NCBI GenBank assembly: GCA_963720695.1
Contig: CAVRGG010000001.1
Location: 804,299 to 868,298, forward strand
Origin: an uncultured Acidimicrobiaceae bacterium
GTDB lineage: Bacteria; Actinomycetota; Acidimicrobiia; Acidimicrobiales; Ilumatobacteraceae
Direction: 5' to 3'
Length of the DNA: 64,000 nt
Program-made: the position numbers and the translations under genes
Shown here: positions 1 through 64,000 of the stretch, one piece after another
Layout: each line of letters starts with the position of its first letter
How positions within the stretch are numbered: position 1 is the stretch's first letter
The notes under the pieces: generated by a model
Database searches by the model: none
The model's input: only the letters and a program-made list of their open reading frames with translations
What the model was told of the DNA's origin: nothing

Positions 1-2
1 CC

Positions 3-698
3 ATGGAAGCCATGAACATCCCCTCCCTGTCCGGCGCGCTCTTCGACCTCGGTGTCAGCTCGCCACAACTCGACGTCGCCGAGCGCGGCTTCAGCTATCG
101 CCAGGACGCACCACTCGACATGCGGATGGATCAGACCCAGGCGTGGAGCGCGTCCGATGTCGTGAACGGGTATCCCGCCGACCAGCTCTCCAAGGTGCTC
201 CACCAGTACGGCGACGAGCGTTTCTCGCGCCGCATCGCTGCCGCGATCGTCGCCGCGCGCCCGATCGAGAGCACGTCGCAGCTCGCCGAGATCGTGGTGA
301 GTGCGATTCCTGCGGCGGCCCGCCGGACCGGGGGTCACCCGGCCAAGCGCACCTTCCAGGCCATTCGCATCGAGGTCAACGGCGAGCTCGACGCACTTCC
401 CGACGCGTTGGACACCGCGATCCGGCGTACCAACCCCGGCGGTCGCATCGCCGTGCTCTCGTACCACTCCGGTGAGGATCGCATCGTCAAGGAGACCTTC
501 CGCGACGCCGAGACCGGTGGCTGCGAATGCCCTCCCGAGCTGCCCTGCGTGTGTGAGGCGGTCCAGACCGTCCGGCTGGTACGCGGCGTTCCACGGACAC
601 CGTCGAACGATGAGCAGGGCTCCAACCGTCGCGCCGCGAGCGCTCGGCTGCGCGTCGTCGAGCGCATCGTCGACTCACCCACGAAGGGCCGACGCTGA
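3..698 (+). CDS. rsmH: 16S rRNA (cytosine1402-N4)-methyltransferase RsmH/MraW, 5'-truncated by window edge
   Basis: ORF 3..698. RsmH-like motifs (FDLGVSSPQLD, ERGFSY, LSYHSGEDRIVK). First gene of a dcw cluster. Confidence 0.9.
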   Translation: MEAMNIPSLSGALFDLGVSSPQLDVAERGFSYRQDAPLDMRMDQTQAWSASDVVNGYPADQLSKVLHQYGDERFSRRIAAAIVAARPIESTSQLAEIVVSAIPAAARRTGGHPAKRTFQAIRIEVNGELDALPDALDTAIRRTNPGGRIAVLSYHSGEDRIVKETFRDAETGGCECPPELPCVCEAVQTVRLVRGVPRTPSNDEQGSNRRAASARLRVVERIVDSPTKGRR

Positions 699-1225
699 TG
701 GCGTTGGCGGTCCGCTCCGAACGCGCGCCCATGGTCCGTAGCCGTGTCCACGGCTCGGACGGCGACCCCCGCACGCTCGTCAAGTCGACGGCGAAGGTCG
801 CGCATGTCACGCCTCGCCCGGAGTTGGTGGTGGTCGCGCCCCGTCGTCGGACGGCTCGGCTGATCGGGGCCGGGTGCGCCGTGGTGTTCGTGCTCATGAT
901 CGGTGCTGCGGCCTTTCAGACCCAACTGGCTCGTCGGCAACTCACGCTCGACACGATGGATCGCAAGATCCGTGCGGCTCACGAGCAGTACGACGTGCTG
1001 CGTCGTGAGCGGGCAGAACTCCGCTCTCCGGGGCGGCTCTCCCAGCAGGCAGCGGCGCTCGGCATGGTGCCGGCCCATCAGACCCAGTTCCTCATGCTCG
1101 ATGCCGACGTGATCGCCACGGTGCAGCGCAGCGGCGCGCCCAAGGACACCAACAACGAGACGACCATCGAGCAGGAGTTCGACGCCTACGCACACGTGAA
1201 GGCCCAAGCCGGGGGAGCGCCGTGA
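698..1225 (+). CDS. ftsL: FtsL-like cell-division membrane protein
   Basis: 175-aa ORF with one TM helix (LIGAGCAVVFVLMIGAAAF) followed by a coiled-coil-like segment. Sits between rsmH and ftsI. ATG overlaps the rsmH stop (TGATG). Confidence 0.6.
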   Translation: MALAVRSERAPMVRSRVHGSDGDPRTLVKSTAKVAHVTPRPELVVVAPRRRTARLIGAGCAVVFVLMIGAAAFQTQLARRQLTLDTMDRKIRAAHEQYDVLRRERAELRSPGRLSQQAAALGMVPAHQTQFLMLDADVIATVQRSGAPKDTNNETTIEQEFDAYAHVKAQAGGAP

Positions 1226-3237
1226 ACTCCGATCTTCGTCGTCGTTCGGAGCGCGTGCACGCGTCGGCAGGTGCCTCTGGCCGCTCGCGCGCTCACGGGC
1301 GTGAAGGAGCTCGCCCCGCCGCCAGGCCCGGCGGACGGCCCACCGCCCGGCCGGACGCCAGGCGCCAGACCAAGCCCGCAGCCCCGGCTCGCCGCACGGC
1401 GACCAAGCGTCACGTGACGACGGCCAAGCGTCATCCGAAGAAGTCACTCCGCGCCAAGCGCTCCACGGCCACGCGCACGCCCGCGTTCAGGATGACGTTT
1501 CGAGCAGGAGACACCCGTCGACGCCTGCTCGCGGTGTTCGTGATCAGCACGCTGATGTTCGTCGCGGTGATCGCCCGCGTCGTCTTCCTCCAGACCGCAG
1601 GGAGCGACTCGCTGCTCGCCGCCGGAAAGGCGCAGCGCGTCACCGAGTCGGTGCTCAACGCGCAGCGGGGCACGATCTTCGCCCGCGACGGCGGCGAGCT
1701 CGCACTCAGCGTTCCCTCCAGCACGGTGTACGCCGACCCGAAGCTCGTCACGGATCCCGCCGGTGCCGCGTCGGTGCTGGGCTCGATGCTCGGTCTCACC
1801 GCGGAGAAGCAACATGCCCTCGAGCTCGCGTTCACTGCCAAGGACAAGAGCTTCGTGTACGTCGCCCGCCAGGTCGACGACGACGTCGCCAACTCGGTGA
1901 TGGCGCTGAACCTCGCCGGGATCGACGTGATCCGCGAGGACAAGCGGATCATGCCCAGTGGCGAGGTGGGCCGCAGCGTGCTGGGGTTGACCAACATCGA
2001 CGGCGAAGGCATCGCCGGGCTCGAGAAGCAGTACGACGCGCTGCTCAAGGGCCAGGACGGCGAGCGGGTCCGCGAGCACGATGCCAAGGGTCGGTCGATC
2101 CCGGGTTCGGGCGCGACGACCAAGGAATCGGTGCCGGGCGACGACCTCATCCTCACACTCGATCGCTCCCTGCAGTTCCAGGTCGAGCACGCCCTGGTGA
2201 CCAGAGTGGACGAGCTCGCCGCCAAGGGCGGCACGGTCGTGGTGATGGACACCGCGACCGGTGAGATCTATGCGATGGCGAACGTGCAGCGCGACGACGA
2301 CGGCGTCGTGCGCGTGACGTCGGCCAACCTCGCCGCCGTGGACGCGTTCGAGCCGGGTTCGGTGGCGAAGGTGTTCAGCCTCTCCGCGGTGGTCGACAGC
2401 GGCGCGGCCACGCCCGACACGGTGATCAACGTGCCCGGCTCGATGGTGTTCGACAAGGGCACCATCTGGGAGCAGACGGTTCACGATGCCGAGCCCCACA
2501 ACACCGTGCCGATGAGCATGCGCGACATCATCGTGCACTCGTCCAACCTCGGGACCTATCTCCTGGCCGACCGGATCGGCAGTGAGCAACTGTCCACCTA
2601 TCTCGACAAGTTCGGCTTCGGCCACAAGACCGACCTGGACTTCCCCGGTGAGAGCAAGGGCATCATCGACCCTGCGTCGAAGTGGCAGGGCACGGAGAAG
2701 GTGACCGTCACCTACGGCTACCACTATCAGGCGTCGGCGGTGCAGTTCACCGCTGCGGTGAACGCGGTGGCAAACGGCGGCATGTTCGTCGAGCCGAAGC
2801 TGCTCAAGGGCACGATCGGCGCCGACGGCACGGTGTCGGAGACGCCACCGTCGGCGACCCATGAGGTGATCAGCCCCAGCTCGTCTGCGACGATGATCTC
2901 CATGATGAAGGACGTGGTGTGCGACGGGACGGGCAAGGACGCCCGGATCTCGGGCATCTCCGTCGCGGGCAAGACCGGTACCGCCTACAAGGCGCAGAAC
3001 GGCTCGTACGGCGAGGACGGCTCGCGGCTCTACCGGGCGACGTTCGCAGGGTTCTTCCCGGCCGACGCACCGAAGGTCACGATCCTCGTCACCATCGACG
3101 AGCCCGATCCCACCTCGAACGACCGCTTCGGCGGAACGGCTGCCGCGCCGCTGTTCTCGAAGGTGGCCACGGCCGCCATCCACGAGCTGAAGATCACCCC
3201 CACGCCGGGTGACACCGGCTGTCCCGCGAAGGGATGA
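1222..3237 (+). CDS. ftsI: Peptidoglycan D,D-transpeptidase FtsI (class B PBP) with ~100-aa Arg/Ala/Pro-rich cytoplasmic N-terminal extension
   Basis: 671-aa ORF. Has a TM helix and the transpeptidase motifs SxxK (SVAK), SxN (SSN) and KTG (KTGT). GTG start overlaps the ftsL stop (GTGA). Confidence 0.9.
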   Translation: MNSDLRRRSERVHASAGASGRSRAHGREGARPAARPGGRPTARPDARRQTKPAAPARRTATKRHVTTAKRHPKKSLRAKRSTATRTPAFRMTFRAGDTRRRLLAVFVISTLMFVAVIARVVFLQTAGSDSLLAAGKAQRVTESVLNAQRGTIFARDGGELALSVPSSTVYADPKLVTDPAGAASVLGSMLGLTAEKQHALELAFTAKDKSFVYVARQVDDDVANSVMALNLAGIDVIREDKRIMPSGEVGRSVLGLTNIDGEGIAGLEKQYDALLKGQDGERVREHDAKGRSIPGSGATTKESVPGDDLILTLDRSLQFQVEHALVTRVDELAAKGGTVVVMDTATGEIYAMANVQRDDDGVVRVTSANLAAVDAFEPGSVAKVFSLSAVVDSGAATPDTVINVPGSMVFDKGTIWEQTVHDAEPHNTVPMSMRDIIVHSSNLGTYLLADRIGSEQLSTYLDKFGFGHKTDLDFPGESKGIIDPASKWQGTEKVTVTYGYHYQASAVQFTAAVNAVANGGMFVEPKLLKGTIGADGTVSETPPSATHEVISPSSSATMISMMKDVVCDGTGKDARISGISVAGKTGTAYKAQNGSYGEDGSRLYRATFAGFFPADAPKVTILVTIDEPDPTSNDRFGGTAAAPLFSKVATAAIHELKITPTPGDTGCPAKG

Positions 3238-4656
3238 GCGACGTGCAGCGTCTGCTCGGCGACCTGCTCACCGATGCGGCACTCGCCACGGCGGTGCTGC
3301 GCGGCCAGCCGTCGACGGTGGTCCGTGGGGTGACCCACGATTCGCGCCAGGTCGTCGAGGGGTCGTTGTTCTGCTGCGTTCGTGGCTCGACCGTCGATGG
3401 GCACGATCTCGCTCCGGCAGCTGTGGCCGCGGGAGCGACGGCCCTGCTCGTCGACCACCCGCTCGACCTCTCGGTCTCCCAGATCGTGGTGGCCGACACC
3501 CGCGCCGCGATGGGTCATCTGGCGGCGGCGTTCTGGGGGCACCCGTCGCGTTCGTTGACACTGGTGGGCGTCACGGGGACCAACGGCAAGACCACCACGA
3601 CGAGTCTCATCGCGTCGGTGCTCGATGCAGCCGGGATGTCACCGGGGACGATCGGCACGCTCACCGGTCGCCACACCACGCCCGAGGCACCCGATCTGCA
3701 GGCGCAGCTGGCCGAGTTCGTTCGGGACGGCAAACGCTCGGTGGTGATGGAGGTGTCGTCGCACGCCCTGCTGCTCCACCGGGTGGTGGGCTGCCACTTC
3801 GCGCTGGCCGTGTTCACCAACCTCGGCCGGGACCATCTCGATCTGCACGGCACCGTCGAGCGATACTTCGCAGCGAAGGCGATGCTCTTCGAGCCCGGGT
3901 TGAGCGACCGCGGCATCTCCAACATCGACGACATGCACGGTCGACTGCTCGTCGACGCCGCGCCGATCCCGATGGAGGGGTTCTCCGCGGCGGACATGCA
4001 CGACCTCGTCGTCAGCCCCAGTGAGCACGCCTACACGTGGCGTGGCCAGTCGATCCGGGTCGGGATCGGTGGCGCGTTCAACGCGATGAACAGCCTCGCT
4101 GCGGCGACCGCTGGAGCGGCACTCGGCGTCGACGTCGCCGTCGTCGCAGCCGGGCTCGGTGCGGCGCCGCCCGTGCCTGGGCGATTCGAACCGGTCCACG
4201 CCGGCCAGGCCTTCGACGTGATCGTCGACTTCGCCCACACGCCCGATGGCCTGCGGGAAGCGCTCGGCGCCGCCCGCTCGGCCGTCGACCGGGGACGGGT
4301 GATCGTCGTGTTCGGATGCGGGGGCGATCGTGATCGCGACAAGCGCCCGGAGATGGGTGCGGTGGCGGCCGAGCACGCCGACCACGTCGTGGTGACGTCG
4401 GACAACCCTCGCTCGGAGGATCCCCTCGAGATCATCAATGCCGTGATGGCGGGGGTGTCCGCGGACTACCGTGGCCGTGTTGTGACCGAGCCCGACCGAC
4501 GCCGAGCCTTTGCAATGGCGTTCCAGATCGCGTCGCCGGGCGATGTGGTCGTGATCGCCGGCAAGGGGCACGAGACCACACAGACCATCGGGACCCAGGT
4601 CCTTCCGTTCGACGACCGCGCGGTGCGCGCGCGAACTGCTGGAGGCAGCGCTGTGA
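3234..4656 (+). CDS. murE: UDP-N-acetylmuramoyl-tripeptide synthetase MurE; last ~8 codons and stop lie in the +1 frame as written
   Basis: GVTGTNGKTTT P-loop, DNPRSEDP and GKGHE motifs. ATGA overlap with ftsI. After ...LPFDDRAV the +1 frame reads ELLEAAL-TGA (stop 4654..4656), overlapping the mraY GTG at 4653. The written frame has no stop and runs into mraY. Confidence 0.85.
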
Positions 4657-5707
4657 TCGCCGTCATGATCGCCGGAGCGACGGCGATGTTCGTCTCGCTC
4701 TTCGCGACCCGCTTCCTGATCAAGTTCTTCCGCGAGCGCGGCGCCGGCCAGCCCATCCTCGGCAAAGCGGACCTCGGGCCCGAGCACCACATGCACAAGC
4801 AGGGCACCCCCACGATGGGTGGCATCGCGATCATCGTGGCGGCCGGCCTCGGCTGGCTGGTCGCCCACTTCCGCAGCGGCCTCGCGTTCTCCAACCAGAC
4901 GATGATCATGTGGGCCGGGGTGCTCGTCATGGCGATCATGGGCTTCCTCGACGACTACATCAAGGTGCGCAAGCAGCACAACCGGGGCATCTTCTGGAAG
5001 AAGAAGGGCTACATCACGCTCGGTCTGTCCTGCTTGCATCGCGTGGTGGCTGGTCGCCGCGACCGGGGTCAGCGAGACCATCTCGCTTCACCCGCGCCAC
5101 GCTCCCCGGATGGCACGTGGCCTGGCCGCTGTTCGTCGCCTTCGCCGGCATCATCATCTGGGCGACCAGCAACGCGGTGAACGTCACCGATGGGCTCGAC
5201 GGGCTCGCCGGCGGCTCGGCGATGGTCGGCTTCCTCGCGTTCACGATCATCGCCTACTGGGCGTTCCGCAACCCGGCGGTGTACGGCGCCGTGGTCAACC
5301 CCCTCGATCTCGCCGTGTTCGCGGCCGCGTTCGCCGGCGCGTGCGGCGGCTTCCTCTGGTTCAATGCAGCACCTGCACGCATCTTCCTCGGCGACGTCGG
5401 CGCGCTCGGGATCGGCACGGCCCTGGCGTTGCTGGCCATCACCTCGAACACGCAGTTGCTGCTCATCCTGATCTGCGGCATCAACGTGATGGAGGCCGGT
5501 TCGGTCGCCGTCCAGATGATCGTGTTCAAGGCCTCGGGCCGCAAGAAGCGGCTGTTCCGCATGTCGCCGATCCACCACCACTTCGAGCTGGTCGGTTGGC
5601 CGGAGACGACGGTGATCATCCGCTTCTGGCTGATCTGCGGTGTCTTCGTCGCCACCGCGCTCGCCATCTTCATCGGCGACTTCACGAGGATCACGGACAA
5701 CCTGTGA
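4653..5707 (+). pseudogene. mraY: Phospho-N-acetylmuramoyl-pentapeptide transferase MraY, frame interrupted twice (+1, +1) as written; possibly sequencing error
   Basis: N-terminal part is in frame 0 (tail of ORF 3234..5180: HKQGTPTMGGI, LDDYIKVRK). A middle segment IAWWLVAATGVSETIS is in frame 1 (~5037..5087). The C-terminal part is in frame 2 (ORF 4910..5707: SNAVNVTDGLDGLAGG, PIHHHFEL). Confidence 0.85.
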
Positions 5708-7058
5708 GCGGCACGGCACTCGTCTACGGCATCGCGCTGTCCGGCGACGCACTCGCGGGACAACTGCGGCGCAGGGGGTGGCAGTTGGTGATCGCCGACG
5801 ACCACCCGTCGGACGCGAAGCGCGCCTTGGCGGCTGCGCTCGGAACGTCGTTGGTCGAGCGTCCCGGGGCTGCGGCCCTCGACGAGCTCGTGGCCGCCTG
5901 CGACATCGTCTGCCCGGCGCCGGGTGTGCCCGAATCGCACGCCGTCGTGGTGGCTGCGCTCGCCGCCGGTCGACCGTTGCGGACGGAGATCGACCTCGCG
6001 TACGAGTGGGAGCAGGATCGAATCGGTGGGCCGCGCCCGATGGTGGCCGTCACGGGGACCGACGGCAAGACCACCACGACGTTGCTCACCGCGCACATGT
6101 TGACAGCGGCCGGCCACCGGCCGGCGGCCGTCGGGAACACCGAGGTTCCGCTCGTCGCTGCGCTCGACGACGATGTCGACGTCTTCGCGGTGGAGTGCAG
6201 CAGCTTCCGGCTGAATTGGCTCCAGTCGTTCCGAGCGGAGGCGTCGGTCTGGCTGAACCTGGCCCCCGATCACCAGAACTGGCACACCTCGATGTCGTCG
6301 TACGAGGCGGCGAAGGCTCGGATGTGGGCCCATCGCCGCCCGACCGACGTTGCCATCGGCTTCGCCGACGATCCGATCGTCATGCGCAACCTGGCTGCTG
6401 CCGGGGGAGTCACCCGTACGTTCGCCGCGTCCGGCGCCGACTACTGCGTCGCCGACGGGTACCTGGTCGGGCCACGCGGTGCCATCGCCTCCGTCGCGGC
6501 GATGACGCCGCAGGCTGCCCCACGACATCACCAACGCGTTGGCGGCTGCGGCGCTGGTGCTCGAAGCGGGTCTCGCCACCGAGGCACGATGTGGCTGCGG
6601 CGCTCGCCACCTTCGAGCATCCACCCCATCGCATCGAGCCAGTTGCCACGATGGATGGTGTGCAGTGGTTCAACGACTCCAAGGCGACGACGCCCCACGC
6701 TTCGCTCACCGCGATCCGCGGCTTCGATCGCATCGTGCTGCTGGCGGGTGGTCGCAACAAGGGACTCGACCTTGCCGAGCTCGCCACCGAGCACGAGCGG
6801 GTGAAGGCGGTCGTCGGTCTCGGCGAGGCAGGGCCGGAGATCGCCCACGCCTTCGAGCTCACCTGCCCCGTGGTGCTCGCCGACTCCATGGCCGAAGCGG
6901 TCAGGCTGGCCGACGCGCTGGCAGAACCCGGCGACGTCGTGCTGCTCTCGCCCGCGTGCGCGAGCTTCGACTGGTATCCCGACGGCGGGTACCCCGCCCG
7001 AGGCGAGGACTTCAAGCGCACGGTGCTCGCTCTCCTCGACGACAGGGAGCACGCATGA
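5704..7058 (+). pseudogene. murD: UDP-N-acetylmuramoylalanine-D-glutamate ligase MurD, frame interrupted twice (+1, +1) as written; possibly sequencing error
   Basis: GTG 5704 overlaps the mraY stop (GTGA). Frame 1 carries VTGTDGKTTTT up to ~6505. Frame 2 carries RLPHDITNALAAAALVLEAGLATE (~6509..6583). Frame 0 carries DVAAALATFEHPPHRIE...NDSKATTPHA to the stop at 7058. Confidence 0.85.
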
Positions 7059-7118
7059 CGTCGTCCTCCACACTCATCGGCGACCGGCGCCGTGCCAGCG
7101 CTGGCCAGGTCCGAGGCG

Positions 7119-8257
7119 ATGCGCCGTCACCCGACGCGCTCCACCACGACCAAGCCCACCACGCCACCGTCCACGTCGTTCTACGTGATCGCCGTGGTGG
7201 CCATGGTGTTCACGATGCTCGGTCTGGTGATGGTGTTGTCGGCCACCTCGATCAGCCAGTTCCACAAGGGCAACTCGCCGTGGCGGATCTTCAACCGGCA
7301 ACTGATGTGGGCGGTGCTCGGCACGGTCGGCCTGTGGATCGCCATGCGCGTGCCGACGCATCGTTGGCGGCGTCTCGTCGTCCCCGGCTTCATCGGCGCC
7401 TGCGGTCTGATGGTCCTGCCGTTCCTGCCCGGGATCGGGGACCGGGTCAACGAAGCCGAGCTCGTGGGTCGTCATCGGCCCGATCAACTTCCAGCCCAGT
7501 CGAGTTCCTGAAGCTGGCGTTGCTGCTCGTGTGTGCGAACCTGCTCGCCGTCCGGCGCAACGAGATGCACGACCCCGCCCGCACGCTGTTCCCGGTGCTC
7601 GGCCTCGCCGGTCTCAGCTGCGCACTGTGCCTGGCGCAGGGCGACCTCGGTTCGGCGATCGTGCTCGCCGCCATCGTGTTCGCGATGGCATTCATCGCCG
7701 GAGCGCCGCTGGTGCCGATGGCAGCGACCGGCGCGCTGGGCTCGCTGGCTGCGCTGACGTTCGTGTGGTCCAGCCCCCGACGCGAGGCGAGGTTCACGGC
7801 GTTCATGGACATCGCTGCCCACAAGGACCACCTCAGCTACCAGACCTGGCAGGCGATGATCGCGATGGCCCAGGGAGGGGTCACCGGATCCGGTGTCGGT
7901 CGGGGCGAGAACAAGCTCGGGGAGTTCCTGCCACTCGCGCACAGCGACTTCATCTTCGCTGTCGTGGCCGAGGAGCTCGGCATGATCGGTGTGGTCGCCG
8001 TGCTGGGAGGGTTCATGGTGCTCGCCTACGCGGGGGTGCAGGCGGCGATGGCCACCCAGGACCGGTTCCACAGTCTGTTGGCCGGGGGCATCGTCGGCTG
8101 GTTCGTGGTGCAGGCGATCATCAACGTCGGGGGAGTGACCGGGCTCATGCCCGTCACCGGTCTCACCTTGCCGTTCTTCTCTGCGGGCGGCAGTTCGTTG
8201 TTCGTCACCCTCACCGCCACCGGGCTGCTCCTCAACGTCGCCCGCAACGTGCGATGA
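7119..8257 (+). pseudogene. ftsW: Peptidoglycan glycosyltransferase / lipid II flippase-family protein FtsW, frame interrupted twice (+1, +1) as written; possibly sequencing error
   Basis: Frame 0 (ORF 7092..7511) holds the N-terminal TM helices up to GIGDRVNEA. Frame 1 holds SSWVVIGPINFQPS (~7463..7500). Frame 2 holds EFLKLALLL...SAGGSS to the stop at 8257. ATG 7119 is preceded by GAGG; alternative starts are GTG 7092 and ATG 7055. Confidence 0.8.
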
Positions 8258-9366
8258 CCGACGAGCGCGCCGATGTCGTCGTGACCGGCGGCGGGACGTC
8301 GGGACACGTGCTGCCCGCACTCGCCATCGCCGATGCGCTGGTGGCGGCCGGCCACGCGAAGGATCGCATCCACTACGTCGGGACCCAGCGAGGCGTCGAG
8401 TCGCGCCTCGCGCCCGAGGCGGGCTTCCCGTTCACGTTGCTCGACGTGGTCGGGCTGCAGCGCAGCTTCTCCCGTCGCAACCTGGCGTTCGTCCCGAAGC
8501 TGTGGCGTTCGACGCGCGAGGCGCGGGCGCTGCTGCGCCGGCTCCAGCCGGCGGTGGTCGTCAACGTCGGGGGGTACGGCAGCTTTCCCGCGACGTCGGC
8601 GGCGCGGCGCCTGGGCATTCCCTACGTCGTCGTCTCGTACGACCGCCGCCCGGGTCTCGTGTCGAAGGTGATGGCTCGTCGAGCGGCCGCGTGTGCCGTC
8701 GCATTCGAAGGTTCGACACTGCCGCGCGCCGAGCTCTGCGGCGCACCGGTTCGCCAGGAGATCGTCACCCTCGACCGGGCCGACGCTCGCGGGGATGCCC
8801 GCGCCGCGCTCGACCTTCCTGGGGATCGTTTCGTCGTCGCCGTGATGTGCGGATCGCAGGGTGCCGGCGCGATCAACGCCACCGTCACTGAGCTGGTGGA
8901 ACGGTGGAGCGACCGCCGGGACATCGCGGTGCACCACGTCGTCGGTGACCGCTACCTGGCGCAGGCCGCGCCCGCTCGCGACGGCGCAGACGGCATCCTG
9001 TACCGCGTGATCGGCTACGAGGACCGCATGCCCCAGCTCTACGCCGCGGCCGACCTGATGGTCACCCGTGGCGGCGCGGGGACCATCGCCGAACTGGCGA
9101 CGGTGGGCGCTCCGGCGATCATCGTTCCGTGGCCCGGTGCGGCCGAGAACCATCAGGTGGACAACGCGAAGATGCTGTCCTCGGTGGGCGCCGCGCTCCT
9201 CGTCGAACAGGACGACCTCACCGTCGACCGTCTCGCGGAGGAGATCGAGCGGCTTGTCGCCGACCCTTCGCTGCTGCGCGCGATGTCGGAGCACGCGTAC
9301 GCGGCCGGGGCGGTGCACCGCAGCGGCGCGTTGGTGGGCGTGATCGAGCGGGTGGCGGCGCGATGA
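8254..9366 (+). CDS. murG: UDP-N-acetylglucosamine--N-acetylmuramyl-(pentapeptide) pyrophosphoryl-undecaprenol GlcNAc transferase MurG
   Basis: Intact 370-aa frame inside ORF 7531..9366. GGGTSGHVLPALA motif. ATGA overlap with the ftsW stop. Confidence 0.9.
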   Translation: MTDERADVVVTGGGTSGHVLPALAIADALVAAGHAKDRIHYVGTQRGVESRLAPEAGFPFTLLDVVGLQRSFSRRNLAFVPKLWRSTREARALLRRLQPAVVVNVGGYGSFPATSAARRLGIPYVVVSYDRRPGLVSKVMARRAAACAVAFEGSTLPRAELCGAPVRQEIVTLDRADARGDARAALDLPGDRFVVAVMCGSQGAGAINATVTELVERWSDRRDIAVHHVVGDRYLAQAAPARDGADGILYRVIGYEDRMPQLYAAADLMVTRGGAGTIAELATVGAPAIIVPWPGAAENHQVDNAKMLSSVGAALLVEQDDLTVDRLAEEIERLVADPSLLRAMSEHAYAAGAVHRSGALVGVIERVAAR

Positions 9367-10776
9367 CCCAGCCGACTGCCCCGCTCGATCTGTCATCGCC
9401 GGGTTCGTACCACGTCGTCGGCGTCGGCGGTCCGGGGATGAGCGCGATCGCGATCGTGCTCGCCGAGATGGGCCACCACGTCACCGGCAGCGACATCCGC
9501 GAGCGCAGCGTGCTCGACCGGGTCCGCGCTGCGGGCGTCACCGTGCACGTCGGCCACGACCGCGCCGTGGTGCACGGCACTGACGCGATCACCTACTCGA
9601 CGGCCATCCCTGCCACCAACATCGAGCTCGACGAGGCGCAGCGGATCGGCGTGATGTCCCTGCATCGCTCCGGGATGCTGGCGTCGATCTGTGCCCAGGC
9701 CAAGTCGATCGGCGTCGCCGGGACGCACGGGAAGACCTCCACCACGTCGATGCTGATGTTGATGCTGGCCGAGGCCGGATGGCGTCCGAACTTCGTGATC
9801 GGAGGCGACGTCACCGACATGGGCACGGGCGCCCAGTGGACCGGCAGCGAATGGCTGGTCGTCGAGGCCGACGAGAGCGACGGCACCCACCTCGAACTGC
9901 CGCTGCATGGCACCATCCTCACCAACGTCGAGGTCGACCACCTCGACCACTACGGCACCTACGAGGCGATCATCGACGGCTTCGACCGCTACCTCTCGCA
10001 GGTGCCCGGCCCCAAGGTGCTGTGCATCGACGACCCCCGCTGCGCCGCGCTCGCCGTCCGCCCACGACGCGATCACGTACGGCACGTCCGACGACGCCGA
10101 GTTCCAGGCCACCGACATCCGGCCCGAGGGTGGCGCCTTCTCCTTCGCGGTGCGCCACCACGGTGACCTCCTGGGCACGGTGTCGCTGCCGTTGCGTGGC
10201 GTGCACAACGTGCGCAACGCCACCGGCGCGATCGCCATGGCGGTCAGCCTCGGTGTGCCCTTCGAGGTCGCGTCTGCGGCGCTCTCCAAGTTCGGCGGCG
10301 TCGCCCGGCGCTTCGACATCCGCGCCGTCGACGGTGGTGCCACCCTCGTCGACGACTACGCCCATCTGCCCAACGAGATCGCCGCGGTGCTCGCCGCCGC
10401 GAAGGGCAGCGGCGACGGATGGCGACGGGTCGTCGCGGTCTTCCAGCCCAACCGGTTCAATCGGATGGCCGTGATGTGGCAGGAGTACCGCGACGCGTTC
10501 ACGGATGCCGACCTGGTCGTGCTCACCGACATCTTCCCGTCCGGCACGGTCCCGATTCCCGGGGTGACGGGCAAGCTCGTCGTCAACGCCGTGCTCGATG
10601 CACACCCTGAGACCCGGCTGGTCTGGCTGCCCAAGCGCGCCGATCTGGTCGACTACCTCGCCGCACAGCTCGTCGAGGGTGACGTGTGCATCTCGATGGG
10701 GTGTGGCGACATCGCCACGCTGCCCGACGAGGTGCAGGCGCGTCGTGCCGACCGACGGGAGCGGCTCGGCTCATGA
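9363..10776 (+). pseudogene. murC: UDP-N-acetylmuramate--L-alanine ligase MurC, one +1 frame break as written; possibly sequencing error
   Basis: N-terminal part is in frame 0 (ORF 9129..10166: GVGGPGMSAIA, GVAGTHGKTSTT) up to ...DDPRCAALAV (~10058). The C-terminal part is in frame 1 (ORF 9907..10776: AHDAITYG...DDYAHLPNEI). ATGA overlaps at both ends. Confidence 0.85.
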
Positions 10777-11759
10777 GCCTTCCCGATCGGCAGTTGCGGG
10801 CGCTCACCATCCTGAAGGCGTTCTCCACGGCGAACGAGTCCCTCGCGCCGCACACGACCTACAAGCTGGGCGGTGCGGCTGCAGTGTTCGCGATGCCTCG
10901 CAACGTCGCCGACCTGATGCTGGTGGCGCGTGCGATGCGTGAGACAGAACTCCCCGTGCTCGTGGTCGGGCGCGGCTCCAACCTGCTGGTGGCCGACGCC
11001 GGATATCCCGGCATCGTCGTGTCGCTGGTCGCCTTCGGCGACTCCGCCACGCCCGACGACTCCGGCACGTTCGACGACACCATCTCCTTCGAGGACACGC
11101 GGGTCGTCGCAGGCGGCGGTGTGGCCCTTCCCGTGCTCGCGCGGCGCGCCTCGGCGGCCGGGCTGGTCGGGTTCGAATGGGCCGTCGGCGTCCCGGGCTC
11201 CGTCGGCGGCGCCGTTCGGATGAATGCCGGTGGGCACGGCAGTGACATGGCCGCCTCGCTGGTGGGGGTGCACGTCGTCGACCTCCACCGAGAGCGACTG
11301 GCGTGGGTGGAGACCGAGCACCTCGGGCTGCGTTTCCGCGGTTCGGACCTGGCAGACCACCAGGTGGTCATCGACGCCACGCTGCAGTTGGCGCGAGGCG
11401 ACACGAGCGCCTCCGAACGAGTGCTGGCCGACATCGTCCGCTGGCGTCGGGAGCATCAGCCCGGCGGCCAGAACGCAGGGTCGGTCTTCGTCAACCCGAT
11501 TCCCGGCGAGCTCGCCGCGGCGCAGCTGATCGACGGGCTGGGTCTGCGCGGTTTCCGGATCGGTGGCGCCGTCGTGAGCGAGAAGCACGCCAACTTCATC
11601 CAGGCGGTCGAGGGCGCGAAGGCGGCCGATGTGCGCGCCGTGATGGAGCACGTCCGCACCGAGGTGTACGAGCACAGTGGCTTCCTGCTGCGCAGCGAAG
11701 TCCGGATGATCGGCTTCGACGACGTCGAGCCCGACCACCGTGAGGGGGTGTCGCTGTGA
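10773..11759 (+). CDS. murB: UDP-N-acetylenolpyruvoylglucosamine reductase MurB
   Basis: Intact 328-aa frame in ORF 10686..11759 (GRGSNLLV, GGAVRMNAGGHG, NAGSVFVNP). ATGA overlap with murC. Confidence 0.9.
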   Translation: MSLPDRQLRALTILKAFSTANESLAPHTTYKLGGAAAVFAMPRNVADLMLVARAMRETELPVLVVGRGSNLLVADAGYPGIVVSLVAFGDSATPDDSGTFDDTISFEDTRVVAGGGVALPVLARRASAAGLVGFEWAVGVPGSVGGAVRMNAGGHGSDMAASLVGVHVVDLHRERLAWVETEHLGLRFRGSDLADHQVVIDATLQLARGDTSASERVLADIVRWRREHQPGGQNAGSVFVNPIPGELAAAQLIDGLGLRGFRIGGAVVSEKHANFIQAVEGAKAADVRAVMEHVRTEVYEHSGFLLRSEVRMIGFDDVEPDHREGVSL

Positions 11760-13075
11760 CCGAACCGGAACCCGATCCCCAGCCCGAGCACGTCCCCGAT
11801 GCGGTGCTCGACGAGCTCATGGCGGCGTTCTCCAAGGAGGACACGCCGACGGAATATCGCTTCGACGATCCGTCCATCGACCGGCTGCTCGGCCTCACCG
11901 ACGTGCCCGACGGAGCGGACGACGATGCACCGGGCGACGATGCACTGCACGACGATGCACTGCACGACGATGCACTGAACGACGATGCACTGAACGACGA
12001 TGAGTCGAACGACATCGTCGACGACGACGAACTCGACGTCCACCTGATCGAGCCGGACGACGAGCCGGACGACGAGCCGGCACCGCAGGCCGAACCCGAG
12101 CCGGAGCCGGACACAGCGCGGCGGACCATCGTGATCACGCACGAGGAGCAACCCGACACGGTGTACCTCGATGCCGAACTCGAAGAACGCTTCGGCGGGG
12201 GCCAGACCGATGACACAGGCGGCGAGCGTTCGACGGTGGTCATCGGTGACCTCGACGACGGCACCGCGCCCGTGGAGGCTCCCTCGTCGCGCAGCGGCGG
12301 CAACATGGATCCGCGGATGCGGGCTCGCCGCATCGCCACCCGCCGAGCCGAGGGCCGGCGACGCTTGATCTGGACGGTCGTCGCCGCGGTCGTGGCGCTG
12401 CTCGTGATCGCCGCGGTCGCGACGGTGGCGTCGCCGATCTTCGACGTCCGCGACGTCTCCGTGCAGGGTGCGGTCTACACCGACCCCGACGTCCTGCAGT
12501 CGGTGATCGACTCCATGAAGGGCGACCCGGTGTTGCTGGTCGACACCCAGGCTGCCGAACGGCGACTCGAGCAGGTGCCGTGGGTGGAGAGCGCCCGGGT
12601 GGAGACCGACTTCCCGCATCGAGTCACGATCGACATACGCGAGCGGCGGCCCGTCGCCACGTTCCAGGGAGGCGACCAGCAGTTCCGCGTGATCGACGTC
12701 CAGGGCCGGGTCCTCGACGTGATCCAGGGGCAGCCCATCGCGTATCCATTGATCACCGGCGACAACCCCGACACCGAACGTGGTCAGTTCGCCGGCGGGC
12801 CGTATGCCAGCGCCGCCCAGTTGGTGCTGGCGCTGCCCCCGGAGATTCGTTCGATCACGCGTTCCATCGGGGTCGACTCGGGGACGGGCACGCTGTCGAT
12901 GTCGCTCGCCGGCAACGGAGATCCGACCGACAAGGGCACCATCGAGGTCCGTTTCGGTGACGACACGGCGCTCGACGACAAGCTGGCCAGACTGCTCCAG
13001 CAGGTGCGCGGCGGTCTGGACAAGGTCTGTGCGCTGGACGTGTCCACGACCGAGGTCGGCGTCGTCTACTGCTGA
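11756..13075 (+). CDS. ftsQ: Cell-division protein FtsQ with long acidic repeat-containing cytoplasmic N-terminus
   Basis: 439-aa ORF. About 190 aa of acidic tail, then a TM helix (LIWTVVAAVVALLVIAAVATV), then a POTRA/FtsQ-like periplasmic domain. GTGA overlap with murB. Sits just upstream of ftsZ. Confidence 0.8.
   Translation: MTEPEPDPQPEHVPDAVLDELMAAFSKEDTPTEYRFDDPSIDRLLGLTDVPDGADDDAPGDDALHDDALHDDALNDDALNDDESNDIVDDDELDVHLIEPDDEPDDEPAPQAEPEPEPDTARRTIVITHEEQPDTVYLDAELEERFGGGQTDDTGGERSTVVIGDLDDGTAPVEAPSSRSGGNMDPRMRARRIATRRAEGRRRLIWTVVAAVVALLVIAAVATVASPIFDVRDVSVQGAVYTDPDVLQSVIDSMKGDPVLLVDTQAAERRLEQVPWVESARVETDFPHRVTIDIRERRPVATFQGGDQQFRVIDVQGRVLDVIQGQPIAYPLITGDNPDTERGQFAGGPYASAAQLVLALPPEIRSITRSIGVDSGTGTLSMSLAGNGDPTDKGTIEVRFGDDTALDDKLARLLQQVRGGLDKVCALDVSTTEVGVVYC
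11921..12010 (+). repeat. 15-bp in-frame tandem repeat (gacgatgcactgcac; DDALH/DDALN), 4 near-perfect plus 2 degenerate flanking copies, inside ftsQ
   Basis: Direct reading gives DDAPG-DDALH-DDALH-DDALN-DDALN-DDESN. Confidence 0.9.
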
Positions 13076-13221
13076 TCGTGCCCGTGGGAGCGCTACCCTC
13101 GTGGCACATCCAGGCGGATCACCCGTGCGGCGCGGCATGTTGGCTACGATCGTGCCGAACCAGCAGGTAGAGCCGTGCAGACACACATCTTTTTCCACAT
13201 CGAACCCCGGAGGTGCCTCTG

Positions 13222-14328
13222 ATGGCCGCCGCTCCCCAGAACTATCTCGCCGTCATCAAGGTGATCGGCGTTGGTGGCGGTGGCGTGAACGCCGTCAACC
13301 GCATGATCGACGCCGGGCTGAAAGGCGTCGAATTCATCGCGGTGAACACCGACGCCCAGGCGCTGCTGATGAGCGATGCAGACGTGAAACTCGACATCGG
13401 TCGTGATCTCACTCGCGGCCTCGGCGCAGGCAGCGACCCCGAGGTCGGCCGCAATGCGGCGGAGACGCATCGCGACGAGATCGAAGAGATGATCAAGGGT
13501 GCCGACATGGTGTTCATCACCGCCGGCGAAGGTGGCGGCACGGGCACCGGTGCGGCTCCCGTCATCGCCGAGGTCGCCCGCAGCATGGGTGCGCTCACCA
13601 TCGGTGTCGTCACCCGTCCGTTCAGCTTCGAAGGCCGTCGCCGTGCCGTGCAGGCCGATGCCGGTGTGCAGCGGCTGAAGGAGAAGGTCGACACGCTCAT
13701 CGTCATCCCCAACGATCGGCTGCTCACGGTCGCCAACGAGAAGACCAGCGTGCTCAACGCCTTCAAGATGGCCGACGAGGTCCTCCTCCAGGGCGTGTCC
13801 GGCATCACCAACCTGATCACCACGCCCGGCCTCATCAACACCGACTTCGCCGACGTCAAGATGATCCTCTCCGCAGCAGGTTCGGCACTGATGGGGATCG
13901 GTCAGGCCAGCGGCGAGAACCGGGCGGTCACCGCGGCCAAGGCCGCCATCAGCAGCCCGCTGCTCGAAGCCGCCATCGACGGTGCACGCGGCATCCTGCT
14001 CAACATCACCGGTCCCTCCAGCATGGGCCTGTTCGAGATGAACGCCGCCGCGGAGATCATCCACGGTGTGGCCCACCAGGACGCCAACATCATCTTCGGC
14101 ACCGTCATCGACGACGAGATGGGCGACGAGGTCAAGGTCACCGTCATCGCCGCCGGCTTCGACCGCTGGGACAGCGCCGCCGGACAGGGCGGCACCCGCC
14201 CGATCGTCAAGGCGGTTCCCGACGCGACCAAGCCCACGGCGTCGCTGAAGGACCTCTTCGCCGACGAGCCGAGCGATCCGCTCGACGACGGCGACGACGA
14301 CTTCGACGTCCCTTCGTTCCTGAAGTGA
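13222..14328 (+). CDS. ftsZ: Cell-division GTPase FtsZ
   Basis: [13 protein letters not shown] tubulin signature and NTDAQAL. GGAGG lies 8 nt upstream of ATG 13222; the ORF track starts at GTG 13213. Confidence 0.95.
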
Positions 14329-14338
14329 TCCCGGGCGG

Positions 14339-15019
14339 GTGACGCCGGCACCGCCGCGTTCGCTGGCCATGGCCTGCGGGTCGCGGGTCGCGCACATCCG
14401 TTGCAGCACGGTCGCCGATGGCGACTTCCACATCGATGTCCACCCACGCGTGCTCGAACATCGTCGCCAGTCCTTCACGCCGGGAGCGTGGACGCAACTC
14501 GACGAGGTGCACGGGAACCGCGTGGTCGTCGTGGGCCGCCCCGGCGAACACGACCTCGCGGAGGGCGATGGCGCGATCACCCGACAGGCGGGGGTCGTGC
14601 TCGCAGTCTGGGTCGGCGACTGTGCACCGGTCGTGCTCGTCGGCGACGGCGTCGTGGGGGTGGCACACGCAGGGTGGAAGGGTGCGCTGGCGGGTGTGCT
14701 GGACGCCACAGCGCGCGCCATGGGACCGGGTCCCGTGCGGGCGGTGCTCGGTCCGTGCATCCATCCGTGCTGCTACGAGTTCGGCGAGGCCGACCTGGTG
14801 GCCATGCGGGACAGGTTCGGAGCGAGCGTCGTGGCGACGACCCGTCGTGGCACCCCGGCGTTGTCGATGCCCGCGGTGGTGCGGAGCGCACTGGGCTCCG
14901 TCGGTGTCGAGCTCACCGACGTCTCGCTCTGCACTCGGCACCATCCGCAGTGGTACTTCTCCCATCGGCGCGGTGAACTGCAGCGACAGGTCGTCACCGT
15001 GCGCATGATGGAGCAGTGA
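14339..15019 (+). CDS. pgeF: PgeF/YfiH family (DUF152, laccase-domain) purine nucleoside phosphorylase-like protein
   Basis: 226-aa ORF with the DCAPV...HAGWKG...CCYE pattern. Canonical position after ftsZ. Confidence 0.8.
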   Translation: MTPAPPRSLAMACGSRVAHIRCSTVADGDFHIDVHPRVLEHRRQSFTPGAWTQLDEVHGNRVVVVGRPGEHDLAEGDGAITRQAGVVLAVWVGDCAPVVLVGDGVVGVAHAGWKGALAGVLDATARAMGPGPVRAVLGPCIHPCCYEFGEADLVAMRDRFGASVVATTRRGTPALSMPAVVRSALGSVGVELTDVSLCTRHHPQWYFSHRRGELQRQVVTVRMMEQ

Positions 15020-15040
15020 TGGGCGCCACTCGACGAACTG

Positions 15041-15685
15041 GTGGCGGAACGCCTGGCACACGTGCAGGAGCGGATCGTGCGCGCAGGGGGAGTGGGTGTC
15101 ACGGTGTTGCCGGTCACCAAGATGTTCGACATCGACGCGTGCTGGGCGGCGCACCGCGCAGGGTGCTCCGCCGTCGGTGAGAACTACGCCCAGGAGGTCG
15201 TCGCCAAGTTCGGCACCGCCCCGGTGCCGTTCGGTGTGCACTTCATCGGTCAGCTGCAGACCAACAAGGTCCGATTGCTCGCGCCGATCGTGTCGGTGTA
15301 CGAGACGGTGGACCGGCCCGCGCTCGTGGCCGAACTCGCCAAACGGGTTCCCGGAGCGCGGGTCCTGCTGCAGGTGTCGACGTCGGCCGAGCCCGGCAAG
15401 GGAGGGTGCCCGATCGCGGAGGTGCCATCTCTGCTCGACACCGCGCGGGGCGCCGGGCTCGACGTGGCGGGACTGATGACGGTCGGCCCGACGGAGGGGA
15501 CACCCGAACAGGCGCGGCCGGGCTTTCGTGCCGTGCGCGCACTGCTCGACCGACTCGAACTGACCGTGTTGTCGATGGGGATGACCGACGATCTCGAGGT
15601 CGCCGTCCAAGAGGGAAGCACCCAGGTGAGAGTGGGAAGCGCCCTGTTCGGCGCTCGTCCCCCGTGGAGCACGCTGGTGCGATAG
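15041..15685 (+). CDS. yggS: YggS/YlmE family pyridoxal-phosphate homeostasis protein
   Basis: 214-aa ORF (LPVTK, GENYAQE, HFIGQLQTNKV, SMGMTDD). GTG start. Confidence 0.85.
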   Translation: MAERLAHVQERIVRAGGVGVTVLPVTKMFDIDACWAAHRAGCSAVGENYAQEVVAKFGTAPVPFGVHFIGQLQTNKVRLLAPIVSVYETVDRPALVAELAKRVPGARVLLQVSTSAEPGKGGCPIAEVPSLLDTARGAGLDVAGLMTVGPTEGTPEQARPGFRAVRALLDRLELTVLSMGMTDDLEVAVQEGSTQVRVGSALFGARPPWSTLVR

Positions 15686-15710
15686 CCTGCGGCCTGCAGG
15701 AGGAGCGCGC

Positions 15711-16310
15711 ATGTCGATGTGGAAAAAGGCGATGGACTACTTGGGCCTCGGGCCCGATGATGCCTACGACGACTACGAAGTCGCGCCCGAACCCGAGCGG
15801 CCCGCGCGTGCGCCGCGATCGACGCGCGACGACGGCGGTCGCGCCCCTCGCGGGGGGTACAGCAACGACTACGAGCCCGAGCCGCAGGTGCGTCCGGCCA
15901 CCTCGCGACCGAGCTATCCGCTCCGCGAGCCCGACGTCACCGTTCGCCGTCCGGTGCCGCCCACCGACGACAGCAACGTCCAGCCACGCCCGATCAATCC
16001 TCGCCCGGCGCCGGCGCCACGCCAGTCGGCCGGCGCTGCCAACGGCAGCGATCCGTACACCGTGCGGCCGCGCCGCTTCGATTCCGCGCAGGAGTTGGCC
16101 GACAAGTTCAAGGAAGGTCTGCCGGTCATCATGAATCTGGAGGCCGCCGACCGCGAGGTGTCTCGCCGCCTCATCGACTTCGCCAGCGGCCTGTGCTACG
16201 CACTCAACGGGAGCATGGAGAAGGTCGCCTCCGGGGTGTACCTGCTCAAGCCCATCCCGCGCCAAGCCGGGTACGACAAGGGCTACGACGACGGGGACTA
16301 CGGGGCGTAG
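15711..16310 (+). CDS. sepF: Cell-division protein SepF
   Basis: MSMWKKAMDYLGL N-terminal membrane-targeting helix, a Pro/Arg-rich linker and a conserved C-terminal SepF domain (LPVIMNLE...RRLIDFASG). Confidence 0.9.
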   Translation: MSMWKKAMDYLGLGPDDAYDDYEVAPEPERPARAPRSTRDDGGRAPRGGYSNDYEPEPQVRPATSRPSYPLREPDVTVRRPVPPTDDSNVQPRPINPRPAPAPRQSAGAANGSDPYTVRPRRFDSAQELADKFKEGLPVIMNLEAADREVSRRLIDFASGLCYALNGSMEKVASGVYLLKPIPRQAGYDKGYDDGDYGA

Positions 16311-16356
16311 TTCGAGAACGCCGGTTCCGGCTCGCTGTTGCGCGTAACATCGTCGC

Positions 16357-17391
16357 ATGGAGATGAGCCCGCAGACCGTCCGCAGCACCGGCTTCAAAGT
16401 GGTGAAGAAGGGCTACGACCCTGCCGAGGTCGATTCCTTCAAGGAACAGGTCGCCACCGCCGTCGAGTTCTCGCAGAATCAGGCAACGGCCATGGAGGCC
16501 CGCGCCCGCGCCGCGGTCGCCAAGCTGCAGGAAGTCTCCCAGCAGGTGTCGAGCAACGCGCGCGAGCCGCAGGCGGCCTCGCATTCGGGGGACACCGAGG
16601 TGATCAGCCGCACTCTTCTCCTGGCCCAGCGGACCGCTGACTCCACCGTCGCCGAGGCCAGGGTCGAGGCGGATCAGATCGTCGTCAAAGCGCGCGACGA
16701 GGCAGGCCGGGTGCTCGACACGGCGCGCAACATGGCGGCCAAGACCGTCGACGACGCACGGTTCGAGGCTCGGCGCGCGGCCGAGGACGAGAAGGTCCGT
16801 GCGGAGAACGAGGTGCAGGCGCTGCTCGCCCGGCGCGACTTCCTGCTCGCCGATGTCGACCACCTCGAGCAGTACCTCCAAGCCCAGCGTGAGCGTCTTC
16901 GCGACGCCGCAGTGCAACTGCACGAGCTCGTCGACCGCGTTCCCGGCGGTCTCGGCGAGATGCGCCGTCCGCTGCTGTCCGCCTCGGCCGATCCGCTGCC
17001 GGCGTCGCTGCAACCGATCGCGCCGGAACCGGCTGCGGTCGAGTTGATCGACGACGACTCGGCCGTCGACCCGTTCCGTCCCGGTGCCGGGGATGCGACC
17101 GTGGCGATGGACGCACCGGACCACGACCGCTCCTCCGTCGAGCCGACGGCCGACCCCGCGCCGGCCGATCCCGCGCCGACCTCACAGCCCGGTATCGCCG
17201 CGATGGCGCTGTCGTCGGATCCCGACGCGCACGACAGCGTGTGGCGGATGCTCGACGAGGAAGTGGCCAACAGCCAGAGCACCCAGCCGTCGTTCCCGGA
17301 GATGGAGCACGTCACGGCCGAGGTGCCCGTGCAGCCGTCGCCGGAACCCGAGGTGGACCCGTTCCACATCGACGGCGAAGAACTCCAGTGA
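16357..17391 (+). CDS. divIVA: DivIVA-domain protein (Wag31-like)
   Basis: N-terminal DivIVA lipid-binding domain (FKVVKKGYDPAEVDSF), coiled coil and a low-complexity tail. Follows sepF. Confidence 0.85.
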   Translation: MEMSPQTVRSTGFKVVKKGYDPAEVDSFKEQVATAVEFSQNQATAMEARARAAVAKLQEVSQQVSSNAREPQAASHSGDTEVISRTLLLAQRTADSTVAEARVEADQIVVKARDEAGRVLDTARNMAAKTVDDARFEARRAAEDEKVRAENEVQALLARRDFLLADVDHLEQYLQAQRERLRDAAVQLHELVDRVPGGLGEMRRPLLSASADPLPASLQPIAPEPAAVELIDDDSAVDPFRPGAGDATVAMDAPDHDRSSVEPTADPAPADPAPTSQPGIAAMALSSDPDAHDSVWRMLDEEVANSQSTQPSFPEMEHVTAEVPVQPSPEPEVDPFHIDGEELQ

Positions 17392-17419
17392 CCGGGTGAG
17401 CCGCCACCGCTAGCATGGG

Positions 17420-17616
17420 TGCTCACGGCGACGACGAGGCCATCACCTCCGAGCCTTCGGAAGAACGGCGTTCACCCCGGTGGCGCTCAGTAGAACCGGA
17501 CGGGTCCAGCCCGACACCGCTGGCGAACACGAGTGGCGGCGATCCGAGGGTCGCCGCAAGCAGGGTGGTACCGCGGGCATCGGCTCGTCCCTGGGCGAGT
17601 CGCACCAGGAGCAACC
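17420..17616 (+). promoter_or_regulatory. T-box riboswitch leader of ileS (Ile specifier AUC), probably translational (SD-sequestering) type
   Basis: T-box core GGGTGGTACCGCG at 17563..17575. Candidate specifier AUC-A at 17442..17445. CCTGG (17590..17594) can pair with CCAGG (17605..17609), which overlaps the SD AGGAG 5 nt upstream of GTG 17617. Confidence 0.75.
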
Positions 17617-20600
17617 GTGAGCTATCCCAACGTCCAACCCCAACCCTCGTTCCCCGCCCTCGAGCGCGAGGTGCTCGCGTTCTGGGAAGGTGACCAGACC
17701 TTCCAGGCCTCGATCGATCGTCGCGATGGCGACGACGAGTACGTGTTCTACGACGGGCCACCGTTCGCGAACGGCCTGCCCCACTACGGCCACCTGCTCA
17801 CCGGCTTCGTGAAGGACGCCGTGCCCCGGTATCGGACGATGCGCGGGCAACAGGTGCACCGGCGCTTCGGCTGGGACTGCCACGGACTCCCCGCCGAGGT
17901 GGTCGCGGAGAAGGAGCTCGGCATCAGCGGGCATCCCGAGATCACCCGCTTCGGCATCGACAAGTTCAACGACGCGTGCCGGACGAGCGTGTTGCGCTTC
18001 ACCGACGACTGGCACCGTTACGTCACCCGCCAGGCTCGTTGGGTCGACTTCGCCAACGACTACAAGACGCTCGACACGCCGTACATGGAGAGCGTCATGT
18101 GGGCCTTCAAGACGCTGTACGACAAGGGTCTCGTCTACGAGGGCTTCCGCGTGCTCGCCTATTGCTGGCGCTGCGAGACGCCGCTGAGCAACACCGAGAC
18201 GCGGATGGACGACGTCTACCGCGATCGCCAGGATCCGGCGCTCACGGTGGCGTTCGACCTCGAGTCGGGGGAGAAGATGCTCGCCTGGACCACGACGCCG
18301 TGGACGCTGCCGGCCAACCTCGCGCTCGCCGTCGGTCCGCAGATCGAGTACGCGGTGATGGAGGAGAACGGGCAGCGCTACATCCTGGCGGAGTCGCGAC
18401 TGGGCTCCTACGAGAAGGAGTTGGCGGGGGCCACCCACGTCGGGACCCTCACCGGCGCCGACCTCGTGGGGCGCCGGTACAAGCCTCTGTACCCGTTCTT
18501 CGCCGACACGCCGAACGCGTTCCACGTGCTCGCCGCCGACTACGTCAGCACCGAGGACGGCACGGGTGTGGTCCACATGGCGCCGGGTTTCGGCGAGGAG
18601 GACCAGAACGCCTGCAACGCGGTGGGCATCCCCACCGTGTGCCCGATGGACGAGCACGGCAGGTACACCGCCGAGGTCGCCCCGTGGGCACACGTGCACG
18701 TCTTCGACGCGAACCCGGAGGTGATCAAGGACCTCAAGTCGAGGGGCGTCGTCGTTCGTCACGACTCGTATCAGCACAGCTATCCCCACTGCTGGCGGTG
18801 TGCCGAGCCGCTCGTGTACCGGGCCATCAGCTCCTGGTTCGTCGAGGTCACCAAGTTCCGGGATCGCATGGTCGAGCTCAACCAGGAGATCCGTTGGGTC
18901 CCCGAGCACATCAAGGAGGGCAGCTTCGGCAAGTGGCTGGCCAACGCACGCGACTGGAGCATCAGCCGCAACCGCTTCTGGGGCTCGCCGATCCCGGTGT
19001 GGCGCAGCGACGACCCCGAGTACCCGCGTCTCGACGTCTACGGCAGCATCGAGCAGCTGGAAGCGGACTTCGGTGTCGCGGTCACGGACCTGCATCGCCC
19101 GTTCGTCGACGATCTCGTGCGGCCGAACCCCGACGACCCGTCCGGTCGCTCGATGATGCGACGTGTTCCCGAGGTGCTCGATTGTTGGTTCGAGAGCGGC
19201 TCGATGCCCTTCGCGCAGGTGCACTACCCGTTCGAGAACAGGGAATGGTTCGAGGGCCACTACCCGGGCGACTTCATCGTCGAGTACATCGGGCAGACGC
19301 GCGGCTGGTTCTACACCCTGCACGTGCTCGCCACGGCGCTCTTCGACCGGCCGAGCTTCAACACGTGTGTGAGCCACGGCATCGTGCTCGGCAACGACGG
19401 GCAGAAGATGTCCAAGAGCCTGCAGAACTATCCGGACCCGATGATGGTGTTCGACACCTACGGCAGCGACGCGATGCGGTGGTACCTGCTCAGCTCACCG
19501 ATCCTGCGCGGTACCGACCTCATGGTCACCGAGGACGGCATCCGTGACACGGTGCGCCAGGTGATCCTGCCGATCTGGAACACGTGGTACTTCCTGTCGC
19601 TGTACGCCAACGCCGCGGGGACGACAGGTTCGTTCCGGACCGACAGTTCCGACGTGCTCGATCGGTACATCCTCGCCAAGACCCACGACCTGGTGGCCGA
19701 GCTCACCGAGACGCTCGACGCGTACGACCTGTTCGCGGCATGCGGCTCGGTCCGCTCGTTCCTCGACGCGCTGACCAACTGGTACGTGCGGCGCAGCCGC
19801 GACCGCTTCTGGGCGGGCGACCAGGCGGCCATCGACACGCTCCACACGGTGCTGTCGCTGCTCACGCGAGTGCTGGCGCCGCTCCTGCCACTCGTCACCG
19901 AGGAGGTGTACCGAGGCCTCACCGGGGAGCGCAGCGTCCACCTCACCGACTGGCCGTCCGTCGACCTCATCCCCGCCGACCGCGACCTCGTCGAGTCGAT
20001 GGATCTCGCCCGCGACGTCTGCAATGCGACGCTCAGGCTGCGCAAGGCGCATCAGCGACGGGTGCGCCAGCCCCTGTCGAGCCTGAAGGTCGCCGTCGCC
20101 GGAGCGCAGCGCCTCGCTCCGTTCACGGAGTTGATCGCCGACGAGGTGAACGTGAAGTCGGTGGAGCTCACCGACGACGTCGCCGCTGTGGCGACCTTCG
20201 ACCTCCAGGTCGTGCCAGCAGCCGTCGGGCCGCGTCTCGGCGGTCAGACGCAGCAGGTGATCAAGGCGGTGAAGACCGGCGACTGGCAGCGCACCGACGA
20301 CGGGGTGGTGGCAGGGGGCATCGCGTTGTTCGACGGCGAGTACTCGCTCAAGCTCGTCGTCGAGGGCGATGGGGCGAGTGCCCCGTTGTCCGGTGGCAAC
20401 GGCGTGGTGGTGCTCGACACCCAGCTGACCGCCGAGCTCGAGGCAGAGGGTGTCACCCGCGACGTGATCCGGCTCGTCCAACAAGCTCGCCGCGACGCCG
20501 GGTTGCAGGTCAGCGACCGCATCTCGCTGACACTCGGCGTACCGGAGTCGGTTCGTCGACAGGTCGTTGCCTTCCAGCACCTGCTCACCGATGCCACCTT

Positions 20601-20688
20601 GGCCACCACGCTCACGTGGGGAACCGGAGCGCCGACCTGCGAGTTGGACGGCGAACCGGTCCACATCGCCGTCACGGTGGCGACTTGA
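17617..20688 (+). CDS. ileS: Isoleucine--tRNA ligase (type 2)
   Basis: Starts [20 protein letters not shown] and KMSKS signatures. Intact ~1023-aa frame within ORF 17533..20688. Confidence 0.95.
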
Positions 20689-21008
20689 TCGACGGCGATC
20701 CCGTTCGTCCGCACGAGCAGGGTGCGGCCGTCGCCGTTCGAGTCGTGCCCGGATCCAGCGCTGCCAAGGTGATGGGGCTGCATGGCGGTGAGCTCCGGAT
20801 CAGGGTGTGCAGCCCGCCGATCGACGGCCGTGCCAACGACGAGGTCAGGGAGGTGCTGGCGAGGCTTCTCGGACTGCGAACGCGGGACATCGAGGTGCTC
20901 AGTGGGCGCGCGGCGCGGTCGAAGGTGCTGTTCGTGGACCTCTCGCCGGCGCTCGTCGCCGATCGACTGCTGCCATGGATCGGCCCGTCCGGGGCACCAC
21001 AGCGATAG
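20685..21008 (+). CDS. DUF167 (YggU-like) family protein
   Basis: C-terminal part of ORF 19584..21008 ([10 protein letters not shown]...[17 protein letters not shown]...[11 protein letters not shown]). Start uncertain; TTG 20685 overlaps the ileS stop. Confidence 0.6.
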
Positions 21009-21058
21009 CATCCCGCCGTTACACCGGACCACACCCCGGACGACGGAGGATGAGCTGT

Positions 21059-21937
21059 ATGGCCACGGCCAAGAAGGCACCCGCGAAGAAGGCCCCTGCC
21101 AAGAAGGCGGCCCCGGCCAAGAAGGCACCCGCGAAGAAGGCGGCCCCGGCGAAGAAAGCCGCCCCGGTCAAGAAGGCAGCGCCCGCCAAGAAGGCCCCTG
21201 CCAAGAAGGCAGCGCCCGTGAAGAAGGCAGCGCCCGCCAAGAAGGCCCCTGCCACGAAGGCAGCGCCCGTGAAGAAGGCGGCCCCGGCGAAGAAGGCAGC
21301 CCCGGTCAAGAAGGCAGCGCCCGCGAAGAAGGCTGCCACGCCCGCAAAGAAGGCTGCCGCCCCCGTGAAGAAGGTCGCCCCGCCGAAGAAGGCTGCGGCC
21401 AAGAAGACCGCCCCGACGAAGGCTGTCCCGGCGAAGGCTGTGCCGACGAAGGCCCCTGCGGCGAAGGCGGCCCCGGCCAAGAAGGCTGCGGCCGTTGGCA
21501 AGGTCGTGCCGGACAAGCCCGTGGTTCGCGGCGTCACCAAGGAAGGCATCGCCTACACCAAGGACTTCGATGCCAAGTTCCTCACGGCGCAGCGCGCGCT
21601 GCTGCTGCAGGAGAAGGCATCGCTGGTCGGTCAGGCGGATCGCCTCGAGGACGAGGCTCATCAGCTCATCGAGGAGCAGGAGATGGGCGACGTGCAGTTC
21701 GACGACGAGGGCGGCGAGGGCGACACCATGGTCGTCGAGCGGGAGCGCGATCTGGCCCTGAGTGCGCAGGCGCGCCAGACGGTCGCCGACATCGAGGCCG
21801 CCCTGCTCAGGTTGCTCGACGGGACGTACGGCTACTCGATCGAATCGGGTCGTCCGATCTCTCGTGAGCGGCTCGAGGCCATCCCGTGGGCAACGGTCCT
21901 CGTCGAGGAGAAGGTCGGCGGGATCGGTCGCCGATGA
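21059..21937 (+). CDS. Histone-H1-like Lys/Ala/Pro-repeat N-terminus fused to a Cys-less DksA/TraR-like C-terminal domain (DdbA-like by synteny)
   Basis: About 145 aa of AKKAAP-type repeats, then a coiled coil and DGTYGYSIESGRPISRERLEAIPWATVLVEEK. In that segment the four zinc-finger Cys positions read S, S, L, E. GGAGG lies 9 nt upstream of ATG 21059 (alternative ATG 21050). Sits between ileS and lspA. Confidence 0.75.
   Translation: MATAKKAPAKKAPAKKAAPAKKAPAKKAAPAKKAAPVKKAAPAKKAPAKKAAPVKKAAPAKKAPATKAAPVKKAAPAKKAAPVKKAAPAKKAATPAKKAAAPVKKVAPPKKAAAKKTAPTKAVPAKAVPTKAPAAKAAPAKKAAAVGKVVPDKPVVRGVTKEGIAYTKDFDAKFLTAQRALLLQEKASLVGQADRLEDEAHQLIEEQEMGDVQFDDEGGEGDTMVVERERDLALSAQARQTVADIEAALLRLLDGTYGYSIESGRPISRERLEAIPWATVLVEEKVGGIGRR
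21065..21500 (+). repeat. Degenerate in-frame 15/18-bp repeats encoding (A/P)AKKA(A)P units
   Basis: Reading the translation gives KKAPAKKAAPAKKAAPVKKAAP... Its antisense creates the spurious ORF 20672..21661. Confidence 0.85.
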
Positions 21938-22464
21938 CCGAGGGCGACCTCAGCGACACCGACGCAGCCGACATCACCGAGCCGCAGGCCTCGACCGCGC
22001 AACTCCGCGTCACGTTGTCGATCGCGGCGCTCGTGGTGCTGCTCGATCAAGTCACCAAGCACTGGGCGCTCAACGCCTTGGAGGGCAAGCCACCACAGCA
22101 CGTCATCTGGACGTTGCAGTGGAACCTGTCGTTCAACAGCGGGATGGCGTTCTCCAAGGGTCAGGGAATCGGGCCGGTCATCGGCTTGGCCGCGCTCGTC
22201 GTGGTCGTGGTGATCGCCGTGTCGGTCCGCAGCAATCACAGCCGGATGCTCGCCGTCGCCGCGGGCCTGGTGATGGGTGGCGCACTCGGCAACCTCGCCG
22301 ACCGGATCTTCCGCGGTGAAGGGTGGCTCGACGGGGCCGTCATCGACTTCATCGACTTCCAGTGGTTCCCGATCTTCAACGTGGCCGACATGGGTGTGAA
22401 CGTCGGTGGCGCGCTGTTCGTGCTGTGGACGATCTTCTCCGGCCGAAAGGCGTCACGATCGTGA
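21934..22464 (+). CDS. lspA: Lipoprotein signal peptidase II
   Basis: LDQVTKHWA, NSGMAFS, GGALGNLADR and FNVADM motifs. ATGA overlap with the upstream gene. Confidence 0.9.
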   Translation: MTEGDLSDTDAADITEPQASTAQLRVTLSIAALVVLLDQVTKHWALNALEGKPPQHVIWTLQWNLSFNSGMAFSKGQGIGPVIGLAALVVVVVIAVSVRSNHSRMLAVAAGLVMGGALGNLADRIFRGEGWLDGAVIDFIDFQWFPIFNVADMGVNVGGALFVLWTIFSGRKASRS

Positions 22465-23381
22465 TCATCGTCGAGACCATCCCGCATGCATTGGCCGGTG
22501 AGCGACTCGATCGCGTGGTCGCCCTCATGGCGGAGTGCAGCCGCAGCGAGGCCCAGGTGCTGCTGGCGGCCGGCGGGGTGACGGTCGACGGTGTCGCGCA
22601 GTCCGTGGGCAAGATCCGACTGGCGCAGGAGCAGGTGGTGTCGGTCGATCCGTCATTGCTGCCCCCTCCGGTCCTGCCCCAGCCCGAGGCAGACATCGAG
22701 TTCGCCGTGGTTTATGAGGACGAGCACCTCATCGTGGTCGACAAACCTGCTGGACTCGTGGTGCATCCCGGCGCCGGCAATCCCGATGGGACCCTGGTGA
22801 ACGGGCTGTTGGCGCGTTACCCGGAGATCGCCGAGGTGGGGGAGTCGCACCGCCCCGGCATCGTCCATCGCCTCGACCTCGGTACCTCGGGACTGCTCGC
22901 GGTCGCCCGCACCCAGCGGGCCTACCACGAGCTCGTCGACGCGCTGTCGAACCGTGACGTCGGGCGCGTCTACCGCGCGTTGGTGTGGGGTCACCCGGCG
23001 AATCCGCACGGTGTGGTCGACGCACCCATCGGGCGCGATCACCGCGACCCGCAGCGCATGGCGGTCGTGGTCGACGGCAAGCCGGCTCGTACTCGGTATC
23101 AGGTGTTGCAGCAGTACCGCAGCCCCACGCTCGCGGCCGCGCTCGAATGCCGTCTGGAGACGGGCCGCACCCACCAGATCCGCGTGCACCTCAGTGCGAT
23201 CGGCCACCCGGTGGTCGGCGACGCGACGTACGGCGGGGTTCGCAGCGGCATCGCGTCGCCACGACCGTTCCTGCACGCGGCGAGACTCGAACTGGCCCAT
23301 CCGGTGACCCACGAGCCGCTGGCGTTCGATTCACCGCTTCCCGACGATCTCGCGACCATCGAAGCCGCGCTCGAGCCCTAG
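22461..23381 (+). CDS. rluD: RluA/RluD-family 23S rRNA pseudouridine synthase with N-terminal S4 domain
   Basis: HRLDLGTSGLL catalytic motif and YRALVWG. GTGA overlap with lspA. Confidence 0.85.
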   Translation: MIIVETIPHALAGERLDRVVALMAECSRSEAQVLLAAGGVTVDGVAQSVGKIRLAQEQVVSVDPSLLPPPVLPQPEADIEFAVVYEDEHLIVVDKPAGLVVHPGAGNPDGTLVNGLLARYPEIAEVGESHRPGIVHRLDLGTSGLLAVARTQRAYHELVDALSNRDVGRVYRALVWGHPANPHGVVDAPIGRDHRDPQRMAVVVDGKPARTRYQVLQQYRSPTLAAALECRLETGRTHQIRVHLSAIGHPVVGDATYGGVRSGIASPRPFLHAARLELAHPVTHEPLAFDSPLPDDLATIEAALEP

Positions 23382-23397
23382 TTCGAGGAGTTCGGAG

Positions 23398-23862
23398 TCA
23401 CACGTCGAGCGACGCGGTGAAGCGAGCTTCCGGCCACGGACCGGTTCCCTGCGCTGCGTCGGCGACGGACTGCAAGGTGAACACGTCCATCAGAAGGCGC
23501 ATCTGTTCGCCGGCGGACTTCCAGATGGCGAGCAGGACGCACTGACCCTCGTGGTCACACGCGCCGTCCTGGTGGGGCTCGCCGAAATCACCGAGGCTGA
23601 TGGGTCCGTCGACCGCGCTGAGGATCTCGCTGATGCGGATCTCCGAGGCGGGCCGGGCCAGCACGTAGCCGCCGCCGACGCCGCGCTTCGAGCGCACCAG
23701 GCCGGCACCCTTCAGCGCGAGGAGGATCTGCTCGAGATACGGCTGGGGAATCCCCGTGCGCTCGGCGATGTCTCGAACCGATGTGGGCCCCGGCGTGGGT
23801 TGATGCAGCGCGAGCGAGAGCAGTGCCCGACACGCATAGTCACCCTTGCTGGAAACTCGCAC
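23398..23862 (-). CDS. Rrf2-family transcriptional regulator
   Basis: MRVSSKGDYACRALLSLA and a wHTH (SVRDIAERTGIPQPYLEQILLALK). C-terminal region has only two Cys (GACDHEGQC). Confidence 0.85.
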   Translation of the reverse strand: MRVSSKGDYACRALLSLALHQPTPGPTSVRDIAERTGIPQPYLEQILLALKGAGLVRSKRGVGGGYVLARPASEIRISEILSAVDGPISLGDFGEPHQDGACDHEGQCVLLAIWKSAGEQMRLLMDVFTLQSVADAAQGTGPWPEARFTASLDV

Positions 23863-23966
23863 GAACCCATCGTAGGCCGCAGTCGGCCGTCAGCGGCGAC
23901 CGCCGGGGGTCGGCGACGACATCTGAATGGCGCGCGCCGGTCGCGTCGTGGTGGACTGACCGGACC

Positions 23967-25070
23967 GTGACACCACCCCTCGTCCTTCCCGACTACTCCG
24001 GCGGCAACGTGCGCGGCATCGTGCCGGCGGTGTTGGCGCCCCCAGGGGTGGTCTCGCCGTCGTGGATGCCCGCCGCCGCTGCCGGCGCGCGTCAGGTCGT
24101 GCTGCTCGTGCTCGACGGTCTCGGGTGGGAGCAGTTGCAGGCTCGCGCGGCCCTCGCGCCGACGCTGAGCGCCATGGCAGGTGGTCCGATCACCACCGTC
24201 GCACCGTCCACCACGGCGACCGCGCTCACCTCGATCACCACCGGACTCACGCCGGGTGAGCACGGCATCGTCGGGTATCGGATGGACATCGCCGGCGAGG
24301 TGATGAACGTGCTGCGCTGGCACACGGCCGCCGGTGACGCGCGACGTCAGGTCGAGCCGCGTCGGACTCAGTCCTTCGCCCCGTTCATGGGCGAGCCGGT
24401 GCCGGTGGTCAGCAAGGCCGAGTTGGAGGGGTCTGCCTTCACCGAAGCCCATCTGCGCGGCAGCACCCCGAGGGGCTGGCGGGCTGCCTCGAGCCTGCCG
24501 GTGATCGTCGGCGACCTGTTGGCGGCGGGGGAGCGGTTCGTGTACGCCTACTACGACGGGATCGACAAGATCGCCCACGAGCGCGGCTTCGGTCCCTTCT
24601 ACGACGCGGAGCTGGTCGCCGCCGATCGCCTGGTGGCCGACGTGATCGACCGGCTCCCGTCGGGCGCGGCGCTGCTGGTCACGGCCGACCACGGCCAGGT
24701 GCACGTGGGGACGAACACCTTGCCCCCGCACCCCGACGTGCTGCGCCTCACCCGCTCACAGAGCGGAGAGGGACGCTTCCGGTGGCTTCACGCCCGCCCC
24801 GGCGCCGCCGCAGAGCTCCTCGAGGTGGCAACGGCGCACCACAGCGATGTCGCCTGGGTGCGCAGCCGGGCCGAGATGATCGACGAGGGCTGGTTCGGCC
24901 CCGTCGTGAGCCCTCCGATCGCGGCCCGCTACGGCGACGTCGGCCTGGTCGCGCACGCGCCGGTCAGCTTCGACGACCCGGCTGACGGCGGACCCTTCCC
25001 GCTCGTGTGTCGACACGGTTCCCTCACGTCTGCTGAGATGCTGGTACCGCTGCTGGCAGCGACCACTTGA
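23967..25070 (+). CDS. Alkaline-phosphatase-superfamily protein (type I phosphodiesterase/nucleotide pyrophosphatase-like)
   Basis: LLVLDGLGWEQL, TTVAPSTTATALTSITTG...HG and TADHGQV metal/nucleophile-type motifs. Start uncertain (GTG 23967 within ORF 23781..25070). Confidence 0.65.
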   Translation: MTPPLVLPDYSGGNVRGIVPAVLAPPGVVSPSWMPAAAAGARQVVLLVLDGLGWEQLQARAALAPTLSAMAGGPITTVAPSTTATALTSITTGLTPGEHGIVGYRMDIAGEVMNVLRWHTAAGDARRQVEPRRTQSFAPFMGEPVPVVSKAELEGSAFTEAHLRGSTPRGWRAASSLPVIVGDLLAAGERFVYAYYDGIDKIAHERGFGPFYDAELVAADRLVADVIDRLPSGAALLVTADHGQVHVGTNTLPPHPDVLRLTRSQSGEGRFRWLHARPGAAAELLEVATAHHSDVAWVRSRAEMIDEGWFGPVVSPPIAARYGDVGLVAHAPVSFDDPADGGPFPLVCRHGSLTSAEMLVPLLAATT

Positions 25071-25101
25071 CCGTTCGACCCGATCCCGCAGAGGAGCGCT
25101 C

Positions 25102-25587
25102 ATGACCGATGAAGCACAGGTACCCGACGCCGTCACGAGCGCGCCCGATGAGGTGGCACCCACGGAGGCCCCGACCGAGACGGTCACCGAGCCGGCCAAG
25201 GTGATGCGCATCGGCTCGATGGTCAAGCAGCTCCTCGAGGAGGTGCGCACGAGCCCGCTCGACGAAGCGAGTCGCGAGCGGTTGGCCGAGATCTACGAAC
25301 GATCGATCGTGGAGGTGGGCGAGGCGCTGTCGCCGGATCTGCAGCAGGAGCTGCACATGCTGGCCCTTCCCTTCCGCGACGGCGAGGTACCGTCCGAGGG
25401 GGAGTTGCGCGTCGCGCAGGCCCAGCTCGTGGGGTGGCTGGAGGGCCTCTTCCACGGCATCCAGGCCACCTTGTTCGCCCAGCAGCTGGCGGCCCGCCAG
25501 CAGCTCGAGCAGATGCGCCAGCTTCCCCCCGGCTCGATGGGGCAGGCGCCCATCGACACGAACGAGCGCCCGGGGACCTACCTGTGA
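25102..25587 (+). CDS. bpa: Bacterial proteasome activator Bpa/PafE (DUF2587)
   Basis: Close resemblance to remembered M. tuberculosis Rv3780 (PAKVMRIGSMVKQLLEEVR, AQAQLVGWLEGLFHGIQ, C-terminal GTYL versus GQYL). GAGGAG RBS. Confidence 0.85.
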   Translation: MTDEAQVPDAVTSAPDEVAPTEAPTETVTEPAKVMRIGSMVKQLLEEVRTSPLDEASRERLAEIYERSIVEVGEALSPDLQQELHMLALPFRDGEVPSEGELRVAQAQLVGWLEGLFHGIQATLFAQQLAARQQLEQMRQLPPGSMGQAPIDTNERPGTYL

Positions 25588-25654
25588 TCCGGTGCTAGGG
25601 TCGACGTCCGAATCACATCCGTGTCATCCGAACATCCAGAGGAGGTAGACGCCC

Positions 25655-28600
25655 GTGGGCGACTCGTTCACCCACTTGCACGTCCACACCGAGTTCTCGA
25701 TGCTCGATGGGGCGGCACGTCTCGACGAACTCGTCGCGAAGGCCGTACAGGACGGCCAACCGGCGCTGGGCATCACCGATCACGGCAACATGTACGGCGT
25801 CCTGGAGTTCTTCAAGGAGTGTCGCAAGCAGGGCGTGAAACCCGTGATCGGCACCGAGGCGTACATGGCGTACGACTCACGTCGCGAACGCCCCGCTCGC
25901 CGAGGGCGCGTCGACGATTCCGGCGGCGACACCGAGGGTGGCAAGAAGCTCTACTACCACCTCACGTTGCTCGCCGAGACCGATCAGGGGTACCGCAACC
26001 TCATCCAACTGGCGAGTCTCGCGTTCCTCGAGGGCTACTACTACAAGCCCCGGATGGACTGGGAGCTGCTGGAGAAGTACCACGACGGGCTCATCGCCAC
26101 CACGGGCTGCCTCGGCGGACACGTGCTGCAGTCACTGCTGCAGGGTGACGAGAAGGGCGCGCTCGACAAGGCCGGTCGCCTGCAGGAGATCTTCGGTCGC
26201 GACAACCTCTTCGTGGAGCTGCAGGATCACGGCCTCCAGGCCCAGCGCGACACCAACCCGAAGCTGATCGAGATCGCCCGCAAGATCGGTGCGCCGATCA
26301 TCGCCACCAACGACTCGCACTACGTGCACCGCGACGATCATGAGGCGCACAGTGCGCTGCTCTGCGTCCAGACAGGGGCCGTCCTGTCGGACCCGAAGCG
26401 CTTCAAGTTCGAGGGTGAGGAGCACTACCTCAAGACGGCGAACGAGATGCGCTACCTGTTCCGCGATCTCCCCGAGGCGTGTGACAACACGCTCTGGATC
26501 GCCGAGCGCTGCGACGTGAACATCGAGTTCGGCAAGCCGTTGCTGCCCAACTTCCCGATCCCCGAGGGCTTCACCGACGACGCCGGGTACCTCGACCATC
26601 TCACGTGGGAGGGTGCCAAGCTGCGGTGGGGCGAGACGCTGCCCCAGAGCGCGGTCGAGCGGATCGCGTACGAGCTCCAGGTCATCAAGAACATGGGGTT
26701 CGCGTCCTACTTCCTCATCGTCTGGGACCTCATCAAGCACGCGAAGGACACGGGCATCCGCGTGGGTCCCGGCCGTGGCTCGGCCGCGGGCTGCGCCGTG
26801 GCCTACTGCCTGCGCATCACCGAACTGGACCCGATCAAGTACGACCTGCTGTTCGAACGGTTCCTCAACCCGAGCCGCATCTCGATGCCCGACATCGACA
26901 TGGACTTCGACTCCCGTTACCGCGACGAGATGATCCGGTACGCGGCCGAGCGGTACGGGCGCGACCACGTCGCCCAGATCATCACGTTCGGCACGATCAA
27001 GGCGCGCAACGCCGTGCGCGACGCGGCACGCGTCCTCGGCTACCCGTACGGCATGGGCGACAAGGTCGCCAAGCTCATGCCGCCCCTCGTGATGGGGCGC
27101 GACACCCCCCTGCGTTACTGCTTCGAGCAGAACCCGAAGTACGCGGACGGGTACAAGGCGGCCGGAGACCTGCGAGCGCTGTACGACGCCGACCCCGACG
27201 TGAAGCGTGTCGTCGACGTCGCAAAGGGGCTCGAGGGGCTCAAGCGCAGTGACGGCATCCACGCCGCTGCCGTGGTGATCACGAAGGAACCGCTCACCGA
27301 CTACCTCCCGATCCAACGCAAGCCGGTCGCCGGTGGCGACCCGCTCGACGCGCCCATCGTCACGCAGTACGAGATGCACGGCGTCGAGGACCTCGGCCTG
27401 CTGAAGATGGACTTCCTGGGGTTGCGCAACCTCGACGTCATCACCGACACGGTGAAGATGGTCCGGGCGACCAAGGACCCCGAGTTCGACATCGACACGG
27501 TGCACCTCGACGATCAACCCGTGTTCGACCTGATGGCCCGCGGCGACACCATGGGGGTCTTCCAGCTCGAGTCGCCCCCCATGCGTGCGCTGTTGCGATC
27601 ACTCGCCCCCACGTCGTTCGAGGACGTCTCCGCCGTGCTGGCGCTCTACCGGCCCGGGCCGATGAGCGTCAACATGCACTACGACTACGCCGACCGGAAG
27701 AACAACCGCCAACCGGTCGAGTACTTCCACCCCGACGCGGAGGAGGTGCTGGGCGACACCTACGGCCTGATGATCTATCAGGAGAGCGTGATGCGCGTCG
27801 CGCAGAAGTTCGCCGGGTACTCCCTCGCCGAAGCCGACAGCCTGCGCAAGGCGATGGGCAAGAAGAGTCGCGAGGTCATGGCCAAGGAGCGCAGCAGCTT
27901 CGAGGCCGGGTGCGAGCGGATGAACTACGGCCGCGAGCTCGGCGAGCAGCTGTTCGACGTGATCGCCAAGTTCGCCGACTACGCGTTCAACAAGAGCCAC
28001 ACGTTCGGGTACGGACTCGTCACCTATCAGACGGCCTACCTGAAGGCGCACTATCCGGTCGAGTACATGGCCTGCCTGCTCACGAGCGTGAAGAGCAACC
28101 TCGACAAGGCGGCGGTGTACCTGAGCGACGCCCGCGCCAACGGCGTGAAGGTGCTCACCCCCGACCTGAATCGCAGCATCACCGACTTCGCGGCCCTCAC
28201 GGTCAGCGAGGTACCCGTCGACGTCGAGCTCCCGGCGGGGAGCCCAGGTGCGATCACGTTCGGTCTCTCGGCGATTCGCAACGTGGGGGAGGGTCTGGTC
28301 GACCTCCTGCTGCGAGAACGCGACGAGCACGGGCCGTACGACTCGTTCCACGACTTCGCCGAACGGGTGCCCGAACCCGTGCTGAACAAGCGCACGGTGG
28401 AGTCGCTCATCAAGGCCGGTGCGTTCGATTCGCTCGGCCATCCCCGCAAGGGCCTGTTGATGGTCTTCGAGCAGATCATCGACGGCACGTTGGTCCGACG
28501 CAGAGAACGCGACCAGGGTGTGATGAGCCTTTTCGGGGATCTCGATGCCGGTGGCGGCGACGCCGGCTTCGACGAACGGGTCGCGATCCCCGCCCTCGAG

Positions 28601-29224
28601 TTCGACAAGAGCGATCGGCTCAAGTTCGAGAAGGAGATGCTGGGCCTGTACGTCAGCGATCACCCGCTGCTCGGGGTGGAGGCCGCCCTGCGTCGCAAGG
28701 TCGACTGCAGCGTCGCCGAGGCCGCCGAGCGCGAGGACGGCTCGATCGTCGTGTTGGGCGGCGTCATCACCAACCTGTCGCGGAAGTTCACCAAGAAGGG
28801 CGATCAGATGGCGGTGTTCGTGCTCGAGGACCTCGACGCGTCGATCGAGGTCACCGTGTTCCCGCGGGTTCTCACCGAGCAGGGCCACAAGCTCATCGAC
28901 GACGCCATCGTCACCGTCCGAGGCAGGATCGACCGCCGCGACGAGTCCCGCCTGGGCTTCATGGCCCAGGACGTGCAGATCATCGAGGGCCTCGACACCG
29001 CCTCCGCCTCGCCGCTGCGCCTGCGTGTGCCGGCGACCTCGCTGAACGAACTGAAGATCCACCAGATCCGCAAGATCCTGCGTGAACACCCCGGCGATTC
29101 ACCGGTCTACCTGCACATCGGGCAGGGAAAGGTCCTCCGGCTCGCCGACGACTACTGCGTCGACCTCGACCGTGTGGTGGGCGAGTTGCGCATGGCGTTG
29201 GGCCACGATGCGGTGGTCTTGTGA
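25655..29224 (+). CDS. dnaE: DNA polymerase III alpha subunit
   Basis: 1189-aa ORF. PHP domain (HLHVHTEFSMLDGA), polymerase core (PDIDMDF) and OB fold. GGAGG RBS with GTG start. Confidence 0.95.
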   Translation: MGDSFTHLHVHTEFSMLDGAARLDELVAKAVQDGQPALGITDHGNMYGVLEFFKECRKQGVKPVIGTEAYMAYDSRRERPARRGRVDDSGGDTEGGKKLYYHLTLLAETDQGYRNLIQLASLAFLEGYYYKPRMDWELLEKYHDGLIATTGCLGGHVLQSLLQGDEKGALDKAGRLQEIFGRDNLFVELQDHGLQAQRDTNPKLIEIARKIGAPIIATNDSHYVHRDDHEAHSALLCVQTGAVLSDPKRFKFEGEEHYLKTANEMRYLFRDLPEACDNTLWIAERCDVNIEFGKPLLPNFPIPEGFTDDAGYLDHLTWEGAKLRWGETLPQSAVERIAYELQVIKNMGFASYFLIVWDLIKHAKDTGIRVGPGRGSAAGCAVAYCLRITELDPIKYDLLFERFLNPSRISMPDIDMDFDSRYRDEMIRYAAERYGRDHVAQIITFGTIKARNAVRDAARVLGYPYGMGDKVAKLMPPLVMGRDTPLRYCFEQNPKYADGYKAAGDLRALYDADPDVKRVVDVAKGLEGLKRSDGIHAAAVVITKEPLTDYLPIQRKPVAGGDPLDAPIVTQYEMHGVEDLGLLKMDFLGLRNLDVITDTVKMVRATKDPEFDIDTVHLDDQPVFDLMARGDTMGVFQLESPPMRALLRSLAPTSFEDVSAVLALYRPGPMSVNMHYDYADRKNNRQPVEYFHPDAEEVLGDTYGLMIYQESVMRVAQKFAGYSLAEADSLRKAMGKKSREVMAKERSSFEAGCERMNYGRELGEQLFDVIAKFADYAFNKSHTFGYGLVTYQTAYLKAHYPVEYMACLLTSVKSNLDKAAVYLSDARANGVKVLTPDLNRSITDFAALTVSEVPVDVELPAGSPGAITFGLSAIRNVGEGLVDLLLRERDEHGPYDSFHDFAERVPEPVLNKRTVESLIKAGAFDSLGHPRKGLLMVFEQIIDGTLVRRRERDQGVMSLFGDLDAGGGDAGFDERVAIPALEFDKSDRLKFEKEMLGLYVSDHPLLGVEAALRRKVDCSVAEAAEREDGSIVVLGGVITNLSRKFTKKGDQMAVFVLEDLDASIEVTVFPRVLTEQGHKLIDDAIVTVRGRIDRRDESRLGFMAQDVQIIEGLDTASASPLRLRVPATSLNELKIHQIRKILREHPGDSPVYLHIGQGKVLRLADDYCVDLDRVVGELRMALGHDAVVL

Positions 29225-29339
29225 CGCGATTGTGAGCTTCGGGGCAGGAATTCCGACCTTTTCATGGCAGAATAGGTAGCTCAGGTCAACCATCCATCCT
29301 TTCGAGGGTGGGTTCGAATCGACAGGGAGCTTCAGGGCA

Positions 29340-29999
29340 ATGGCACTCCTCCAGGTGGACACCAGGGACTGCGCGGCGCTCACCGACGGCGATCTCGACG
29401 AGATGGCGTCGATGGGGGGAGCTTTCGACATCGGTGCGCTGTCGAAGGCGAAAGAGGACTGGGTGCTCAGCACCACGTGCCGTATCGACGGCAAGCTGCA
29501 CGGTTTCACGTTCTCCACGCTCGAACGGATCGGCGGCACCCCGTGCGTGCTGCTCGGGCTGATGAGCGTGAGGCGCAATTCGCGCCGCGACCAGGTCCTC
29601 AAGGGTCTGATGAACGAGGCGTACCACCGGGCGCTGATGGCGTTCCCCGACGAGGACGTCGTGCTCGGCTCCCGCTTCGCCGTTGCCGGTGCGCTCGAAG
29701 GCTTCAAGCAGCTCGGCGAGATGATTCCCCGACCCGGTCACCGCGCCGTCGGCGAGGAGCGGGCATGGGGCCGTCGCCTTGCCAAGCGCTTCGGTGTCGA
29801 CAGCAGCTACGACGAGCAGACCTTCGTGGCCAAGACCAACGGCCAGAGCGGTTTCCTCGACCACGAGACGCTCAAGCCCGAGAAGGTCAAGCCCGAGGTC
29901 GCGGCCCTGTTCGCGGGGGTCGACCTGAAGAAGGGCGGCGCGCTGATCGTGCATGGATGGGTGATGGCCGAGGATCTCGTCAAGCTGGGTGCCCGCTGA
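29340..29999 (+). CDS. Hypothetical protein (possibly GNAT-like fold)
   Basis: 219-aa ORF with coding-like GC3, preceded by an unusually low-GC 115-bp spacer. No motif I can assign with confidence. Confidence 0.45.
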   Translation: MALLQVDTRDCAALTDGDLDEMASMGGAFDIGALSKAKEDWVLSTTCRIDGKLHGFTFSTLERIGGTPCVLLGLMSVRRNSRRDQVLKGLMNEAYHRALMAFPDEDVVLGSRFAVAGALEGFKQLGEMIPRPGHRAVGEERAWGRRLAKRFGVDSSYDEQTFVAKTNGQSGFLDHETLKPEKVKPEVAALFAGVDLKKGGALIVHGWVMAEDLVKLGAR

Positions 30000-30598
30000 G
30001 CCTCCCGCTCGACCAGATCATCCGTCAACGACGGATGACCCGCCAGTTCGACACTCGTCCCCTCGACGAAGGGACCGTCGTCGAACTGCTCGATCTCGCC
30101 CGTCGCGCCCCGTCGGCCGGCTACAGCCAGGGGGTCCACTTCCTCGCGCTCACCGGCGACGCACTCGGTGCGTTCTGGCGGACGACGGGTGCCGACGAGT
30201 GGTTCGGGTCGGTCCAGGACGGCGTGCTCAACGCCCCGGTCGTCGTGCTGCCGCTCGCCGATCCCGACGCCTACACCTCGCGGTACAGCGAGGGCGACAA
30301 GGCAGGGCACGGGCTCGAGCTGGCGGAGAACTGGGACGTCCCGTTCTGGATCACCGATGCGGCGATGGCGACCCAGAACCTGCTGTTGCTGGCCCAGGAT
30401 CGTGGGCTGGGGGCGCTGTACTTCGGGATCTTCCGCAACGCCCGCCAGGCGCTCGACGAACTCGGCGTGCCGCCGCACGTGCTGCAGGTCGGCGCCGTGG
30501 CGCTCGGTCATCGCGCCGTCGAGGACCGCCCCAGCGGGTCGGCCACGACTCGTCCGCGTCGGTCCACGGTCGAGGTCGTCCACCACAACCACTGGTGA
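29957..30598 (+). CDS. Nitroreductase-family protein
   Basis: C-terminal part of ORF 29477..30598 (RRMTRQF, ARRAPSAGYSQG, the GxxxFGI-like ALYFGIF). Start uncertain (ATG 29957 or CTG 29996). Confidence 0.7.
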   Translation: MGDGRGSRQAGCPLSLPLDQIIRQRRMTRQFDTRPLDEGTVVELLDLARRAPSAGYSQGVHFLALTGDALGAFWRTTGADEWFGSVQDGVLNAPVVVLPLADPDAYTSRYSEGDKAGHGLELAENWDVPFWITDAAMATQNLLLLAQDRGLGALYFGIFRNARQALDELGVPPHVLQVGAVALGHRAVEDRPSGSATTRPRRSTVEVVHHNHW

Positions 30599-30648
30599 CG
30601 GTTGCTCCGAGACGATCCCGGCGAGAGTCGACGACTAGCTTGACGCTC

Positions 30649-31044
30649 ATGGCGAATCAGATCCCCCTCGTCGACTACTTGGTGCTCGACGAATCCCCTC
30701 ACCTCACGGCATGCGAGTGCACGTCCTGCGGCGCCCGCTACTTCGGCCGACGCAACGCCTGCGCGAGTTGCAGCGCGACCGAGTTCAAGGACGTCGCCCT
30801 GTCCAGCGACGGCATCGTGAAGGCGTTCTCGATCGTCACGTTCGCCGCACCGGGCGTCCCGGTGCCGTTCGTGTCGGCGATCATCGACTGCGAAGGCACC
30901 AGCGTTCGCGCCAACATCATCAACTGCGAGCCGTCACCCGAGGTCGTGCATCTCGGGATGAAGGTGCGCCTCGCCACGTACGTACTCGGCACCGACGACA
31001 ACGGTGTCGAGGCCATCGGCTTCGGCTTCGAGCCCCAGGACTGA
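30649..31044 (+). CDS. Zn-ribbon/OB-fold protein (DUF35), partner of thiolase-like enzymes
   Basis: CxxC...CxxC (CECTSCG...CASCS) followed by an OB-fold-like region. Immediately upstream of a thiolase. Confidence 0.8.
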   Translation: MANQIPLVDYLVLDESPHLTACECTSCGARYFGRRNACASCSATEFKDVALSSDGIVKAFSIVTFAAPGVPVPFVSAIIDCEGTSVRANIINCEPSPEVVHLGMKVRLATYVLGTDDNGVEAIGFGFEPQD

Positions 31045-31059
31045 GCAAAGGACACTGAC

Positions 31060-32265
31060 ATGAGCGACGACATCTGGATCCTCGGCATCACGATGACCAA
31101 GTTCGGGAAGCACCCGGACAAGGACACCGTCGACCTCGCCTCCGAAGCCGCCATGGCGGCGCTCAAGGACGGCGGCGTCACCATGAAGGACATGGGCATC
31201 CTCGCCGCCGGCTGCCTGATGCAGTCCAACGCGGGCATCGGCCAGCAACTGCAGAAGCAGATCGGCCAGACCGGCATCCCGGTCTACAACGTCGCCAACG
31301 CCTGCGCCACGGGAGCGACCGCCCTGCGCACGGCGATCATGGCCGTCAAGTCGGGCGAGGTCGACATGGGCCTGGCCGTCGGGGTCGAGAAGCTCGCCGG
31401 CGCCGGACTCCTCGGTGCGGGTGGCCGCCCCAAGAGCGACAAGAACGAGTGGGTCCCCTCCGGGCGCTTCGGTGCGGTCACCGCCACCGACGGCCGGATC
31501 GGTACCGAGAGCATGCCCGGTGTGTTCGCTCAGGTCGGCATGGAGTACGGCCACAAGTACGGCGGCACCAGCTTCGAGCTGTTCGCGAAGATCGCCGAGA
31601 AGAACCACGCCCACAGCACGCTGAACCCGCTGGCCGCGTACACCAAGAAGATGACGCTCGAAGAGATCATGAACGACGTCATGATCGCCTACCCGAACAC
31701 GCGCAGCATGTGCTCCGCGAACTGCGACGGTGCCGCCGCCGCCGTGGTCGTGAGCGACGCAAAGTTGAAGACGCTGTCACTGGAACAGCAGCGACGGGCG
31801 ATCAAGATCAAGGCGTCCGTGCTCACCAGTGATCCGTACGAGGAGGGTTGCCAGGTGCTGCCGAACGTCAACACGCTCACCCGCAACGCGGCGAGGCAGG
31901 CGTACGAGGCCGCAGGGGTCGGACCCCAGGATCTCGACCTGGTCGAACTCCACGACTGCTTCGCCACCGCCGAGCTCGTGCACTACGACAACCTCATGCT
32001 CTGCGAGGAAGGCGGCGCCGCCGACTTCTTCAACAGCGGCGCGACCTGGCGCACCGGGTCGATGCCGGTGAACGTCTCGGGTGGCCTGGAGAGCAAGGGT
32101 CACCCCATCGCGGCCACCGGCATCGCCAACATCTGGGAGGTCTGCCACCACCTGCGCGGCGAGGCGGGCGACCGTCAGATCGAGGGCGCCAAGGTGGGCA
32201 TGGCCCACGTCATCGGCCTCGGCTCCGCCTGCGGCCTGCACATCCTGGAGCGCTCCGGCCTCTAG
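31060..32265 (+). CDS. Thiolase-family protein (SCP-x/lipid-transfer type acetyl-CoA acetyltransferase)
   Basis: 401-aa ORF (NVANACATGATA active-site Cys region, C-terminal GLGSACG). Confidence 0.85.
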   Translation: MSDDIWILGITMTKFGKHPDKDTVDLASEAAMAALKDGGVTMKDMGILAAGCLMQSNAGIGQQLQKQIGQTGIPVYNVANACATGATALRTAIMAVKSGEVDMGLAVGVEKLAGAGLLGAGGRPKSDKNEWVPSGRFGAVTATDGRIGTESMPGVFAQVGMEYGHKYGGTSFELFAKIAEKNHAHSTLNPLAAYTKKMTLEEIMNDVMIAYPNTRSMCSANCDGAAAAVVVSDAKLKTLSLEQQRRAIKIKASVLTSDPYEEGCQVLPNVNTLTRNAARQAYEAAGVGPQDLDLVELHDCFATAELVHYDNLMLCEEGGAADFFNSGATWRTGSMPVNVSGGLESKGHPIAATGIANIWEVCHHLRGEAGDRQIEGAKVGMAHVIGLGSACGLHILERSGL

Positions 32266-32753
32266 TTCGGGCAGGTCTTGTCGAAGTAGGCCTGGATGTT
32301 GTTGGAGGCCGCCTCGACGTCGGGCGTGCCGAGGTCGCGGATCGCCTGTTGCACCGCGCCCGAGGTCATGTCGTTGCCGTTCTCCTGCATGACCTTGGCC
32401 AAGCTGCTGACGGCGGCGGAGATCACGGCCACGTCGTCCTTCAGGTCGTCGGGCACCTTGGACTGGACGTCACCGAACACCTTCTCCAGGTCGAGCGACT
32501 GGCCGTTGGGCACGAACGCCTGTGCCATCGCCTTGCTGAAAGAGAGTGCGATGGCCTTGCACTCCTCGGTCAGATTGCCGATGTTCGGGATCGTGATGTC
32601 GCCGCCGCCGACCATGGTGTCGCCCGAGGCTGCTGCGGTGGTGGTGTCGGCGCCGGCCTTCGACGGCGACGAGGTCGAACTGTCGCTGCCGCACGCGCTG
32701 AACGTGAGCAGCGCGGTGGCGGCGAGGCCGAGTGCGAGGATGGGACGCTTCAT
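32262..32753 (-). CDS. Putative lipoprotein, function unknown
   Basis: MKRPILALGLAATALLTFSAC signal peptide plus lipobox, within ORF 32262..32837. Mostly helical-looking mature part. Confidence 0.65.
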   Translation of the reverse strand: MKRPILALGLAATALLTFSACGSDSSTSSPSKAGADTTTAAASGDTMVGGGDITIPNIGNLTEECKAIALSFSKAMAQAFVPNGQSLDLEKVFGDVQSKVPDDLKDDVAVISAAVSSLAKVMQENGNDMTSGAVQQAIRDLGTPDVEAASNNIQAYFDKTCPN

Positions 32754-32775
32754 GGGGTGCTCCAGTTCGGTGGGG

Positions 32776-34752
32776 TCAACGGAGTTGATCGGCAAGTTCG
32801 GCGATGGACTGAACCGGGAGTTGGCAGACGTGCCCACGGCAGACGAACGCCATCCCGTCGCCGCGATCTTCCCACAGTGGACCCGGGTACGGCTCTCCCC
32901 ATGCCAGCACGGCGTCGGGGAGCCACCGCTGCTGGACCGAGACCACCAGGTCGCGACGCTCGCCGGTGATCACGACCTCGGTCGTCCCCTCGTTGCGAAC
33001 GGCGACGGCGGCGAGTGCCTGGGAGAACGCTCCCGGCGCCTGGGGCATCGCCCGACCGAGGAGACGCAGGATCTGATCCGCCTGATTCGTGTACCTGGCC
33101 TCGCCGGTGAGCGCGCCGAGGCGGTACAGCGCCCAGGCGGCGGTCGAGTTCGCCGACGGCGTGGCGTTGTCGAGCAGGTCCTTCTGCCGCGCGACCAGGT
33201 GCTCGCCATCGTCGGGCGAGGTGAACAACCCGCCCCGATCGAGGTCCCAGAAGTGGTCGAGCATGGTGTCGGCCACCTGGCACGCCTCGCCGATCCAGCG
33301 GGCCTGGCCGGTGAGCTCGGCGAGCCGCGTGAACCCGTCGACCAGACAGGCGTGATCGGCGGCCAGGGCGTCGTGGCGAGCCGGGGGAGTGCCGGTCGCA
33401 TGCCATGAGCGGTGCCATCGGCCGTCGCGGCGGCGCAATTCCCGGACGAGGAACTCGCCGTTGGCGATCGCTGCGGCGGTCCAGTCCTCGCGCTGGAACA
33501 ACGCGGCCGCCTCGCACAGCGACGACAGCATGAGCCCGTTCCACTCGGCGAGCACCTTGTCGTCGAGCCCAGGTCGGGCGCGTTGCTCACGCGCCTCGAA
33601 CAGGCGCTGGCGGGCGACCTCGATCAGCGGTGGGCGCATCCATTCGCCGCGATGGTGCAGCCGAGCGGGAATCGTCCTGCCCTCGAAATTGCCGGCGTCG
33701 GTGAACTCGTACCACTCGAGCACGGCGTCGGTGGCATCGCCGAGCACATCACGCACTTCCTGGGGAGTCCACGTGTGGAAGAGGCCCTCGTGCCCATGTC
33801 CGTGTTCGTCGGGGGAGTCGGCGTCCTCCGCGCTGTAGAAGCCGCCGTCGGGATGACGCAGGTCCCGCAGCACGTAGCCGATCGTCTCCTCGACCACCTG
33901 TCGATAGCGTGGCTCGTCGAGCAGGACCGCGGCGTGCGCGTAGACGCGCACGAGAAGGGCCTGGTCGTAGAGCATCTTCTCGAAGTGGGGCACGAGCCAC
34001 ATCTCGTCGACCGAGTAACGGGCGAACCCGCCGCCGATGTGGTCGTACATCCCGCCACTCGCCATCGCGTCGAGCGAGGTGGTGAGGATGACCCGAGCGT
34101 CGTCGCCTGCTCCCGCCTGCACCGCGCGGGCGATGAGGTCGAGGCTCATCGTGGACGGGAACTTCGGCGCAGGTCCGAAGCCGCCCCATCGAGGGTCGAA
34201 GGTCTGGGCGAGGTGGTGCAGCCCGGCGTTGACGAGGTCCATCCCGGGGACGTCGTCGACGGGCGTCACCGTCGCCGTGCGGCGCAGCGCCTCTCCCAGT
34301 GCGGCGACGTTCTGCTGCACATCGGCCGGTCGGGTGCGCCACACATCGTCGATCGCCGCCATCAACTGCAGGAACTGCGGCTTGGGGAAGTAGGTGCCCC
34401 CGTAGAAGGGGTCACCGGAGGGCGTGAGGAACACGGTCATGGGCCAGCCACCGCGCCCGGTCATGGCCTGCACGGCATCCATGTAGATCGAGTCGACGTC
34501 GGGTCGTTCCTCTCGGTCGACCTTCACGTTCACGAACAGGCGATTCATGGTCTCGGCGGTCTCGGCGTCCTCGAAACACTCGTGGGCCATCACATGGCAC
34601 CAGTGGCACGCGGAATAGCCCACGGACAGCAGGATCGGGACGTTGCGCTCGACCGCTGCGGCGAACGCGGACGGCCCCCAGGCGTACCAGTCGACAGGGT
34701 TGTCCCGGTGCTGGCGCAGGTAGGGCGAGGTCTCGTCGGCGAGGCGATTCAC
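32776..34752 (-). CDS. Thioredoxin-domain protein YyaL (DUF255 + six-hairpin glycosidase-like domain)
   Basis: 658-aa ORF (SPYLRQHRDNPVDWYAWG, GYSACHWCHVM). Confidence 0.85.
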   Translation of the reverse strand: MNRLADETSPYLRQHRDNPVDWYAWGPSAFAAAVERNVPILLSVGYSACHWCHVMAHECFEDAETAETMNRLFVNVKVDREERPDVDSIYMDAVQAMTGRGGWPMTVFLTPSGDPFYGGTYFPKPQFLQLMAAIDDVWRTRPADVQQNVAALGEALRRTATVTPVDDVPGMDLVNAGLHHLAQTFDPRWGGFGPAPKFPSTMSLDLIARAVQAGAGDDARVILTTSLDAMASGGMYDHIGGGFARYSVDEMWLVPHFEKMLYDQALLVRVYAHAAVLLDEPRYRQVVEETIGYVLRDLRHPDGGFYSAEDADSPDEHGHGHEGLFHTWTPQEVRDVLGDATDAVLEWYEFTDAGNFEGRTIPARLHHRGEWMRPPLIEVARQRLFEAREQRARPGLDDKVLAEWNGLMLSSLCEAAALFQREDWTAAAIANGEFLVRELRRRDGRWHRSWHATGTPPARHDALAADHACLVDGFTRLAELTGQARWIGEACQVADTMLDHFWDLDRGGLFTSPDDGEHLVARQKDLLDNATPSANSTAAWALYRLGALTGEARYTNQADQILRLLGRAMPQAPGAFSQALAAVAVRNEGTTEVVITGERRDLVVSVQQRWLPDAVLAWGEPYPGPLWEDRGDGMAFVCRGHVCQLPVQSIAELADQLR

Positions 34753-34817
34753 CCCAGCGAACCTAGCGGCCCGATCGCGGCTTGGCGGCGGGTGCTGCGT
34801 GTGGCAACCTCTCGGCC

Positions 34818-35480
34818 GTGCGCCTCGCCCCCACTCGACCGGCCCTGATCACCGGAGTGTCGTGCGTCGCCGTGGGCCTCCTGGTGGCCCTGACGGCGTG
34901 CAGCGACGGCGGCACCGCCGGCACGGGGACGTTGGTGCCCTTCGACAGTGGGCTCGTCTCGACGTCGACCATCGTGATCTCGCCCTCGACCACCTCGACG
35001 ACCACCTCGGCACCGGCCACCACCGCAGTGCCGTTCACCACGTCCACGCCCACGACGCTGCTCGCGCCGGTGTCGACCACGGCTGTCCAGAGCGGCGCGC
35101 CCGGAATTCCGACCACCGGGCCCTTTGCGTCGACGCCGCCGCCGGAGAGCACACTGTCGCCCGATCTTCCCGGACCCCCGATGATGGGGTGCGTGGACGC
35201 GCCTTCGTCGCCGGCGACCGTCGAGTTGGCGATCGACAACGACACGGTGACCTATGCGGGAGCGGTCGTCCCCTGCGTACGGCTGCTCGGCACGCAGCGA
35301 CTGGCGGTGCGCAACGTGTCCCAGTTCCCGGCGTCGGTCACCATCGGTGACTCGGTCCGCGACCTCGCCGCGGGTGCCGTCGTGAGCACCACGATGCGGC
35401 CGACGTACGGGTTCGGCGACACGTTCGACGTCGTCGTCGATCCGCTCGGAGTGGTCGTGGTCGTCCAGGTCCTGTCCTGA
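34818..35480 (+). CDS. Putative lipoprotein with Ser/Thr/Pro-rich linker
   Basis: VAVGLLVALTAC lipobox, an S/T/P-rich tract, then a ~90-aa C-terminal domain. Start at GTG 34818 within ORF 34782..35480. Confidence 0.55.
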   Translation: MRLAPTRPALITGVSCVAVGLLVALTACSDGGTAGTGTLVPFDSGLVSTSTIVISPSTTSTTTSAPATTAVPFTTSTPTTLLAPVSTTAVQSGAPGIPTTGPFASTPPPESTLSPDLPGPPMMGCVDAPSSPATVELAIDNDTVTYAGAVVPCVRLLGTQRLAVRNVSQFPASVTIGDSVRDLAAGAVVSTTMRPTYGFGDTFDVVVDPLGVVVVVQVLS

Positions 35481-35498
35481 CCGCGCACCCTCCGTGGT

Positions 35499-36266
35499 TC
35501 ACACTCCGGTGGAGTGGAAGCCACCGTCGACATGGATCATCTCGCCGGTGGTCATCGGGAACCAGTCGCTGAGCAACGCCACACATGCCTTGGCGACAGC
35601 GCTGGAGTCGGTGACGTCCCAGCCGAGCGGCGCACGGTCGTCCCAGACGTCCTCGAACTTCTTGAAGCCGGGGATGCTCTTGGCGGCCATGGTCTTCACG
35701 GGGCCCGCCGCGATCAGGTTGCTCCGGATGCCCTTCGGTCCGAGTTCCTTGGCCAGGTAGCGGTTGACGCTCTCCAGAGCGCTCTTGGCCACGCCCATCC
35801 AGTTGTACGCGGGCCACGCCACGGTGTTGTCGAAGTCCAGCCCGACGAACGACCCGCCGGCGGTCATCAGCGGTACGAACGCCTCTGCGAGTGCCTTCAG
35901 GGAATAGGCGCTGATGTGGAGGGCGACCGACACGTCGGCCCACTGTGGCGCCATGAAGTCGTCACCGAGGCAGGCCTCGGGGGCGAAGCCGATGCTGTGC
36001 AGCACACCGTCGACGCTGCCCCATTTGGCCGCCAACTCGTCGCGCACGGCCACGAGGTGATCGGGCTGGGTGACGTCGAGTTCGTAGACGTCGACCGGTG
36101 AGGGCAGCTTGCGGCCCGTCCGCTGGGTGAGGCTCAGCGCTCGACCGGCGCCCGTGAGCACGATGTTGGCGCCCTCCTGCTGAGCGAGTGCCGCGACACC
36201 GTAGGCCAGCGAGGCATCGGTGAGGACGCCGGTGATCACGATGTTCTTGCCGTCGAGGAGACCCAT
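35499..36266 (-). CDS. fabI: Enoyl-[acyl-carrier-protein] reductase (NADH), FabI/InhA type
   Basis: MGLLDGKNIVITGV, SIGFAP and MGVAKSALES motifs. ATG 36266 lies inside ORF 35499..36362. Confidence 0.85.
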   Translation of the reverse strand: MGLLDGKNIVITGVLTDASLAYGVAALAQQEGANIVLTGAGRALSLTQRTGRKLPSPVDVYELDVTQPDHLVAVRDELAAKWGSVDGVLHSIGFAPEACLGDDFMAPQWADVSVALHISAYSLKALAEAFVPLMTAGGSFVGLDFDNTVAWPAYNWMGVAKSALESVNRYLAKELGPKGIRSNLIAAGPVKTMAAKSIPGFKKFEDVWDDRAPLGWDVTDSSAVAKACVALLSDWFPMTTGEMIHVDGGFHSTGV

Positions 36267-36348
36267 GCGCCTGATCGTACTCACGGTGCGGCATCCGGCC
36301 GGCGAAGTGGCCTTCGATTCGACCGACCGCGTGTGCAAGGCTGACCCG

Positions 36349-37062
36349 ATGCGCATCGGCATCTTGGGAGGAACCGGCCCGGCGGGCTCTGCACTCGCGG
36401 CGCGGTTGGCGTCGGTGGGCTACGAGGCGGTCATCGGTTCGCGATCGAAGTACCGAGCGATGGAAGCCCGCGACAGCCAGGTCGAGAAGTGGCCGGCGCT
36501 GGCGCCACTGCTGAGCTTCGGTGACAACGCGGCTGCCGCTGCGTGCGACCTGGTGGTGATCGCCACTCCGTGGGACTCGGCCGCGACCACGGCCCAGGAG
36601 AACGAAGCAGCACTCGAGGGAAAGATCTTGGTCAGCATGGCCAACGCGCTGGTGCGGGTGGGGCACGAGTTCCAACCGCTCGTCCCGCCGAGGGGCAGTG
36701 TGGCGGCGCACGTCCAGGCGGCGATGCCCCGATGCCGTGTGGTGGCCGCCTTCCACCACCTGCCGGCCACCGAGCTCGGTCACATCGGCGAACCGATCGA
36801 CAGCGACGTGCTCATCTGTGGCGACGACGCCGATGCCGTGCGCACGATCAGCGAGATCGTCGCCAAGATCCCGGGTTGCCGACCGCTCGATTCTGGTGAG
36901 CTGTCGAACGCGATGGCGATCGAGGCCTTCACCGCGGTGCTCCTGCAGCTCAACGTCCGCTACAAGACTCGCGTGGCACCCAAACTCACCGGGATCAGGC
37001 GTGATCCGCGGGCACCCAAGCCCGCCGCTGCAGACGGTGAGCCGGTAGCGTCGCACTCGTGA
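36349..37062 (+). CDS. NADPH-dependent F420 reductase-like (NpdG/FNO family)
   Basis: MRIGILGGTGPAGSALA Rossmann N-terminus. About 237 aa inside ORF 36220..37062. Confidence 0.65.
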   Translation: MRIGILGGTGPAGSALAARLASVGYEAVIGSRSKYRAMEARDSQVEKWPALAPLLSFGDNAAAAACDLVVIATPWDSAATTAQENEAALEGKILVSMANALVRVGHEFQPLVPPRGSVAAHVQAAMPRCRVVAAFHHLPATELGHIGEPIDSDVLICGDDADAVRTISEIVAKIPGCRPLDSGELSNAMAIEAFTAVLLQLNVRYKTRVAPKLTGIRRDPRAPKPAAADGEPVASHS

Positions 37063-38180
37063 CGATGCGCCTGTACGACACCGCCCGCCAGGCCGTGGTG
37101 CCGTTCGAGCCGGGGGAACAGGTGCTCATGTACACCTGCGGCATCACGCCGTACGACGCCACCCATCTCGGACATGCCTCCACCTTCATCCAGTACGACG
37201 TGCTCCAACGGCGACTGATCGACCGGGGACACAGCGTCAAGTGCGTGCGCAACGTCACCGACGTCGACGACCCGTTGTTCGCGAAGGCGCGCGAGCTCGG
37301 CGTGCACTACCTCGATCTCGCGGCCGGCGAAGAAGCCAGGTTCGAACGAGACATGGAGGCGCTCCACGCACTGCCGGTGCACAGCACGCCGCGTGCATCG
37401 TCGGCCATCCCCGACATCCGTGGCTTCATCGGCATGGTGCTGGACCGGGGCTTCGCCTACGAGGCCGGTGGCAGCGTGTACTTCGACGTCACCGAGTTCC
37501 CGACGTTCGGCTCGCTGAGCCACTACAGCCACGACGAGATGATCGACTATGCCCGCGAGCGCGGTGGTCAGGTCGACGATCCCAACAAGCGGCATCCGCT
37601 CGACTTCGTGCTGTGGCATCCGTCGGCGCCCGACGAGCCGAGCTGGGACACCCTGTGGGGTCCCGGTCGGCCCGGCTGGCACATCGAGTGCAGCGCGTTG
37701 GCCCTGCGCGAGCTCGGCACCACGATCGATCTCCACGGCGGGGGCAGCGACCTCATCTTCCCCCACCACGAATGCGAGCTCGCCCAGAGCGAGGCTGCCA
37801 CCGGCGAACCGTTCGTCAAGCACTGGATGCACGTGGCGATGGTGTACATGAACGGGCACAAGATGTCCAAGAGCCTCGGCAACCTCGTGTTCGTCGATGC
37901 GCTGCGCGCCACCTGGGATCCTCGTTCGATCCGGCTGGCGATCATCGAGCACCACTACCGACGCGAGTGGGAGTGGGACGACTCGCTGATGCCACGCAAT
38001 GCCGCTCGGCTGGAGTCATGGCGACAGGGCGGCCATGCCGAATGTGGTGTCATCGACGACGTTCGAGCAGCCCTCGACGACGACCTCGACACGCCAGGTG
38101 CCATCGCCGCGATCGATGCCGCTGCGGGGCAGGGATTCGGAGTGCACGACGCGGCGTCGCTGCTCGGCGTGCAACTCTGA
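37059..38180 (+). CDS. mshC: L-cysteine:1D-myo-inositol 2-amino-2-deoxy-alpha-D-glucopyranoside ligase (mycothiol ligase MshC)
   Basis: CysRS-like catalytic core without an anticodon domain (CGITPYDATHLGH, GPGRPGWHIEC, KMSKSLGN). Strong resemblance to remembered Rv2130c. Confidence 0.85.
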   Translation: MTMRLYDTARQAVVPFEPGEQVLMYTCGITPYDATHLGHASTFIQYDVLQRRLIDRGHSVKCVRNVTDVDDPLFAKARELGVHYLDLAAGEEARFERDMEALHALPVHSTPRASSAIPDIRGFIGMVLDRGFAYEAGGSVYFDVTEFPTFGSLSHYSHDEMIDYARERGGQVDDPNKRHPLDFVLWHPSAPDEPSWDTLWGPGRPGWHIECSALALRELGTTIDLHGGGSDLIFPHHECELAQSEAATGEPFVKHWMHVAMVYMNGHKMSKSLGNLVFVDALRATWDPRSIRLAIIEHHYRREWEWDDSLMPRNAARLESWRQGGHAECGVIDDVRAALDDDLDTPGAIAAIDAAAGQGFGVHDAASLLGVQL

Positions 38181-38230
38181 CCGACCCGTCGTGGCTATGA
38201 TCCGCGCATGTCGTTGGGGGTGTTCGTCGG

Positions 38231-38989
38231 GTGAAGGCACAGGGCGCGGGAAAGGCACAGACCCGATTCCGTCGCGCCGTGCGTCCCGTGTCCAAGCAGC
38301 TCTGGCACTTCCACCTCGAGGGTTTCGAGCGCCTACCGGCCGAGGGCCCCGCGATCCTGGCGCCGAACCACGTCAGCTTCCTCGACTCCGCGTTCTTGAT
38401 GCTGCACGTCCCGCGCAACATCAGCTTCGTCGGCAAGGCCGAGTACATGGACTCCTGGAAGACCAAGTTCCTGTTCCCGATGCTGGGCATGATCCCCATC
38501 GATCGGTCGGGCGGCGACAAGAGCCAGGCGGCGCTCGCCACCGCTGAGGCCGTGTTGCGGCGCGGCGAGCTGTTCGGCATCTTTCCCGAAGGCACCAGGA
38601 GTCGCGACGGCTACCTGTACAAGGGGCGCACCGGCGCGGCGAGGCTGGCGATGACGGTCGGCTGCCCGATCTTCCCCGTCGGCGTCGTCGGCACTCGCGA
38701 GATCCAACCACCCGACGCGAAGTTCCCCCGCTTGCGGCAGGAGTGCACCATTCGCATCGGTCGCCCGATCAACGTCGGTCGGTACAAGGATCGCGGCGAC
38801 GACCACCTCGTGTTGCGTCAGATCACCGACGAGTTGATGTTCGAGATCCGTGAGCTCACCGGCCAGGAGTACCGGAACGTGTACGCCGGTAAGACCGCCG
38901 AGACCGAGCCCACCGTTGCCGCGAAGGTCGGCACGGTCGGCGACGTGGTCGAACGTGAGATGGTGGCCAGCGTCGCCGCAGGCGAGTAG
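38231..38989 (+). CDS. plsC: 1-acyl-sn-glycerol-3-phosphate acyltransferase family protein
   Basis: NHVSFLDS (HxxxxD) and FPEGTRS motifs. Confidence 0.8.
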   Translation: MKAQGAGKAQTRFRRAVRPVSKQLWHFHLEGFERLPAEGPAILAPNHVSFLDSAFLMLHVPRNISFVGKAEYMDSWKTKFLFPMLGMIPIDRSGGDKSQAALATAEAVLRRGELFGIFPEGTRSRDGYLYKGRTGAARLAMTVGCPIFPVGVVGTREIQPPDAKFPRLRQECTIRIGRPINVGRYKDRGDDHLVLRQITDELMFEIRELTGQEYRNVYAGKTAETEPTVAAKVGTVGDVVEREMVASVAAGE

Positions 38990-39042
38990 GCGGTCGAAAA
39001 GTCTCCGGCTGTGGGGGAGGGCGGCCATAGACTTCGAGGCCT

Positions 39043-41016
39043 ATGGCCGACATCACGATCTCCCTCCCAGACGGTTCGCAGCGCTCCCTTTCCGCGGGTG
39101 CCACTGCGACCACCCTGGCGGAGTCCATCGGGAGCCGGCTGGCGAAGGCCGCGGTGGCCGCAGTCGTCGACGGTGAGGAGTGGGACCTCGGCCGCGCCCT
39201 GCCCGACGGTGCCACGGTGGCGATCGTCACGGCCGAATCCGAGGCAGGTCGACATGTCCTGCGCCACAGCACGGCCCACGTCCTCGCGCAGGCGGTGACG
39301 CAACTGTTCCCCGGTGCGAAGTACTCGATCGGACCTGCGATCACCGACGGCTTCTACTACGACTTCGAACTTCCCGACGGGCGCACGTTCACGGAGTCCG
39401 ATCTCGAGGCCATCGAAGCTCGCATGCGCGAGATCATGAAGGCCGACCAGCCCTTCGTGCGTGACGAACTTCCTGCCGCAGAAGCGCTCGCGGTGTTCGC
39501 CGACCAGCCGTACAAGTGCGAGATCATCGAGCGCGTGTCCACCGGCGCGGCCGACAGCGAGGACGCGGGCGAGATCGGCAGCGGTGAGACCATCAGCGTC
39601 TACCGCAACACACCCGAGTTCGTCGATCTGTGTCGAGGCCCGCACGTACCGAGCACGAGCCGCCTCGGCCACTTCAAGCTGATGAAGGTGGCGGGCGCCT
39701 ACTGGCGGGGCAACGAGAAGGGCCCGATGCTGCAGCGCATCTACGGGACGGCGTGGGAGTCGAAGGCCGCGCTCGAGGAGCATCTGCACCGTCTGGAGGA
39801 GGCCGAGAAGCGCGACCACCGCAAGCTCGCGGTCGAACTCGATCTGCTCAGCTTCCCGCAGGCGCTCGGCGGCGGGCTCGCCGTGTGGCACCCCAAGGGT
39901 GGCATCGTCCGCAAGGTCATGGAGGACTACAGCCGCGAGCGGCACCTCAATGGCGGGTACGAGTTCGTGTTCACGCCACACCTCGCGAACGGCAACCTGT
40001 TCGAGACGAGCGGTCACCTGTCCTGGTACAAGGACGGGATGTACCCGCCGATGGAGATGGACAACGGCACGTACTACCCGAAGCCGATGAACTGCCCCAT
40101 GCACTGCCTCATCTTCGACAGTCGTCAGCGCAGCTACCGCGAGCTGCCCCTGAGGCTGTTCGAACTGGGCACGGTGTACCGGTACGAGCGCGCCGGCACC
40201 CTCCACGGCCTGATGCGGATCCGCGGGTTCACGCAGGACGACAGCCACATCTTCTGCACCGAGGATCAACTGCAGGACGAGATCATCTCCCTGCTCGACT
40301 TCGTCATGAGCGTGCTGCGTGCGTTCGGATTCACCGACTTCACGGCCAACCTGTCCACGAAGGATCCTGAGAAGTACGTCGGCACCGACGAGAACTGGGA
40401 CCGCGCCACCGAGGCGCTGCGCATGTCGCTCGAGAAGTACGACCTCGCGTACAAGATCAAGGACGGCGACGCGGCCTTCTACGGGCCGAAGATCGACATC
40501 GACGTGAAGGACGCCATCGGCCGGACGTGGCAGCTGAGCACGATCCAGTGCGACTTCAACCTGCCGGAACGGTTCGGGCTGGAGTACGTCGGGGCCGACA
40601 ACAACCGGCACCGTCCGATCATGTTGCATCGTGCGCTGTTCGGTTCGATCGAGCGGTTCTTCGGTGTGCTCATCGAGCACTACGCCGGTGCGTTTCCGAC
40701 GTGGATGGCGCCGGTCCAGGCGCGGGTGCTCCCCGTCGCAGAGGCACACCACGGCTATGCCCAACAGGTGGCCGAGCGGCTCCAGGAGGCGGGATTCCGC
40801 ACGGACCTGGTCGAGGCCAACGATCAGCTCGGCAAGCGGATCCGCGCGGCCAAGATGGAGAAGATCCCGTACGTGCTGGTCGTGGGCGACGACGACGTCG
40901 CCGCAGGCACACTCGGCGTCAACCCGCGCGGGGGCGACGTCGAGCGTGGCGTGGGTCTCGATGTGTTCGTCGATCGGCTCCGCGCCGAGGTCGACGCGCA
41001 GCTCGCCGTCACCTGA
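39043..41016 (+). CDS. thrS: Threonine--tRNA ligase
   Basis: 657-aa ORF with a TGS-like N-terminus, a class II core (FHGLMRIRGFTQDD-like: LHGLMRIRGFTQDDSHIF) and an anticodon domain. Confidence 0.95.
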   Translation: MADITISLPDGSQRSLSAGATATTLAESIGSRLAKAAVAAVVDGEEWDLGRALPDGATVAIVTAESEAGRHVLRHSTAHVLAQAVTQLFPGAKYSIGPAITDGFYYDFELPDGRTFTESDLEAIEARMREIMKADQPFVRDELPAAEALAVFADQPYKCEIIERVSTGAADSEDAGEIGSGETISVYRNTPEFVDLCRGPHVPSTSRLGHFKLMKVAGAYWRGNEKGPMLQRIYGTAWESKAALEEHLHRLEEAEKRDHRKLAVELDLLSFPQALGGGLAVWHPKGGIVRKVMEDYSRERHLNGGYEFVFTPHLANGNLFETSGHLSWYKDGMYPPMEMDNGTYYPKPMNCPMHCLIFDSRQRSYRELPLRLFELGTVYRYERAGTLHGLMRIRGFTQDDSHIFCTEDQLQDEIISLLDFVMSVLRAFGFTDFTANLSTKDPEKYVGTDENWDRATEALRMSLEKYDLAYKIKDGDAAFYGPKIDIDVKDAIGRTWQLSTIQCDFNLPERFGLEYVGADNNRHRPIMLHRALFGSIERFFGVLIEHYAGAFPTWMAPVQARVLPVAEAHHGYAQQVAERLQEAGFRTDLVEANDQLGKRIRAAKMEKIPYVLVVGDDDVAAGTLGVNPRGGDVERGVGLDVFVDRLRAEVDAQLAVT

Positions 41017-41866
41017 GCGGCAGCGCCTGCAGCAACTCGTCGCGCAGCGCGTCTGCGTCGACGGGCAGGCCGTGCGCGCTGAACCACTCGCAGATGTTCC
41101 GGCAGTCGCGGTCCAGGTACGAGAACCCCTGCGGGTTGCCGACCAGGTCGACCGCCTGCGGAAGATCGATCAGGACCAACCGGCCCTCGTGGACGAGCAC
41201 GTTGTACGCGGACAGGTCCCCATGCGAATACCCGGCGAGGGCGAGCGTGAACAGCACATCGCGGAGCTGGCCGAACAGGTCTCGGGCCTCGGCACGCTCG
41301 GGCCGGAGTTGGGCGAGCCGAGGTGCCGCCGTGCCGTTTGGATGGCCGATGAACTCCATCAGCAGTTCGGTACCGATGAGCTGGACCGGGTAGGGCACGG
41401 CGGCGCCGGCCGACCACAGTCGGGAGAGCACGGCGAACTCGGCGACCGCCCATTGGCCGGCGATGAGCTCGCGGCCGAACTCGGTGCGGGTGGCCATCGC
41501 ACGGGTCTCGCGGCTGCGGCGAACTCGGCGTCCCTCGAGGTAGGTGGCATCGCGGTGGAACAACCGATGATGCGAGTCCCGGTAGCGCTTGGCCGCCATG
41601 AGGATCTCGCGGTCGTCGTCGGCTCGACGCACGAGCGAGACGTCGGCTTCCTTGCCGCTCTTGAGGACGCCGAGGTCAGTGTCGATCGCGCCGGGGGCCG
41701 TGATGACCCAGTCGGGGATCGGCGACGGGCCGTGCGACGCGTCGGGATAGGTGCTCCAGTTGGGTTCTTCCGGGTCGTCGGACTCGGGGGTGATGACGGG
41801 AAGGGAAAGGGTGTACTCGTCGAGGTCGTCGTCGAAGCGGCGTCGCGAGCGGTGGTTGTTGGCCAC
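41009..41866 (-). CDS. RIO1-family serine protein kinase
   Basis: 285-aa ORF (LKSGKEADV, LLMEFIG, HGDLSAYNVL, LIDLPQAV). Convergent 8-nt overlap with thrS. Confidence 0.8.
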   Translation of the reverse strand: MANNHRSRRRFDDDLDEYTLSLPVITPESDDPEEPNWSTYPDASHGPSPIPDWVITAPGAIDTDLGVLKSGKEADVSLVRRADDDREILMAAKRYRDSHHRLFHRDATYLEGRRVRRSRETRAMATRTEFGRELIAGQWAVAEFAVLSRLWSAGAAVPYPVQLIGTELLMEFIGHPNGTAAPRLAQLRPERAEARDLFGQLRDVLFTLALAGYSHGDLSAYNVLVHEGRLVLIDLPQAVDLVGNPQGFSYLDRDCRNICEWFSAHGLPVDADALRDELLQALPLR

Positions 41867-42063
41867 GGTGGGCTCCTGTGGTGTCGGTGCGGTGGAGAGG
41901 ACTCGGCACCGACAGCGCGTCGGTGCCTAGATGAGAACGGGGGCGCGGAACACGGAGGCGATGGTCATGACACTGCCTCCTTTCTCACGCGCTCGCGGCG
42001 CACCGGACCTGACGAACGGGAACGTATCGCGTCGATTCGTGCTCGGCCAGCTAATTTCGACCT

Positions 42064-42570
42064 GTGACTCAACTCGACCGCATCTGGAACGGATGGCGTG
42101 CGCAGTACGTCAACGAGGCGGGCGGCCGGTCGCCGGATGCCCAGGGCAGCGTCTTCACCCAGATCCTGGAGTCGGGCATGTCCGACGAGGAGGCCCACAT
42201 CGTGCATCGAGGCCCGCTCACCTTCGTCATCCTCAACGCGTTCCCGTACACGTCGGGTCACCTGATGGTGCTCCCGTACCGAGAGGTGGCCACGTTGGAA
42301 GATCTCACCGCACCCGAAGCGACCGAAGTCTGGTCCACCGTGACCACGGCGGTGATCGCCGTGAAGAGCGCGTACCGGCCGGGTGGTGTGAACGTGGGGA
42401 TCAACCTGGGACGCGCCGCGGGCGGGAGTGTGAGCGAGCATCTCCACGTCCACGTCGTGCCGCGGTGGTCCGGCGACGGGAACTTCATGACGGCGGTCGC
42501 CGAGGCGCGCACGCTGCCCGAACCGTTGTCGTTCTCGGCGGCGAAGCTGCGCGAGGCGTGGCCGTCATGA
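42064..42570 (+). CDS. HIT-family protein (Ap4A phosphorylase-like)
   Basis: NAFPYTSGHLMV and HLHVHVVPR histidine triad. Confidence 0.85.
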   Translation: MTQLDRIWNGWRAQYVNEAGGRSPDAQGSVFTQILESGMSDEEAHIVHRGPLTFVILNAFPYTSGHLMVLPYREVATLEDLTAPEATEVWSTVTTAVIAVKSAYRPGGVNVGINLGRAAGGSVSEHLHVHVVPRWSGDGNFMTAVAEARTLPEPLSFSAAKLREAWPS

Positions 42571-43058
42571 GCGTCGTCGTTCGTCGTAGCCACCCGGGTG
42601 ACGATCTCGCCCGGGCGGGTGCCATCGTGCAGGCCGCCTACTTCGCCCTGCCCGACTACCCCCGTGATGCCTATTACGACGCCGTGCTGGGCGACGTCGC
42701 CGGTCGAGCGCACGAGGCCGTGGTGGTGGTGGCGCTCCTCGACGACCGCCTCGTCGGGTGCCTCACCTACGTGCCCGATCACCACAACCCGCATGCCGAG
42801 TTCGACGACCCCAAGGCCGCCAGCTTCCGCTACTTCGGCGTCGATCCCTCGGTGCAGGGACAGGGTGTGGGCGAAGCGATGGTGCAGTGGTGCATCCACG
42901 AGACCAAGCGCACGCATCACCGTCGGCTGCGGATCCACACGCTCGAATCGATGCCGGGGGCGCAGCGGATGTATCTCCGCCTGGGGTTCGAACGCGACCC
43001 AGAGCACGACGAGGACTGGGACGGCATCAAGGGCCTGGCCTTCGTACTGCACCTCTAG
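42567..43058 (+). CDS. GNAT-family N-acetyltransferase
   Basis: Last 163 aa of ORF 41931..43058 (VDPSVQGQGVGEAMV acetyl-CoA motif). ATGA overlap with the HIT gene. Confidence 0.8.
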   Translation: MSVVVRRSHPGDDLARAGAIVQAAYFALPDYPRDAYYDAVLGDVAGRAHEAVVVVALLDDRLVGCLTYVPDHHNPHAEFDDPKAASFRYFGVDPSVQGQGVGEAMVQWCIHETKRTHHRRLRIHTLESMPGAQRMYLRLGFERDPEHDEDWDGIKGLAFVLHL

Positions 43059-43067
43059 AGCGGGCGT

Positions 43068-44057
43068 GTGAGACTGGGCGACATGCGCGCCGTCGTCCTG
43101 CAGTCCCATGGTGGTCCCGAAGTGCTCACGATCGTCGAGGTCGAGGACCCGGTGCCCGGTCCTGAGGAGGTACTGGTGCGCGTGGCGGCGACGGCACTCA
43201 ACCGCGCCGACCTGTTGCAGCGGATGGGTCTCTACCCCGATCCGCGGGGCCGTGTGCCGGAGATCCCCGGCCTGGAGTTCGCCGGCACCGTCGCCGCCGT
43301 CGGGGAGCGGGCGAGCATGTGGTCGGTGGGAGATCGAGTGATGGGCATCGAGGCGGGCGGCGCCTACGCGGAGCTGATCACTACCCACGAGCGTCAGCTG
43401 CTGGCCGTGCCGGCCGGACTCGACCTCGTCGACGCCGCGGCGATCCCCGAGGTCTTCCTGACCGCGTGGGATGCGCTGGTGTTGCAGGGAGGACTGACCA
43501 GCGGTCGATGGGCGCTGGTCCACGCCGGTGCCAGCGGCGTCGGCACAGCTGCCATCCAGATCGCGAAGGCCGTCGGAGCTCGCATCGCGGTCACCTGCTC
43601 GTCGGGCAAGGCAGATCTCTGCCGCGAACTCGGTGCCGACCTCGTGCTGGAGCGCTCGCCCCACGACTGGCTGGCGGATGCCGTCGCCGCCGTGCCCGGC
43701 GGCTTTCACACGGTGCTCGACGTCATCGGCGGCGACGAGGTCGACCGCAACCTGCAGGCCGTCGCGGTGAAGGGCACCATCGTCCAGGTCGGCCTCATGG
43801 GTGGAGGGCGTACGCCCGTCAACGTCGGACTGCTGCTGGGCAAGCGGGCGACCTGGGTGGGCACCACGCTGCGGACGCGTCCGCTGGAGGAGAAGGTGGC
43901 CGTCACCCGTCGATTCGCCGCCGAGATGCTGCCGCTGTTCGACGCCGGTGAGCTTCGCCCCGTGATCGACAGCCGCTATCCCTTCGCCGAGATCGCCGCC
44001 GCGCACGCGCACATGGAAGCGAACGCGAACGCCGGCAAGATCCTCATCACCCTGTAG
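43068..44057 (+). CDS. qor: NAD(P)H:quinone oxidoreductase (zinc-independent MDR family)
   Basis: GGPEVL, LNRADLLQRMGLYP and HAGASGVGTAAIQIAK motifs. Alternative start ATG 43083. Confidence 0.85.
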   Translation: MRLGDMRAVVLQSHGGPEVLTIVEVEDPVPGPEEVLVRVAATALNRADLLQRMGLYPDPRGRVPEIPGLEFAGTVAAVGERASMWSVGDRVMGIEAGGAYAELITTHERQLLAVPAGLDLVDAAAIPEVFLTAWDALVLQGGLTSGRWALVHAGASGVGTAAIQIAKAVGARIAVTCSSGKADLCRELGADLVLERSPHDWLADAVAAVPGGFHTVLDVIGGDEVDRNLQAVAVKGTIVQVGLMGGGRTPVNVGLLLGKRATWVGTTLRTRPLEEKVAVTRRFAAEMLPLFDAGELRPVIDSRYPFAEIAAAHAHMEANANAGKILITL

Positions 44058-44114
44058 CCCTCACCAGCCGTCCCTCCACCCGCAGCCGGAGAGCATCGCC
44101 GGACCCGGAAAGGG

Positions 44115-45656
44115 TCAGCGGACCTTGCACTTGATCGTGTGGTAGCCGGTGGCACCGTCGGGTGCGACGGGGGTGCGCTCCTCGGTCTGGGTCTCGCCGG
44201 TCTTGTCGGTGGCGCGGACCTCGATCTTGTAGTCACCGGCGGGCGCGTTCCAGTCGAGGACCCACTGGCGCCAGGCGTCGTCGGAGACGTCCGTCGCCAG
44301 CCGCGCCTCCTGCCACTCGCCGCCGTCGATGCGGACTTCGACCTTCTCGATGCCGCGGTGCTGCGCCCAGGCGACGCCGGCGATCTTCTGCGGGCCCGCC
44401 TCGATCGTCTTGCCGTTGCGTGGCACGTCGATGCGCGACTGGGTCTTGATCGGCCCGAGACGACCCCATCCGCGCGGCACCCAGTAACCCTGCTGATCCC
44501 ATGTCGTCAGCTCGATCTTGCTCAACCACTTCGTCGCACTCACGTAGCCGTACAGGCCGGGCACGACCAGGCGCGCCGGATAGCCGTGCTCGAGGGGGAG
44601 CGTGGCGCCGTTCATCCCGACCGCGATCATCGCATCGCGACCGTCGAACGCCGCCTCGACGGGGAACCCGCACGTCCAGCCGTCCTGGCTGGTGCTGTAG
44701 ACCTGCTCGGCGCTGTCCTGCACGCCGGCACGGTCGAGGATGTCCTGGAGCAGCACGCCGCGCCACACGGCGTTCCCGATGTAGGGACCGCCCACGTCGT
44801 TCGACACACAGCACAGGGTGACCACCCGCTCGACCTGCGGCATGGCGAGGAGTTCGTCGTAGGTGAAGCTGTAGGGCGAATCGACCATCCCCTTGATCTC
44901 GCACTTCCACTTCGCCGCATCGACGCGGGGGAAGGAGAGTGCGGTGTCGATGCGATAGAAGTCCGAGTTCGGCGTGACGAACGGCGACGTCGGGCTGAGC
45001 GTCGCGGCATCGGGCACCGCAGGGATCGTGTCCACAGCACCCGCCGTGGGCAGGGGCGCCTTGGTGGCCTCGCGGATGTCGGAGATCCGGCGGTTGTCCA
45101 GTGCACGCGCCACCCCGCCGGCGGCGGCCGCGGCGATCGTGGCTGCACCGCTCGTCGCCAGGAATCGACGGCGATCCCAGCCGAGCGGCGCTTTGGACGG
45201 TCCGGGCGTCTCGATCGGCTTGGGCTGGAGCGCACGATGGAGCACGACGCCGCCGAGCAGAGCACCGAGCAGGCTGGGCACCGCAGCGCCCGCGCCTTCG
45301 CCGGGCCGGTGCATCGCGGCCACGGCGCCGACGAGTCCGAACACGCCGAAGCCGACCATGCCGACGACGGGCCGCCGTACGGACGCGATGCCCAGACCCA
45401 CGGCGGCGACGGCGAGGATGCTGATGATCCCCACGCGCAGGGCGAGCTTGTCGTTGGAGCCGAAGGTGTCGATGGCGAACTGCTTGACCCACCGTGGGAC
45501 TCGGTCGATGACCTCGCTCCCGACGGCGTCGATGGGCGAGACGACGTCGGTGATCGCCGCGACGAGCATGCCCGTCGTGACGGCGAGCGCGCCGGAGACG
45601 AAGCCGGCGATGGCTCCGATGGATCTGCTCGGGGTACCGGGTGATGAGGTGTTCAT
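44115..45656 (-). CDS. Membrane-anchored molybdopterin-dependent oxidoreductase (sulfite-oxidase fold)
   Basis: About 190-aa multi-TM N-terminus. Moco domain (FYRIDTA, TLCCVSNDVGG, HGYPARLVVPGLYG) and an Ig-like dimerisation domain. ATG overlaps the kinase stop (ATGA). Confidence 0.8.
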   Translation of the reverse strand: MNTSSPGTPSRSIGAIAGFVSGALAVTTGMLVAAITDVVSPIDAVGSEVIDRVPRWVKQFAIDTFGSNDKLALRVGIISILAVAAVGLGIASVRRPVVGMVGFGVFGLVGAVAAMHRPGEGAGAAVPSLLGALLGGVVLHRALQPKPIETPGPSKAPLGWDRRRFLATSGAATIAAAAAGGVARALDNRRISDIREATKAPLPTAGAVDTIPAVPDAATLSPTSPFVTPNSDFYRIDTALSFPRVDAAKWKCEIKGMVDSPYSFTYDELLAMPQVERVVTLCCVSNDVGGPYIGNAVWRGVLLQDILDRAGVQDSAEQVYSTSQDGWTCGFPVEAAFDGRDAMIAVGMNGATLPLEHGYPARLVVPGLYGYVSATKWLSKIELTTWDQQGYWVPRGWGRLGPIKTQSRIDVPRNGKTIEAGPQKIAGVAWAQHRGIEKVEVRIDGGEWQEARLATDVSDDAWRQWVLDWNAPAGDYKIEVRATDKTGETQTEERTPVAPDGATGYHTIKCKVR

Positions 45657-46855
45657 GAGTGCTCCTTCGGGGGGAACCAGAGTCGGATGTCGCCGCCGGG
45701 ACCGTCGCCCAACCACGCACGGCCGCCGTGCTGCTGCACGAGGGCGCGAGTGATGGCGAGGCCCAGGCCGGCATGACCGGTGCGGGTCGTACGGGCCGGG
45801 TCGGCGCGGGTGAACGGGTCGAATGCGTGGGCACGGAAGTCGGCGGGAAAGCCGGGTCCGTCGTCGAGGATGCGCACCGAGACTCCGTCGGCAGCCGTGG
45901 TGACGCTGAGTCGGACGTTGCCGTCGGCGACGCAGTGCCCGATGGCGTTCTCGATCGGATTGCGCAAGACCCGACCGATGTCGAGTGCGGTGGCGTTCAC
46001 GAAGGCCGGCCCGTCGGACGTGAGATGCAGGTGGACCCCGCGGCGCTCGGCCAGGGGGGTGAGTGCTTCGACCGCCTCGTGGGCGACCTCGGCCACCGAG
46101 ACGGTCTCGGTCGCGCTCGGCCGGGCACCAGCCTCGATGCGCGCGTACTCGACGAGTTGATCGAGCAGCGCTTCCACGTTGATCAGTTCGTTGCCGATGA
46201 TCCCCATGTATCGGTCGGGATCGGTGGCGACGCCGTCCTGAAGGCTCTCCACGGCCGCCCGAATGGCAGCGAGTGGGGTGCGCAGATCGTGGCCGACGCT
46301 CGTGAAGAGCATCTGCCGGGCAGCGCCGAGTCGCTCGCGCTCCACGGCGGCGTCGTGCAGCGTCGACACCATCTCGTCGACGGCGGCGGCGGTGCGCCCG
46401 ACCTCGTCGACGCGCCGGATCCCGGTGCGCACGGTGAGATCACCGGCTGCGACCTGTTCGGCCACCTCGCCGAGACGGGCGATGTCGCGGGCGAGGGGCC
46501 GGGTCAGTTGCGTGCCGACCACCAGCGCGATCCCGCACGACAGGATCAGCACGACCAGGAACAACCGATAGTCGTGCGAGGAGAGGAACATCGCGTTCGA
46601 TGCGGCGGAGGTGGTGACGGCGCCGAGCGCGAGCGAGCACAACCCGACCACGAGAGCGGCACCGGCCACGCTCGCCCTGCTCGACACCCACCGGCGCAGC
46701 AGCGGGACGAGGGCGGCCGCCACCACGGCCGGAGCGGCGAGGATGATGATGAGGTGCAACCGTTCGTCGCCGTTCGGCGGCTGGAGGAGCACTTCGGCGA
46801 GGACGATGGCGCCGAGGACCAGGCCGGTCAGCCACAGCAGCAGGCGGGCGCTCAT
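45653..46855 (-). CDS. Sensor histidine kinase (2 TM, HAMP, HisKA, HATPase)
   Basis: H-box SVGHDLRTPLAAI, N-box RNPIENAIGH and G-box DDGPGF...GLGLAI. ATGA overlaps on both sides. Confidence 0.9.
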   Translation of the reverse strand: MSARLLLWLTGLVLGAIVLAEVLLQPPNGDERLHLIIILAAPAVVAAALVPLLRRWVSSRASVAGAALVVGLCSLALGAVTTSAASNAMFLSSHDYRLFLVVLILSCGIALVVGTQLTRPLARDIARLGEVAEQVAAGDLTVRTGIRRVDEVGRTAAAVDEMVSTLHDAAVERERLGAARQMLFTSVGHDLRTPLAAIRAAVESLQDGVATDPDRYMGIIGNELINVEALLDQLVEYARIEAGARPSATETVSVAEVAHEAVEALTPLAERRGVHLHLTSDGPAFVNATALDIGRVLRNPIENAIGHCVADGNVRLSVTTAADGVSVRILDDGPGFPADFRAHAFDPFTRADPARTTRTGHAGLGLAITRALVQQHGGRAWLGDGPGGDIRLWFPPKEHS

Positions 46856-47547
46856 GGCTCGAACCTGTACCCGACACCCCACACGGTGGTGATCCAGCGC
46901 GGCTCGTCGGGATTCGTCTCGATCTTGTTGCGAAGGCGGCGCACGTGCACCGTGACCGTGGCCGGGTCCTGGAAGTCGGGCGAGGAGTCCCACACGTGCT
47001 GGAGGAGCTGGGCGCGCGAGAACACCTGCCGCGGCGCTTGGGCCATGAAGGCGAGGACGTCGAACTCCTTCGCCGTCAGCGACGCGGTGACGGCACCGGG
47101 CCCGGTCCCGACGGTGACCTCTCGGGCCTTCAGATCGACCTGCAATCCGTCGAACTGCAACACGTCGACGGCGGTGGGTGTCGACTGTGCCCGGCGCAAG
47201 ACGCTGCGGACGCGGGCGGTGAGCTCGCGGGGCGAGAACGGCTTGGTGACGTAGTCGTCGGCACCCAACTCGAGTCCGAGCACGCGGTCGGCCTCGTCCA
47301 CTCGCGCCGTGAGGAGGATCACCGGCACCCTGTTCGGGCCGCTGCGGCGCAGGAAGTCGAGGCCGGAGGCGCCCGGCAGCATCACGTCGAGCACGACGAG
47401 ATCCGGTTGGAACTTGGTGACCGCGTCGTCGACGGCATCGCCGCGATCGAGCTCCATGACCTCGTAGCCGTCACGCTGGAGATACTGCGCGACGACCTCA
47501 CGAACCGTCGGTTCGTCGTCGACCACCAGGATGCGGGGTGCTGCCAT
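46852..47547 (-). CDS. OmpR/PhoB-family response regulator
   Basis: ILVVDDEP...DLVVLDVMLPG receiver domain and a winged-helix domain (VWGVGYRF). The real start at 47547 lies inside ORF 46852..48165. Confidence 0.9.
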   Translation of the reverse strand: MAAPRILVVDDEPTVREVVAQYLQRDGYEVMELDRGDAVDDAVTKFQPDLVVLDVMLPGASGLDFLRRSGPNRVPVILLTARVDEADRVLGLELGADDYVTKPFSPRELTARVRSVLRRAQSTPTAVDVLQFDGLQVDLKAREVTVGTGPGAVTASLTAKEFDVLAFMAQAPRQVFSRAQLLQHVWDSSPDFQDPATVTVHVRRLRNKIETNPDEPRWITTVWGVGYRFEP

Positions 47548-47584
47548 CGCCGCACACCATACGGAGGATGCGAACCCCTGTGAA

Positions 47585-47612
47585 TGGATGTGCAGGAGAG
47601 TTTCGTGGATGT
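47585..47612 (+). promoter_or_regulatory. Direct repeat TGGATGT-N14-TGGATGT in the divergent intergenic region (candidate response-regulator site)
   Basis: TGGATGT occurs at 47585..47591 and 47606..47612, 21 bp centre to centre, between the regulator gene and the lipoprotein operon. Confidence 0.3.
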
Positions 47613-47711
47613 TTCTCGGTCCGTCGCCACACCGAAAGGCCTGCATCTGATCATCGTGGTGCGAACGACGACCCTGTTGCTTCGCACCGACCCGACGAAC
47701 TGGAGACCTCC

Positions 47712-47972
47712 GTGAACGTTCCCCACCGCCTGATCCTGCTGCCCTTGCTCGCCGTGAGCACGATGAGCATCGCCGCCTGTGGCAGCGACAGCACCAAGAG
47801 CCCCGCCACCCCGACCACCGATGCGATGATGACCGACACCACCGATGCGATGATGACCGACACCACCGATGCGATGATGACCGACACCACGGACGCGATG
47901 ATGACCGACACCACCGATGCGATGATGACCGACACCACGGACGCGATGATGACCGAGACGACGGGCGGCTGA
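47712..47972 (+). CDS. Small Met-rich repeat lipoprotein: signal peptide + lipobox + (DAMMTDTT)x6
   Basis: GTG 47712 with GGAGA 5 nt upstream. LILLPLLAVSTMSIAAC lipobox. Mature part is CGSDSTKSPATPTT + 6 octapeptide repeats + GG. Confidence 0.6.
   Translation: MNVPHRLILLPLLAVSTMSIAACGSDSTKSPATPTTDAMMTDTTDAMMTDTTDAMMTDTTDAMMTDTTDAMMTDTTDAMMTETTGG
47820..47963 (+). repeat. Six tandem copies of a 24-bp unit gatgcgatgatgaccgacaccacc
   Basis: Copies 1 and 2 are identical. Copies 3+4 and 5+6 share the acg|gac junction, suggesting a 48-bp duplication. Copy 6 is diverged (gagacgacg). Confidence 0.95.
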
Positions 47973-47975
47973 GCG

Positions 47976-48596
47976 ATGAGCACCAAGGCCCGGTGGGCCA
48001 TGCTCGCCGTGCTGCTGGTCGGTGCGGTGGTCGCCGTGTCGGTGAGCCACCGCACCAAACCCGATCAGGTGTCGGGGGCGGCGGGTGACGCTGTCCGTCC
48101 CGTGGTGCTCGAGCAGGACCTCCCGGTGCTCGATCCCGGACCGCTGCCGTCCGTCGCAGGTGCAACGGGGTGGATCAACACCGATCCGCTGACGAGCGCC
48201 TCCCTGCACGGCTCGGTGGTGCTCGTGGACTTCTGGACGTTCGGTTGCATCAACTGCCAGCACACGCTCTCCCATGTGAAGGCGTGGTACGACCGCTACG
48301 CGGCGGACGGTCTCGTGATCCTCGGCGTGCACACGCCCGAGTTCTCGTACGAGGCCGACCCCGCCAACGTCCAGGACTACGTGACCCGCGAGGGCATCAC
48401 CTACCCGGTGGCACTCGACCCCGACATGACGATCTGGCATGCATGGAACAACCACGCATGGCCAGGCTTCTATCTCTACGACACCGACGGGCAACTGCGC
48501 CTCAAGCACCTCGGTGAGGGCCGCTACGACATGACCGAGGACTCGATCCGGGCCCTGCTCGGCGTCGATCCCGCCAGCCCGAGAGCCGACGTGTGA
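47976..48596 (+). CDS. Membrane-anchored TlpA/ResA-like thiol:disulfide oxidoreductase (redoxin)
   Basis: N-terminal TM helix and the thioredoxin motif WTFGCINC. Begins 3 nt after the lipoprotein stop. Confidence 0.85.
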   Translation: MSTKARWAMLAVLLVGAVVAVSVSHRTKPDQVSGAAGDAVRPVVLEQDLPVLDPGPLPSVAGATGWINTDPLTSASLHGSVVLVDFWTFGCINCQHTLSHVKAWYDRYAADGLVILGVHTPEFSYEADPANVQDYVTREGITYPVALDPDMTIWHAWNNHAWPGFYLYDTDGQLRLKHLGEGRYDMTEDSIRALLGVDPASPRADV

Positions 48597-49264
48597 GCTC
48601 GTTCGCCGTCGCGGCCGTGGCGCTCTACGGCGCCGGCGTGGCCGCGTCGGCGAGCCCGTGCGTGCTGCCGCTCGTCCCCGGCTACCTCGGCGTGCTCGCC
48701 GATGCCGATGGGCGGCCCGGTCGCACGGGACGAGTGGCGATCTTCGCTGCGTCGGCGGTCACGACGTTCGCGATCCTGGGATCGCTCGTGGCGGCGTTCG
48801 GCTCGGTGGTGCACACCACGGTTGCCCTGCAACGGGTCGCCGGTGCGCTGCTGCTCGTCTGCGCGGCGGCAGCCCTGGCGACCCACTTCGGTCGCCTGCA
48901 GCAGAGTTGGCGGATCCCGGTCGCGATTCCGGCGTCGCCGGTCCCTCGTGCAGTCGCGCTCGGGGTGGGCTGCGGAGCTGCATGGACACCGTGTGTCGGT
49001 CCGCTCCTGGGTGCGGCGTTGACCGCGGCAGGCGGCGTGGGTTCGGTGTCTCGTGGTGCCCTGCTGCTGGCCGCGTTCGGCATGGGCGTGGTGACGCCGC
49101 TCGTCGCGATCGCCATCCTGCCGTTGCCGAAGGTGCCGGCCTCATGGCGTCGCATCGGCCGGGCGGCGAACATCGCCACGCCGGCGGTGCTGGCAGTGGT
49201 CGGTCTCGTCCTGCTGTTCGGGTGGTACGGGCCGCTGGTTCAGCGGTTGCCGACGGGCACGTAG
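48593..49264 (+). CDS. ccdA: Cytochrome c biogenesis/thiol-reductant transporter CcdA (DsbD family)
   Basis: Conserved SPCVLPLVP and TPCVGP cysteines and six TM helices. GTGA overlap with the thioredoxin gene. Confidence 0.85.
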   Translation: MSSFAVAAVALYGAGVAASASPCVLPLVPGYLGVLADADGRPGRTGRVAIFAASAVTTFAILGSLVAAFGSVVHTTVALQRVAGALLLVCAAAALATHFGRLQQSWRIPVAIPASPVPRAVALGVGCGAAWTPCVGPLLGAALTAAGGVGSVSRGALLLAAFGMGVVTPLVAIAILPLPKVPASWRRIGRAANIATPAVLAVVGLVLLFGWYGPLVQRLPTGT

Positions 49265-50508
49265 TCGCGAGTCTCGGGACCTGTGTACCACTGGCGCGGG
49301 CGGCTGATCTTCTGGTCCTTGTCGCCCAGGAGTTCCTGCCAGTGCGCCAACCAACCGACGGTGCGGGGAATCGCGAACAGCACGGTGAACATGGCGACGG
49401 GGAAACCCAGCGCCTGGTAGATGAGGCCGGAGTAGAAGTCGACGTTCGGGTACAGCTTGCGGTCGACGAAGTACGGGTCGCTCAACGCGGTCTCTTCGAG
49501 CTTCAGGGCGATGTCGAGCAGCGGGTTCTTGCCCGTCACCTCGAACACGTCGTAGGCCGTCTTCTTGATGATGGTGGCCCGCGGATCGAAGTTCTTGTAC
49601 ACGCGGTGGCCGAAGCCCATCAGCCGGCTGCCGCTGCCACTCTTGACCTCGTTGATGAAGGCCGGCACGTTCTCGACGCTGCCGATCTCGGTGAGCATCC
49701 GCACGACCGCCTCGTTGGCGCCGCCGTGGAGGGGACCGTAGAGCGCGGACGCCGCAGCTGCGGCAGAGGTGTAGGGGTCGGAGTGGCTCGAACCGACGAC
49801 ACGCATCGCGGTGGTGCCGCAGTTCTGCTCGTGGTCGGCGTGGAGGATGAACAGCACGTCCATGGCCCGCTCCAGGCGGGGGTCGATCTCGTACTCGCCG
49901 ATCTTCCACATCATGTTGAGGAAGTTGGCCGGGAACGACAGCGCGTTGTCGGGGTAGACGAACGGCAGGCCGACCGAGAACCGGTAGCACATGGCCGCCA
50001 GGGTGGGCATCTTGGCGATGAGCCGCAGGATCTGCTTGTCGCGGCTCTCCTTGGAGTGGATGTCCTTGGCGTCGTCGTAGAACGTGCCCAAGGCGGCCAT
50101 CGCGCTGACGAGCATGCCCATCGGGTGGGCGTCGTAGTGGAATCCGTCGACGAACCGCTTGCGCATGTTCTCGTGGATGAACGTGTGGAGGGTGACCTCC
50201 TCCTTCCACGTCGTGAGTTGATCAGCGGTGGGGAGGTCGCCGTTGAGCAACAGGTACGCCACCTCGAGGTAGGTGCTCTTCTCGGCGAGCTGCTCGATCG
50301 GGTAGCCCCGATACCGGAGGATGCCTGCATCGCCATCGAGGTAGGTGATCGCACTCTTGCACGCCGCCGTCTGCATGTAGGCAGGGTCGTAGATGAACAG
50401 CGAGGGATCGAGCTCCCGAACCGCGGTTGCCGGGAAGACGCCTCCGGTGATCGGAACCGTGATGGTCTTGCCGGTCCGATCGTCGGTGATGGTGATGGTG
50501 TCGGGCAT
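49240..50508 (-). CDS. gltA: Citrate synthase
   Basis: 422-aa ORF (ILRYRGYPIEQL, HADHEQNCGT, GFGHRVYK). Confidence 0.95.
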   Translation of the reverse strand: MPDTITITDDRTGKTITVPITGGVFPATAVRELDPSLFIYDPAYMQTAACKSAITYLDGDAGILRYRGYPIEQLAEKSTYLEVAYLLLNGDLPTADQLTTWKEEVTLHTFIHENMRKRFVDGFHYDAHPMGMLVSAMAALGTFYDDAKDIHSKESRDKQILRLIAKMPTLAAMCYRFSVGLPFVYPDNALSFPANFLNMMWKIGEYEIDPRLERAMDVLFILHADHEQNCGTTAMRVVGSSHSDPYTSAAAAASALYGPLHGGANEAVVRMLTEIGSVENVPAFINEVKSGSGSRLMGFGHRVYKNFDPRATIIKKTAYDVFEVTGKNPLLDIALKLEETALSDPYFVDRKLYPNVDFYSGLIYQALGFPVAMFTVLFAIPRTVGWLAHWQELLGDKDQKISRPRQWYTGPETRDYVPVGNR

Positions 50509-50596
50509 GTTGTTCCCTTCGGTGACACGAGGATGGTGGGGCTTTCTCCCCGCCGACGAGACTAGCGGCAGGTAGGGAGGGGTGACCCAACCGAAG

Positions 50597-51940
50597 TCAG
50601 AGGGGCGTGTTGTCGTGCGGGCGCGTCACGAGCCGCTCTCGCTTGTCCTGCAACGCGACCAACGCGGCGCCGATCACCTGGCGCGTTTCGGCGGGATCGA
50701 TGACCGCATCGACGTAGCCGCGCTCGGCGGCGACGTACGGATTGAGCAGTCGCTCGGCGTAGTCGGCCTCGAACTGCGCCCGTTCATCGGGGGTGGCGCG
50801 CCGTTGGAGGATCGCCGCCGCCTGACCGGCGCCCATCACCGCCAGCTCGGCCCACGGCCACGCGAGACACAGGTCGTTCCCCATTCTCTTGGAGTCCATG
50901 ACGATGTATGCCCCGCCGTAGCTCTTGCGGAGGATCACGCAGATGCGGGGGACGGTCGCGCGGCCGTACGCGAACACGAGTTGCGCACCGTGACGGATCA
51001 TCCCGCGCCACTCGAGGTCCTTGCCGGGATAGAAGCCGGGGGTGTCCACGAGCGTGATGATGGGAAGGTTGAACGCATCGCAGCAGGCGACGAAGCGGGC
51101 CGCCTTCTGCGATGCCGGGATGTCGAGTGTGCCGGCGAGGGCCAGTGGCTGATTGGCGACGACGCCCACGGGCATGCCGCCGATGGTCGTGAGCGCCGTG
51201 ACGACGTTGCTCGCCCAACGCGGTCGCAGCTCGAGGAGGTCCTCGTCGTCGGCGATCGCCCGGATCACGGCCCGTACGTCGTAGCTGCCAGTCGACGATG
51301 GGGGGATCAGCTCGCCTGCCTCGGGCACGGCTCGGTCGATCGAGTCGTCGGTCGGCCACAGCGGCGGCTCCTGGTCGTTGTGCTGGGGGTAGTAGGCCAG
51401 CAGCTGTCCGGCCAGCTCGATCGCCCCTGACAGGTCCGCCGCCACGAGCTCGGCTGCCCCGGTGTAGCGGGCATGGCTGGCTGCGCCACCCAACTCCTCG
51501 TTGTCCATCACCACACCGGTGAACTCGGCCACCATCGTCGGTCCGCTCACGAAGGCATATGCAGCCTCGGTCATCACCACGTGATCGGCGATGCCGAGCA
51601 GCAGCGCCGGGCCGGACACCGCCGGTCCGTCGACGATGAACACCGTGGGCACCACGCCGGAGCAGTCGGTGAGCGCCTTGGCGGCCCGCCCCCATCCGTG
51701 CAGCGCGGCGAAGCCTTCGACGATGTCGGCGCCGCTCGAACGCATGACGCAGACGAGCGGTACCCTCGCCGCGAGTGCGGTGACCGCGGCGTGCTCGAGG
51801 ATCGAAGAGGACTCGCTCGTCAGCGCGCCCTTGCGGTCGGAGGCGTCCACCTCGACCCAGACGACGTCGCGTTCGTTGAACTCGCGGACATCGGTTCGGA
51901 TCGAGCCGGGGACCTTGCTGCGCAGCGCGACGTTGGCCAT
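50597..51940 (-). CDS. Acyl-CoA carboxylase carboxyltransferase (beta) subunit
   Basis: Two crotonase-like CT domains (ITLVDTPGFYPG, RKSYGGAYIVM). Start at ATG 51940 preferred over 51997 because it avoids overlap with the LysR gene. Confidence 0.8.
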   Translation of the reverse strand: MANVALRSKVPGSIRTDVREFNERDVVWVEVDASDRKGALTSESSSILEHAAVTALAARVPLVCVMRSSGADIVEGFAALHGWGRAAKALTDCSGVVPTVFIVDGPAVSGPALLLGIADHVVMTEAAYAFVSGPTMVAEFTGVVMDNEELGGAASHARYTGAAELVAADLSGAIELAGQLLAYYPQHNDQEPPLWPTDDSIDRAVPEAGELIPPSSTGSYDVRAVIRAIADDEDLLELRPRWASNVVTALTTIGGMPVGVVANQPLALAGTLDIPASQKAARFVACCDAFNLPIITLVDTPGFYPGKDLEWRGMIRHGAQLVFAYGRATVPRICVILRKSYGGAYIVMDSKRMGNDLCLAWPWAELAVMGAGQAAAILQRRATPDERAQFEADYAERLLNPYVAAERGYVDAVIDPAETRQVIGAALVALQDKRERLVTRPHDNTPL

Positions 51941-51950
51941 CGAGGAGAGA

Positions 51951-52889
51951 CTAGACAGACCGGCCGAGTGGGAATGCCTCCGCGCCGACATAGACACCGG
52001 GCTGCTTCTCGCCCTGGGTCGCCACCACCTCGCGCAGCACGCTCAACATCGCCCGCGTCGGTGTCCCCGGACTCGGCCGGCGACGCTGGACCCAGCCGAC
52101 GACACGGCGCGGAAGTTCGGGGATCGCGATGCGCTGGAAGTCGCCCTTCAGCCAGCGAGGCACCGACGTCGCGGGCACGATGGCCGCGCCGAATCCTTCG
52201 AATGCCAACGAGGTGAGCAGCCGGACCCCGTCGATCTCGACCTGTGCCTGCAGTTCGATACCCGCGGCGCTGGCCGCTCGATCGATGACGCGCCGCAGCG
52301 CCGTGCCGAGCGGCGGCAGCATGAGCGGTTCTCCGGCCAGATCGGCGAGGGGGAGTGCATCCAACCCGGACAGGTGGTGCTTGGTGTGAACGAGGAGCAG
52401 CAGGTCCTCTGCGAACAGCGGCTCGACCGTGACCTCGGGGTCGTCGACGGGAAGGTGGACGATGGCGGCATCGAGTTGTTGGCCCACCAGCCGCGGGATG
52501 AGGTTGGTCGTGTTGCCCTCGTGGGCGGTGACGTGCACGCCAGGGTGCTGCTTGCTGAGCTGGACGAGCAACTGGGGGAGCAACCAACGGGCCGTGGTGC
52601 CGATCACGCCGAGACGCGAGTCGCCGCGCACCTCGTCGCCACGGGAGGCCATCTCGGCGGTGATGTCGTCGAGTTCGTGCAGCACCCGGCGCGCTCGCTC
52701 GACGACGATGACGCCGTCCTCGGTGAGGCCCCCGCGCTGTCGGTCGACCAGCACGACACCCAACTCCTTCTCGAGGCGGGCGATGTGGCCGCTGACGTTG
52801 GATTGGACCGTGTAGAGAGCTCTCGCCGCCGCCGAAAATGACCCGTGATCAGCGATGGCGACCAGGGTGGTGAGTTGGCGGAGATCCAT
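51951..52889 (-). CDS. LysR-family transcriptional regulator
   Basis: MDLRQLTTLVAIADHGSFSAAARALYTVQSNVSGHIARLE HTH plus a substrate-binding domain. ATG 52889; the ORF track starts at TTG 52907. Confidence 0.9.
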   Translation of the reverse strand: MDLRQLTTLVAIADHGSFSAAARALYTVQSNVSGHIARLEKELGVVLVDRQRGGLTEDGVIVVERARRVLHELDDITAEMASRGDEVRGDSRLGVIGTTARWLLPQLLVQLSKQHPGVHVTAHEGNTTNLIPRLVGQQLDAAIVHLPVDDPEVTVEPLFAEDLLLLVHTKHHLSGLDALPLADLAGEPLMLPPLGTALRRVIDRAASAAGIELQAQVEIDGVRLLTSLAFEGFGAAIVPATSVPRWLKGDFQRIAIPELPRRVVGWVQRRRPSPGTPTRAMLSVLREVVATQGEKQPGVYVGAEAFPLGRSV

Positions 52890-52903
52890 CTCCAAAAACG
52901 ATA

Positions 52904-52916
52904 CCAAGTATCTTGG
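52904..52916. promoter_or_regulatory. Perfect palindrome CCAAG-TAT-CTTGG just upstream of the LysR gene
   Basis: Direct reading. Lies 15 nt upstream of the lysR ATG and ~10 nt upstream of the sRNA -35 box. Confidence 0.4.
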
Positions 52917-52959
52917 AAACCAGCTTGAAAGATCGTTTGTTCACGTGCATACTTTCACA

Positions 52960-53082
52960 TGTTGATCGAAGTGAGCTGTCCCCCAATGGCTCACTCGACC
53001 AGAACCCACCAATGTGGTTCCCCCAACCACGGGTTCCAGGTTGAGAGGCCCCGCTTCCCCCAAGCGGGGCCTTTCCCGTTTT
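52960..53082 (+). ncRNA. 6C-family-like small RNA with three hairpins each presenting a TCCCCCAA loop
   Basis: Putative promoter TTGAAA (52925..52930)-N17-CATACT (52948..52953). Hairpins: GTGAGC/GCTCAC (52971..52994), GAACCC..GTGG/CCAC..GGGTTC (53002..53036) and GGCCCCGC/GCGGGGCC (53047..53071) followed by TTTCCCGTTTT. Low-GC island. A HAD-IB hydrolase gene lies downstream. Confidence 0.7.
53047..53082 (+). terminator. Intrinsic terminator (8-bp GC stem, 9-nt C-rich loop, T-rich tail)
   Basis: GGCCCCGC-TTCCCCCAA-GCGGGGCC-TTTCCCGTTTT. Confidence 0.7.
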
Positions 53083-53112
53083 GCGCGGCCCTGCGTCCCG
53101 TAGGGTGAGTCC

Positions 53113-54561
53113 ATGACGCAGGCAAAGGGTGCCGCATTCTTCGACCTCGATCGCACGCTCCTCGCCGGCGCGTCCGGCGAGGTGTTCTCCCGGGCGATGC
53201 GCGAGGCCGGGCTGGTCAGCCGATCGATCCCCGGTGAGGGCCTGCTGTACCGGTTGTTCAACACGGTCGGCGAGACGCTGCCCGCGATGGCACTCGCCCG
53301 CCAGGGCGCGAATCTGGCCAAGGGACGTTCGCGGGCCGTCGTACAGCGTGCGGCCGAGGGTGCCGCCGCCGCCCTGGCCGCCATGGTGCAGCCGCTGGCG
53401 GCGGCGTTGTTCGACGAACATCGTGCGGCCGGGCGACCCGTCGTGCTGGCCACGACCACGCCGTACGACCTGGTCAAGCCGCTCGCCGACCTGCTCGGGC
53501 TCGACGACGTGGTCGCCACCCGGTACGGCGTCAACGCCGACGGCACCTACGACGGCACGCTCGACGGGCCGTTCGTGTGGAGCGCGGGCAAGCTCGCCGC
53601 GGTCACCACGTGGGCACGCCGCAACGGCGTCGACCTCCGCGACAGCTACGCCTACAGCGACAGCGTCTACGACACGCCGCTGCTGGCGGCGGTGGGCCAC
53701 CCGTTCGTCGTGAACCCCGACCCGCGCATGGTGGTCATGGCGGCGGCTCGCCGATGGCCGACCCTCGACCTGTCGGGTGCCGGCGCCCGCACCGGCTCGC
53801 AGATGGCGCGCCTGCCCGTCGTCAACATCGAGCTGCAGCGGATCGCGCTGGGGCTCACCCACCCCTTGTTCTTCCCGTACGCCAAGTTCCACATCGAAGG
53901 GACCGAGCACATCCCGGCATCGGGCCCGGCCATCATCGTCGGCAACCACCGCAGCTACTTCGACCCTGCGGCGCTGGCGCTCACGATCGCTCGTACCGAT
54001 CGAACGGTGCGGTTCCTGGGCAAGAAGGAAGTGTTCGACGCACCGGTGGTGGGCCAACTCGCCTCGGCGATGGGCGGGATCCGAGTCGAGCGCGGCACGG
54101 GGAGCGACGCTCCGCTGCAGGCCGCCGCAGATGCGCTCGGCGCTGGTGACCTCGTGGCGCTGATGCCGCAGGGAACGATCCCGCGTGGTCGAGCGTTCTA
54201 CGACCCTGTGCTGAAGGGACGATGGGGCGCGGCACGGTTGGCCGCGATGTCGGGCGCTCCGGTGATCCCCGTCGGCCTGTGGGGAACCGAGAAGGTCTGG
54301 CCGCGTTCGGCGCGTGTCCCCAACGTCCTCAACGTGGTGACCCCGCCGACCATCACGATCACGGTCGGGCCGCCGGTGAAGCTGGCACATCGCGACCCCG
54401 ACGCCGACACGAAGAAGATCATGAAGGCGATCATGGCCCTGCTGCCGCCCGAGGCGAGTCAGCCGCACGAGCCGTCCGCAGCAGAGATCGCCCTGGCGAT
54501 GCCGCCGGGCAAGAAGGGCGACGGCAGCGGCGAGGACCGTCGCCGACCCGGCACCGACTGA
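53113..54561 (+). CDS. HAD-IB family hydrolase fused to lysophospholipid acyltransferase (PlsC-like) domain
   Basis: FFDLDRTL (DxD) HAD motif I, YSDSVYDTP, then NHRSYFDP (HxxxxD) in the acyltransferase half. Confidence 0.8.
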   Translation: MTQAKGAAFFDLDRTLLAGASGEVFSRAMREAGLVSRSIPGEGLLYRLFNTVGETLPAMALARQGANLAKGRSRAVVQRAAEGAAAALAAMVQPLAAALFDEHRAAGRPVVLATTTPYDLVKPLADLLGLDDVVATRYGVNADGTYDGTLDGPFVWSAGKLAAVTTWARRNGVDLRDSYAYSDSVYDTPLLAAVGHPFVVNPDPRMVVMAAARRWPTLDLSGAGARTGSQMARLPVVNIELQRIALGLTHPLFFPYAKFHIEGTEHIPASGPAIIVGNHRSYFDPAALALTIARTDRTVRFLGKKEVFDAPVVGQLASAMGGIRVERGTGSDAPLQAAADALGAGDLVALMPQGTIPRGRAFYDPVLKGRWGAARLAAMSGAPVIPVGLWGTEKVWPRSARVPNVLNVVTPPTITITVGPPVKLAHRDPDADTKKIMKAIMALLPPEASQPHEPSAAEIALAMPPGKKGDGSGEDRRRPGTD

Positions 54562-54567
54562 CCGACC

Positions 54568-55350
54568 TCAGCGTGGGGGACGGGGGAAGAACGGGCTCGT
54601 GCGGGCCACGTACTCCGCGTAGCCCTCCTTGCGCTTGCTCAGCGACTTCTCCAGCAGCACCACACCGCTCACCCTGCGGAGCAGGATCGTCATCACAAGA
54701 GCGCCGATGAGTCCCCAACGGCCGGCGGTGGTCTCGGCGGCGACGAGCGCGATGCCCCACCAGACGCAGGCGTCGCCGAAGTAGTTGGGGTGGCGGGTGT
54801 ACTTCCAGAGCCCGCGGTTCATGACCTTGCCCTGGTTGTCCGGGTCCTTCTTGAACCGGGCGAGCTGGGCGTCGCCGACGGTCTCGAAGAACAGACCCAC
54901 GAGCCAGAGGGCGACGCCCAGCCAGGCCAGGAGGCCGAGGTCGGGCGTGGCGCGGGTCTGGCCGAGCTGCACCGGCAACGACACGAGGAACATCAGCACA
55001 CCCTGCAGACCGAACACCGTGCCGAGGCTGATGATCGGGAACCTCGGGCCCCAGTGCTTTCGCATCGCGCGGTAGCGGTAGTCCTCGCCCTTGCCGTGGT
55101 TGCGCCAGAACAGGTAGGTCGCGAGCCGCAACCCCCACACCGTGGTCATGGCCACGAGCAGGTTCTGGCGAGCGGCGAGCCCGTCGTCGACCCGGAGACG
55201 GACCGCCCATGCCACGACCACGAACCCCAGCCCCCACACGATGTCGACGATGGAGGCGTTCTTGAGGATCAGGCTGAGCAGCCAGGTGGCGATCATCAGC
55301 ACCACGATCGTCAGTGCGGCGGTGGTCAATGCGGTGGCGACGGCGCTCAT
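54568..55350 (-). CDS. DUF1295 / steroid 5-alpha-reductase-like membrane protein
   Basis: Polytopic protein with GLWKYTRHPNYFGD. ATGA overlap with the upstream acyltransferase gene. Confidence 0.75.
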   Translation of the reverse strand: MSAVATALTTAALTIVVLMIATWLLSLILKNASIVDIVWGLGFVVVAWAVRLRVDDGLAARQNLLVAMTTVWGLRLATYLFWRNHGKGEDYRYRAMRKHWGPRFPIISLGTVFGLQGVLMFLVSLPVQLGQTRATPDLGLLAWLGVALWLVGLFFETVGDAQLARFKKDPDNQGKVMNRGLWKYTRHPNYFGDACVWWGIALVAAETTAGRWGLIGALVMTILLRRVSGVVLLEKSLSKRKEGYAEYVARTSPFFPRPPR

Positions 55351-56342
55351 GAGGTCCCTTCGAGTGGGGGGTCGGGTTGCAGGAGGAGGTGGACGGCGCG
55401 ATCGGCCAGCAGCCACTGGTCGTCGAGCCAGCGTGTGAACGCGTCGCCCGACGGTACGTCGGATCGGGGCACCCGTCGCGCATGGAAGCGCACCGGCAAC
55501 GGGGCCGCCGCGAGGTGGCGGAGGATGCCCCCGAACGTGTCGAGCCCGTCGAAGCCCACGTGCCAACCGATCACCACGTCCGCCTCGGGCGAGCCGGCGA
55601 GCAGCGCCGCCGAGCCGGCGGGACGTGGTGGCAGCAGATGCTGCAGCGCTCCCATCCGTTCGGCGCGTTCGGGGTCGCGCTCGCGGATCTTGTCGAGTGC
55701 CCGGGCGCGTTTGCTCGGTGATGCCCGGGTGCCCTCTGGGAAGATGACGGCGATCTCATCGTCGGCGAGACCGGCGGACAGCGCCGTGAGTGCCGACAGT
55801 TCGGTGGAGGAGTCCGGTGCCTCCCGATCGAGGAAGTGATTCGGCAGGCGGTTTCCGACGATGTCGAGGCAGGGGTCGAAGAGCAGTTCACGCTTGAGGA
55901 CGTAGCGAGGGTTCATCCTGGCGACGGACGTGATGATCCACACGCTGAGGAGTGAGTCGGCCAGGCTCGCATGACGACAGAGGAGGATGGCCGGGCCGGG
56001 CACCATGCACTGGGCGTCGGCGGCCTCGATGGTGATGCCGGTCGTGACCCTGAGCGCTGCCATCAGTCGTGCGGCCCACCATCGCTGCAGTCGGAAGTGC
56101 GACGGCCGGTGCCCGGCCCGGCCGACGAGCCACAGCGCGGCGGCGATGGTGACGCCGGCCGTCTCGAGCCAGGCCCAGCACACACCGAAGCCCAGCAGCC
56201 GCACCGTCGGCAGGCGCAGGCGACCGCGGACGAGGTCGAACAGCGCGGCGAGCGGCAACCAGAACGGGAGCAGCACCACCAGCAGGACCGCGGCCGCGAC
56301 GAGCGCGGGAATGCTGCGGAGGCGGCGGCCTGTCGTGCTCAC
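55347..56342 (-). CDS. Lysophospholipid acyltransferase-family membrane protein
   Basis: RHASLADS (HxxxxD) and FPEGTRA motifs. N-terminal TM helices. GTG start. Confidence 0.75.
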   Translation of the reverse strand: MSTTGRRLRSIPALVAAAVLLVVLLPFWLPLAALFDLVRGRLRLPTVRLLGFGVCWAWLETAGVTIAAALWLVGRAGHRPSHFRLQRWWAARLMAALRVTTGITIEAADAQCMVPGPAILLCRHASLADSLLSVWIITSVARMNPRYVLKRELLFDPCLDIVGNRLPNHFLDREAPDSSTELSALTALSAGLADDEIAVIFPEGTRASPSKRARALDKIRERDPERAERMGALQHLLPPRPAGSAALLAGSPEADVVIGWHVGFDGLDTFGGILRHLAAAPLPVRFHARRVPRSDVPSGDAFTRWLDDQWLLADRAVHLLLQPDPPLEGTS

Positions 56343-56396
56343 GGACAGGACCCTAGAACGGCAGGAGGGACCGTGCCGCGCCGTGCTCGAAAGTCG

Positions 56397-57254
56397 TCAG
56401 ACGTTGAACTCGGCCACCAGCGGGGCGTACCGCTCCATCGCCGCGAGCGCCGCGTCGCGGTCGAGCGGGGGCAGCCCGAGTGCGACGAACGAGGCGCCGA
56501 GGTCGCGCAGGTGGGCGAGGTGCAACGGATCCGGTTTCGCTCCGAACACGCCGAGGCGAAGCGTCGCCGGGTCGCGTCCGGCGTCCGCGGCCGCCTGTTG
56601 CAGTTCGACCCACTTGTCGTCAACGGGAAATCGGCCCTCGATGGGCATCCACACATCGCCGTACTCGATGATGTGGCGGAAGTGGAGCGGGGTCGGCGAG
56701 GCGCCGATGACGATCGGTGGGTGTGGCTGTTGGAGCGGCTTGGGCCAACTCCAGCTCTTCTCGAAGTGCACGTACTCGCCGTGGAACTCCGCCTCGTCCT
56801 TGGTCCACAGCTCCTTGCAGGCGAGGATCTTCTCGCGCACCACCTTGCGCCGGTGGCCGATGTCGACGCCGTGCGACTCCATCTCCTCGTGGTTCCAGCC
56901 GTAGCCCACCCCGAGCATGAACCTGCCACCGGAGATGACGTCGAGCGAGGCCACCTCCTTGGCCAGCCAGATCGGGTCGCGCTGGGCGACGAGCGTGATC
57001 CCGGTGGCGAGCTGGATCGAGGTGGTCGCTCCCGCGACGGCAGCCAGGGCGACGAACTGATCGTGGGTGCGCCAGTACTCCTGCGGCAGCGCCGGCGCGC
57101 CCTCTCGACCGCCCCACGGGGTGCGCCTGCTCACCGGGATGTGCGAGTGCTCAGGGAACCAGATCGACCGGAAACCTCGCGCCTCGGCCTCGCGGCCGAG
57201 CTCGACGGGCTGGATGCCCTTGTCGGTGGGGAAGATCAGCAGTCCGATGTCCAT
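56397..57254 (-). CDS. LLM-class (luciferase-like) F420-dependent oxidoreductase
   Basis: 285-aa ORF (FRSIWFPEHSHIP...). Resembles the Rv2161c-type TIGR03619 family from memory. Confidence 0.7.
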   Translation of the reverse strand: MDIGLLIFPTDKGIQPVELGREAEARGFRSIWFPEHSHIPVSRRTPWGGREGAPALPQEYWRTHDQFVALAAVAGATTSIQLATGITLVAQRDPIWLAKEVASLDVISGGRFMLGVGYGWNHEEMESHGVDIGHRRKVVREKILACKELWTKDEAEFHGEYVHFEKSWSWPKPLQQPHPPIVIGASPTPLHFRHIIEYGDVWMPIEGRFPVDDKWVELQQAAADAGRDPATLRLGVFGAKPDPLHLAHLRDLGASFVALGLPPLDRDAALAAMERYAPLVAEFNV

Positions 57255-57272
57255 GAGGCGAGACAGTATCCC

Positions 57273-57791
57273 TCAGTCGCCGGTGACGCCGTCGATGGCC
57301 TCACGAAGCAGATCGGCGTGTCCGGCGTGCCGCGCGTACTCCTCGATCATGTGCACCAGGATCCATCTCAGGTTGGGGTGGAAGGTGCCGCCGGCCTCGG
57401 TTCGGCGTTCGCGCACCGAGGTGTCGTCGAGGTGGTGATCGGCGATGACGATGTCGGCGGCCTCGATCTCCGCCCTCAGGGCCGCGACGGCGTCGGCCAG
57501 CGTCGCATCGGCCGGCGGATGCATGTCGAGGTCGTCATCGGTGTCGGTGTAGTAGAGCGGGGGCGCGGCTCGGTCGAGCATGCACCGTTGGAACCAGTTG
57601 CGCTCCACCTCCGCCATGTGGCGGACGAGTCCCATCAGGCTCAGGCTGCTGGGCGGCGTCGAGCGCGTCCGAGCCTGCTGGTCGTCGAGGCCGTCGACCT
57701 TGATGAGCAGGGTCGCCCGGTACCAGTCGAGGAACGCGAGCAGCGTCGTGCGCTCGTCTGCGGCCATGGACGGGTCGATGCGGTCGATCAT
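57273..57791 (-). CDS. DinB-like / DUF664 (mycothiol-transferase-like) protein
   Basis: 172-aa ORF with a four-helix DinB pattern (LVRHMAEVE...HMIEEYARHAGHADLLRE). Confidence 0.7.
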   Translation of the reverse strand: MIDRIDPSMAADERTTLLAFLDWYRATLLIKVDGLDDQQARTRSTPPSSLSLMGLVRHMAEVERNWFQRCMLDRAAPPLYYTDTDDDLDMHPPADATLADAVAALRAEIEAADIVIADHHLDDTSVRERRTEAGGTFHPNLRWILVHMIEEYARHAGHADLLREAIDGVTGD

Positions 57792-57821
57792 GGGGTCACA
57801 CTACGCGGCAGACTGTCGTGC

Positions 57822-58091
57822 ATGGTTCGAGCACGCGTGATCGTGCATGGCGACGTCCAGGGCGTGTGGTTCCGCGAGTCGTGCAAGCGCATCGCGGAGG
57901 AGCAGGGAGTCGCCGGCTGGGTTCGCAATCGGGAGGACGGCACGGTCGAGGCGTCCCTCGAGGGCGACGTCCGGTCGGTGGCGATCGTGGTCTCGTGGTG
58001 TCGCATCGGTCCACCGCGTGCGTCGGTCACCTCGATCGAGGTCACCGACGAAGAGCCCGAGGGGCTGGTGGGATTCCGCGTCAGGCGTTGA
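57822..58091 (+). CDS. acyP: Acylphosphatase
   Basis: VHGDVQGVWFR and GWVRNREDGTVE motifs. Only the last 270 nt of the spurious ORF 55971..58091 are real. Confidence 0.85.
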   Translation: MVRARVIVHGDVQGVWFRESCKRIAEEQGVAGWVRNREDGTVEASLEGDVRSVAIVVSWCRIGPPRASVTSIEVTDEEPEGLVGFRVRR

Positions 58092-58734
58092 GGACCGGAC
58101 CGTCGAAGCGGTCGATCGTGGTGAACGACTCCACCGGGTTGCGGCGCAACTTGGTGTTCTGGTGGGTCGGGACCCCGAGGAAGATGGTGGCCACCAGCGC
58201 ATGGCGCGGCGGGAGCCCGAGCACGGGAGCGACGTCCGCCTCGGCCCGAGACAGGAACGTCGTGAGCACTCCACCGAGGCCGCGTGCCCGAGCGGCGAGG
58301 AGGATGCTCCAGCAGAACGGATAGATGCTGGCGCCGCCGACGACGGGTGGGCGATCGGACGCGTTGCCGTCCATGATCGCGATCTTGTCGAGGTCGGCGG
58401 CGATGGCCAGCACGACCGGCACCCCCGCGATCTGGTCGATGAGAGGATTCGGCGTCGGTACCGGTGGCGCGTCGATCGACAGCCCGTACACGAACGGTCG
58501 CCGCCCGACGGCGTTGGCACCCATGTACTCGTGCCACACCGGGCGCATCAGGTCCGCCATCGTCGTCCGGATCGTCGGATCCTTGACCACCGCGACGCGC
58601 CACGGCTGTTGGTTGCCGCCGCTGGGCGCGAACCGCGCGTCGTCGAGCACCTCGGCGACGAGCGCGTCGCTGACCGCGTCGTCGGTGAAGCCTCGCACTG
58701 CGCCATTGGTGCGCAGCGCGAGCGACAGGTCCAT
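58081..58734 (-). CDS. Nitroreductase-family protein
   Basis: [16 protein letters not shown]...APSGGNQQPW. The real frame is only the 3' part of ORF 58081..61104. TGATG junction with aconitase. Confidence 0.8.
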   Translation of the reverse strand: MDLSLALRTNGAVRGFTDDAVSDALVAEVLDDARFAPSGGNQQPWRVAVVKDPTIRTTMADLMRPVWHEYMGANAVGRRPFVYGLSIDAPPVPTPNPLIDQIAGVPVVLAIAADLDKIAIMDGNASDRPPVVGGASIYPFCWSILLAARARGLGGVLTTFLSRAEADVAPVLGLPPRHALVATIFLGVPTHQNTKLRRNPVESFTTIDRFDGPVLNA

Positions 58735-61004
58735 CAGACCTTGCCCTCGGCGACCTTGCGGCGCACCACGTTGAGCGCCGAGCCGGCCCGGAACCACTCG
58801 ACCTGCTCGGGACTGAAGGTGTGCTTGCCCTCGAACGGGATGGTCGTGCCGTCGGGCTTGACGATCTCGCAGCGGACGTTCTTGCCGGGCACCGGGGGGA
58901 GGTCGAGCACGTTGATCCGGTCGTCCTCGCCGATGAGGTCGTAGGTGGCCGGGTCGGCGAAGGTCAGCGGGACGAGGCCTTGCTTCTTGAGGTTGGTCTC
59001 GTGGATCCGGGCGAAGCTGCGGGTGATGATGACCACGCCGCCGCGGAACCTCGGCTCCATGGCCGCGTGCTCGCGAGACGATCCCTCGCCGTAGTTCCGG
59101 TCGCCGATCGCCACCCAGCGGATCCCGGCCTCGCTGTACTTCTTGGCGAGGTTCGGGTAGGTGTCGGTGCTGCCGTCGCGCACGTCCTTGCCCTCGCCGA
59201 CCGCGTCGTTGAACGCGTTGACGGCGCCGAGGAACAGGTTGCCGGAGATGTTCTCCAGGTGACCGCGGTAGGTGAGCCACTTGCCGGCCGCCGAGATGTG
59301 GTCGGTGGTGCACTTGCCCTTGGCCTTCATCAGGATCGGCAGCCCGAGGTAGTCGTTGCCGTCCCAGGCGGCGAAGGGCTGCAGCAGCTGCAGGCGGTCG
59401 CTGGTGGGGGACACCACCACCGAGACGTCGCTGCCGTCGGCGGGCGGCGGGGTGAAGGTGTTCTGGCCCGGGTCGTACCCGCGGTCGGGCAGCACCTCGC
59501 CCACGGGCGCCTCGAGCAGCACGGCGCTGCCGTCGGGAGCGGTGATGGTGTCCGTGGTGGGATCGAAGTCGAGGCGGCCGGCGAGCGCGAGCGCGACGAC
59601 GGTGTCGGGTGAGGTGACGAAGCTGAGCGTGTTGGCCGAGCCGTCGTTGCGCTTGGGGAAGTTGCGGTTGAAGGAGTTGACGATGGTGTTCGGTTGCCCG
59701 TTCGCGCTCGGCGGGCGATCCCACTGCCCGATGCACGGCCCGCAGGCGTTCGCGAGCACCGTGGCCCCGATCGCCTCGAGGTCGGCGATGAGCCCATCGC
59801 GCTCGATGGTCGCCCGGGTCTGCTCCGAGCCGGGGGTGACGAGCAGTTCGGTCTTCACCTTCAGCCCGCGAGCGGCGGCCTGGCGGGCGATGGACGCGGC
59901 GCGGGTGATGTCCTCGTACGAGCTGTTCGTGCAGCTGCCGATGAGGGCCGAGGAGATCTCCAGCGGCCAGTCGTTGGCTCGGGCCTCGGCGCCCACCGCG
60001 GCGCCGACGCGGTTGGCGCGGTCGGGGGAGTGGGGGCCGTTGATGAGCGGCTTGAGCTGATCGAGGTCGATCTCGATCACCTGGTCGTAGAGCGCACCGT
60101 CGTCGGGTCGCAGGTCGGCGACGACCTTGTCGGCGGCGTCGGCGATGGCCTCGCGCCCGGTGGCCTTGAGATACACCGCCATGTTGTGGTCGTACCCGAA
60201 CAGGCTGCAGGTGGCGCCGATCTCCGCGCCCATGTTGCAGATGGTGGCCTTGCCGGTGGCCGAGATGCTGTCGGCACCGGGGCCGAAGTACTCGACGATG
60301 GCACCCGTGCCGCCCTCGACCGTGAGCACTCGTGCGACCTCGAGGATGACGTCCTTTGGTGCGGTCCAGCCGTTGAGCGTGCCGGTGAGCTTGACCCCGA
60401 TCACCTTGGGCCAGCGGACGTTGAACGGGAACCCGGTCATGACGTCGACGGCATCGGCGCCGCCGACACCGATCGCCACCATGCCGAGACCGCCGGCATT
60501 GGGGGTGTGGCTGTCGGTCCCGATCATCATCCCGCCCGGGAAGGCGTAGTTCTCCAGCACGACCTGGTGGATGATGCCGCTGCCCGGCCCCCAGAAACCG
60601 ATGCCGTACTTGGCGCTCACCGAGCGGAGGAAGTCGTACACCTCGCGGTTGGTGTCGATGGCCACGCCGAGGTCGATCTTGGCGCCCACCTTGGCCGAGA
60701 TGAGGTGGTCGCAGTGGACGGTGCTCGGCACCGCCGTGGTCGGCAGTCCGGCGGTCATGAACTGCAGCAGCGCCATCTGGGCGGTGGCGTCCTGCATGGC
60801 GACCCGATCCGGACGGAAGTCGTTGTACGTGCCGCCCCGCTCGATCGGCTCCGTCGGGTCGCCGAGGTGGTTGAGCAGGATCTTCTCGGTCAACGTGAGC
60901 GGTCGGCCGAAGCGGGCGCGACCGGCGGCGGCCCGCTCTGCCAGGGTGGCATAGACACCCTCGACGAGTTCGATCGGCGTTCCAGCGGTGACATTCATCG
61001 ACAT
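58734..61004 (-). CDS. acn: Aconitate hydratase (~756 aa, mitochondrial-type)
   Basis: [40 protein letters not shown] and CTNSSYED Fe-S cluster ligand motifs. Start at MSMNVT (61004). Confidence 0.9.
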
Positions 61005-61093
61005 TCCCCTTGCATCGGCGGCCAGATGTAGACAAGCATAATACAAGTTTGCCGGTGTGCCAAAGCCCTCCCGGTGACAAGATCGAGGCCACG

Positions 61094-61819
61094 ATGCGCA
61101 CCATCCGATACCAGGAGATCGCTCACACCTTGCGAGATCGCGTCCACGCCGAAGGGCCTGGGCACGTCCTGCCGAGCGAGAGCGACCTGTCCGCGGAGTT
61201 CGACGTCAGTCGGGTGACGGTGCGCCGGGCGCTGGAGACGCTGCGCGACGAGGGCCTCGTCGAGTCCCGCCAGGGGTTCGGATGGTTCGTCGCCACCGCC
61301 CCGTTGCAGCAGCGGCTGGGCCGCCTCGACACCATCGAGGCCCAACTCACCGAACGCGGCGTGCATCCGGAGCGCCAGATCCTCGAGTTCGCGTTCGTGA
61401 CCGCGCCGGCGCACGTGGCCGAACGGCTTCGCTGCGAGCAGGTGCTGCGGGTCAAGCGTCGCAACCTCGCCGACGGCGCACCGTTCGCCGTGGTCACCGT
61501 GTGGTGCCCTGCCGACGTCGGCCAGCACCTGAGCCGCAGCGATGTGGAACGCAAGCCGTTCTACGAGCTCCTCGGCATGCAGTTGCGTGGCGCGACCCAG
61601 ACCATCGGCGCGGCTGCGGCGAGCGAGTCCGACGCCGCCCTGCTCGAGGTGCCCGTGGACAGCCCGGTCCTGCGCTGCGAGCGTCTCACCACCACCGTCG
61701 CCGGCGACCCGATCCTGCTCAGCGAGCACATCTTTCCGGCCCACCGCACCGAGTTCGTGGTCGAGCTGCCCCAGGCCGAGCCGTCGATCGTCCCGAGCGG
61801 CCTCCGCCTGGTGGAGTGA
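61094..61819 (+). CDS. GntR/HutC-family transcriptional regulator (UTRA effector domain)
   Basis: [25 protein letters not shown] wHTH. Divergent from acn. Confidence 0.85.
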
Positions 61820-61820
61820 C

Positions 61821-62567
61821 TCAGGCGACTCTGAACTCGTTCACGACGAGGTGACACGCGATCGGGCTGACGTCGTGCGCTGCGGCGGCGGCGATGTCGT
61901 CCTCCCACCCGCGGGCGATCAGCTCGCGCCCGCTCGCACACGAGGTCAATGTCTCGTAGAGACGAGGGCGGGCAGCGACGAACGCGCTCCGAGCGGCGCC
62001 GGCCTCGGGTGAGCAACCCGGCGCAGACACCGCTCCGGAAGGGTCGAGGGCCGCGAGCACCGCGCCGGCACCGAGTTGATCCTCGACCGCCGGACGCAGC
62101 GGGCCGTCGCCCCAGCGCTCGCCCGCGCTGATCACACTGATCGGGCCGCCCGCGGCGAGTCGTCGCGCTGCGGCCGCGGTGGCGGTGGCGTTGCGGATCG
62201 ATCCGGCCAGGACGTGTGCCACTCCGAGTTCGCGCGCCATGAACGCGAGCGTCGACCCGTTGGGTGAGGGCAGCACGATGCGGAGCCCGGGGGCGACGGT
62301 CAGCAGGTCGGTGGGGGACAGCGAGATCTCCCCTGCCTCGCGACGGCCGGCGAGGACGGCATCGTTCGCCACCGCGTAGGCGGCCGCGCCGTCGTCGTTC
62401 CAGCGGTACGGCAGGACGGTCGCACCCGATTCCAGGGCACAGCACACCGCGGTGCTGAACCGCAGCACGTCGACGATGACGACCACGGCCGAGTGCGGTG
62501 CCAGCGCGGCGAGCCCTTCGGCTCCCCAGTCGCTGCGGTAGGCGAAGCCGTCCTGGGCGGTTACCAC
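61821..62567 (-). CDS. 2-phosphosulfolactate phosphatase (ComB)-family protein
   Basis: VVIVDVLRFST...SPNGS pattern. GTG 62567 overlaps the upstream nitroreductase stop (GTGGTAA). Confidence 0.65.
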   Translation of the reverse strand: MVTAQDGFAYRSDWGAEGLAALAPHSAVVVIVDVLRFSTAVCCALESGATVLPYRWNDDGAAAYAVANDAVLAGRREAGEISLSPTDLLTVAPGLRIVLPSPNGSTLAFMARELGVAHVLAGSIRNATATAAAARRLAAGGPISVISAGERWGDGPLRPAVEDQLGAGAVLAALDPSGAVSAPGCSPEAGAARSAFVAARPRLYETLTSCASGRELIARGWEDDIAAAAAHDVSPIACHLVVNEFRVA

Positions 62568-63208
62568 GTGTCCCAGTGGGTGATGGGCTCGAGGGGCAGG
62601 CGCTTCGCGGGCTTGAAGTCGGTCCCGAGCGTGTAGGCGATGGGGAACATCCCGGCCTGGGTGATGCCATCGGGGATGCCGAGCAGTTCCGCCGCCTCGC
62701 GGTCGCCACCGTTCATCAGGTGGATGGTGGTCCACGCGGTGCCGAGCCCGCGCTCGCGGGCGGCGAGCATGAAGCTCCACACCGCGGGAAGCAGCGAACC
62801 CCACGCCGAGGCGCCGGCGAAGGCGGGCACGCCGTCGAGGTTGCCGGTGATGCAGGGGATCATGATGACCGGCGCACGATGGAAGTTCTCGGTGAGGTAT
62901 TCGGCCGAGGAGAGCACCCGGTCCTTCTGTGCGTATCGGAGGTCCGACTCCTCGTAGGGGTTGGCGGCGCTGAACGAGCGGTACACCTCGAAGTTCTTCT
63001 TGTAGATGTCGGCCAAGGCCTTCTTCTTCGCCGCATCGGTGACGAACAGCCATTGCCAGCCCTGTGAGTTGCTCCCCGTCGGTGCCTGGAGCGCCAACTC
63101 GAGGCACTCCTCGATGACGCTGCGCTCGACCGGCGTGTCGAAGTCGAGTCGCTTGCGCACGGCGCGTGTGGTGGACAGGACTTCATCGGCGGTGAGGTTC
63201 AAATGCAT
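62561..63208 (-). CDS. Nitroreductase-family protein
   Basis: 215-aa ORF (RAVRKRLDF, APTGSNSQGWQW). Confidence 0.8.
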   Translation of the reverse strand: MHLNLTADEVLSTTRAVRKRLDFDTPVERSVIEECLELALQAPTGSNSQGWQWLFVTDAAKKKALADIYKKNFEVYRSFSAANPYEESDLRYAQKDRVLSSAEYLTENFHRAPVIMIPCITGNLDGVPAFAGASAWGSLLPAVWSFMLAARERGLGTAWTTIHLMNGGDREAAELLGIPDGITQAGMFPIAYTLGTDFKPAKRLPLEPITHWDTW

Positions 63209-63245
63209 CTTCTCAGTGTGCCACCGCTGCGCGAGGCTGGTCGCC

Positions 63246-64000
63246 GTGGACGCCGACGAGAAGGACTACCGCCGCATCAACCTCGCCAACTGGAACAGCC
63301 GCGTCCCGGTGCACGAGGTCGGCTACAGGTTGCACGAGCACGTCGAGGACCCGTCGCACCTCTCCGACGTCGTCCGCTTCGACGTGCCGCGCCTGGGCGA
63401 CGTCGCCGGGTTGGAAGGCGTCCACCTGCAGTGCCACCTCGGGACCGACACCGTGTCGCTGGCCCGGCTCGGCGCCCGCATGACCGGGCTCGACTTCTCG
63501 GCGCCGGCGTTGGCGGTGGCGTCACGGTTGGCGGCCGACTGCGGCGAGACGATCGAGTTCGTCGAGAGCGACGTGTACGGCGCGGTCGAGGTGTTGGGCG
63601 CGGAGCGCTTCGACTTCGTCTACACCGGGATCGGTGCGCTGTGCTGGCTGCCCGACGTCGGCCGCTGGGCGCAGGTGGTCGCGTCGCTCCTGCGCCCGGG
63701 CGGGTTCCTGTTCATCCGTGAAGGGCACCCAGTGCTGTGGGCACTCGGCGATCCGCGCCCCGACGAGGTCGTGTCGATCGAGTACCCCTACTTCGAGTCC
63801 GAGGGCACGGTGTTCGTGGAGGCCACCTCGTACGTCGGTGACGAGGGTGCGCTCACGTCACCCACGATCGTGCACTTCAACCACGGCCTCGCGGAGATCT
63901 TCAACGCCCTCTGGTCGGCGGGGCTCACCATCACATTGTTCGAGGAGCACGACTCCGTCCCGTGGAACCCACTGGGCACGGCGATGGTCGAGGACGAGAG
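63246..64000 (+). CDS. Class I SAM-dependent methyltransferase, 3'-truncated by window edge
   Basis: Not in the ORF track because there is no stop before the window end. The frame is open from <=63192 to 64000 (VHLQCHLGTDTVSLARLGA..GLDFS, FDFVYTGIGALCWL). Start GTG 63246 or 63216. Confidence 0.65.
   Translation, partial: MDADEKDYRRINLANWNSRVPVHEVGYRLHEHVEDPSHLSDVVRFDVPRLGDVAGLEGVHLQCHLGTDTVSLARLGARMTGLDFSAPALAVASRLAADCGETIEFVESDVYGAVEVLGAERFDFVYTGIGALCWLPDVGRWAQVVASLLRPGGFLFIREGHPVLWALGDPRPDEVVSIEYPYFESEGTVFVEATSYVGDEGALTSPTIVHFNHGLAEIFNALWSAGLTITLFEEHDSVPWNPLGTAMVEDE

Follow-up and report, generated by a model that had tools for sequence, protein, structure and literature searches.

The cassette described here, from an aquatic actinobacterium of the Ilumatobacteraceae (Acidimicrobiia), comprises six genes in two divergent, translationally coupled operons within the window (the whole 64-kb stretch of DNA that was analysed), and from its sequence we tentatively read it, with slightly less than an even chance of being right, as an accessory, self-regulated module of extracytoplasmic methionine redox and oxidant defence at the outer face of the membrane. 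The minus-strand operon runs from an OmpR-type regulator through a histidine kinase to a 513-aa molybdoenzyme (Mo-enzyme), and both its junctions are ATGA overlaps that can be read directly in the sequence, as the initial annotation had proposed. The plus-strand operon contains an 86-aa Met-rich lipoprotein, a DipZ-type thioredoxin and CcdA; the thioredoxin start lies 3 nt past the lipoprotein stop, the thioredoxin/CcdA junction is a GTGA overlap, and 164 bp (47548-47711) separate the two operons. The analysis established the identities of the genes at the coordinates given below, their coupling, a conserved regulator site, and the recurrence, in several gene orders and lineages, of the trio of Mo-enzyme, Met-rich protein and thioredoxin.

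Sequence, composition and GC3 define the lipoprotein gene (47712..47972, plus strand), which has a GGAG site 6 nt ahead of its GTG start. The product carries a signal peptide with the lipobox IAAC (Cys23), followed by STKSPATPTT and six DAMMTDTT units; these are encoded by a 24-nt tandem repeat array of 6.0 copies (47814..47956, plus strand; TRF score 258, 94% matches), and both sequence and TRF thus agree with the divergent (DAMMTDTT)x6 lipoprotein described at the outset. The mature protein consists of 19% Met, 19% Asp and 34% Thr; the Met content of proteins from neighbouring genes is 0.4-3.5%, and the GC3 of 0.92 is the same as theirs. No globular domain was found in the lipoprotein and no Pfam or NCBIfam family matched it. 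Met-rich lipoproteins with differing repeats occupy the orthologous position in L026 (EPATTEAMMD), L088 (TEAMT/EDSMT) and L161, the closest relative found, which has 2 repeat copies and an in-frame difference of 96 nt from the window. Further Met-rich secreted proteins come from L004, where a lipoprotein linker of MTDDS units is joined to a thioredoxin domain; from Nocardiopsis (L047), where the Mo-enzyme gene is followed at 47 bp by that of an acidic lipoprotein; from L104, with an EEMMEE repeat; from L091 and L093, with SAAPSGxMMEHS ahead of a CcdA-Trx fusion; and from L108, L123 and L140 (also L111 and L133), with KDxMxKD peptides flanked by an MsrP-like gene and a WTFGCINC thioredoxin. In the loci listed, such proteins are encoded mostly within 150 bp, and always within 1 kb, of Mo-enzyme, thioredoxin or CcdA genes. 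Their repeat units are mutually unrelated between lineages; Met content alone is conserved, the charged residues swapping between D/E/T and K/D, a pattern which fits MrpX (a signal-peptide-bearing protein of 20% Met and 44% charged residues, co-regulated with YedY; PMC4436054).

The second gene of this operon (47976..48596, plus strand; Pfam AhpC-TSA, Redoxin, Thioredoxin_8) encodes a 206-aa thioredoxin with the N-terminal TM anchor and the WTFGCINC motif noted previously; its earlier TlpA/ResA-like label was too general, the protein being specifically of DipZ type (PDB matches M. tuberculosis DipZ 2hyx, 4.7e-40; SOQ1, 2.3e-21; YkuV, 2.2e-18). The third, as had been claimed together with its tight coupling, encodes a CcdA-type thiol-disulfide electron transporter of 223 aa (48593..49264, plus strand; Pfam DsbD_TM 3.6e-9, DsbD_2), whose two conserved Cys lie in the 'PC' motifs SPCVLP and TPCVGP. 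It is established for these families that thioredoxin and CcdA proteins take reducing equivalents from the cytoplasmic thioredoxin and pass them outward, and the CcdA/thioredoxin pathway is strictly reductive. The homologous thioredoxin domain of SOQ1 feeds lumenal Met-sulfoxide reductase activity (bioRxiv 10.1101/2024.11.01.621559).

Conservation of the neighbourhood is evident in L161, in which all six genes are called in the same layout and the Mo-enzyme is 94% identical. Elsewhere, the Mo-enzyme gene and the thioredoxin/CcdA pair are linked in at least four gene orders: divergent across the two-component system (the window, L161, L003, L026), kinase-regulator facing thioredoxin-CcdA-Mo-enzyme (L041), Mo-enzyme-thioredoxin-CcdA (L084, where the genes overlap by 4 nt; L082, where the gap is 2 nt), and Mo-enzyme followed after about 2 kb by thioredoxin-CcdA (L118). 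Of 80 loci centred on the thioredoxin, at least 9 carry an adjoining SUOX gene, many of those contigs being shorter than 3 kb, and metagenome contigs of Gram-negative type combine the same type of thioredoxin with an MrpX-like peptide and a Mo-enzyme whose best family is MsrP (9.3e-22). With an identical layout in L161 and the association rebuilt in other orders elsewhere, the grouping goes beyond chance. The cassette is nevertheless accessory, many relatives retaining just the Mo-enzyme and most lacking the regulator and kinase as well as the lipoprotein-thioredoxin-CcdA operon; about 13 loci consist of CS-Mo-QOR alone, and in about 12 the two-component system is present without thioredoxin, CcdA or lipoprotein.

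The Mo-enzyme gene (44115..45656, minus strand; Pfam PF00174, Big_7, Mo-co_dimer) encodes, as previously described, a polytopic N-terminus joined to a SUOX-fold Moco domain (residues 241-392; PF00174, 1.4e-46). Five TM helices lie at about residues 11-36, 69-92, 96-115, 122-143 and 162-198 (AF2 model), the outside loop between TM1 and TM2 being strongly conserved in homologue alignments. The Mo-ligand Cys283 (TLCCVSN) is invariant (conservation was checked in 12, 57 and 76 homologues), and a C-terminal Ig-like/Mo-co_dimer domain (residues 404-493) gives the two-domain build of sulfite oxidases. Directly before TM5 stands a twin-arginine (Tat) motif, RRRFL (codons at 45159..45173, minus strand), within a stretch, W160-D-R-R-R-F-L166, that is invariant among 12 homologues and keeps RR at 90% or more in 76; this architecture matches the one demonstrated experimentally for Sco3746 (PMC5449189). 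Since none of the 76 homologues shows a conserved His in the TM helices, a haem b relay is unlikely; a second conserved Cys for thioredoxin exchange was not found in the homologues either, and Cys329 is variable, its presence not following adjacency to thioredoxin.

In sequence and fold, the Mo domain is closer to the SorA/SoxC sulfite dehydrogenases than to YedY/MsrP (NCBIfam SorA 8e-41 vs MsrP 7e-14, all under cut-off; PDB sequence matches SorA 2blf 8.6e-26 vs YedY 6.5e-5; Foldseek SorA 2blf 7.6e-25 vs YedY 5e-10). The locus might therefore detoxify sulfite or S-oxyanions, the Mo-enzyme acting as an outward-facing sulfite dehydrogenase, thioredoxin/CcdA repairing S-sulfonated or oxidised surface thiols, and the Met-rich protein being incidental or absorbing radicals of sulfite autoxidation. 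Although the best matches (SorA, SoxC, SorT, chicken and plant sulfite oxidase), the conserved Mo-ligand Cys and the two-domain architecture speak for it, we consider this unlikely. Scores for the sulfite-dehydrogenase equivalogs fall far under the cut-offs (140 vs 600, 131 vs 420, 99 vs 570), and by an alignment-dependent mapping the SorA catalytic trio is not retained, Arg55 corresponding to R or L across the homologues, His57 to an invariant Asp and the Tyr236 region to W. A SorB/SoxD-type cytochrome gene was not found at the locus, the CxxCH hits of the 64-kb window being confined to a shadow ORF that overlies the regulator gene out of frame and to one ORF about 10 kb off. Moreover, the enzyme of the parallel Gram-negative-type trio is MsrP-like, not SorA-like, and the recurrent Met-rich proteins would be left unexplained.

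Met-rich motifs are known to bind Cu(I), which counts for a role in copper(I) homeostasis, with the lipoprotein binding Cu(I) at the surface, the TlpA-like thioredoxin acting with CcdA to reduce either Cu(II) or the cysteines of Cu sites, and the two-component system sensing copper as in CopRS/CusRS. There is a precedent in C. glutamicum, where CopRS activates divergent operons, one with a thioredoxin-like tlpA, through one direct repeat (PMC3140484), and E. coli msrPQ expression is reportedly linked with copper stress (PMC9302797). Met, His and Asp in the kinase loop described below, as well as the His of some Met-rich analogues (L119, and MMEH in L091 and L093), would be compatible with metal binding. 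However, this is a little less probable still than sulfite detoxification: the window repeat has neither His nor Cys and contains adjacent MM instead of MxxM, and conservation of Met alone with swapping charges is the MrpX-like pattern. In the 13 relevant loci, no P1B-type Cu-ATPase, multicopper oxidase, CopZ-type MxCxxC or PCuAC motifs were found in real genes, and no MsrA or MsrB motifs were found. Copper would also give no role to the Mo-enzyme, the most consistently linked gene.

The histidine kinase (401 aa; 45653..46858, minus strand; HAMP, HisKA and HATPase_c by Pfam), whose gene carries ATGA overlaps at its 5' and 3' ends, has four predicted TM segments and just two short outside loops before the HAMP domain, with no real sensor domain. 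Aligned with 17 homologues, its extracytoplasmic loop 2, TSAASNAMFLSSHDYR (residues 82-97; 46568..46615, minus strand), is a candidate sensing site containing Met89, His94 and Asp95: SAASNAMF[LV]S[STD]HD[YF]R, including the Met, is kept in 13/13 aligned homologues of at least 58% identity, and MF.S.HD can still be recognised at 57% (L083) and 38% (L104). The OmpR/PhoB-type regulator (231 aa, starting with the ATG at 47547; 46852..47547, minus strand) matches Response_reg (3.6e-28) and Trans_reg_C (3.2e-27) in Pfam and reaches the cut-off of no NCBIfam equivalog. Upstream of it, the sole sigma-70-like match in 43900-49500, TTCACA-17 nt-TATGGT (47556..47584, minus strand), ends 8 nt short of the ATG, and a leaderless or near-leaderless transcript is therefore predicted; the same search detected no promoter for the plus-strand operon. 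The element CCGTATGGTG is conserved upstream of orthologous regulators. A direct repeat with 11-bp periodicity, GAAACatccacGAAAC (47600..47615, minus strand), has no other exact match in the window, and CGAAAC-N6-GAAAC is kept upstream in the window and at 14 orthologous loci, 15 regions in all, one half-site being degenerate in L028 and L083. This box in the shared intergenic region is a candidate site for binding by the regulator, and from its position and conservation the plus-strand operon is probably co-regulated by the two-component system.

The scarcity of outside structure in the kinase, the conserved TM1-TM2 loop of the Mo-enzyme and the 4-nt overlap that joins the end of the kinase gene to the start of the Mo-enzyme gene in at least 10 loci, a distant Arthrobacter (L079) among them, are in line with three-component signalling, in which the Mo-enzyme would mainly serve as co-sensor, reporting through membrane contacts on the redox or substrate status of its Moco domain, with the thioredoxin-CcdA-lipoprotein operon as output. 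As a principal function this is improbable, because many relatives have the Mo-enzyme without any two-component system at the same chromosomal site and Mo-enzyme-thioredoxin-CcdA operons exist with no kinase in view, which argues that signalling is not its primary role; co-sensing is, however, compatible with the methionine-redox explanation. That an indel-prone spot between the citrate synthase and Mo-enzyme genes merely gathered an unrelated two-component system, a spare thiol-relay operon and a low-complexity lipoprotein is very improbable, since, although the cassette is missing in most relatives and a secreted lactonase-type beta-propeller replaces the lipoprotein-thioredoxin-CcdA operon in L006 and L035, the same associations are rebuilt in differing orders and distant lineages, a Met-rich repeat is fused to thioredoxin in L004, and the regulator box is conserved.

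A methionine-redox module of this kind is already known in Proteobacteria, where a two-component system controls MsrP together with a Met-rich peptide (PMC8550376, PMC4436054); in UPEC it regulates an operon of an MsrQ-like protein, an MsrP-like protein and a Met-rich peptide (PMC8550376), and for E. coli HprS/HypV it has been proposed that periplasmic Met acts as a redox switch which MsrP resets (bioRxiv 10.1101/2021.09.09.459708). In our reading the cassette would be analogous to HprSR/OrhKR–MsrPQ–MrpX, thioredoxin/CcdA replacing the haem protein MsrQ, and it looks like a so far undescribed Gram-positive counterpart of the MsrP–MrpX system, which mops up oxidants outside the cell. The initial annotation's idea of an actinobacterial sacrificial-Met analogue gains from the comparative co-occurrence; it is limited by the SorA/SoxC-nearer Mo domain, by the DipZ type of the thioredoxin, by the absence of the cassette in most relatives and by the proteobacterial systems of this kind already described.

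What substrate the module acts on, which way its catalysis runs, how its electrons travel and what signal induces it we infer as follows. The kinase would detect an envelope oxidant, possibly via oxidation of the invariant Met89, and the phosphorylated regulator would bind the GAAAC-N6-GAAAC box, activating its own operon and probably the opposite one. The surface-tethered lipoprotein may sacrificially absorb oxidants in the manner of MrpX, as its composition and recurrence suggest, while thioredoxin and CcdA would bring reducing equivalents outward from cytoplasmic thioredoxin. The Tat-exported Mo-enzyme would then convert the Met-sulfoxide of the lipoprotein, of further surface proteins and perhaps of the kinase loop back into Met, with thioredoxin/CcdA supplying reductant as MsrQ does in Proteobacteria or, alternatively, keeping the Mo-ligand cysteine reduced.

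The divergent arrangement proposed in the initial annotation is confirmed by the ORF list, the family scans and the gene junctions read in the sequence: six genes occupy 44115-49264 and form two coupled operons, which are separated by 164 bp. On the minus strand, an OmpR/PhoB-type regulator recognised by family scan (46852-47547), a histidine kinase with HAMP, HisKA and HATPase_c domains (45653-46858) and the 513-aa Mo-enzyme (44115-45656; PF00174 at 1.4e-46 over residues 241-392) are chained by ATGA overlaps at both the regulator/kinase and the kinase/Mo-enzyme junction. On the plus strand, an 86-aa Met-rich lipoprotein (47712-47972) with a GGAG site in front of its GTG start and a lipobox at the end of its signal peptide (…STMSIAAC) is followed, 3 nt past the stop codon, by a membrane-anchored thioredoxin of 206 aa carrying the motif WTFGCINC, whose gene shares a GTGA overlap with ccdA, encoding a DsbD_TM protein. 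The locus is bounded by housekeeping genes, for quinone oxidoreductase at one end and for citrate synthase at the other. ccdA (+) and the citrate synthase gene (-) converge, and their 3' ends share 25 bp (window 49240-49264), as they also do in the closely related locus L161; no terminator-like structure was found.

The reading of the 513-aa protein as a polytopic N-terminus joined to a sulfite-oxidase-fold Moco domain (TLCCVSN) likewise holds, on the grounds of PF00174, Foldseek and the helices of an AF2 model, which lie at residues 11-36, 69-92, 96-115, 122-143 and 162-198. An invariant twin-arginine motif (WDRRRFL) is situated directly N-terminal of TM5, and an Ig-like domain (Big_7/Mo-co_dimer, residues 404-493) forms the C-terminus. 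Cys283, the Mo ligand, is invariant in all 76 homologues (76/76) and is their sole invariant cysteine. Model confidence is low precisely at the loops that bind the cofactor, and the model was left out of residue-level active-site claims. The five-TM Moco protein family counts more than 8000 database matches, and MAGs of Ilumatobacteraceae (Acidimicrobiia) contain the best-named homologues of the Mo-enzyme. With its five TM helices, its twin-arginine motif before TM5 and an outward-facing Moco domain at the C-terminus, the enzyme has the architecture of Sco3746, which represents an actinobacterial family and for which insertion by both Sec and Tat has been demonstrated experimentally (PMC5449189, Tooke et al. 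2017). That study, the topic of which was insertion and not function or gene context, read the five-TM Sco3746 as a fusion of the MsrQ-MsrP type, in which His residues of TM2-4 would ligate two haems b (PMC5449189); the literature searched contained nothing relevant on the function of Rv0218/Sco3746. The proposed haem-b His, however, has no conserved counterpart here: across the 76 homologues no histidine of the TM helices is conserved (His116 is present in 13), so that a haem relay through the TM region appears unlikely.

Two further candidates were rejected for the Mo-enzyme. The N-terminal TM region has no Pfam match, and with neither such a match nor a conserved His it was not accepted as an MsrQ-like haem-binding domain; a separate MsrQ (Ferric_reduct) gene is missing from the locus. 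A second cysteine as thioredoxin target (Cys329, or Cys282 of TLCCVSN) was discarded as well, both residues being variable, and the presence of Cys329 does not track thioredoxin adjacency among the homologues. Among the most conserved parts of the family is the TM1-TM2 loop (SPIDAVGSEVIDRVPxWLK..AI..FG..DKLALR; window 45450-45550, residues ~37-68), for which a position outside the membrane and two short helices are predicted and which may dock with the Moco domain or with a partner.

Membrane anchor and WTFGCINC motif of the thioredoxin stand as initially described, whereas its TlpA/ResA-like classification gives way to a specifically DipZ-type one: the best match is M. tuberculosis DipZ (2hyx, 4.7e-40, residues 55-196), followed by SOQ1, whose Trx domain matches at 2.3e-21, NHLRC2 and YkuV. 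CcdA is recognised by PF02683 (DsbD_TM, 3.6e-9) and holds two conserved Cys residues in SPCVLP and TPCVGP. As in M. tuberculosis DipZ (Rv2874), a CINC-type Trx domain is paired with a CcdA-type membrane domain; DipZ, however, is a single polypeptide (CcdA-Trx-PF17991), whereas in the window Trx and CcdA are encoded by separate, coupled genes, that for Trx coming first, and PF17991, the C-terminal domain of DipZ, is absent from the locus. Fused or PF17991-bearing thioredoxin relatives were found elsewhere (fetched loci L091, L111, L095 and L118). We know of no substrate assigned to DipZ itself. Full-length DipZ-like genes (CcdA-Trx-PF17991) adjoin an OmpR-type two-component system (TCS) of their own in L095, L096, L099, L117 and L124-L130, often with a second small thioredoxin gene nearby, and since this holds for many metagenome contigs, DipZ-type relays may commonly be under TCS control.

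CcdA-thioredoxin relays, which work strictly in the reductive sense, supply extracytoplasmic Met-sulfoxide reductases in several bacteria, the thioredoxins of CcdA-thioredoxin-MsrAB systems being membrane- or lipid-anchored (PMC13488963). In the plant homologue SOQ1, a Trx domain of this type powers lumenal Met-sulfoxide reductase activity with CcdA as the proposed electron source (bioRxiv 10.1101/2024.11.01.621559). A CcdA and a thioredoxin reducing Met-sulfoxide outside the cytoplasm are common to S. pneumoniae Etrx/CcdA/MsrAB2, H. influenzae, Neisseria PilB and chloroplast SOQ1/CCDA. Unlike these systems, the window locus encodes no MsrA, MsrB or SOQ1-CTD/Thioredoxin_10, and the Mo-enzyme is the sole candidate catalyst. 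To our knowledge, no thioredoxin-driven SUOX-fold Mo-enzyme is known, and none was encountered in the literature searched.

Gene neighbourhoods of relatives, suggested at the outset as informative for this locus, were surveyed in two censuses, one centred on the Mo-enzyme (80 genome loci, in which the six window proteins and two flanking genes were mapped by BLAST) and one on the thioredoxin (80 metagenome loci, many of them contigs shorter than 3 kb), and in both the cassette genes were found together in several gene orders. All-against-all ORF clustering of the 80 Mo-enzyme loci returned citrate synthase and quinone oxidoreductase as the only conserved neighbours; high-GC shadow ORFs and low-complexity links overwhelmed this clustering, and the targeted BLAST maps were used instead. 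In Acidimicrobiia, the synteny reads citrate synthase - X - Mo-enzyme - quinone oxidoreductase, where the slot X is variable: it is empty in approximately 13 loci and also in L162 (75% identity) and contains the regulator-kinase pair in approximately 12, while CcdA-Trx-lipoprotein opposite regulator-kinase is confined to the window, L161 (94% identity), L026, the degenerate L003 and L004. With the slot variable and the Mo-enzyme retained, the latter is the constant gene and the remaining genes are an accessory cassette. At least 10 loci, among them L079 of Arthrobacter, retain the 4-nt kinase/Mo-enzyme overlap. The complete set is carried by an Ilumatobacter relative, and Arthrobacter sp. B2a2-09 carries a regulator-kinase-Mo-enzyme operon. 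In two loci the slot holds a secreted lactonase-type beta-propeller facing regulator-kinase (L006 4735-6027 and L035 4730-5842, both minus strand); the protein is 7-bladed, matches Pfam Lactonase at 1e-18 and has a His/Asp-rich N-terminus (ADDGHHDR…).

Outside this synteny the same genes recur in other arrangements. In L041, from another actinomycete, kinase-regulator and Trx-CcdA-Mo-enzyme lie on opposite strands; the order Mo-enzyme-Trx-CcdA occurs in L084, with 4-nt overlaps at both junctions, and in L082, with a 2-nt gap; in L118 the Mo-enzyme is followed after approximately 2 kb by Trx-CcdA. Trx-CcdA is faced by kinase-regulator in L083, L086 has the order kinase-Trx-CcdA, and in L088 lipoprotein-Trx is faced by the regulator. 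A SUOX gene lies beside the thioredoxin gene in at least 9 of the 80 thioredoxin loci (many on contigs below 3 kb), which, given the few SUOX genes per genome, would by a rough estimate correspond to a tens-fold excess.

Some thioredoxin loci encode Gram-negative-type signal peptides (L108, L111, L123, L133 and L140, with L119 and L159 partial). On the long contigs of this type, kinase-regulator faces a Tat-lipoprotein Mo-enzyme, an 83-aa KDxMxKD peptide and a WTFGCINC thioredoxin, the latter being fused to CcdA in some of the loci. The best family for this Mo-enzyme is MsrP (9.3e-22, under the cut-off). The contigs are high in GC and carry SUOX, peptide and thioredoxin genes in a row (L108 5206-7606, L140 2518-5673, L123 383-2340, also L111, L119 and L133); the Tat-lipoprotein SUOX enzyme is about 263 aa long with an HICVEGWS motif, L108 and L140 show the kinase-regulator pair in divergent orientation, and MsrQ was not seen in contigs of the L108/L140/L123 type.

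The Met-rich lipoprotein of the window consists largely of six exact-period 24-nt repeats encoding DAMMTDTT. Its mature form contains 19% Met, 19% Asp, 21% acidic residues and 34% Thr, against 0.4-3.5% Met in the neighbouring proteins, its GC3 of 0.92 agrees with that of the flanking genes, and no domain was detected in Pfam/NCBIfam scans. Whereas the window has six copies of DAMMTDTT (47814-47956; 86 aa), L161, with a 94% identical Mo-enzyme, has two (3781-3945; 54 aa); the difference amounts to 96 nt, i.e. four units, in frame and between almost identical flanks, and reflects either real variation in Met 'dose' or repeat collapse in MAG assembly. When the 12,627 ORFs of the 160 loci were searched for stretches of 30 residues containing 20% Met or more, 27 ORFs emerged, and 12 ORFs were judged repeat-built, exported and Met-rich, the one in L093 passing only when the threshold was lowered to 5 Met per 30 residues. 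The majority of the 12 are encoded no more than 150 bp from a thioredoxin or Mo-enzyme gene or form part of a thioredoxin-domain protein; those of L091, L093 and L119 are found 750-970 bp from the matched thioredoxin domain. Adjacency to a SUOX-family Mo-enzyme is seen in the window, L026, L047, L088, L108, L123, L140 and L161. The repeat units are not related to one another (DAMMTDTT in the window, EPATTEAMMD in L026, TEAMT and EDSMT in L088, MTDDS in L004, acidic E/D/M in L047, EEMMEE in L104, SAAPSGxMMEHS in L091 and L093, KDxMxKD in the Gram-negative type), and what the proteins have in common is export, Met content and a polar or charged filler. The published description of MrpX reads alike, with a signal peptide, 20% Met and 44% charged residues (PMC4436054).

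In L004, a lipoprotein located between CcdA and the regulator (5091-5800, minus strand) combines an N-terminal MTDDS/MMTDD linker with a thioredoxin domain (WCPNC, Redoxin 2e-8). Relative to the lipobox, the reading frame of its ATG, which follows a strong AAGGAG, is shifted by 1 nt, and a sequencing error in the MAG is therefore the probable cause. The L047 locus of Nocardiopsis sp. FIRDI 009 encodes an acidic Met-rich lipoprotein (9632-9967, plus strand; …EEMEEGTEEDMEEDSMDEEGMDDSMEDGSMEDDM…) that starts 47 bp after the Mo-enzyme gene, and no Trx or CcdA homologue was detected within this 12.6-kb locus; as the strain is cultivable, the pair of Mo-enzyme and Met-rich protein could be tested there. 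The SAAPSGxMMEHS lipoproteins (L091 2-184, L093 658-951, plus strand), which combine Met, His and Glu, are encoded directly upstream of CcdA-thioredoxin fusions and, because of their His content, look more like metal-binding proteins than the window lipoprotein does.

In sequence and predicted structure, the soluble part of the Mo-enzyme is closest to the two-domain sulfite dehydrogenases. SorA is matched by phmmer at 8.6e-26 and by Foldseek (2blf) at 7.6e-25 over 346 columns, whereas YedY/MsrP is far more distant (phmmer 6.5e-5, Foldseek 5e-10); two-domain sulfite oxidases align over 323-359 columns, YedY over approximately 210-245. MsrP consists of a single Moco domain, to which the Mo-enzyme adds the Ig-like domain of sulfite oxidases, and it is not an MsrP orthologue: the MsrP equivalog NF003767 is matched with 51.9 bits (E 6.9e-14) against a cut-off of 207 bits. 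Homology of the Mo domain, with the shared Mo-ligand Cys and two-domain fold, favours an enzyme for sulfite detoxification. Unlike SorAB, SorT and SoxCD, however, the Mo-enzyme is membrane-anchored and scores far under the NCBIfam equivalog cut-offs (SorA 140 of 600 bits, SoxC 130.7 of 420, SorT 98.6 of 570), and its gene context is a TCS, a thioredoxin and a Met-rich protein in place of a cytochrome partner. No adjacent gene with CxxCH was found that could encode a c-type cytochrome subunit (SorB/SoxD), the single CxxCH match in the locus being an out-of-frame shadow ORF over the regulator gene. As far as a low-identity alignment shows, SorA Arg55, His57 and Tyr236 do not seem to be kept: opposite Arg55 the HMMER alignment, of low identity, places R235 or I236 (R235 is L in approximately 10 homologues), and His57 aligns with the invariant D237 and W397 lies near Tyr236, again at low identity and with low model confidence at the active-site loops. 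Sulfite detoxification, which would also leave the Met-rich proteins and the trio with an MsrP-like enzyme unexplained, is in our opinion unlikely.

Upstream of the regulator, the box CGAAAC-N6-GAAAC was found in the window and in 14 orthologous loci (with one degenerate half-site in L028 and L083), followed by a conserved CCGTATGGTG element. The exact repeat occurs once in the 64-kb window (47600-47615), about 100 bp upstream of the lipoprotein start, and its GAAAC halves are spaced by 11 bp. Direct repeats with 11-bp spacing are the expectation for OmpR/PhoB regulators. The only promoter-like match of the tool in this region, TTCACA-17-TATGGT, ends 8 nt before the regulator ATG, which would imply a leaderless or near-leaderless regulator transcript. 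Within window 47545-47584, the -10-like TATGGT is conserved, with a similar spacing to the regulator start in relatives, which suggests leaderless or near-leaderless regulator mRNAs across the clade. On the lipoprotein side, nothing convincing was found as a second regulator box or a sigma-70-type promoter. In C. glutamicum, CopRS activates two divergent operons, one with a thioredoxin-like gene, through a single direct repeat of 11-bp period (PMC3140484); by analogy, one box might drive both operons of the window, and the shared box would suggest co-regulation of lipoprotein and Mo-enzyme.

This likeness (an OmpR-type TCS in an actinobacterium, a direct repeat between divergent operons and a thioredoxin-like gene), together with the chemistry of Met and sometimes His, would be in line with copper handling. 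The defining genes of the cop region, however, encode a Cu-ATPase and a multicopper oxidase, which are absent here, and the cop box is TGAAGATTT as opposed to GAAAC. Motif scans of 13 loci by regular expression, which divergent members can escape, revealed no Cu-ATPase, multicopper oxidase, PCuAC, MsrA or MsrB in real genes, and a copper function would leave the Mo-enzyme without a role; we consider it quite improbable.

The kinase has four TM segments and only two short loops on the outside, the second of which (SAASNAMF(L/V)S(S/T/D)HD(Y/F)R) is conserved in 13 of the 13 aligned homologues with at least 58% identity and remains recognisable down to 57% and 38% identity. With one direct-repeat box and a kinase bearing a 16-residue candidate sensor loop, the regulatory unit is compact. 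The methionine of this loop may act as a redox switch reset by the Mo-enzyme, as has been proposed for the Met redox switch of E. coli HprS/HypV and its enzyme (bioRxiv 10.1101/2021.09.09.459708). A Mo-enzyme serving as co-sensor would be compatible with surface methionine redox control, yet this cannot be its primary role, and as an explanation of the locus it carries little probability. A chance neighbourhood is very improbable, because gene orders have been rebuilt and the thioredoxin has been fused.

The known systems that fit best are the proteobacterial envelope Met-redox modules, such as the SigF/NrsF-yedY1Z1-mrpX module of A. suillum (PMC4436054) and UPEC OrhKR, which controls an operon for MsrQ-like, MsrP-like and Met-rich proteins (c3566-c3568; PMC8550376). 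Like these and E. coli HprSR-msrPQ, the window locus has an adjacent divergent envelope-stress-type regulator (PMC4436054, PMC8550376), a Tat-exported extracytoplasmic SUOX-fold Mo-enzyme and a small exported, charged and foldless protein with approximately 20% Met. It differs in that the Mo-enzyme is anchored by its own five TM helices and has neither MsrQ nor conserved haem ligands, the place of MsrQ being taken by the DipZ-type thioredoxin and CcdA, and in that the Met-rich protein, unlike MrpX, is a lipoprotein with acidic/Thr repeats in a monoderm actinobacterium. Since CcdA-thioredoxin relays, including that of SOQ1, are reductive and feed Met-sulfoxide reductases, we propose that the cassette would buffer and repair oxidised surface methionine: the Mo-enzyme would act as a Met-sulfoxide reductase and the thioredoxin relay as its reductant supply or its protector. 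Gene identities, their coupling, the recurrence and the regulator box were observed directly; the substrate, the direction in which the enzyme works, the path of the electrons and the inducing signal are inferred. A route of this kind to a thioredoxin-driven SUOX-family reductase is plausible.

A regulated Mo-enzyme with a sacrificial Met-rich peptide is as such an already known kind of system. The initial annotation knew of no description of the present gene combination, and none appeared in the literature searched, from which the actinobacterial setting, the TM-anchored SorA-like enzyme, the thioredoxin/CcdA part, the cross-phylum DipZ-type trio and any actinobacterial or other monoderm Mo-based counterpart of MsrPQ/MrpX were missing. 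Extracytoplasmic Mo-dependent methionine repair has so far been Gram-negative (MsrPQ, MrpX). More broadly, and only tentatively, as we regard it as rather doubtful, MsrQ-less SUOX-fold enzymes that are thiol-driven via CcdA/DipZ-type thioredoxins could, together with rechargeable Met-rich proteins of the surface or periplasm, constitute a widespread 'battery', in the form of five-TM SorA-like enzymes in Actinobacteria and of MsrP-like lipoproteins in Gram-negatives; no thioredoxin-dependent SUOX-family reductase and no monoderm Mo-dependent Met-sulfoxide repair would have preceded it, and it would provide the long-orphan DipZ-type domain with a partner. If the proposal for the window locus is true, a regulated surface methionine 'buffer' exists in monoderms too, the five-TM Moco family, so far studied only for membrane insertion, would gain a function, SUOX enzymes would have a new electron route with thioredoxin/CcdA replacing the haem protein, and DipZ-type thioredoxins, including the relatives of M. 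tuberculosis DipZ, would have a candidate partner. For freshwater and soil Acidimicrobiia, such a system may help against photochemically or biologically produced oxidants.

What the first reader, a model, noticed from the sequence alone, without database searches (positions are those of the whole stretch)
47712..47972. 86-aa lipoprotein made of six DAMMTDTT octapeptide repeats (12 Met in 64 mature residues)
After a canonical signal peptide and lipobox (MSIAAC), the mature protein is CGSDSTKSPATPTT-(DAMMTDTT)x6-GG. It contains only D, A, M and T in the repeats, with no His, no further Cys and no aromatic residues. Such a composition is not a folded domain. It looks like a tethered, disordered, Met-dense and acidic brush on the membrane surface. 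Candidate roles are an oxidant sink (Met to Met-O), a Cu(I)/Ag(I) thioether ligand array, or a substrate or decoy for the neighbouring redox proteins. The ORF has a good RBS (GGAGA, 5 nt spacing) and sits 3 nt upstream of the thioredoxin gene, which argues it is translated.
Basis: partly seen in the sequence, partly recalled or inferred. Interest (0 to 1): 0.65.

Follow-up and report, generated by a model that had tools for sequence, protein, structure and literature searches.

The report
Methionine-rich lipoprotein, likely oxidant sink
A real, conserved small gene in an uncultured Acidimicrobiia bacterium encodes a membrane-tethered, unstructured, methionine-packed protein that most likely soaks up oxidants at the cell surface and is recycled by neighbouring redox enzymes, a single-membrane counterpart of the MrpX system of Gram-negative bacteria.

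Summary
Window 47712-47972(+) is a GTG-start ORF for a signal peptide with a lipobox (SIAA|C), followed by six in-frame 24-nt repeats (DAMMTDTT) and GG. Mature Met content is 18.75%, against 2.2% in other window proteins.

It is a gene. About 120 cluster representatives worldwide are short lipoproteins with Met/acidic/Thr repeats. Only this frame is open in all homologous loci. The GGAG Shine-Dalgarno sequence, the GTG start and the tight junction with the next gene are conserved.

It leads a lipoprotein / DipZ-like thioredoxin / CcdA operon. A divergent response regulator / histidine kinase / Mo-oxidoreductase operon (Sco3746 type) lies upstream, across a conserved GTTTC-N6-GTTTC box.

The same thioredoxin family in five other phyla sits beside unrelated Met-rich secreted proteins, including MXKDX (MrpX/BcrX) proteins. 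It also sits beside MsrA/MsrB, MsrP-like Mo enzymes and SigF/NrsF.

Best reading (about 0.55): a lipid-anchored analogue of the MrpX sacrificial methionine sink. It is not homologous to MrpX (hhalign probability 0.55%).

Which enzyme re-reduces it is inferred, not shown. No MsrA/B is adjacent, and the Mo enzyme is neither a MsrP equivalog nor equipped with haem ligands.

Cu(I) binding is not excluded. No expression data exist. Verdict: new variant of a known kind.

The parts
47712..47972 (+). Met-rich lipoprotein gene (86 codons including GTG start; stop 47970-47972)
   Evidence: Family of homologues. It is the only frame open in all homologous loci, and its GC3 is 0.92.
47712..47780 (+). Signal peptide (aa 1-22: positive n-region H5/R6, hydrophobic core LILLPLLAVSTMSIAA) with lipobox S-I-A-A|C; Cys23 codon at 47778-47780
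   Evidence: Read from the sequence. Hydropathy peak at aa 3-21. [AGS]-C-G is kept in all 11 loci compared. A21, C23 and G24 are invariant, and A22 is at least 90% conserved, in alignment A1.
47814..47957 (+). Six 24-nt tandem repeats; in protein phase DAMMTDTT x6 = aa 37-84 (47820-47963)
   Evidence: Tandem Repeats Finder: period 24, 6.0 copies, score 258. Units are listed.
47702..47706 (+). Shine-Dalgarno GGAGA, 5 nt before the GTG start
   Evidence: GGAG followed by GTG is conserved in L001, L002, L004 and L083.
47600..47616 (.). Direct repeat GTTTCG-N5-GTTTCT (11-bp period), candidate binding site of the OmpR-family regulator; it lies between the two divergent operons
   Evidence: Conserved in the window, L001-L004 and L083-L085 while the flanks diverge. 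It is the only exact match in the 64-kb window. Binding itself is inferred.
47556..47584 (-). Promoter-like TTCACA-17-TATGGT for the regulator operon; it predicts a leaderless mRNA
   Evidence: Both hexamers are conserved in the intergenic alignment.
46852..47547 (-). OmpR/PhoB-family response regulator
   Evidence: Pfam Response_reg plus Trans_reg_C. NCBIfam best matches are PhoB/MtrA. The Cu/heavy-metal regulator model scores 154 bits against a cutoff of 279.
45653..46855 (-). Histidine kinase (4 TM helices, tiny outer loops, HAMP-HisKA-HATPase); ATGA overlap with the regulator stop
   Evidence: The loop SAASNAMF, with a Met conserved in all aligned homologues, is shown.
44115..45656 (-). 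Membrane-anchored Mo oxidoreductase of the sulfite-oxidase fold (4 TM helices, then RRRF and a weakly hydrophobic TMD5, then a MoCo domain and an Ig-like domain); ATGA overlap with the kinase stop
   Evidence: Pfam Oxidored_molyb 1.4e-46. PDB and NCBIfam comparisons. Junction. TM helices and RR motif. The architecture matches Sco3746 in PMC5449189.
47976..48596 (+). Membrane-anchored thioredoxin-like protein (one N-terminal TM helix, CINC active site), DipZ-type
   Evidence: Pfam AhpC-TSA/Redoxin. Best solved relative is M. tuberculosis DipZ 2hyx, E = 4.7e-40, then SOQ1. TM helix and Cys91/Cys94.
48593..49264 (+). CcdA (DsbD_TM) thiol-electron transporter; GTGA overlap with the thioredoxin gene stop
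   Evidence: Pfam DsbD_TM. Junction. Both P-C motifs are present.

Best explanation
The ORF is a genuine gene for a small lipoprotein. After Sec export, lipidation at Cys23 and cleavage by LspA, a 64-residue chain stays tethered to the outer face of the cytoplasmic membrane. The chain is non-globular and strongly acidic, and carries 12 thioether side chains. I propose that it is the monoderm (single-membrane) counterpart of the periplasmic methionine-rich peptide MrpX/BcrX. Its Met residues would be sacrificially oxidised to Met sulfoxide by hypochlorite, chloramines, peroxides or similar oxidants at the cell surface. This would spare essential envelope proteins and lipids. The sulfoxides would then be reduced again by the extracytoplasmic redox machinery encoded around it. 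That machinery is the Tat-exported, membrane-anchored Mo enzyme of the sulfite-oxidase fold, and/or a thiol route from cytoplasmic thioredoxin through CcdA to the DipZ-like thioredoxin and on to an Msr. A lipid anchor replaces the outer membrane as the means of keeping the sink at the cell. Expression is probably controlled by the divergently encoded two-component system through the conserved GTTTC-N6-GTTTC box. Shown here: the gene structure, the lipobox, the repeat, the conserved family, the operon junctions, the conserved box, and the recurrent gene neighbourhood. Inferred: translation in vivo, oxidation of the Met residues, which enzyme re-reduces them, and the inducing signal.
For: 1) It is coding.
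- A word-based search found 18 homologues. A profile search of 1.84 billion representatives found 121 (15 at E <= 1e-10). Of the 130 retrieved proteins, 93 are short lipoproteins, with median Met 10%, D+E 23%, T+S 28% and almost no K/R, Cys or aromatics.
- Repeat units differ between members (DAMMTDTT, TEVMTEKT, DAMMPHTT, TEAMTDES, DGSMMEEKTT, DKMDDKMT), but all keep Met.
- Only the annotated frame is open in all homologous loci.
- The Shine-Dalgarno sequence and the GTG start are conserved.
- LspA is encoded in the window.

2) Operon structure.
- There is a 3-nt gap to the thioredoxin gene and a GTGA overlap between the thioredoxin gene and ccdA. The regulator, kinase and Mo-enzyme genes are joined by ATGA overlaps.

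3) Linkage from both directions.
- Loci fetched through the thioredoxin gene (L001-L005, L011, L017) carry a Met-rich lipoprotein next to it.
- Family members fetched by their own sequence lie in the same module in L083-L087, L089 and L090. L089 and L011 have Mo-enzyme / thioredoxin / CcdA / lipoprotein on one strand, with 4-nt overlaps joining the first three genes in L089.

4) Cross-phylum recurrence.
- At least 29 of 80 loci carrying this thioredoxin family have a secreted Met-rich protein beside it or beside a Mo enzyme. Most of these proteins are unrelated in sequence.
- In Betaproteobacteria the order is two-component system <> cytochrome b / MsrP-related Mo enzyme / MXKDX repeat protein (TIGR02953, 63 bits against a cutoff of 41) / CcdA::thioredoxin fusion / MsrA / MsrB.
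- In Rhodanobacter the Met-rich protein sits with NrsF and an ECF sigma factor, opposite CcdA-thioredoxin and Tat-MsrB.
- MXKDX proteins in these loci are 19-23% Met. MrpX is 20% Met (PMC4436054). The window protein is 18.75% Met.

5) Experimental precedent.
- MrpX is induced and oxidised by hypochlorite and is encoded with YedYZ.
- BcrX-BcrQP in Brucella is under an ECF sigma factor.
- c3566-c3568 in UPEC (uropathogenic E. coli) is under the OrhKR two-component system.
- ModRS-trx-ccdA-msrAB is described in Fusobacterium.
- The SOQ1 thioredoxin domain, the second-best solved relative of the window thioredoxin, feeds a Met-sulfoxide-reducing domain.

6) Structure.
- The AlphaFold2 model has mean pLDDT 56.7 and pTM 0.25, so no confident fold.
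Against: - There is no transcript, ribosome-profiling or proteome evidence. The organism is an uncultured MAG, and the only RNA run matched just the conserved CxxC stretch of other organisms.
- No MsrA or MsrB lies in the window or next to the thioredoxin gene in any Acidimicrobiia locus.
- The Mo enzyme is nearer to sulfite dehydrogenases (SorA 2ca3, E = 6e-26) than to MsrP (1xdq, E = 7e-5). It is below every curated NCBIfam cutoff (SorA 140 of 600; MsrP 52 of 207). Its membrane domain has no conserved His for haem b. Its activity and its electron route are therefore unknown.
- The family is not homologous to MrpX (hhalign probability 0.55%), so the functional analogy rests on composition and context.
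- A quarter of family members carry His in each repeat. Met-plus-His motifs are also typical Cu(I) ligands.
- A conserved C-terminal TTGG (24 of 93) is unexpected for a passive sink.
Confidence: 0.55

Rival explanations
1. It is a surface Cu(I)/Ag(I) sponge or chaperone. The thioethers (with His in some relatives) would bind cuprous ions at the membrane surface. The purpose would be detoxification, or hand-over to Cu enzymes whose Cys ligands the TlpA-like thioredoxin keeps reduced, as TlpA does for ScoI/CoxB.
For: The composition fits. Met-rich, acidic, Cys-free segments resemble the Met-rich inserts of CueO/CopA/PcoA (papers listed). Of 93 family members, 25 carry His in the repeats, for example DAMMPHTT, TEMMTHTT and THEMMDD. 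The Chloroflexia variant EAMMDHSA resembles, from my own knowledge, the MDHS-type repeats of Pseudomonas CopA. TlpA-type thioredoxins with CcdA are known players in copper-centre assembly (established knowledge). Copper stress and Met oxidation are linked in E. coli (PMC9302797, listed).
Against: No copper-handling gene (P-type ATPase, CopZ, CopC/D, Sco, PCuAC) was seen in the annotated parts of the window. The one Cu-oxidase_4 hit, 33 kb away in the dcw cluster, is not taken as one: from my own knowledge it is a YfiH-type protein. None was seen in nine independent loci of the family either. The kinase and regulator score well below the heavy-metal two-component models (120 of 293 and 154 of 279 bits) and score better against non-metal models. 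The same thioredoxin family is followed by MsrA/MsrB in 19 of 80 loci, and is accompanied by MrpX-type proteins and SigF/NrsF. MXKDX proteins in msrP operons also contain His, so His does not discriminate.
Confidence: 0.2
2. It is a redox reporter for the two-component system. The oxidation state (or metal load) of the tethered Met-rich chain would be read by the intramembrane-type histidine kinase. The lipoprotein would then be part of the sensor rather than the effector.
For: The lipoprotein tracks a regulator more strictly than it tracks TlpA/CcdA. In L088 it stays between the regulator gene and citrate synthase with TlpA/CcdA absent, and in L081 a relative follows a MarR gene. The kinase has almost no extracytoplasmic domain, only a conserved SAASNAMF loop. 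Accessory lipoproteins that feed signals to kinases are known in general (established knowledge).
Against: Being the first gene downstream of a regulator-controlled promoter is what is expected of the main regulated target, as for mrpX and bcrX. Rapid turnover of repeat sequence and number fits a bulk chemical role better than a specific protein-protein contact. L007 has the two-component system, Mo enzyme, thioredoxin and CcdA without any lipoprotein.
Confidence: 0.08
3. It is a Thr-rich, possibly O-glycosylated, acidic spacer or coat lipoprotein with no redox role. The Met content would be incidental to a repeat that expanded by slippage.
For: Thr is the commonest residue (22 of 64), and the family median for T+S is 28%. 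Some weak family hits contain few or no Met residues (minimum 0%). Tandem 24-nt repeats expand easily, and copy number differs between close relatives.
Against: Met is the residue kept when repeat units are replaced by unrelated ones. Met-rich secreted proteins of unrelated sequence, with no Thr bias, occupy the same genomic position in other phyla. The linkage to redox genes is conserved.
Confidence: 0.07
4. It is not a gene. The region would be a repeat-containing leader or an assembly artefact, or the real ORF would be the antisense one at 47651-48058(-).
For: There are no expression data. High GC keeps four of the five other frames open in the window itself. The antisense ORF has GC3 of 0.88. 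Short-read contigs break in the array.
Against: Every alternative frame has stops in at least one homologous locus, and the annotated frame has none. The signal peptide, lipobox, Shine-Dalgarno sequence and start are conserved over about 50% protein divergence. The antisense frame shares wobble positions, which explains its GC3. No Rfam family reaches threshold.
Confidence: 0.03

Closest known systems
MrpX (Azospira suillum) / BcrX (Brucella) / C3568 (UPEC): periplasmic methionine-rich MXKDX repeat peptides encoded with MsrP/MsrQ-type enzymes
   Same: All are small, secreted, Cys-free repeat proteins without a fold and with about 20% Met (18.75% here). All are encoded next to a sulfite-oxidase-fold Mo enzyme and a dedicated envelope-stress regulator. 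That regulator is a two-component system in UPEC, as here. In other phyla, MXKDX proteins sit beside the very thioredoxin family found in this window.
   Different: There is no sequence homology (no TIGR02953 hit; hhalign probability 0.55%). The repeat is an octapeptide, acidic and Thr-rich, rather than a Lys/Asp-rich pentapeptide. Charged residues are 22% here against 44%. It is a lipoprotein with a lipobox, not a soluble periplasmic peptide. The organism is monoderm. The partner Mo enzyme is a membrane-fused Sco3746-type protein, not MsrP plus MsrQ. A thioredoxin/CcdA pair is co-transcribed.
Extracytoplasmic thioredoxin-CcdA-Msr pathways: S. pneumoniae Etrx1/2-CcdA1/2-MsrAB2, F. nucleatum ModRS-Trx-CcdA-MsrAB, Neisseria PilB
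   Same: A membrane-anchored thioredoxin-fold protein with CxxC sits next to CcdA and a linked two-component system. The predicted role is surface defence against Met oxidation.
   Different: No MsrA/MsrB is in the cluster. A Mo enzyme and a Met-rich lipoprotein are present instead. No Met-rich partner protein was mentioned for those systems in the texts searched (no 'methionine-rich' hit in PMC9239216; reviews).
M. tuberculosis DipZ (PDB 2hyx, 5cyy) and plant SOQ1 (7djj) thioredoxin-like domains
   Same: These are the best solved relatives of the co-transcribed thioredoxin (E = 4.7e-40 and 2.3e-21) and share the C-I-N-C motif. DipZ is a CcdA-thioredoxin fusion like those in L013, L029, L030 and L062. 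The SOQ1 thioredoxin domain, fed by CCDA, drives Met sulfoxide reduction.
   Different: The window protein is a stand-alone thioredoxin domain. It lacks the C-terminal beta-sandwich domain (Thioredoxin_10 / SOQ1-CTD) that carries the reported Msr activity.
Sco3746-type dual Sec/Tat polytopic MoCo proteins (Tooke et al. 2017, PMC5449189)
   Same: The neighbouring Mo enzyme has four hydrophobic TM helices, a twin-arginine motif, a weakly hydrophobic fifth helix and a C-terminal Oxidored_molyb domain.
   Different: The His residues proposed to bind two haems b are not conserved in this clade. The function of the family is unknown.
Met-rich Cu(I)-binding segments of CueO, CopA/PcoA, PcoE/SilE and CusF
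   Same: They are Met-dense, flexible and extracytoplasmic, and some relatives add His.
   Different: There is no copper gene context, and the two-component system is not of the Cu type. Those segments are parts of folded enzymes or soluble proteins, not lipid-anchored repeat peptides.

Membership tests
Bacterial lipoprotein (Lgt/LspA substrate) | N-terminal signal peptide: positively charged n-region, hydrophobic core, lipobox [LVI][ASTVI][GAS]-C with the Cys within about residues 15-35 | tested here: met
   H5/R6, core LILLPLLAVSTMSIAA, I-A-A-C with Cys23. [AGS]-C-G is kept in all 11 loci compared.
Bacterial lipoprotein (Lgt/LspA substrate) | The organism has the lipoprotein-processing machinery | tested here: met
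   Signal peptidase II (PF01252, 3.6e-31) is encoded at window 21886-22464. Lgt was not looked for.
Bacterial lipoprotein (Lgt/LspA substrate) | Acylation of the Cys and globomycin-sensitive cleavage | not testable with these tools
   This needs labelling or mass spectrometry.
MrpX/BcrX = MXKDX pentapeptide repeat protein (TIGR02953) | Match to the family model / MXKDX pentapeptide repeats | tested here: not met
   No NCBIfam hit at E <= 0.001. The positive control, L062 4489-5160, scores 63 bits against a cutoff of 41. Profile-profile probability is 0.55%.
MrpX/BcrX = MXKDX pentapeptide repeat protein (TIGR02953) | Small, exported, Cys-free protein with about 20% Met | tested here: met
   Met is 18.75% of 64 mature residues, and the only Cys is the lipidation site. 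MXKDX proteins have 19-23% Met. MrpX has 20%.
MrpX/BcrX = MXKDX pentapeptide repeat protein (TIGR02953) | Soluble in the periplasm (type I signal peptide) | tested here: not met
   It has a lipobox instead, and the organism is a monoderm Acidimicrobiia.
MrpX/BcrX = MXKDX pentapeptide repeat protein (TIGR02953) | Encoded with a Mo-dependent Met sulfoxide reductase and a dedicated stress regulator | tested here: inconclusive
   A sulfite-oxidase-fold Mo enzyme and a two-component system are adjacent, and this is conserved. However, the Mo enzyme is not a MsrP equivalog.
MrpX/BcrX = MXKDX pentapeptide repeat protein (TIGR02953) | Induced by and oxidised by reactive chlorine species, then re-reduced | not testable with these tools
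   No expression data could be found.
MsrP (YedY) protein-methionine-sulfoxide reductase (neighbouring Mo enzyme) | Score above the curated cutoff of NF003767 | tested here: not met
   51.7 bits against a cutoff of 207. SorA, SoxC and SorT models score higher but are also far below their cutoffs. For PDB 1xdq, E = 6.8e-5.
Sco3746-type dual Sec/Tat MoCo membrane protein (neighbouring Mo enzyme) | Five TM helices with a twin-arginine motif directly before TMD5, and a C-terminal MoCo domain | tested here: met
   Four strong hydropathy peaks, then DRRRFLATSGAATIAAAAAGG, then Oxidored_molyb. The RR motif is conserved in 12 orthologues.
Sco3746-type dual Sec/Tat MoCo membrane protein (neighbouring Mo enzyme) | Conserved His in TMD2-4 for two haems b | tested here: not met
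   There is no conserved His column in the alignment, and L046 has no His in this domain at all.
Thioredoxin-CcdA extracytoplasmic reducing pathway | CcdA with the two P-C motifs; thioredoxin-fold partner with CxxC and a membrane anchor | tested here: met
   CcdA has SPCVLP and TPCVGP. The thioredoxin has C91-I-N-C94 and one N-terminal TM helix. CcdA::thioredoxin fusions occur in L013, L029, L030 and L062.
Thioredoxin-CcdA extracytoplasmic reducing pathway | Adjacent MsrA/MsrB client | tested here: not met
   tblastn finds none in the window or in Acidimicrobiia loci. One is present in 19 loci of other phyla.
Cu(I)-binding Met-rich proteins / copper resistance loci | Linkage to copper-handling genes and a Cu-type two-component system | tested here: not met
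Cu(I)-binding Met-rich proteins / copper resistance loci | Measured Cu(I) affinity | not testable with these tools
   This needs ITC or BCS competition with a synthetic peptide.

The most novel reading that the evidence does not exclude
The six-gene module would be a self-contained extracytoplasmic methionine redox cycle of monoderm bacteria. In it, a haem-less Sco3746-type Mo enzyme acts as a new class of protein-Met-sulfoxide reductase. It would be driven not by quinol/haem b but by thiol electrons (cytoplasmic thioredoxin to CcdA to the DipZ-like thioredoxin). The lipid-anchored poly-Met chain would be its dedicated substrate, docked through the conserved TTGG end. This would assign a function to an orphan Mo-enzyme family found in Actinomycetota and Chloroflexota, and to DipZ-type proteins.
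Probability: 0.12. Interest if true: 0.8.

Novelty: new variant of a known kind. Interest (0 to 1): 0.55.

Why it matters
Sacrificial methionine sinks (MrpX, BcrX) have so far been described only as soluble periplasmic peptides of Proteobacteria. This finding suggests that single-membrane Actinomycetota, and also Chloroflexia, arrived at the same solution independently. They appear to use a lipid anchor in place of an outer membrane to retain the sink.

It also ties together three poorly understood components into one testable envelope-defence module. These are Sco3746-type membrane-fused Mo enzymes, DipZ-type thioredoxins with CcdA, and an intramembrane-type two-component system.

Finally, very different repeat sequences (MXKDX, DAMMTDTT, EAMMDHSA, DGSMMEEKTT) occupy the same genomic position. 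This gives a simple rule for finding such proteins, which annotation pipelines currently leave as 'hypothetical' or do not call at all.

Tried and rejected
- Expression evidence. Two searches of public runs found one sediment DNA run (12% of words) and one soil metatranscriptome. The contigs of the metatranscriptome match only the conserved CxxC stretch of other organisms, so they say nothing about transcription.
- Antisense ORF 47651-48058(-). Rejected. It shares wobble positions with the sense frame, which explains its GC3 of 0.88, and it is interrupted in homologous loci.
- RNA element. Rfam gave only sub-threshold archaeal C/D-box sRNA hits (14-20 bits against 36-45). They are caused by GATGATGA...CTGA inside the repeat.
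- Homology to MrpX. Rejected.
- Codon-position test on the signal peptide. Uninformative: 542/415/547 differences at positions 1/2/3. Signal peptides drift at the amino-acid level while keeping hydrophobicity.
- MsrQ-MsrP fusion reading of the Mo enzyme. Not supported, because there are no conserved haem-ligand His residues and the protein is not a MsrP equivalog.
- Sox-like reading (SoxC Mo enzyme, SoxV = CcdA, SoxS = thioredoxin, SoxY carrier ending in GGCGG). This was considered because of the SoxC score and the GG end. It was rejected because the lipoprotein has no carrier Cys and none of the neighbouring genes annotated here gave a Sox-family match (no dedicated sox search was run).
- Copper island. 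No copper genes were found in the annotated parts of the window or in the related loci (and the Pfam lists).
- Structure prediction. It gave only a low-confidence single helix. A fold search was therefore not run.
Full report
**Observation**

The ORF is exactly as described. GTG at 47712 opens 86 codons that end at TGA 47970-47972. The product has three parts:
- a signal peptide with a lipobox (MNVPHRLILLPLLAVSTMSIAA|C);
- a short Ser/Thr/Pro linker;
- six octapeptide units (five DAMMTDTT, one DAMMTETT) and GG.

Tandem Repeats Finder reports a 24-nt period with 6.0 copies and 94% matches (47814-47956, score 258). The array is in frame, and the units differ only at third codon positions.

The 64-residue mature part is T22 D12 M12 A7 G3 S3 P2 C1 K1 E1, with pI about 4 and charge about -12. 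Twelve Met in 64 residues compares with 2.2% Met in twelve confident proteins of the same window, binomial P = 1.6e-8. GGAGA lies 5 nt before the start, and the stop lies 3 nt before the next gene's ATG.

**Is it a gene?**

Several independent lines say yes.
- A word-based search of 5.8 billion proteins returned 18 small proteins of the same build.
- A profile search of 1.84 billion representatives returned 121 hits, 15 of them at E <= 1e-10.
- Of the 130 retrieved sequences, 93 are short lipoproteins with a median mature length of 55 aa. Their median composition is Met 10%, D+E 23%, T+S 28% and K+R 2%. They have almost no aromatics or extra Cys. His occurs in 25 of them, and 24 end in TTGG.
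- At 18.75% Met, the window protein is near the top of the range (maximum 19.1%).
- Repeat units are replaced freely between members (TEVMTEKT, DAMMPHTT, TEAMTDES, DGSMMEEKTT, DKMDDKMT, EEVMAEPT). Met, acidity and the N-terminal ...AACG(D/S)D persist.
- In the DNA of homologous loci, the annotated frame is the only one of six that is open everywhere. GC3 is 0.81-0.96.
- GGAG followed by GTG is conserved.
- [AGS]-C-G is kept in all 11 loci compared.
- The window encodes signal peptidase II.
- The antisense ORF 47651-48058 is a wobble-sharing shadow.
- Rfam offers nothing above threshold.
- AlphaFold2 with the family alignment gives mean pLDDT 56.7 and pTM 0.25, so no confident fold.

What is missing is direct expression evidence. 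The source is an uncultured Acidimicrobiales-like MAG; the closest relative, L001, has a thioredoxin 94% identical at the amino-acid level. Public runs gave nothing usable. Contigs break inside the array, and L001 has only two units, so the copy number should be taken with caution.

**Local anatomy**

Two divergent operons share a 164-nt intergenic region.

On the + strand:
- the lipoprotein gene;
- after 3 nt, a membrane-anchored thioredoxin-fold protein with one TM helix and C91-I-N-C94;
- after a GTGA overlap, CcdA with both P-C motifs.

On the - strand:
- an OmpR-family regulator;
- after an ATGA overlap, a histidine kinase with four TM helices and minimal loops, one of which (SAASNAMF) carries a Met conserved in all aligned homologues;
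- after another ATGA overlap, a 513-aa Mo oxidoreductase.

The intergenic alignment across eight loci shows a conserved direct repeat, GTTTCG-N5-GTTTCT (47600-47616). It is the only exact match in the window. The alignment also shows a conserved TTCACA-17-TATGGT promoter, which would give a leaderless regulator mRNA. The repeat has the 11-bp period typical of OmpR/PhoB sites. Binding is inferred.

**The neighbours**

The thioredoxin's best solved relatives are M. tuberculosis DipZ (E = 4.7e-40) and then plant SOQ1. A preprint reports that the SOQ1 thioredoxin domain, fed through CCDA, drives Met sulfoxide reduction by the adjacent C-terminal domain. The window protein lacks that C-terminal domain.

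The Mo enzyme has the architecture that Tooke et al. described for Sco3746: four Sec-inserted TM helices, a twin-arginine motif, a weakly hydrophobic fifth helix, and an exported MoCo domain. Three points limit what can be said about it:
- It is closer to sulfite dehydrogenases than to MsrP.
- It falls far below all curated family cutoffs.
- The haem-ligand His residues proposed for Sco3746 are not conserved in this clade.

Its activity and electron route are therefore open.

**Comparative genomics, from both directions**

Eighty loci were fetched through the thioredoxin gene. The near relatives L001-L004 keep the whole arrangement. L005 keeps the lipoprotein, thioredoxin and CcdA genes; its contig begins just upstream of the lipoprotein gene. 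In L007 and L011 the Mo enzyme is directly upstream of thioredoxin-CcdA on the same strand. In L011 and L017 a Met-rich lipoprotein follows CcdA instead of preceding the thioredoxin.

Family members were also fetched by their own exact sequence.
- L083-L086 show the same synteny.
- L087 has the regulator upstream.
- L089 has the regulator, then Mo enzyme / thioredoxin / CcdA / lipoprotein on one strand, with 4-nt overlaps joining the first three genes.
- L090 has CcdA upstream.
- L088 keeps the lipoprotein between the regulator and citrate synthase, without thioredoxin/CcdA.
- L081/L082 place a related lipoprotein behind a MarR gene.

No copper-handling gene appears in any of these neighbourhoods or in the annotated parts of the window.

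**Recurrence across phyla**

At least 29 of the 80 thioredoxin-family loci carry a secreted, Met-rich repeat protein. It lies beside the thioredoxin/CcdA genes or beside a Mo enzyme. The 29 are:
- 7 Acidimicrobiia;
- 3 Chloroflexia, where a lipoprotein with EAMMDHSA or GMMEESAEPS units lies directly upstream of a CcdA::thioredoxin fusion;
- 14 Betaproteobacteria;
- 2 Alphaproteobacteria;
- 1 Rhodanobacter;
- 1 Gemmatimonadales;
- 1 Gracilibacteria.

The screen gave only six unrelated hits in 979 kb.

In Betaproteobacteria the order is two-component system <> cytochrome b / MsrP-related Mo enzyme / MXKDX repeat protein / CcdA::thioredoxin / MsrA / MsrB. The MXKDX protein matches TIGR02953 above its cutoff. 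In Rhodanobacter the Met-rich protein sits with NrsF and an ECF sigma factor, opposite CcdA-thioredoxin and a Tat-MsrB.

MXKDX proteins are the MrpX/BcrX family. In these loci they are 19-23% Met. Overall, MsrA and/or MsrB lie in 19 of the 80 loci, and a sulfite-oxidase-fold Mo enzyme lies in 42.

**Mechanism proposed**

In Azospira, MrpX is induced 20- to 60-fold by chlorite or hypochlorite. It is oxidised on its Met residues and returns to the reduced form. It is encoded with YedY1/YedZ1. The Brucella and UPEC versions are controlled by an ECF sigma factor and a two-component system respectively.

By composition, location and gene company, the window protein fits the same job in a cell without an outer membrane. 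It would be a lipid-tethered, acidic, flexible chain whose thioethers take the first hit from oxidants at the membrane surface and are then re-reduced.

I put this at about 0.55. The identity of the reductase is the weak point, for three reasons:
- No MsrA/B is adjacent.
- The Mo enzyme is an orphan.
- The thioredoxin has no obvious client in the cluster.

The tight operon coupling of Mo enzyme, thioredoxin and CcdA, together with the lack of haem ligands, leaves room for a more novel reading: a thiol-driven Mo-dependent reductase. I rate that at about 0.12.

**Rivals**

- Cu(I)/Ag(I) binding (0.2). It fits the composition, especially the His-bearing relatives. It has no contextual support, and the two-component system is not of the metal type.
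- Sensor-accessory role for the kinase (0.08).
- Inert glycosylated spacer (0.07).
- Not a gene (0.03).

The last three are each argued against in the rival entries. A Sox-like reading (SoxC, SoxV, SoxS and a SoxY-like carrier ending in GG) was considered. It was dropped because the lipoprotein has no carrier Cys and none of the neighbouring genes annotated here gave a Sox-family match.

**Comparison with known systems, and novelty**

Functionally, the closest known system is MrpX/BcrX with MsrPQ. Membership of that family fails on homology, repeat type and solubility.

The thioredoxin/CcdA pair belongs with the Etrx-CcdA-MsrAB and ModRS-Trx-CcdA-MsrAB systems, but it lacks their Msr.

I found no paper describing Met-rich lipoproteins in this context. 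All database homologues are 'hypothetical', and the exact window protein is not in the 15-billion-protein collection.

I therefore class it as a new variant of a known kind. It is interesting mainly for three reasons:
- It extends the sacrificial-methionine idea to monoderm phyla.
- It shows convergent evolution of the sink.
- It gives a testable function to Sco3746-type Mo enzymes and DipZ-type thioredoxins.

Noticed in passing
window 47651-48058 (-): A 135-aa antisense ORF (VVSVIIAS repeats) spans the lipoprotein gene and the start of the thioredoxin gene. Its GC3 is 0.88, which could fool a gene caller. It shares wobble positions with the sense frame and has stops in homologous loci.
   Followed up: yes
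window 47556-47616: A conserved TTCACA-17-TATGGT promoter ends about 9 nt before the regulator's ATG, which implies a leaderless regulator-kinase-Mo-enzyme mRNA. Just upstream lies the conserved GTTTCG-N5-GTTTCT direct repeat, shared by both divergent operons.
   Followed up: partly
window 45653-46855 (-), kinase residues about 85-95: The histidine kinase has four TM helices and almost no extracytoplasmic domain. One tiny loop (SAASNAMF) is nearly invariant, and its Met is conserved even in the distant L011. This recalls, from my own knowledge, Met-based oxidant sensing in E. coli HprS.
   Followed up: partly
window 44115-45656 (-); L046 2005-3579: The Sco3746-type Mo oxidoreductase clade linked to this module has no conserved His in its membrane domain, and the Chloroflexota member has none at all. 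The di-haem model proposed for Sco3746 cannot apply here, so its electron route is unknown.
   Followed up: partly
family-wide (P0001-P0130): 24 of 93 Met-rich lipoproteins end in TTGG, and others end in TTAP, TTDG or TTTP. A conserved C-terminus is unexpected for a passive disordered sink and is unexplained.
   Followed up: no
L088 1-611; L081 7565-8291: There are two variant contexts. In L088 the lipoprotein is kept between the regulator gene and citrate synthase with thioredoxin/CcdA absent. In L081 a related DDMMTDTT lipoprotein lies directly behind a MarR-family regulator and before a Band_7 gene.
   Followed up: partly
L044 2043-2162, 6611-6943, 7492-7611: A Candidatus Gracilibacteria MAG has extremely Met-rich segments (up to 15 Met in 40 aa) fused to thioredoxin-like domains (…HASWCPTCR) and surrounded by several MsrA/MsrB copies. 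These were read with table 11, although this lineage may use another genetic code.
   Followed up: no
L029 5080-5217 and 5218-6588; L030 4946-5157 and 5158-6468: Chloroflexia carry a two-gene module: a Met-rich lipoprotein (EAMMDHSA or GMMEESAEPS units) directly upstream of a CcdA::thioredoxin fusion. No Mo enzyme or Msr is nearby.
   Followed up: partly
window 47822-47996 (+): Rfam gives sub-threshold archaeal C/D-box sRNA hits (14-20 bits) on the repeats, because each unit contains GATGATGA (C-box-like) and the end has CTGA. These are chance matches.
   Followed up: yes
window 3-22464: The first third of the window is a division/cell-wall cluster. In order it carries mraW, a PBP, Mur ligases, ftsW, murB, ftsQ, ftsZ, a YfiH-like gene, a YggS-like gene, sepF and a DivIVA-like gene, followed by ileS and lspA. 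This is ordinary, but lspA is relevant to the lipoprotein call.
   Followed up: partly
window 47843 / 47930 in run X1: Short-read contigs of the only DNA run holding this sequence end inside the 24-nt array. Repeat copy number in metagenome assemblies of this family is therefore unreliable.
   Followed up: partly
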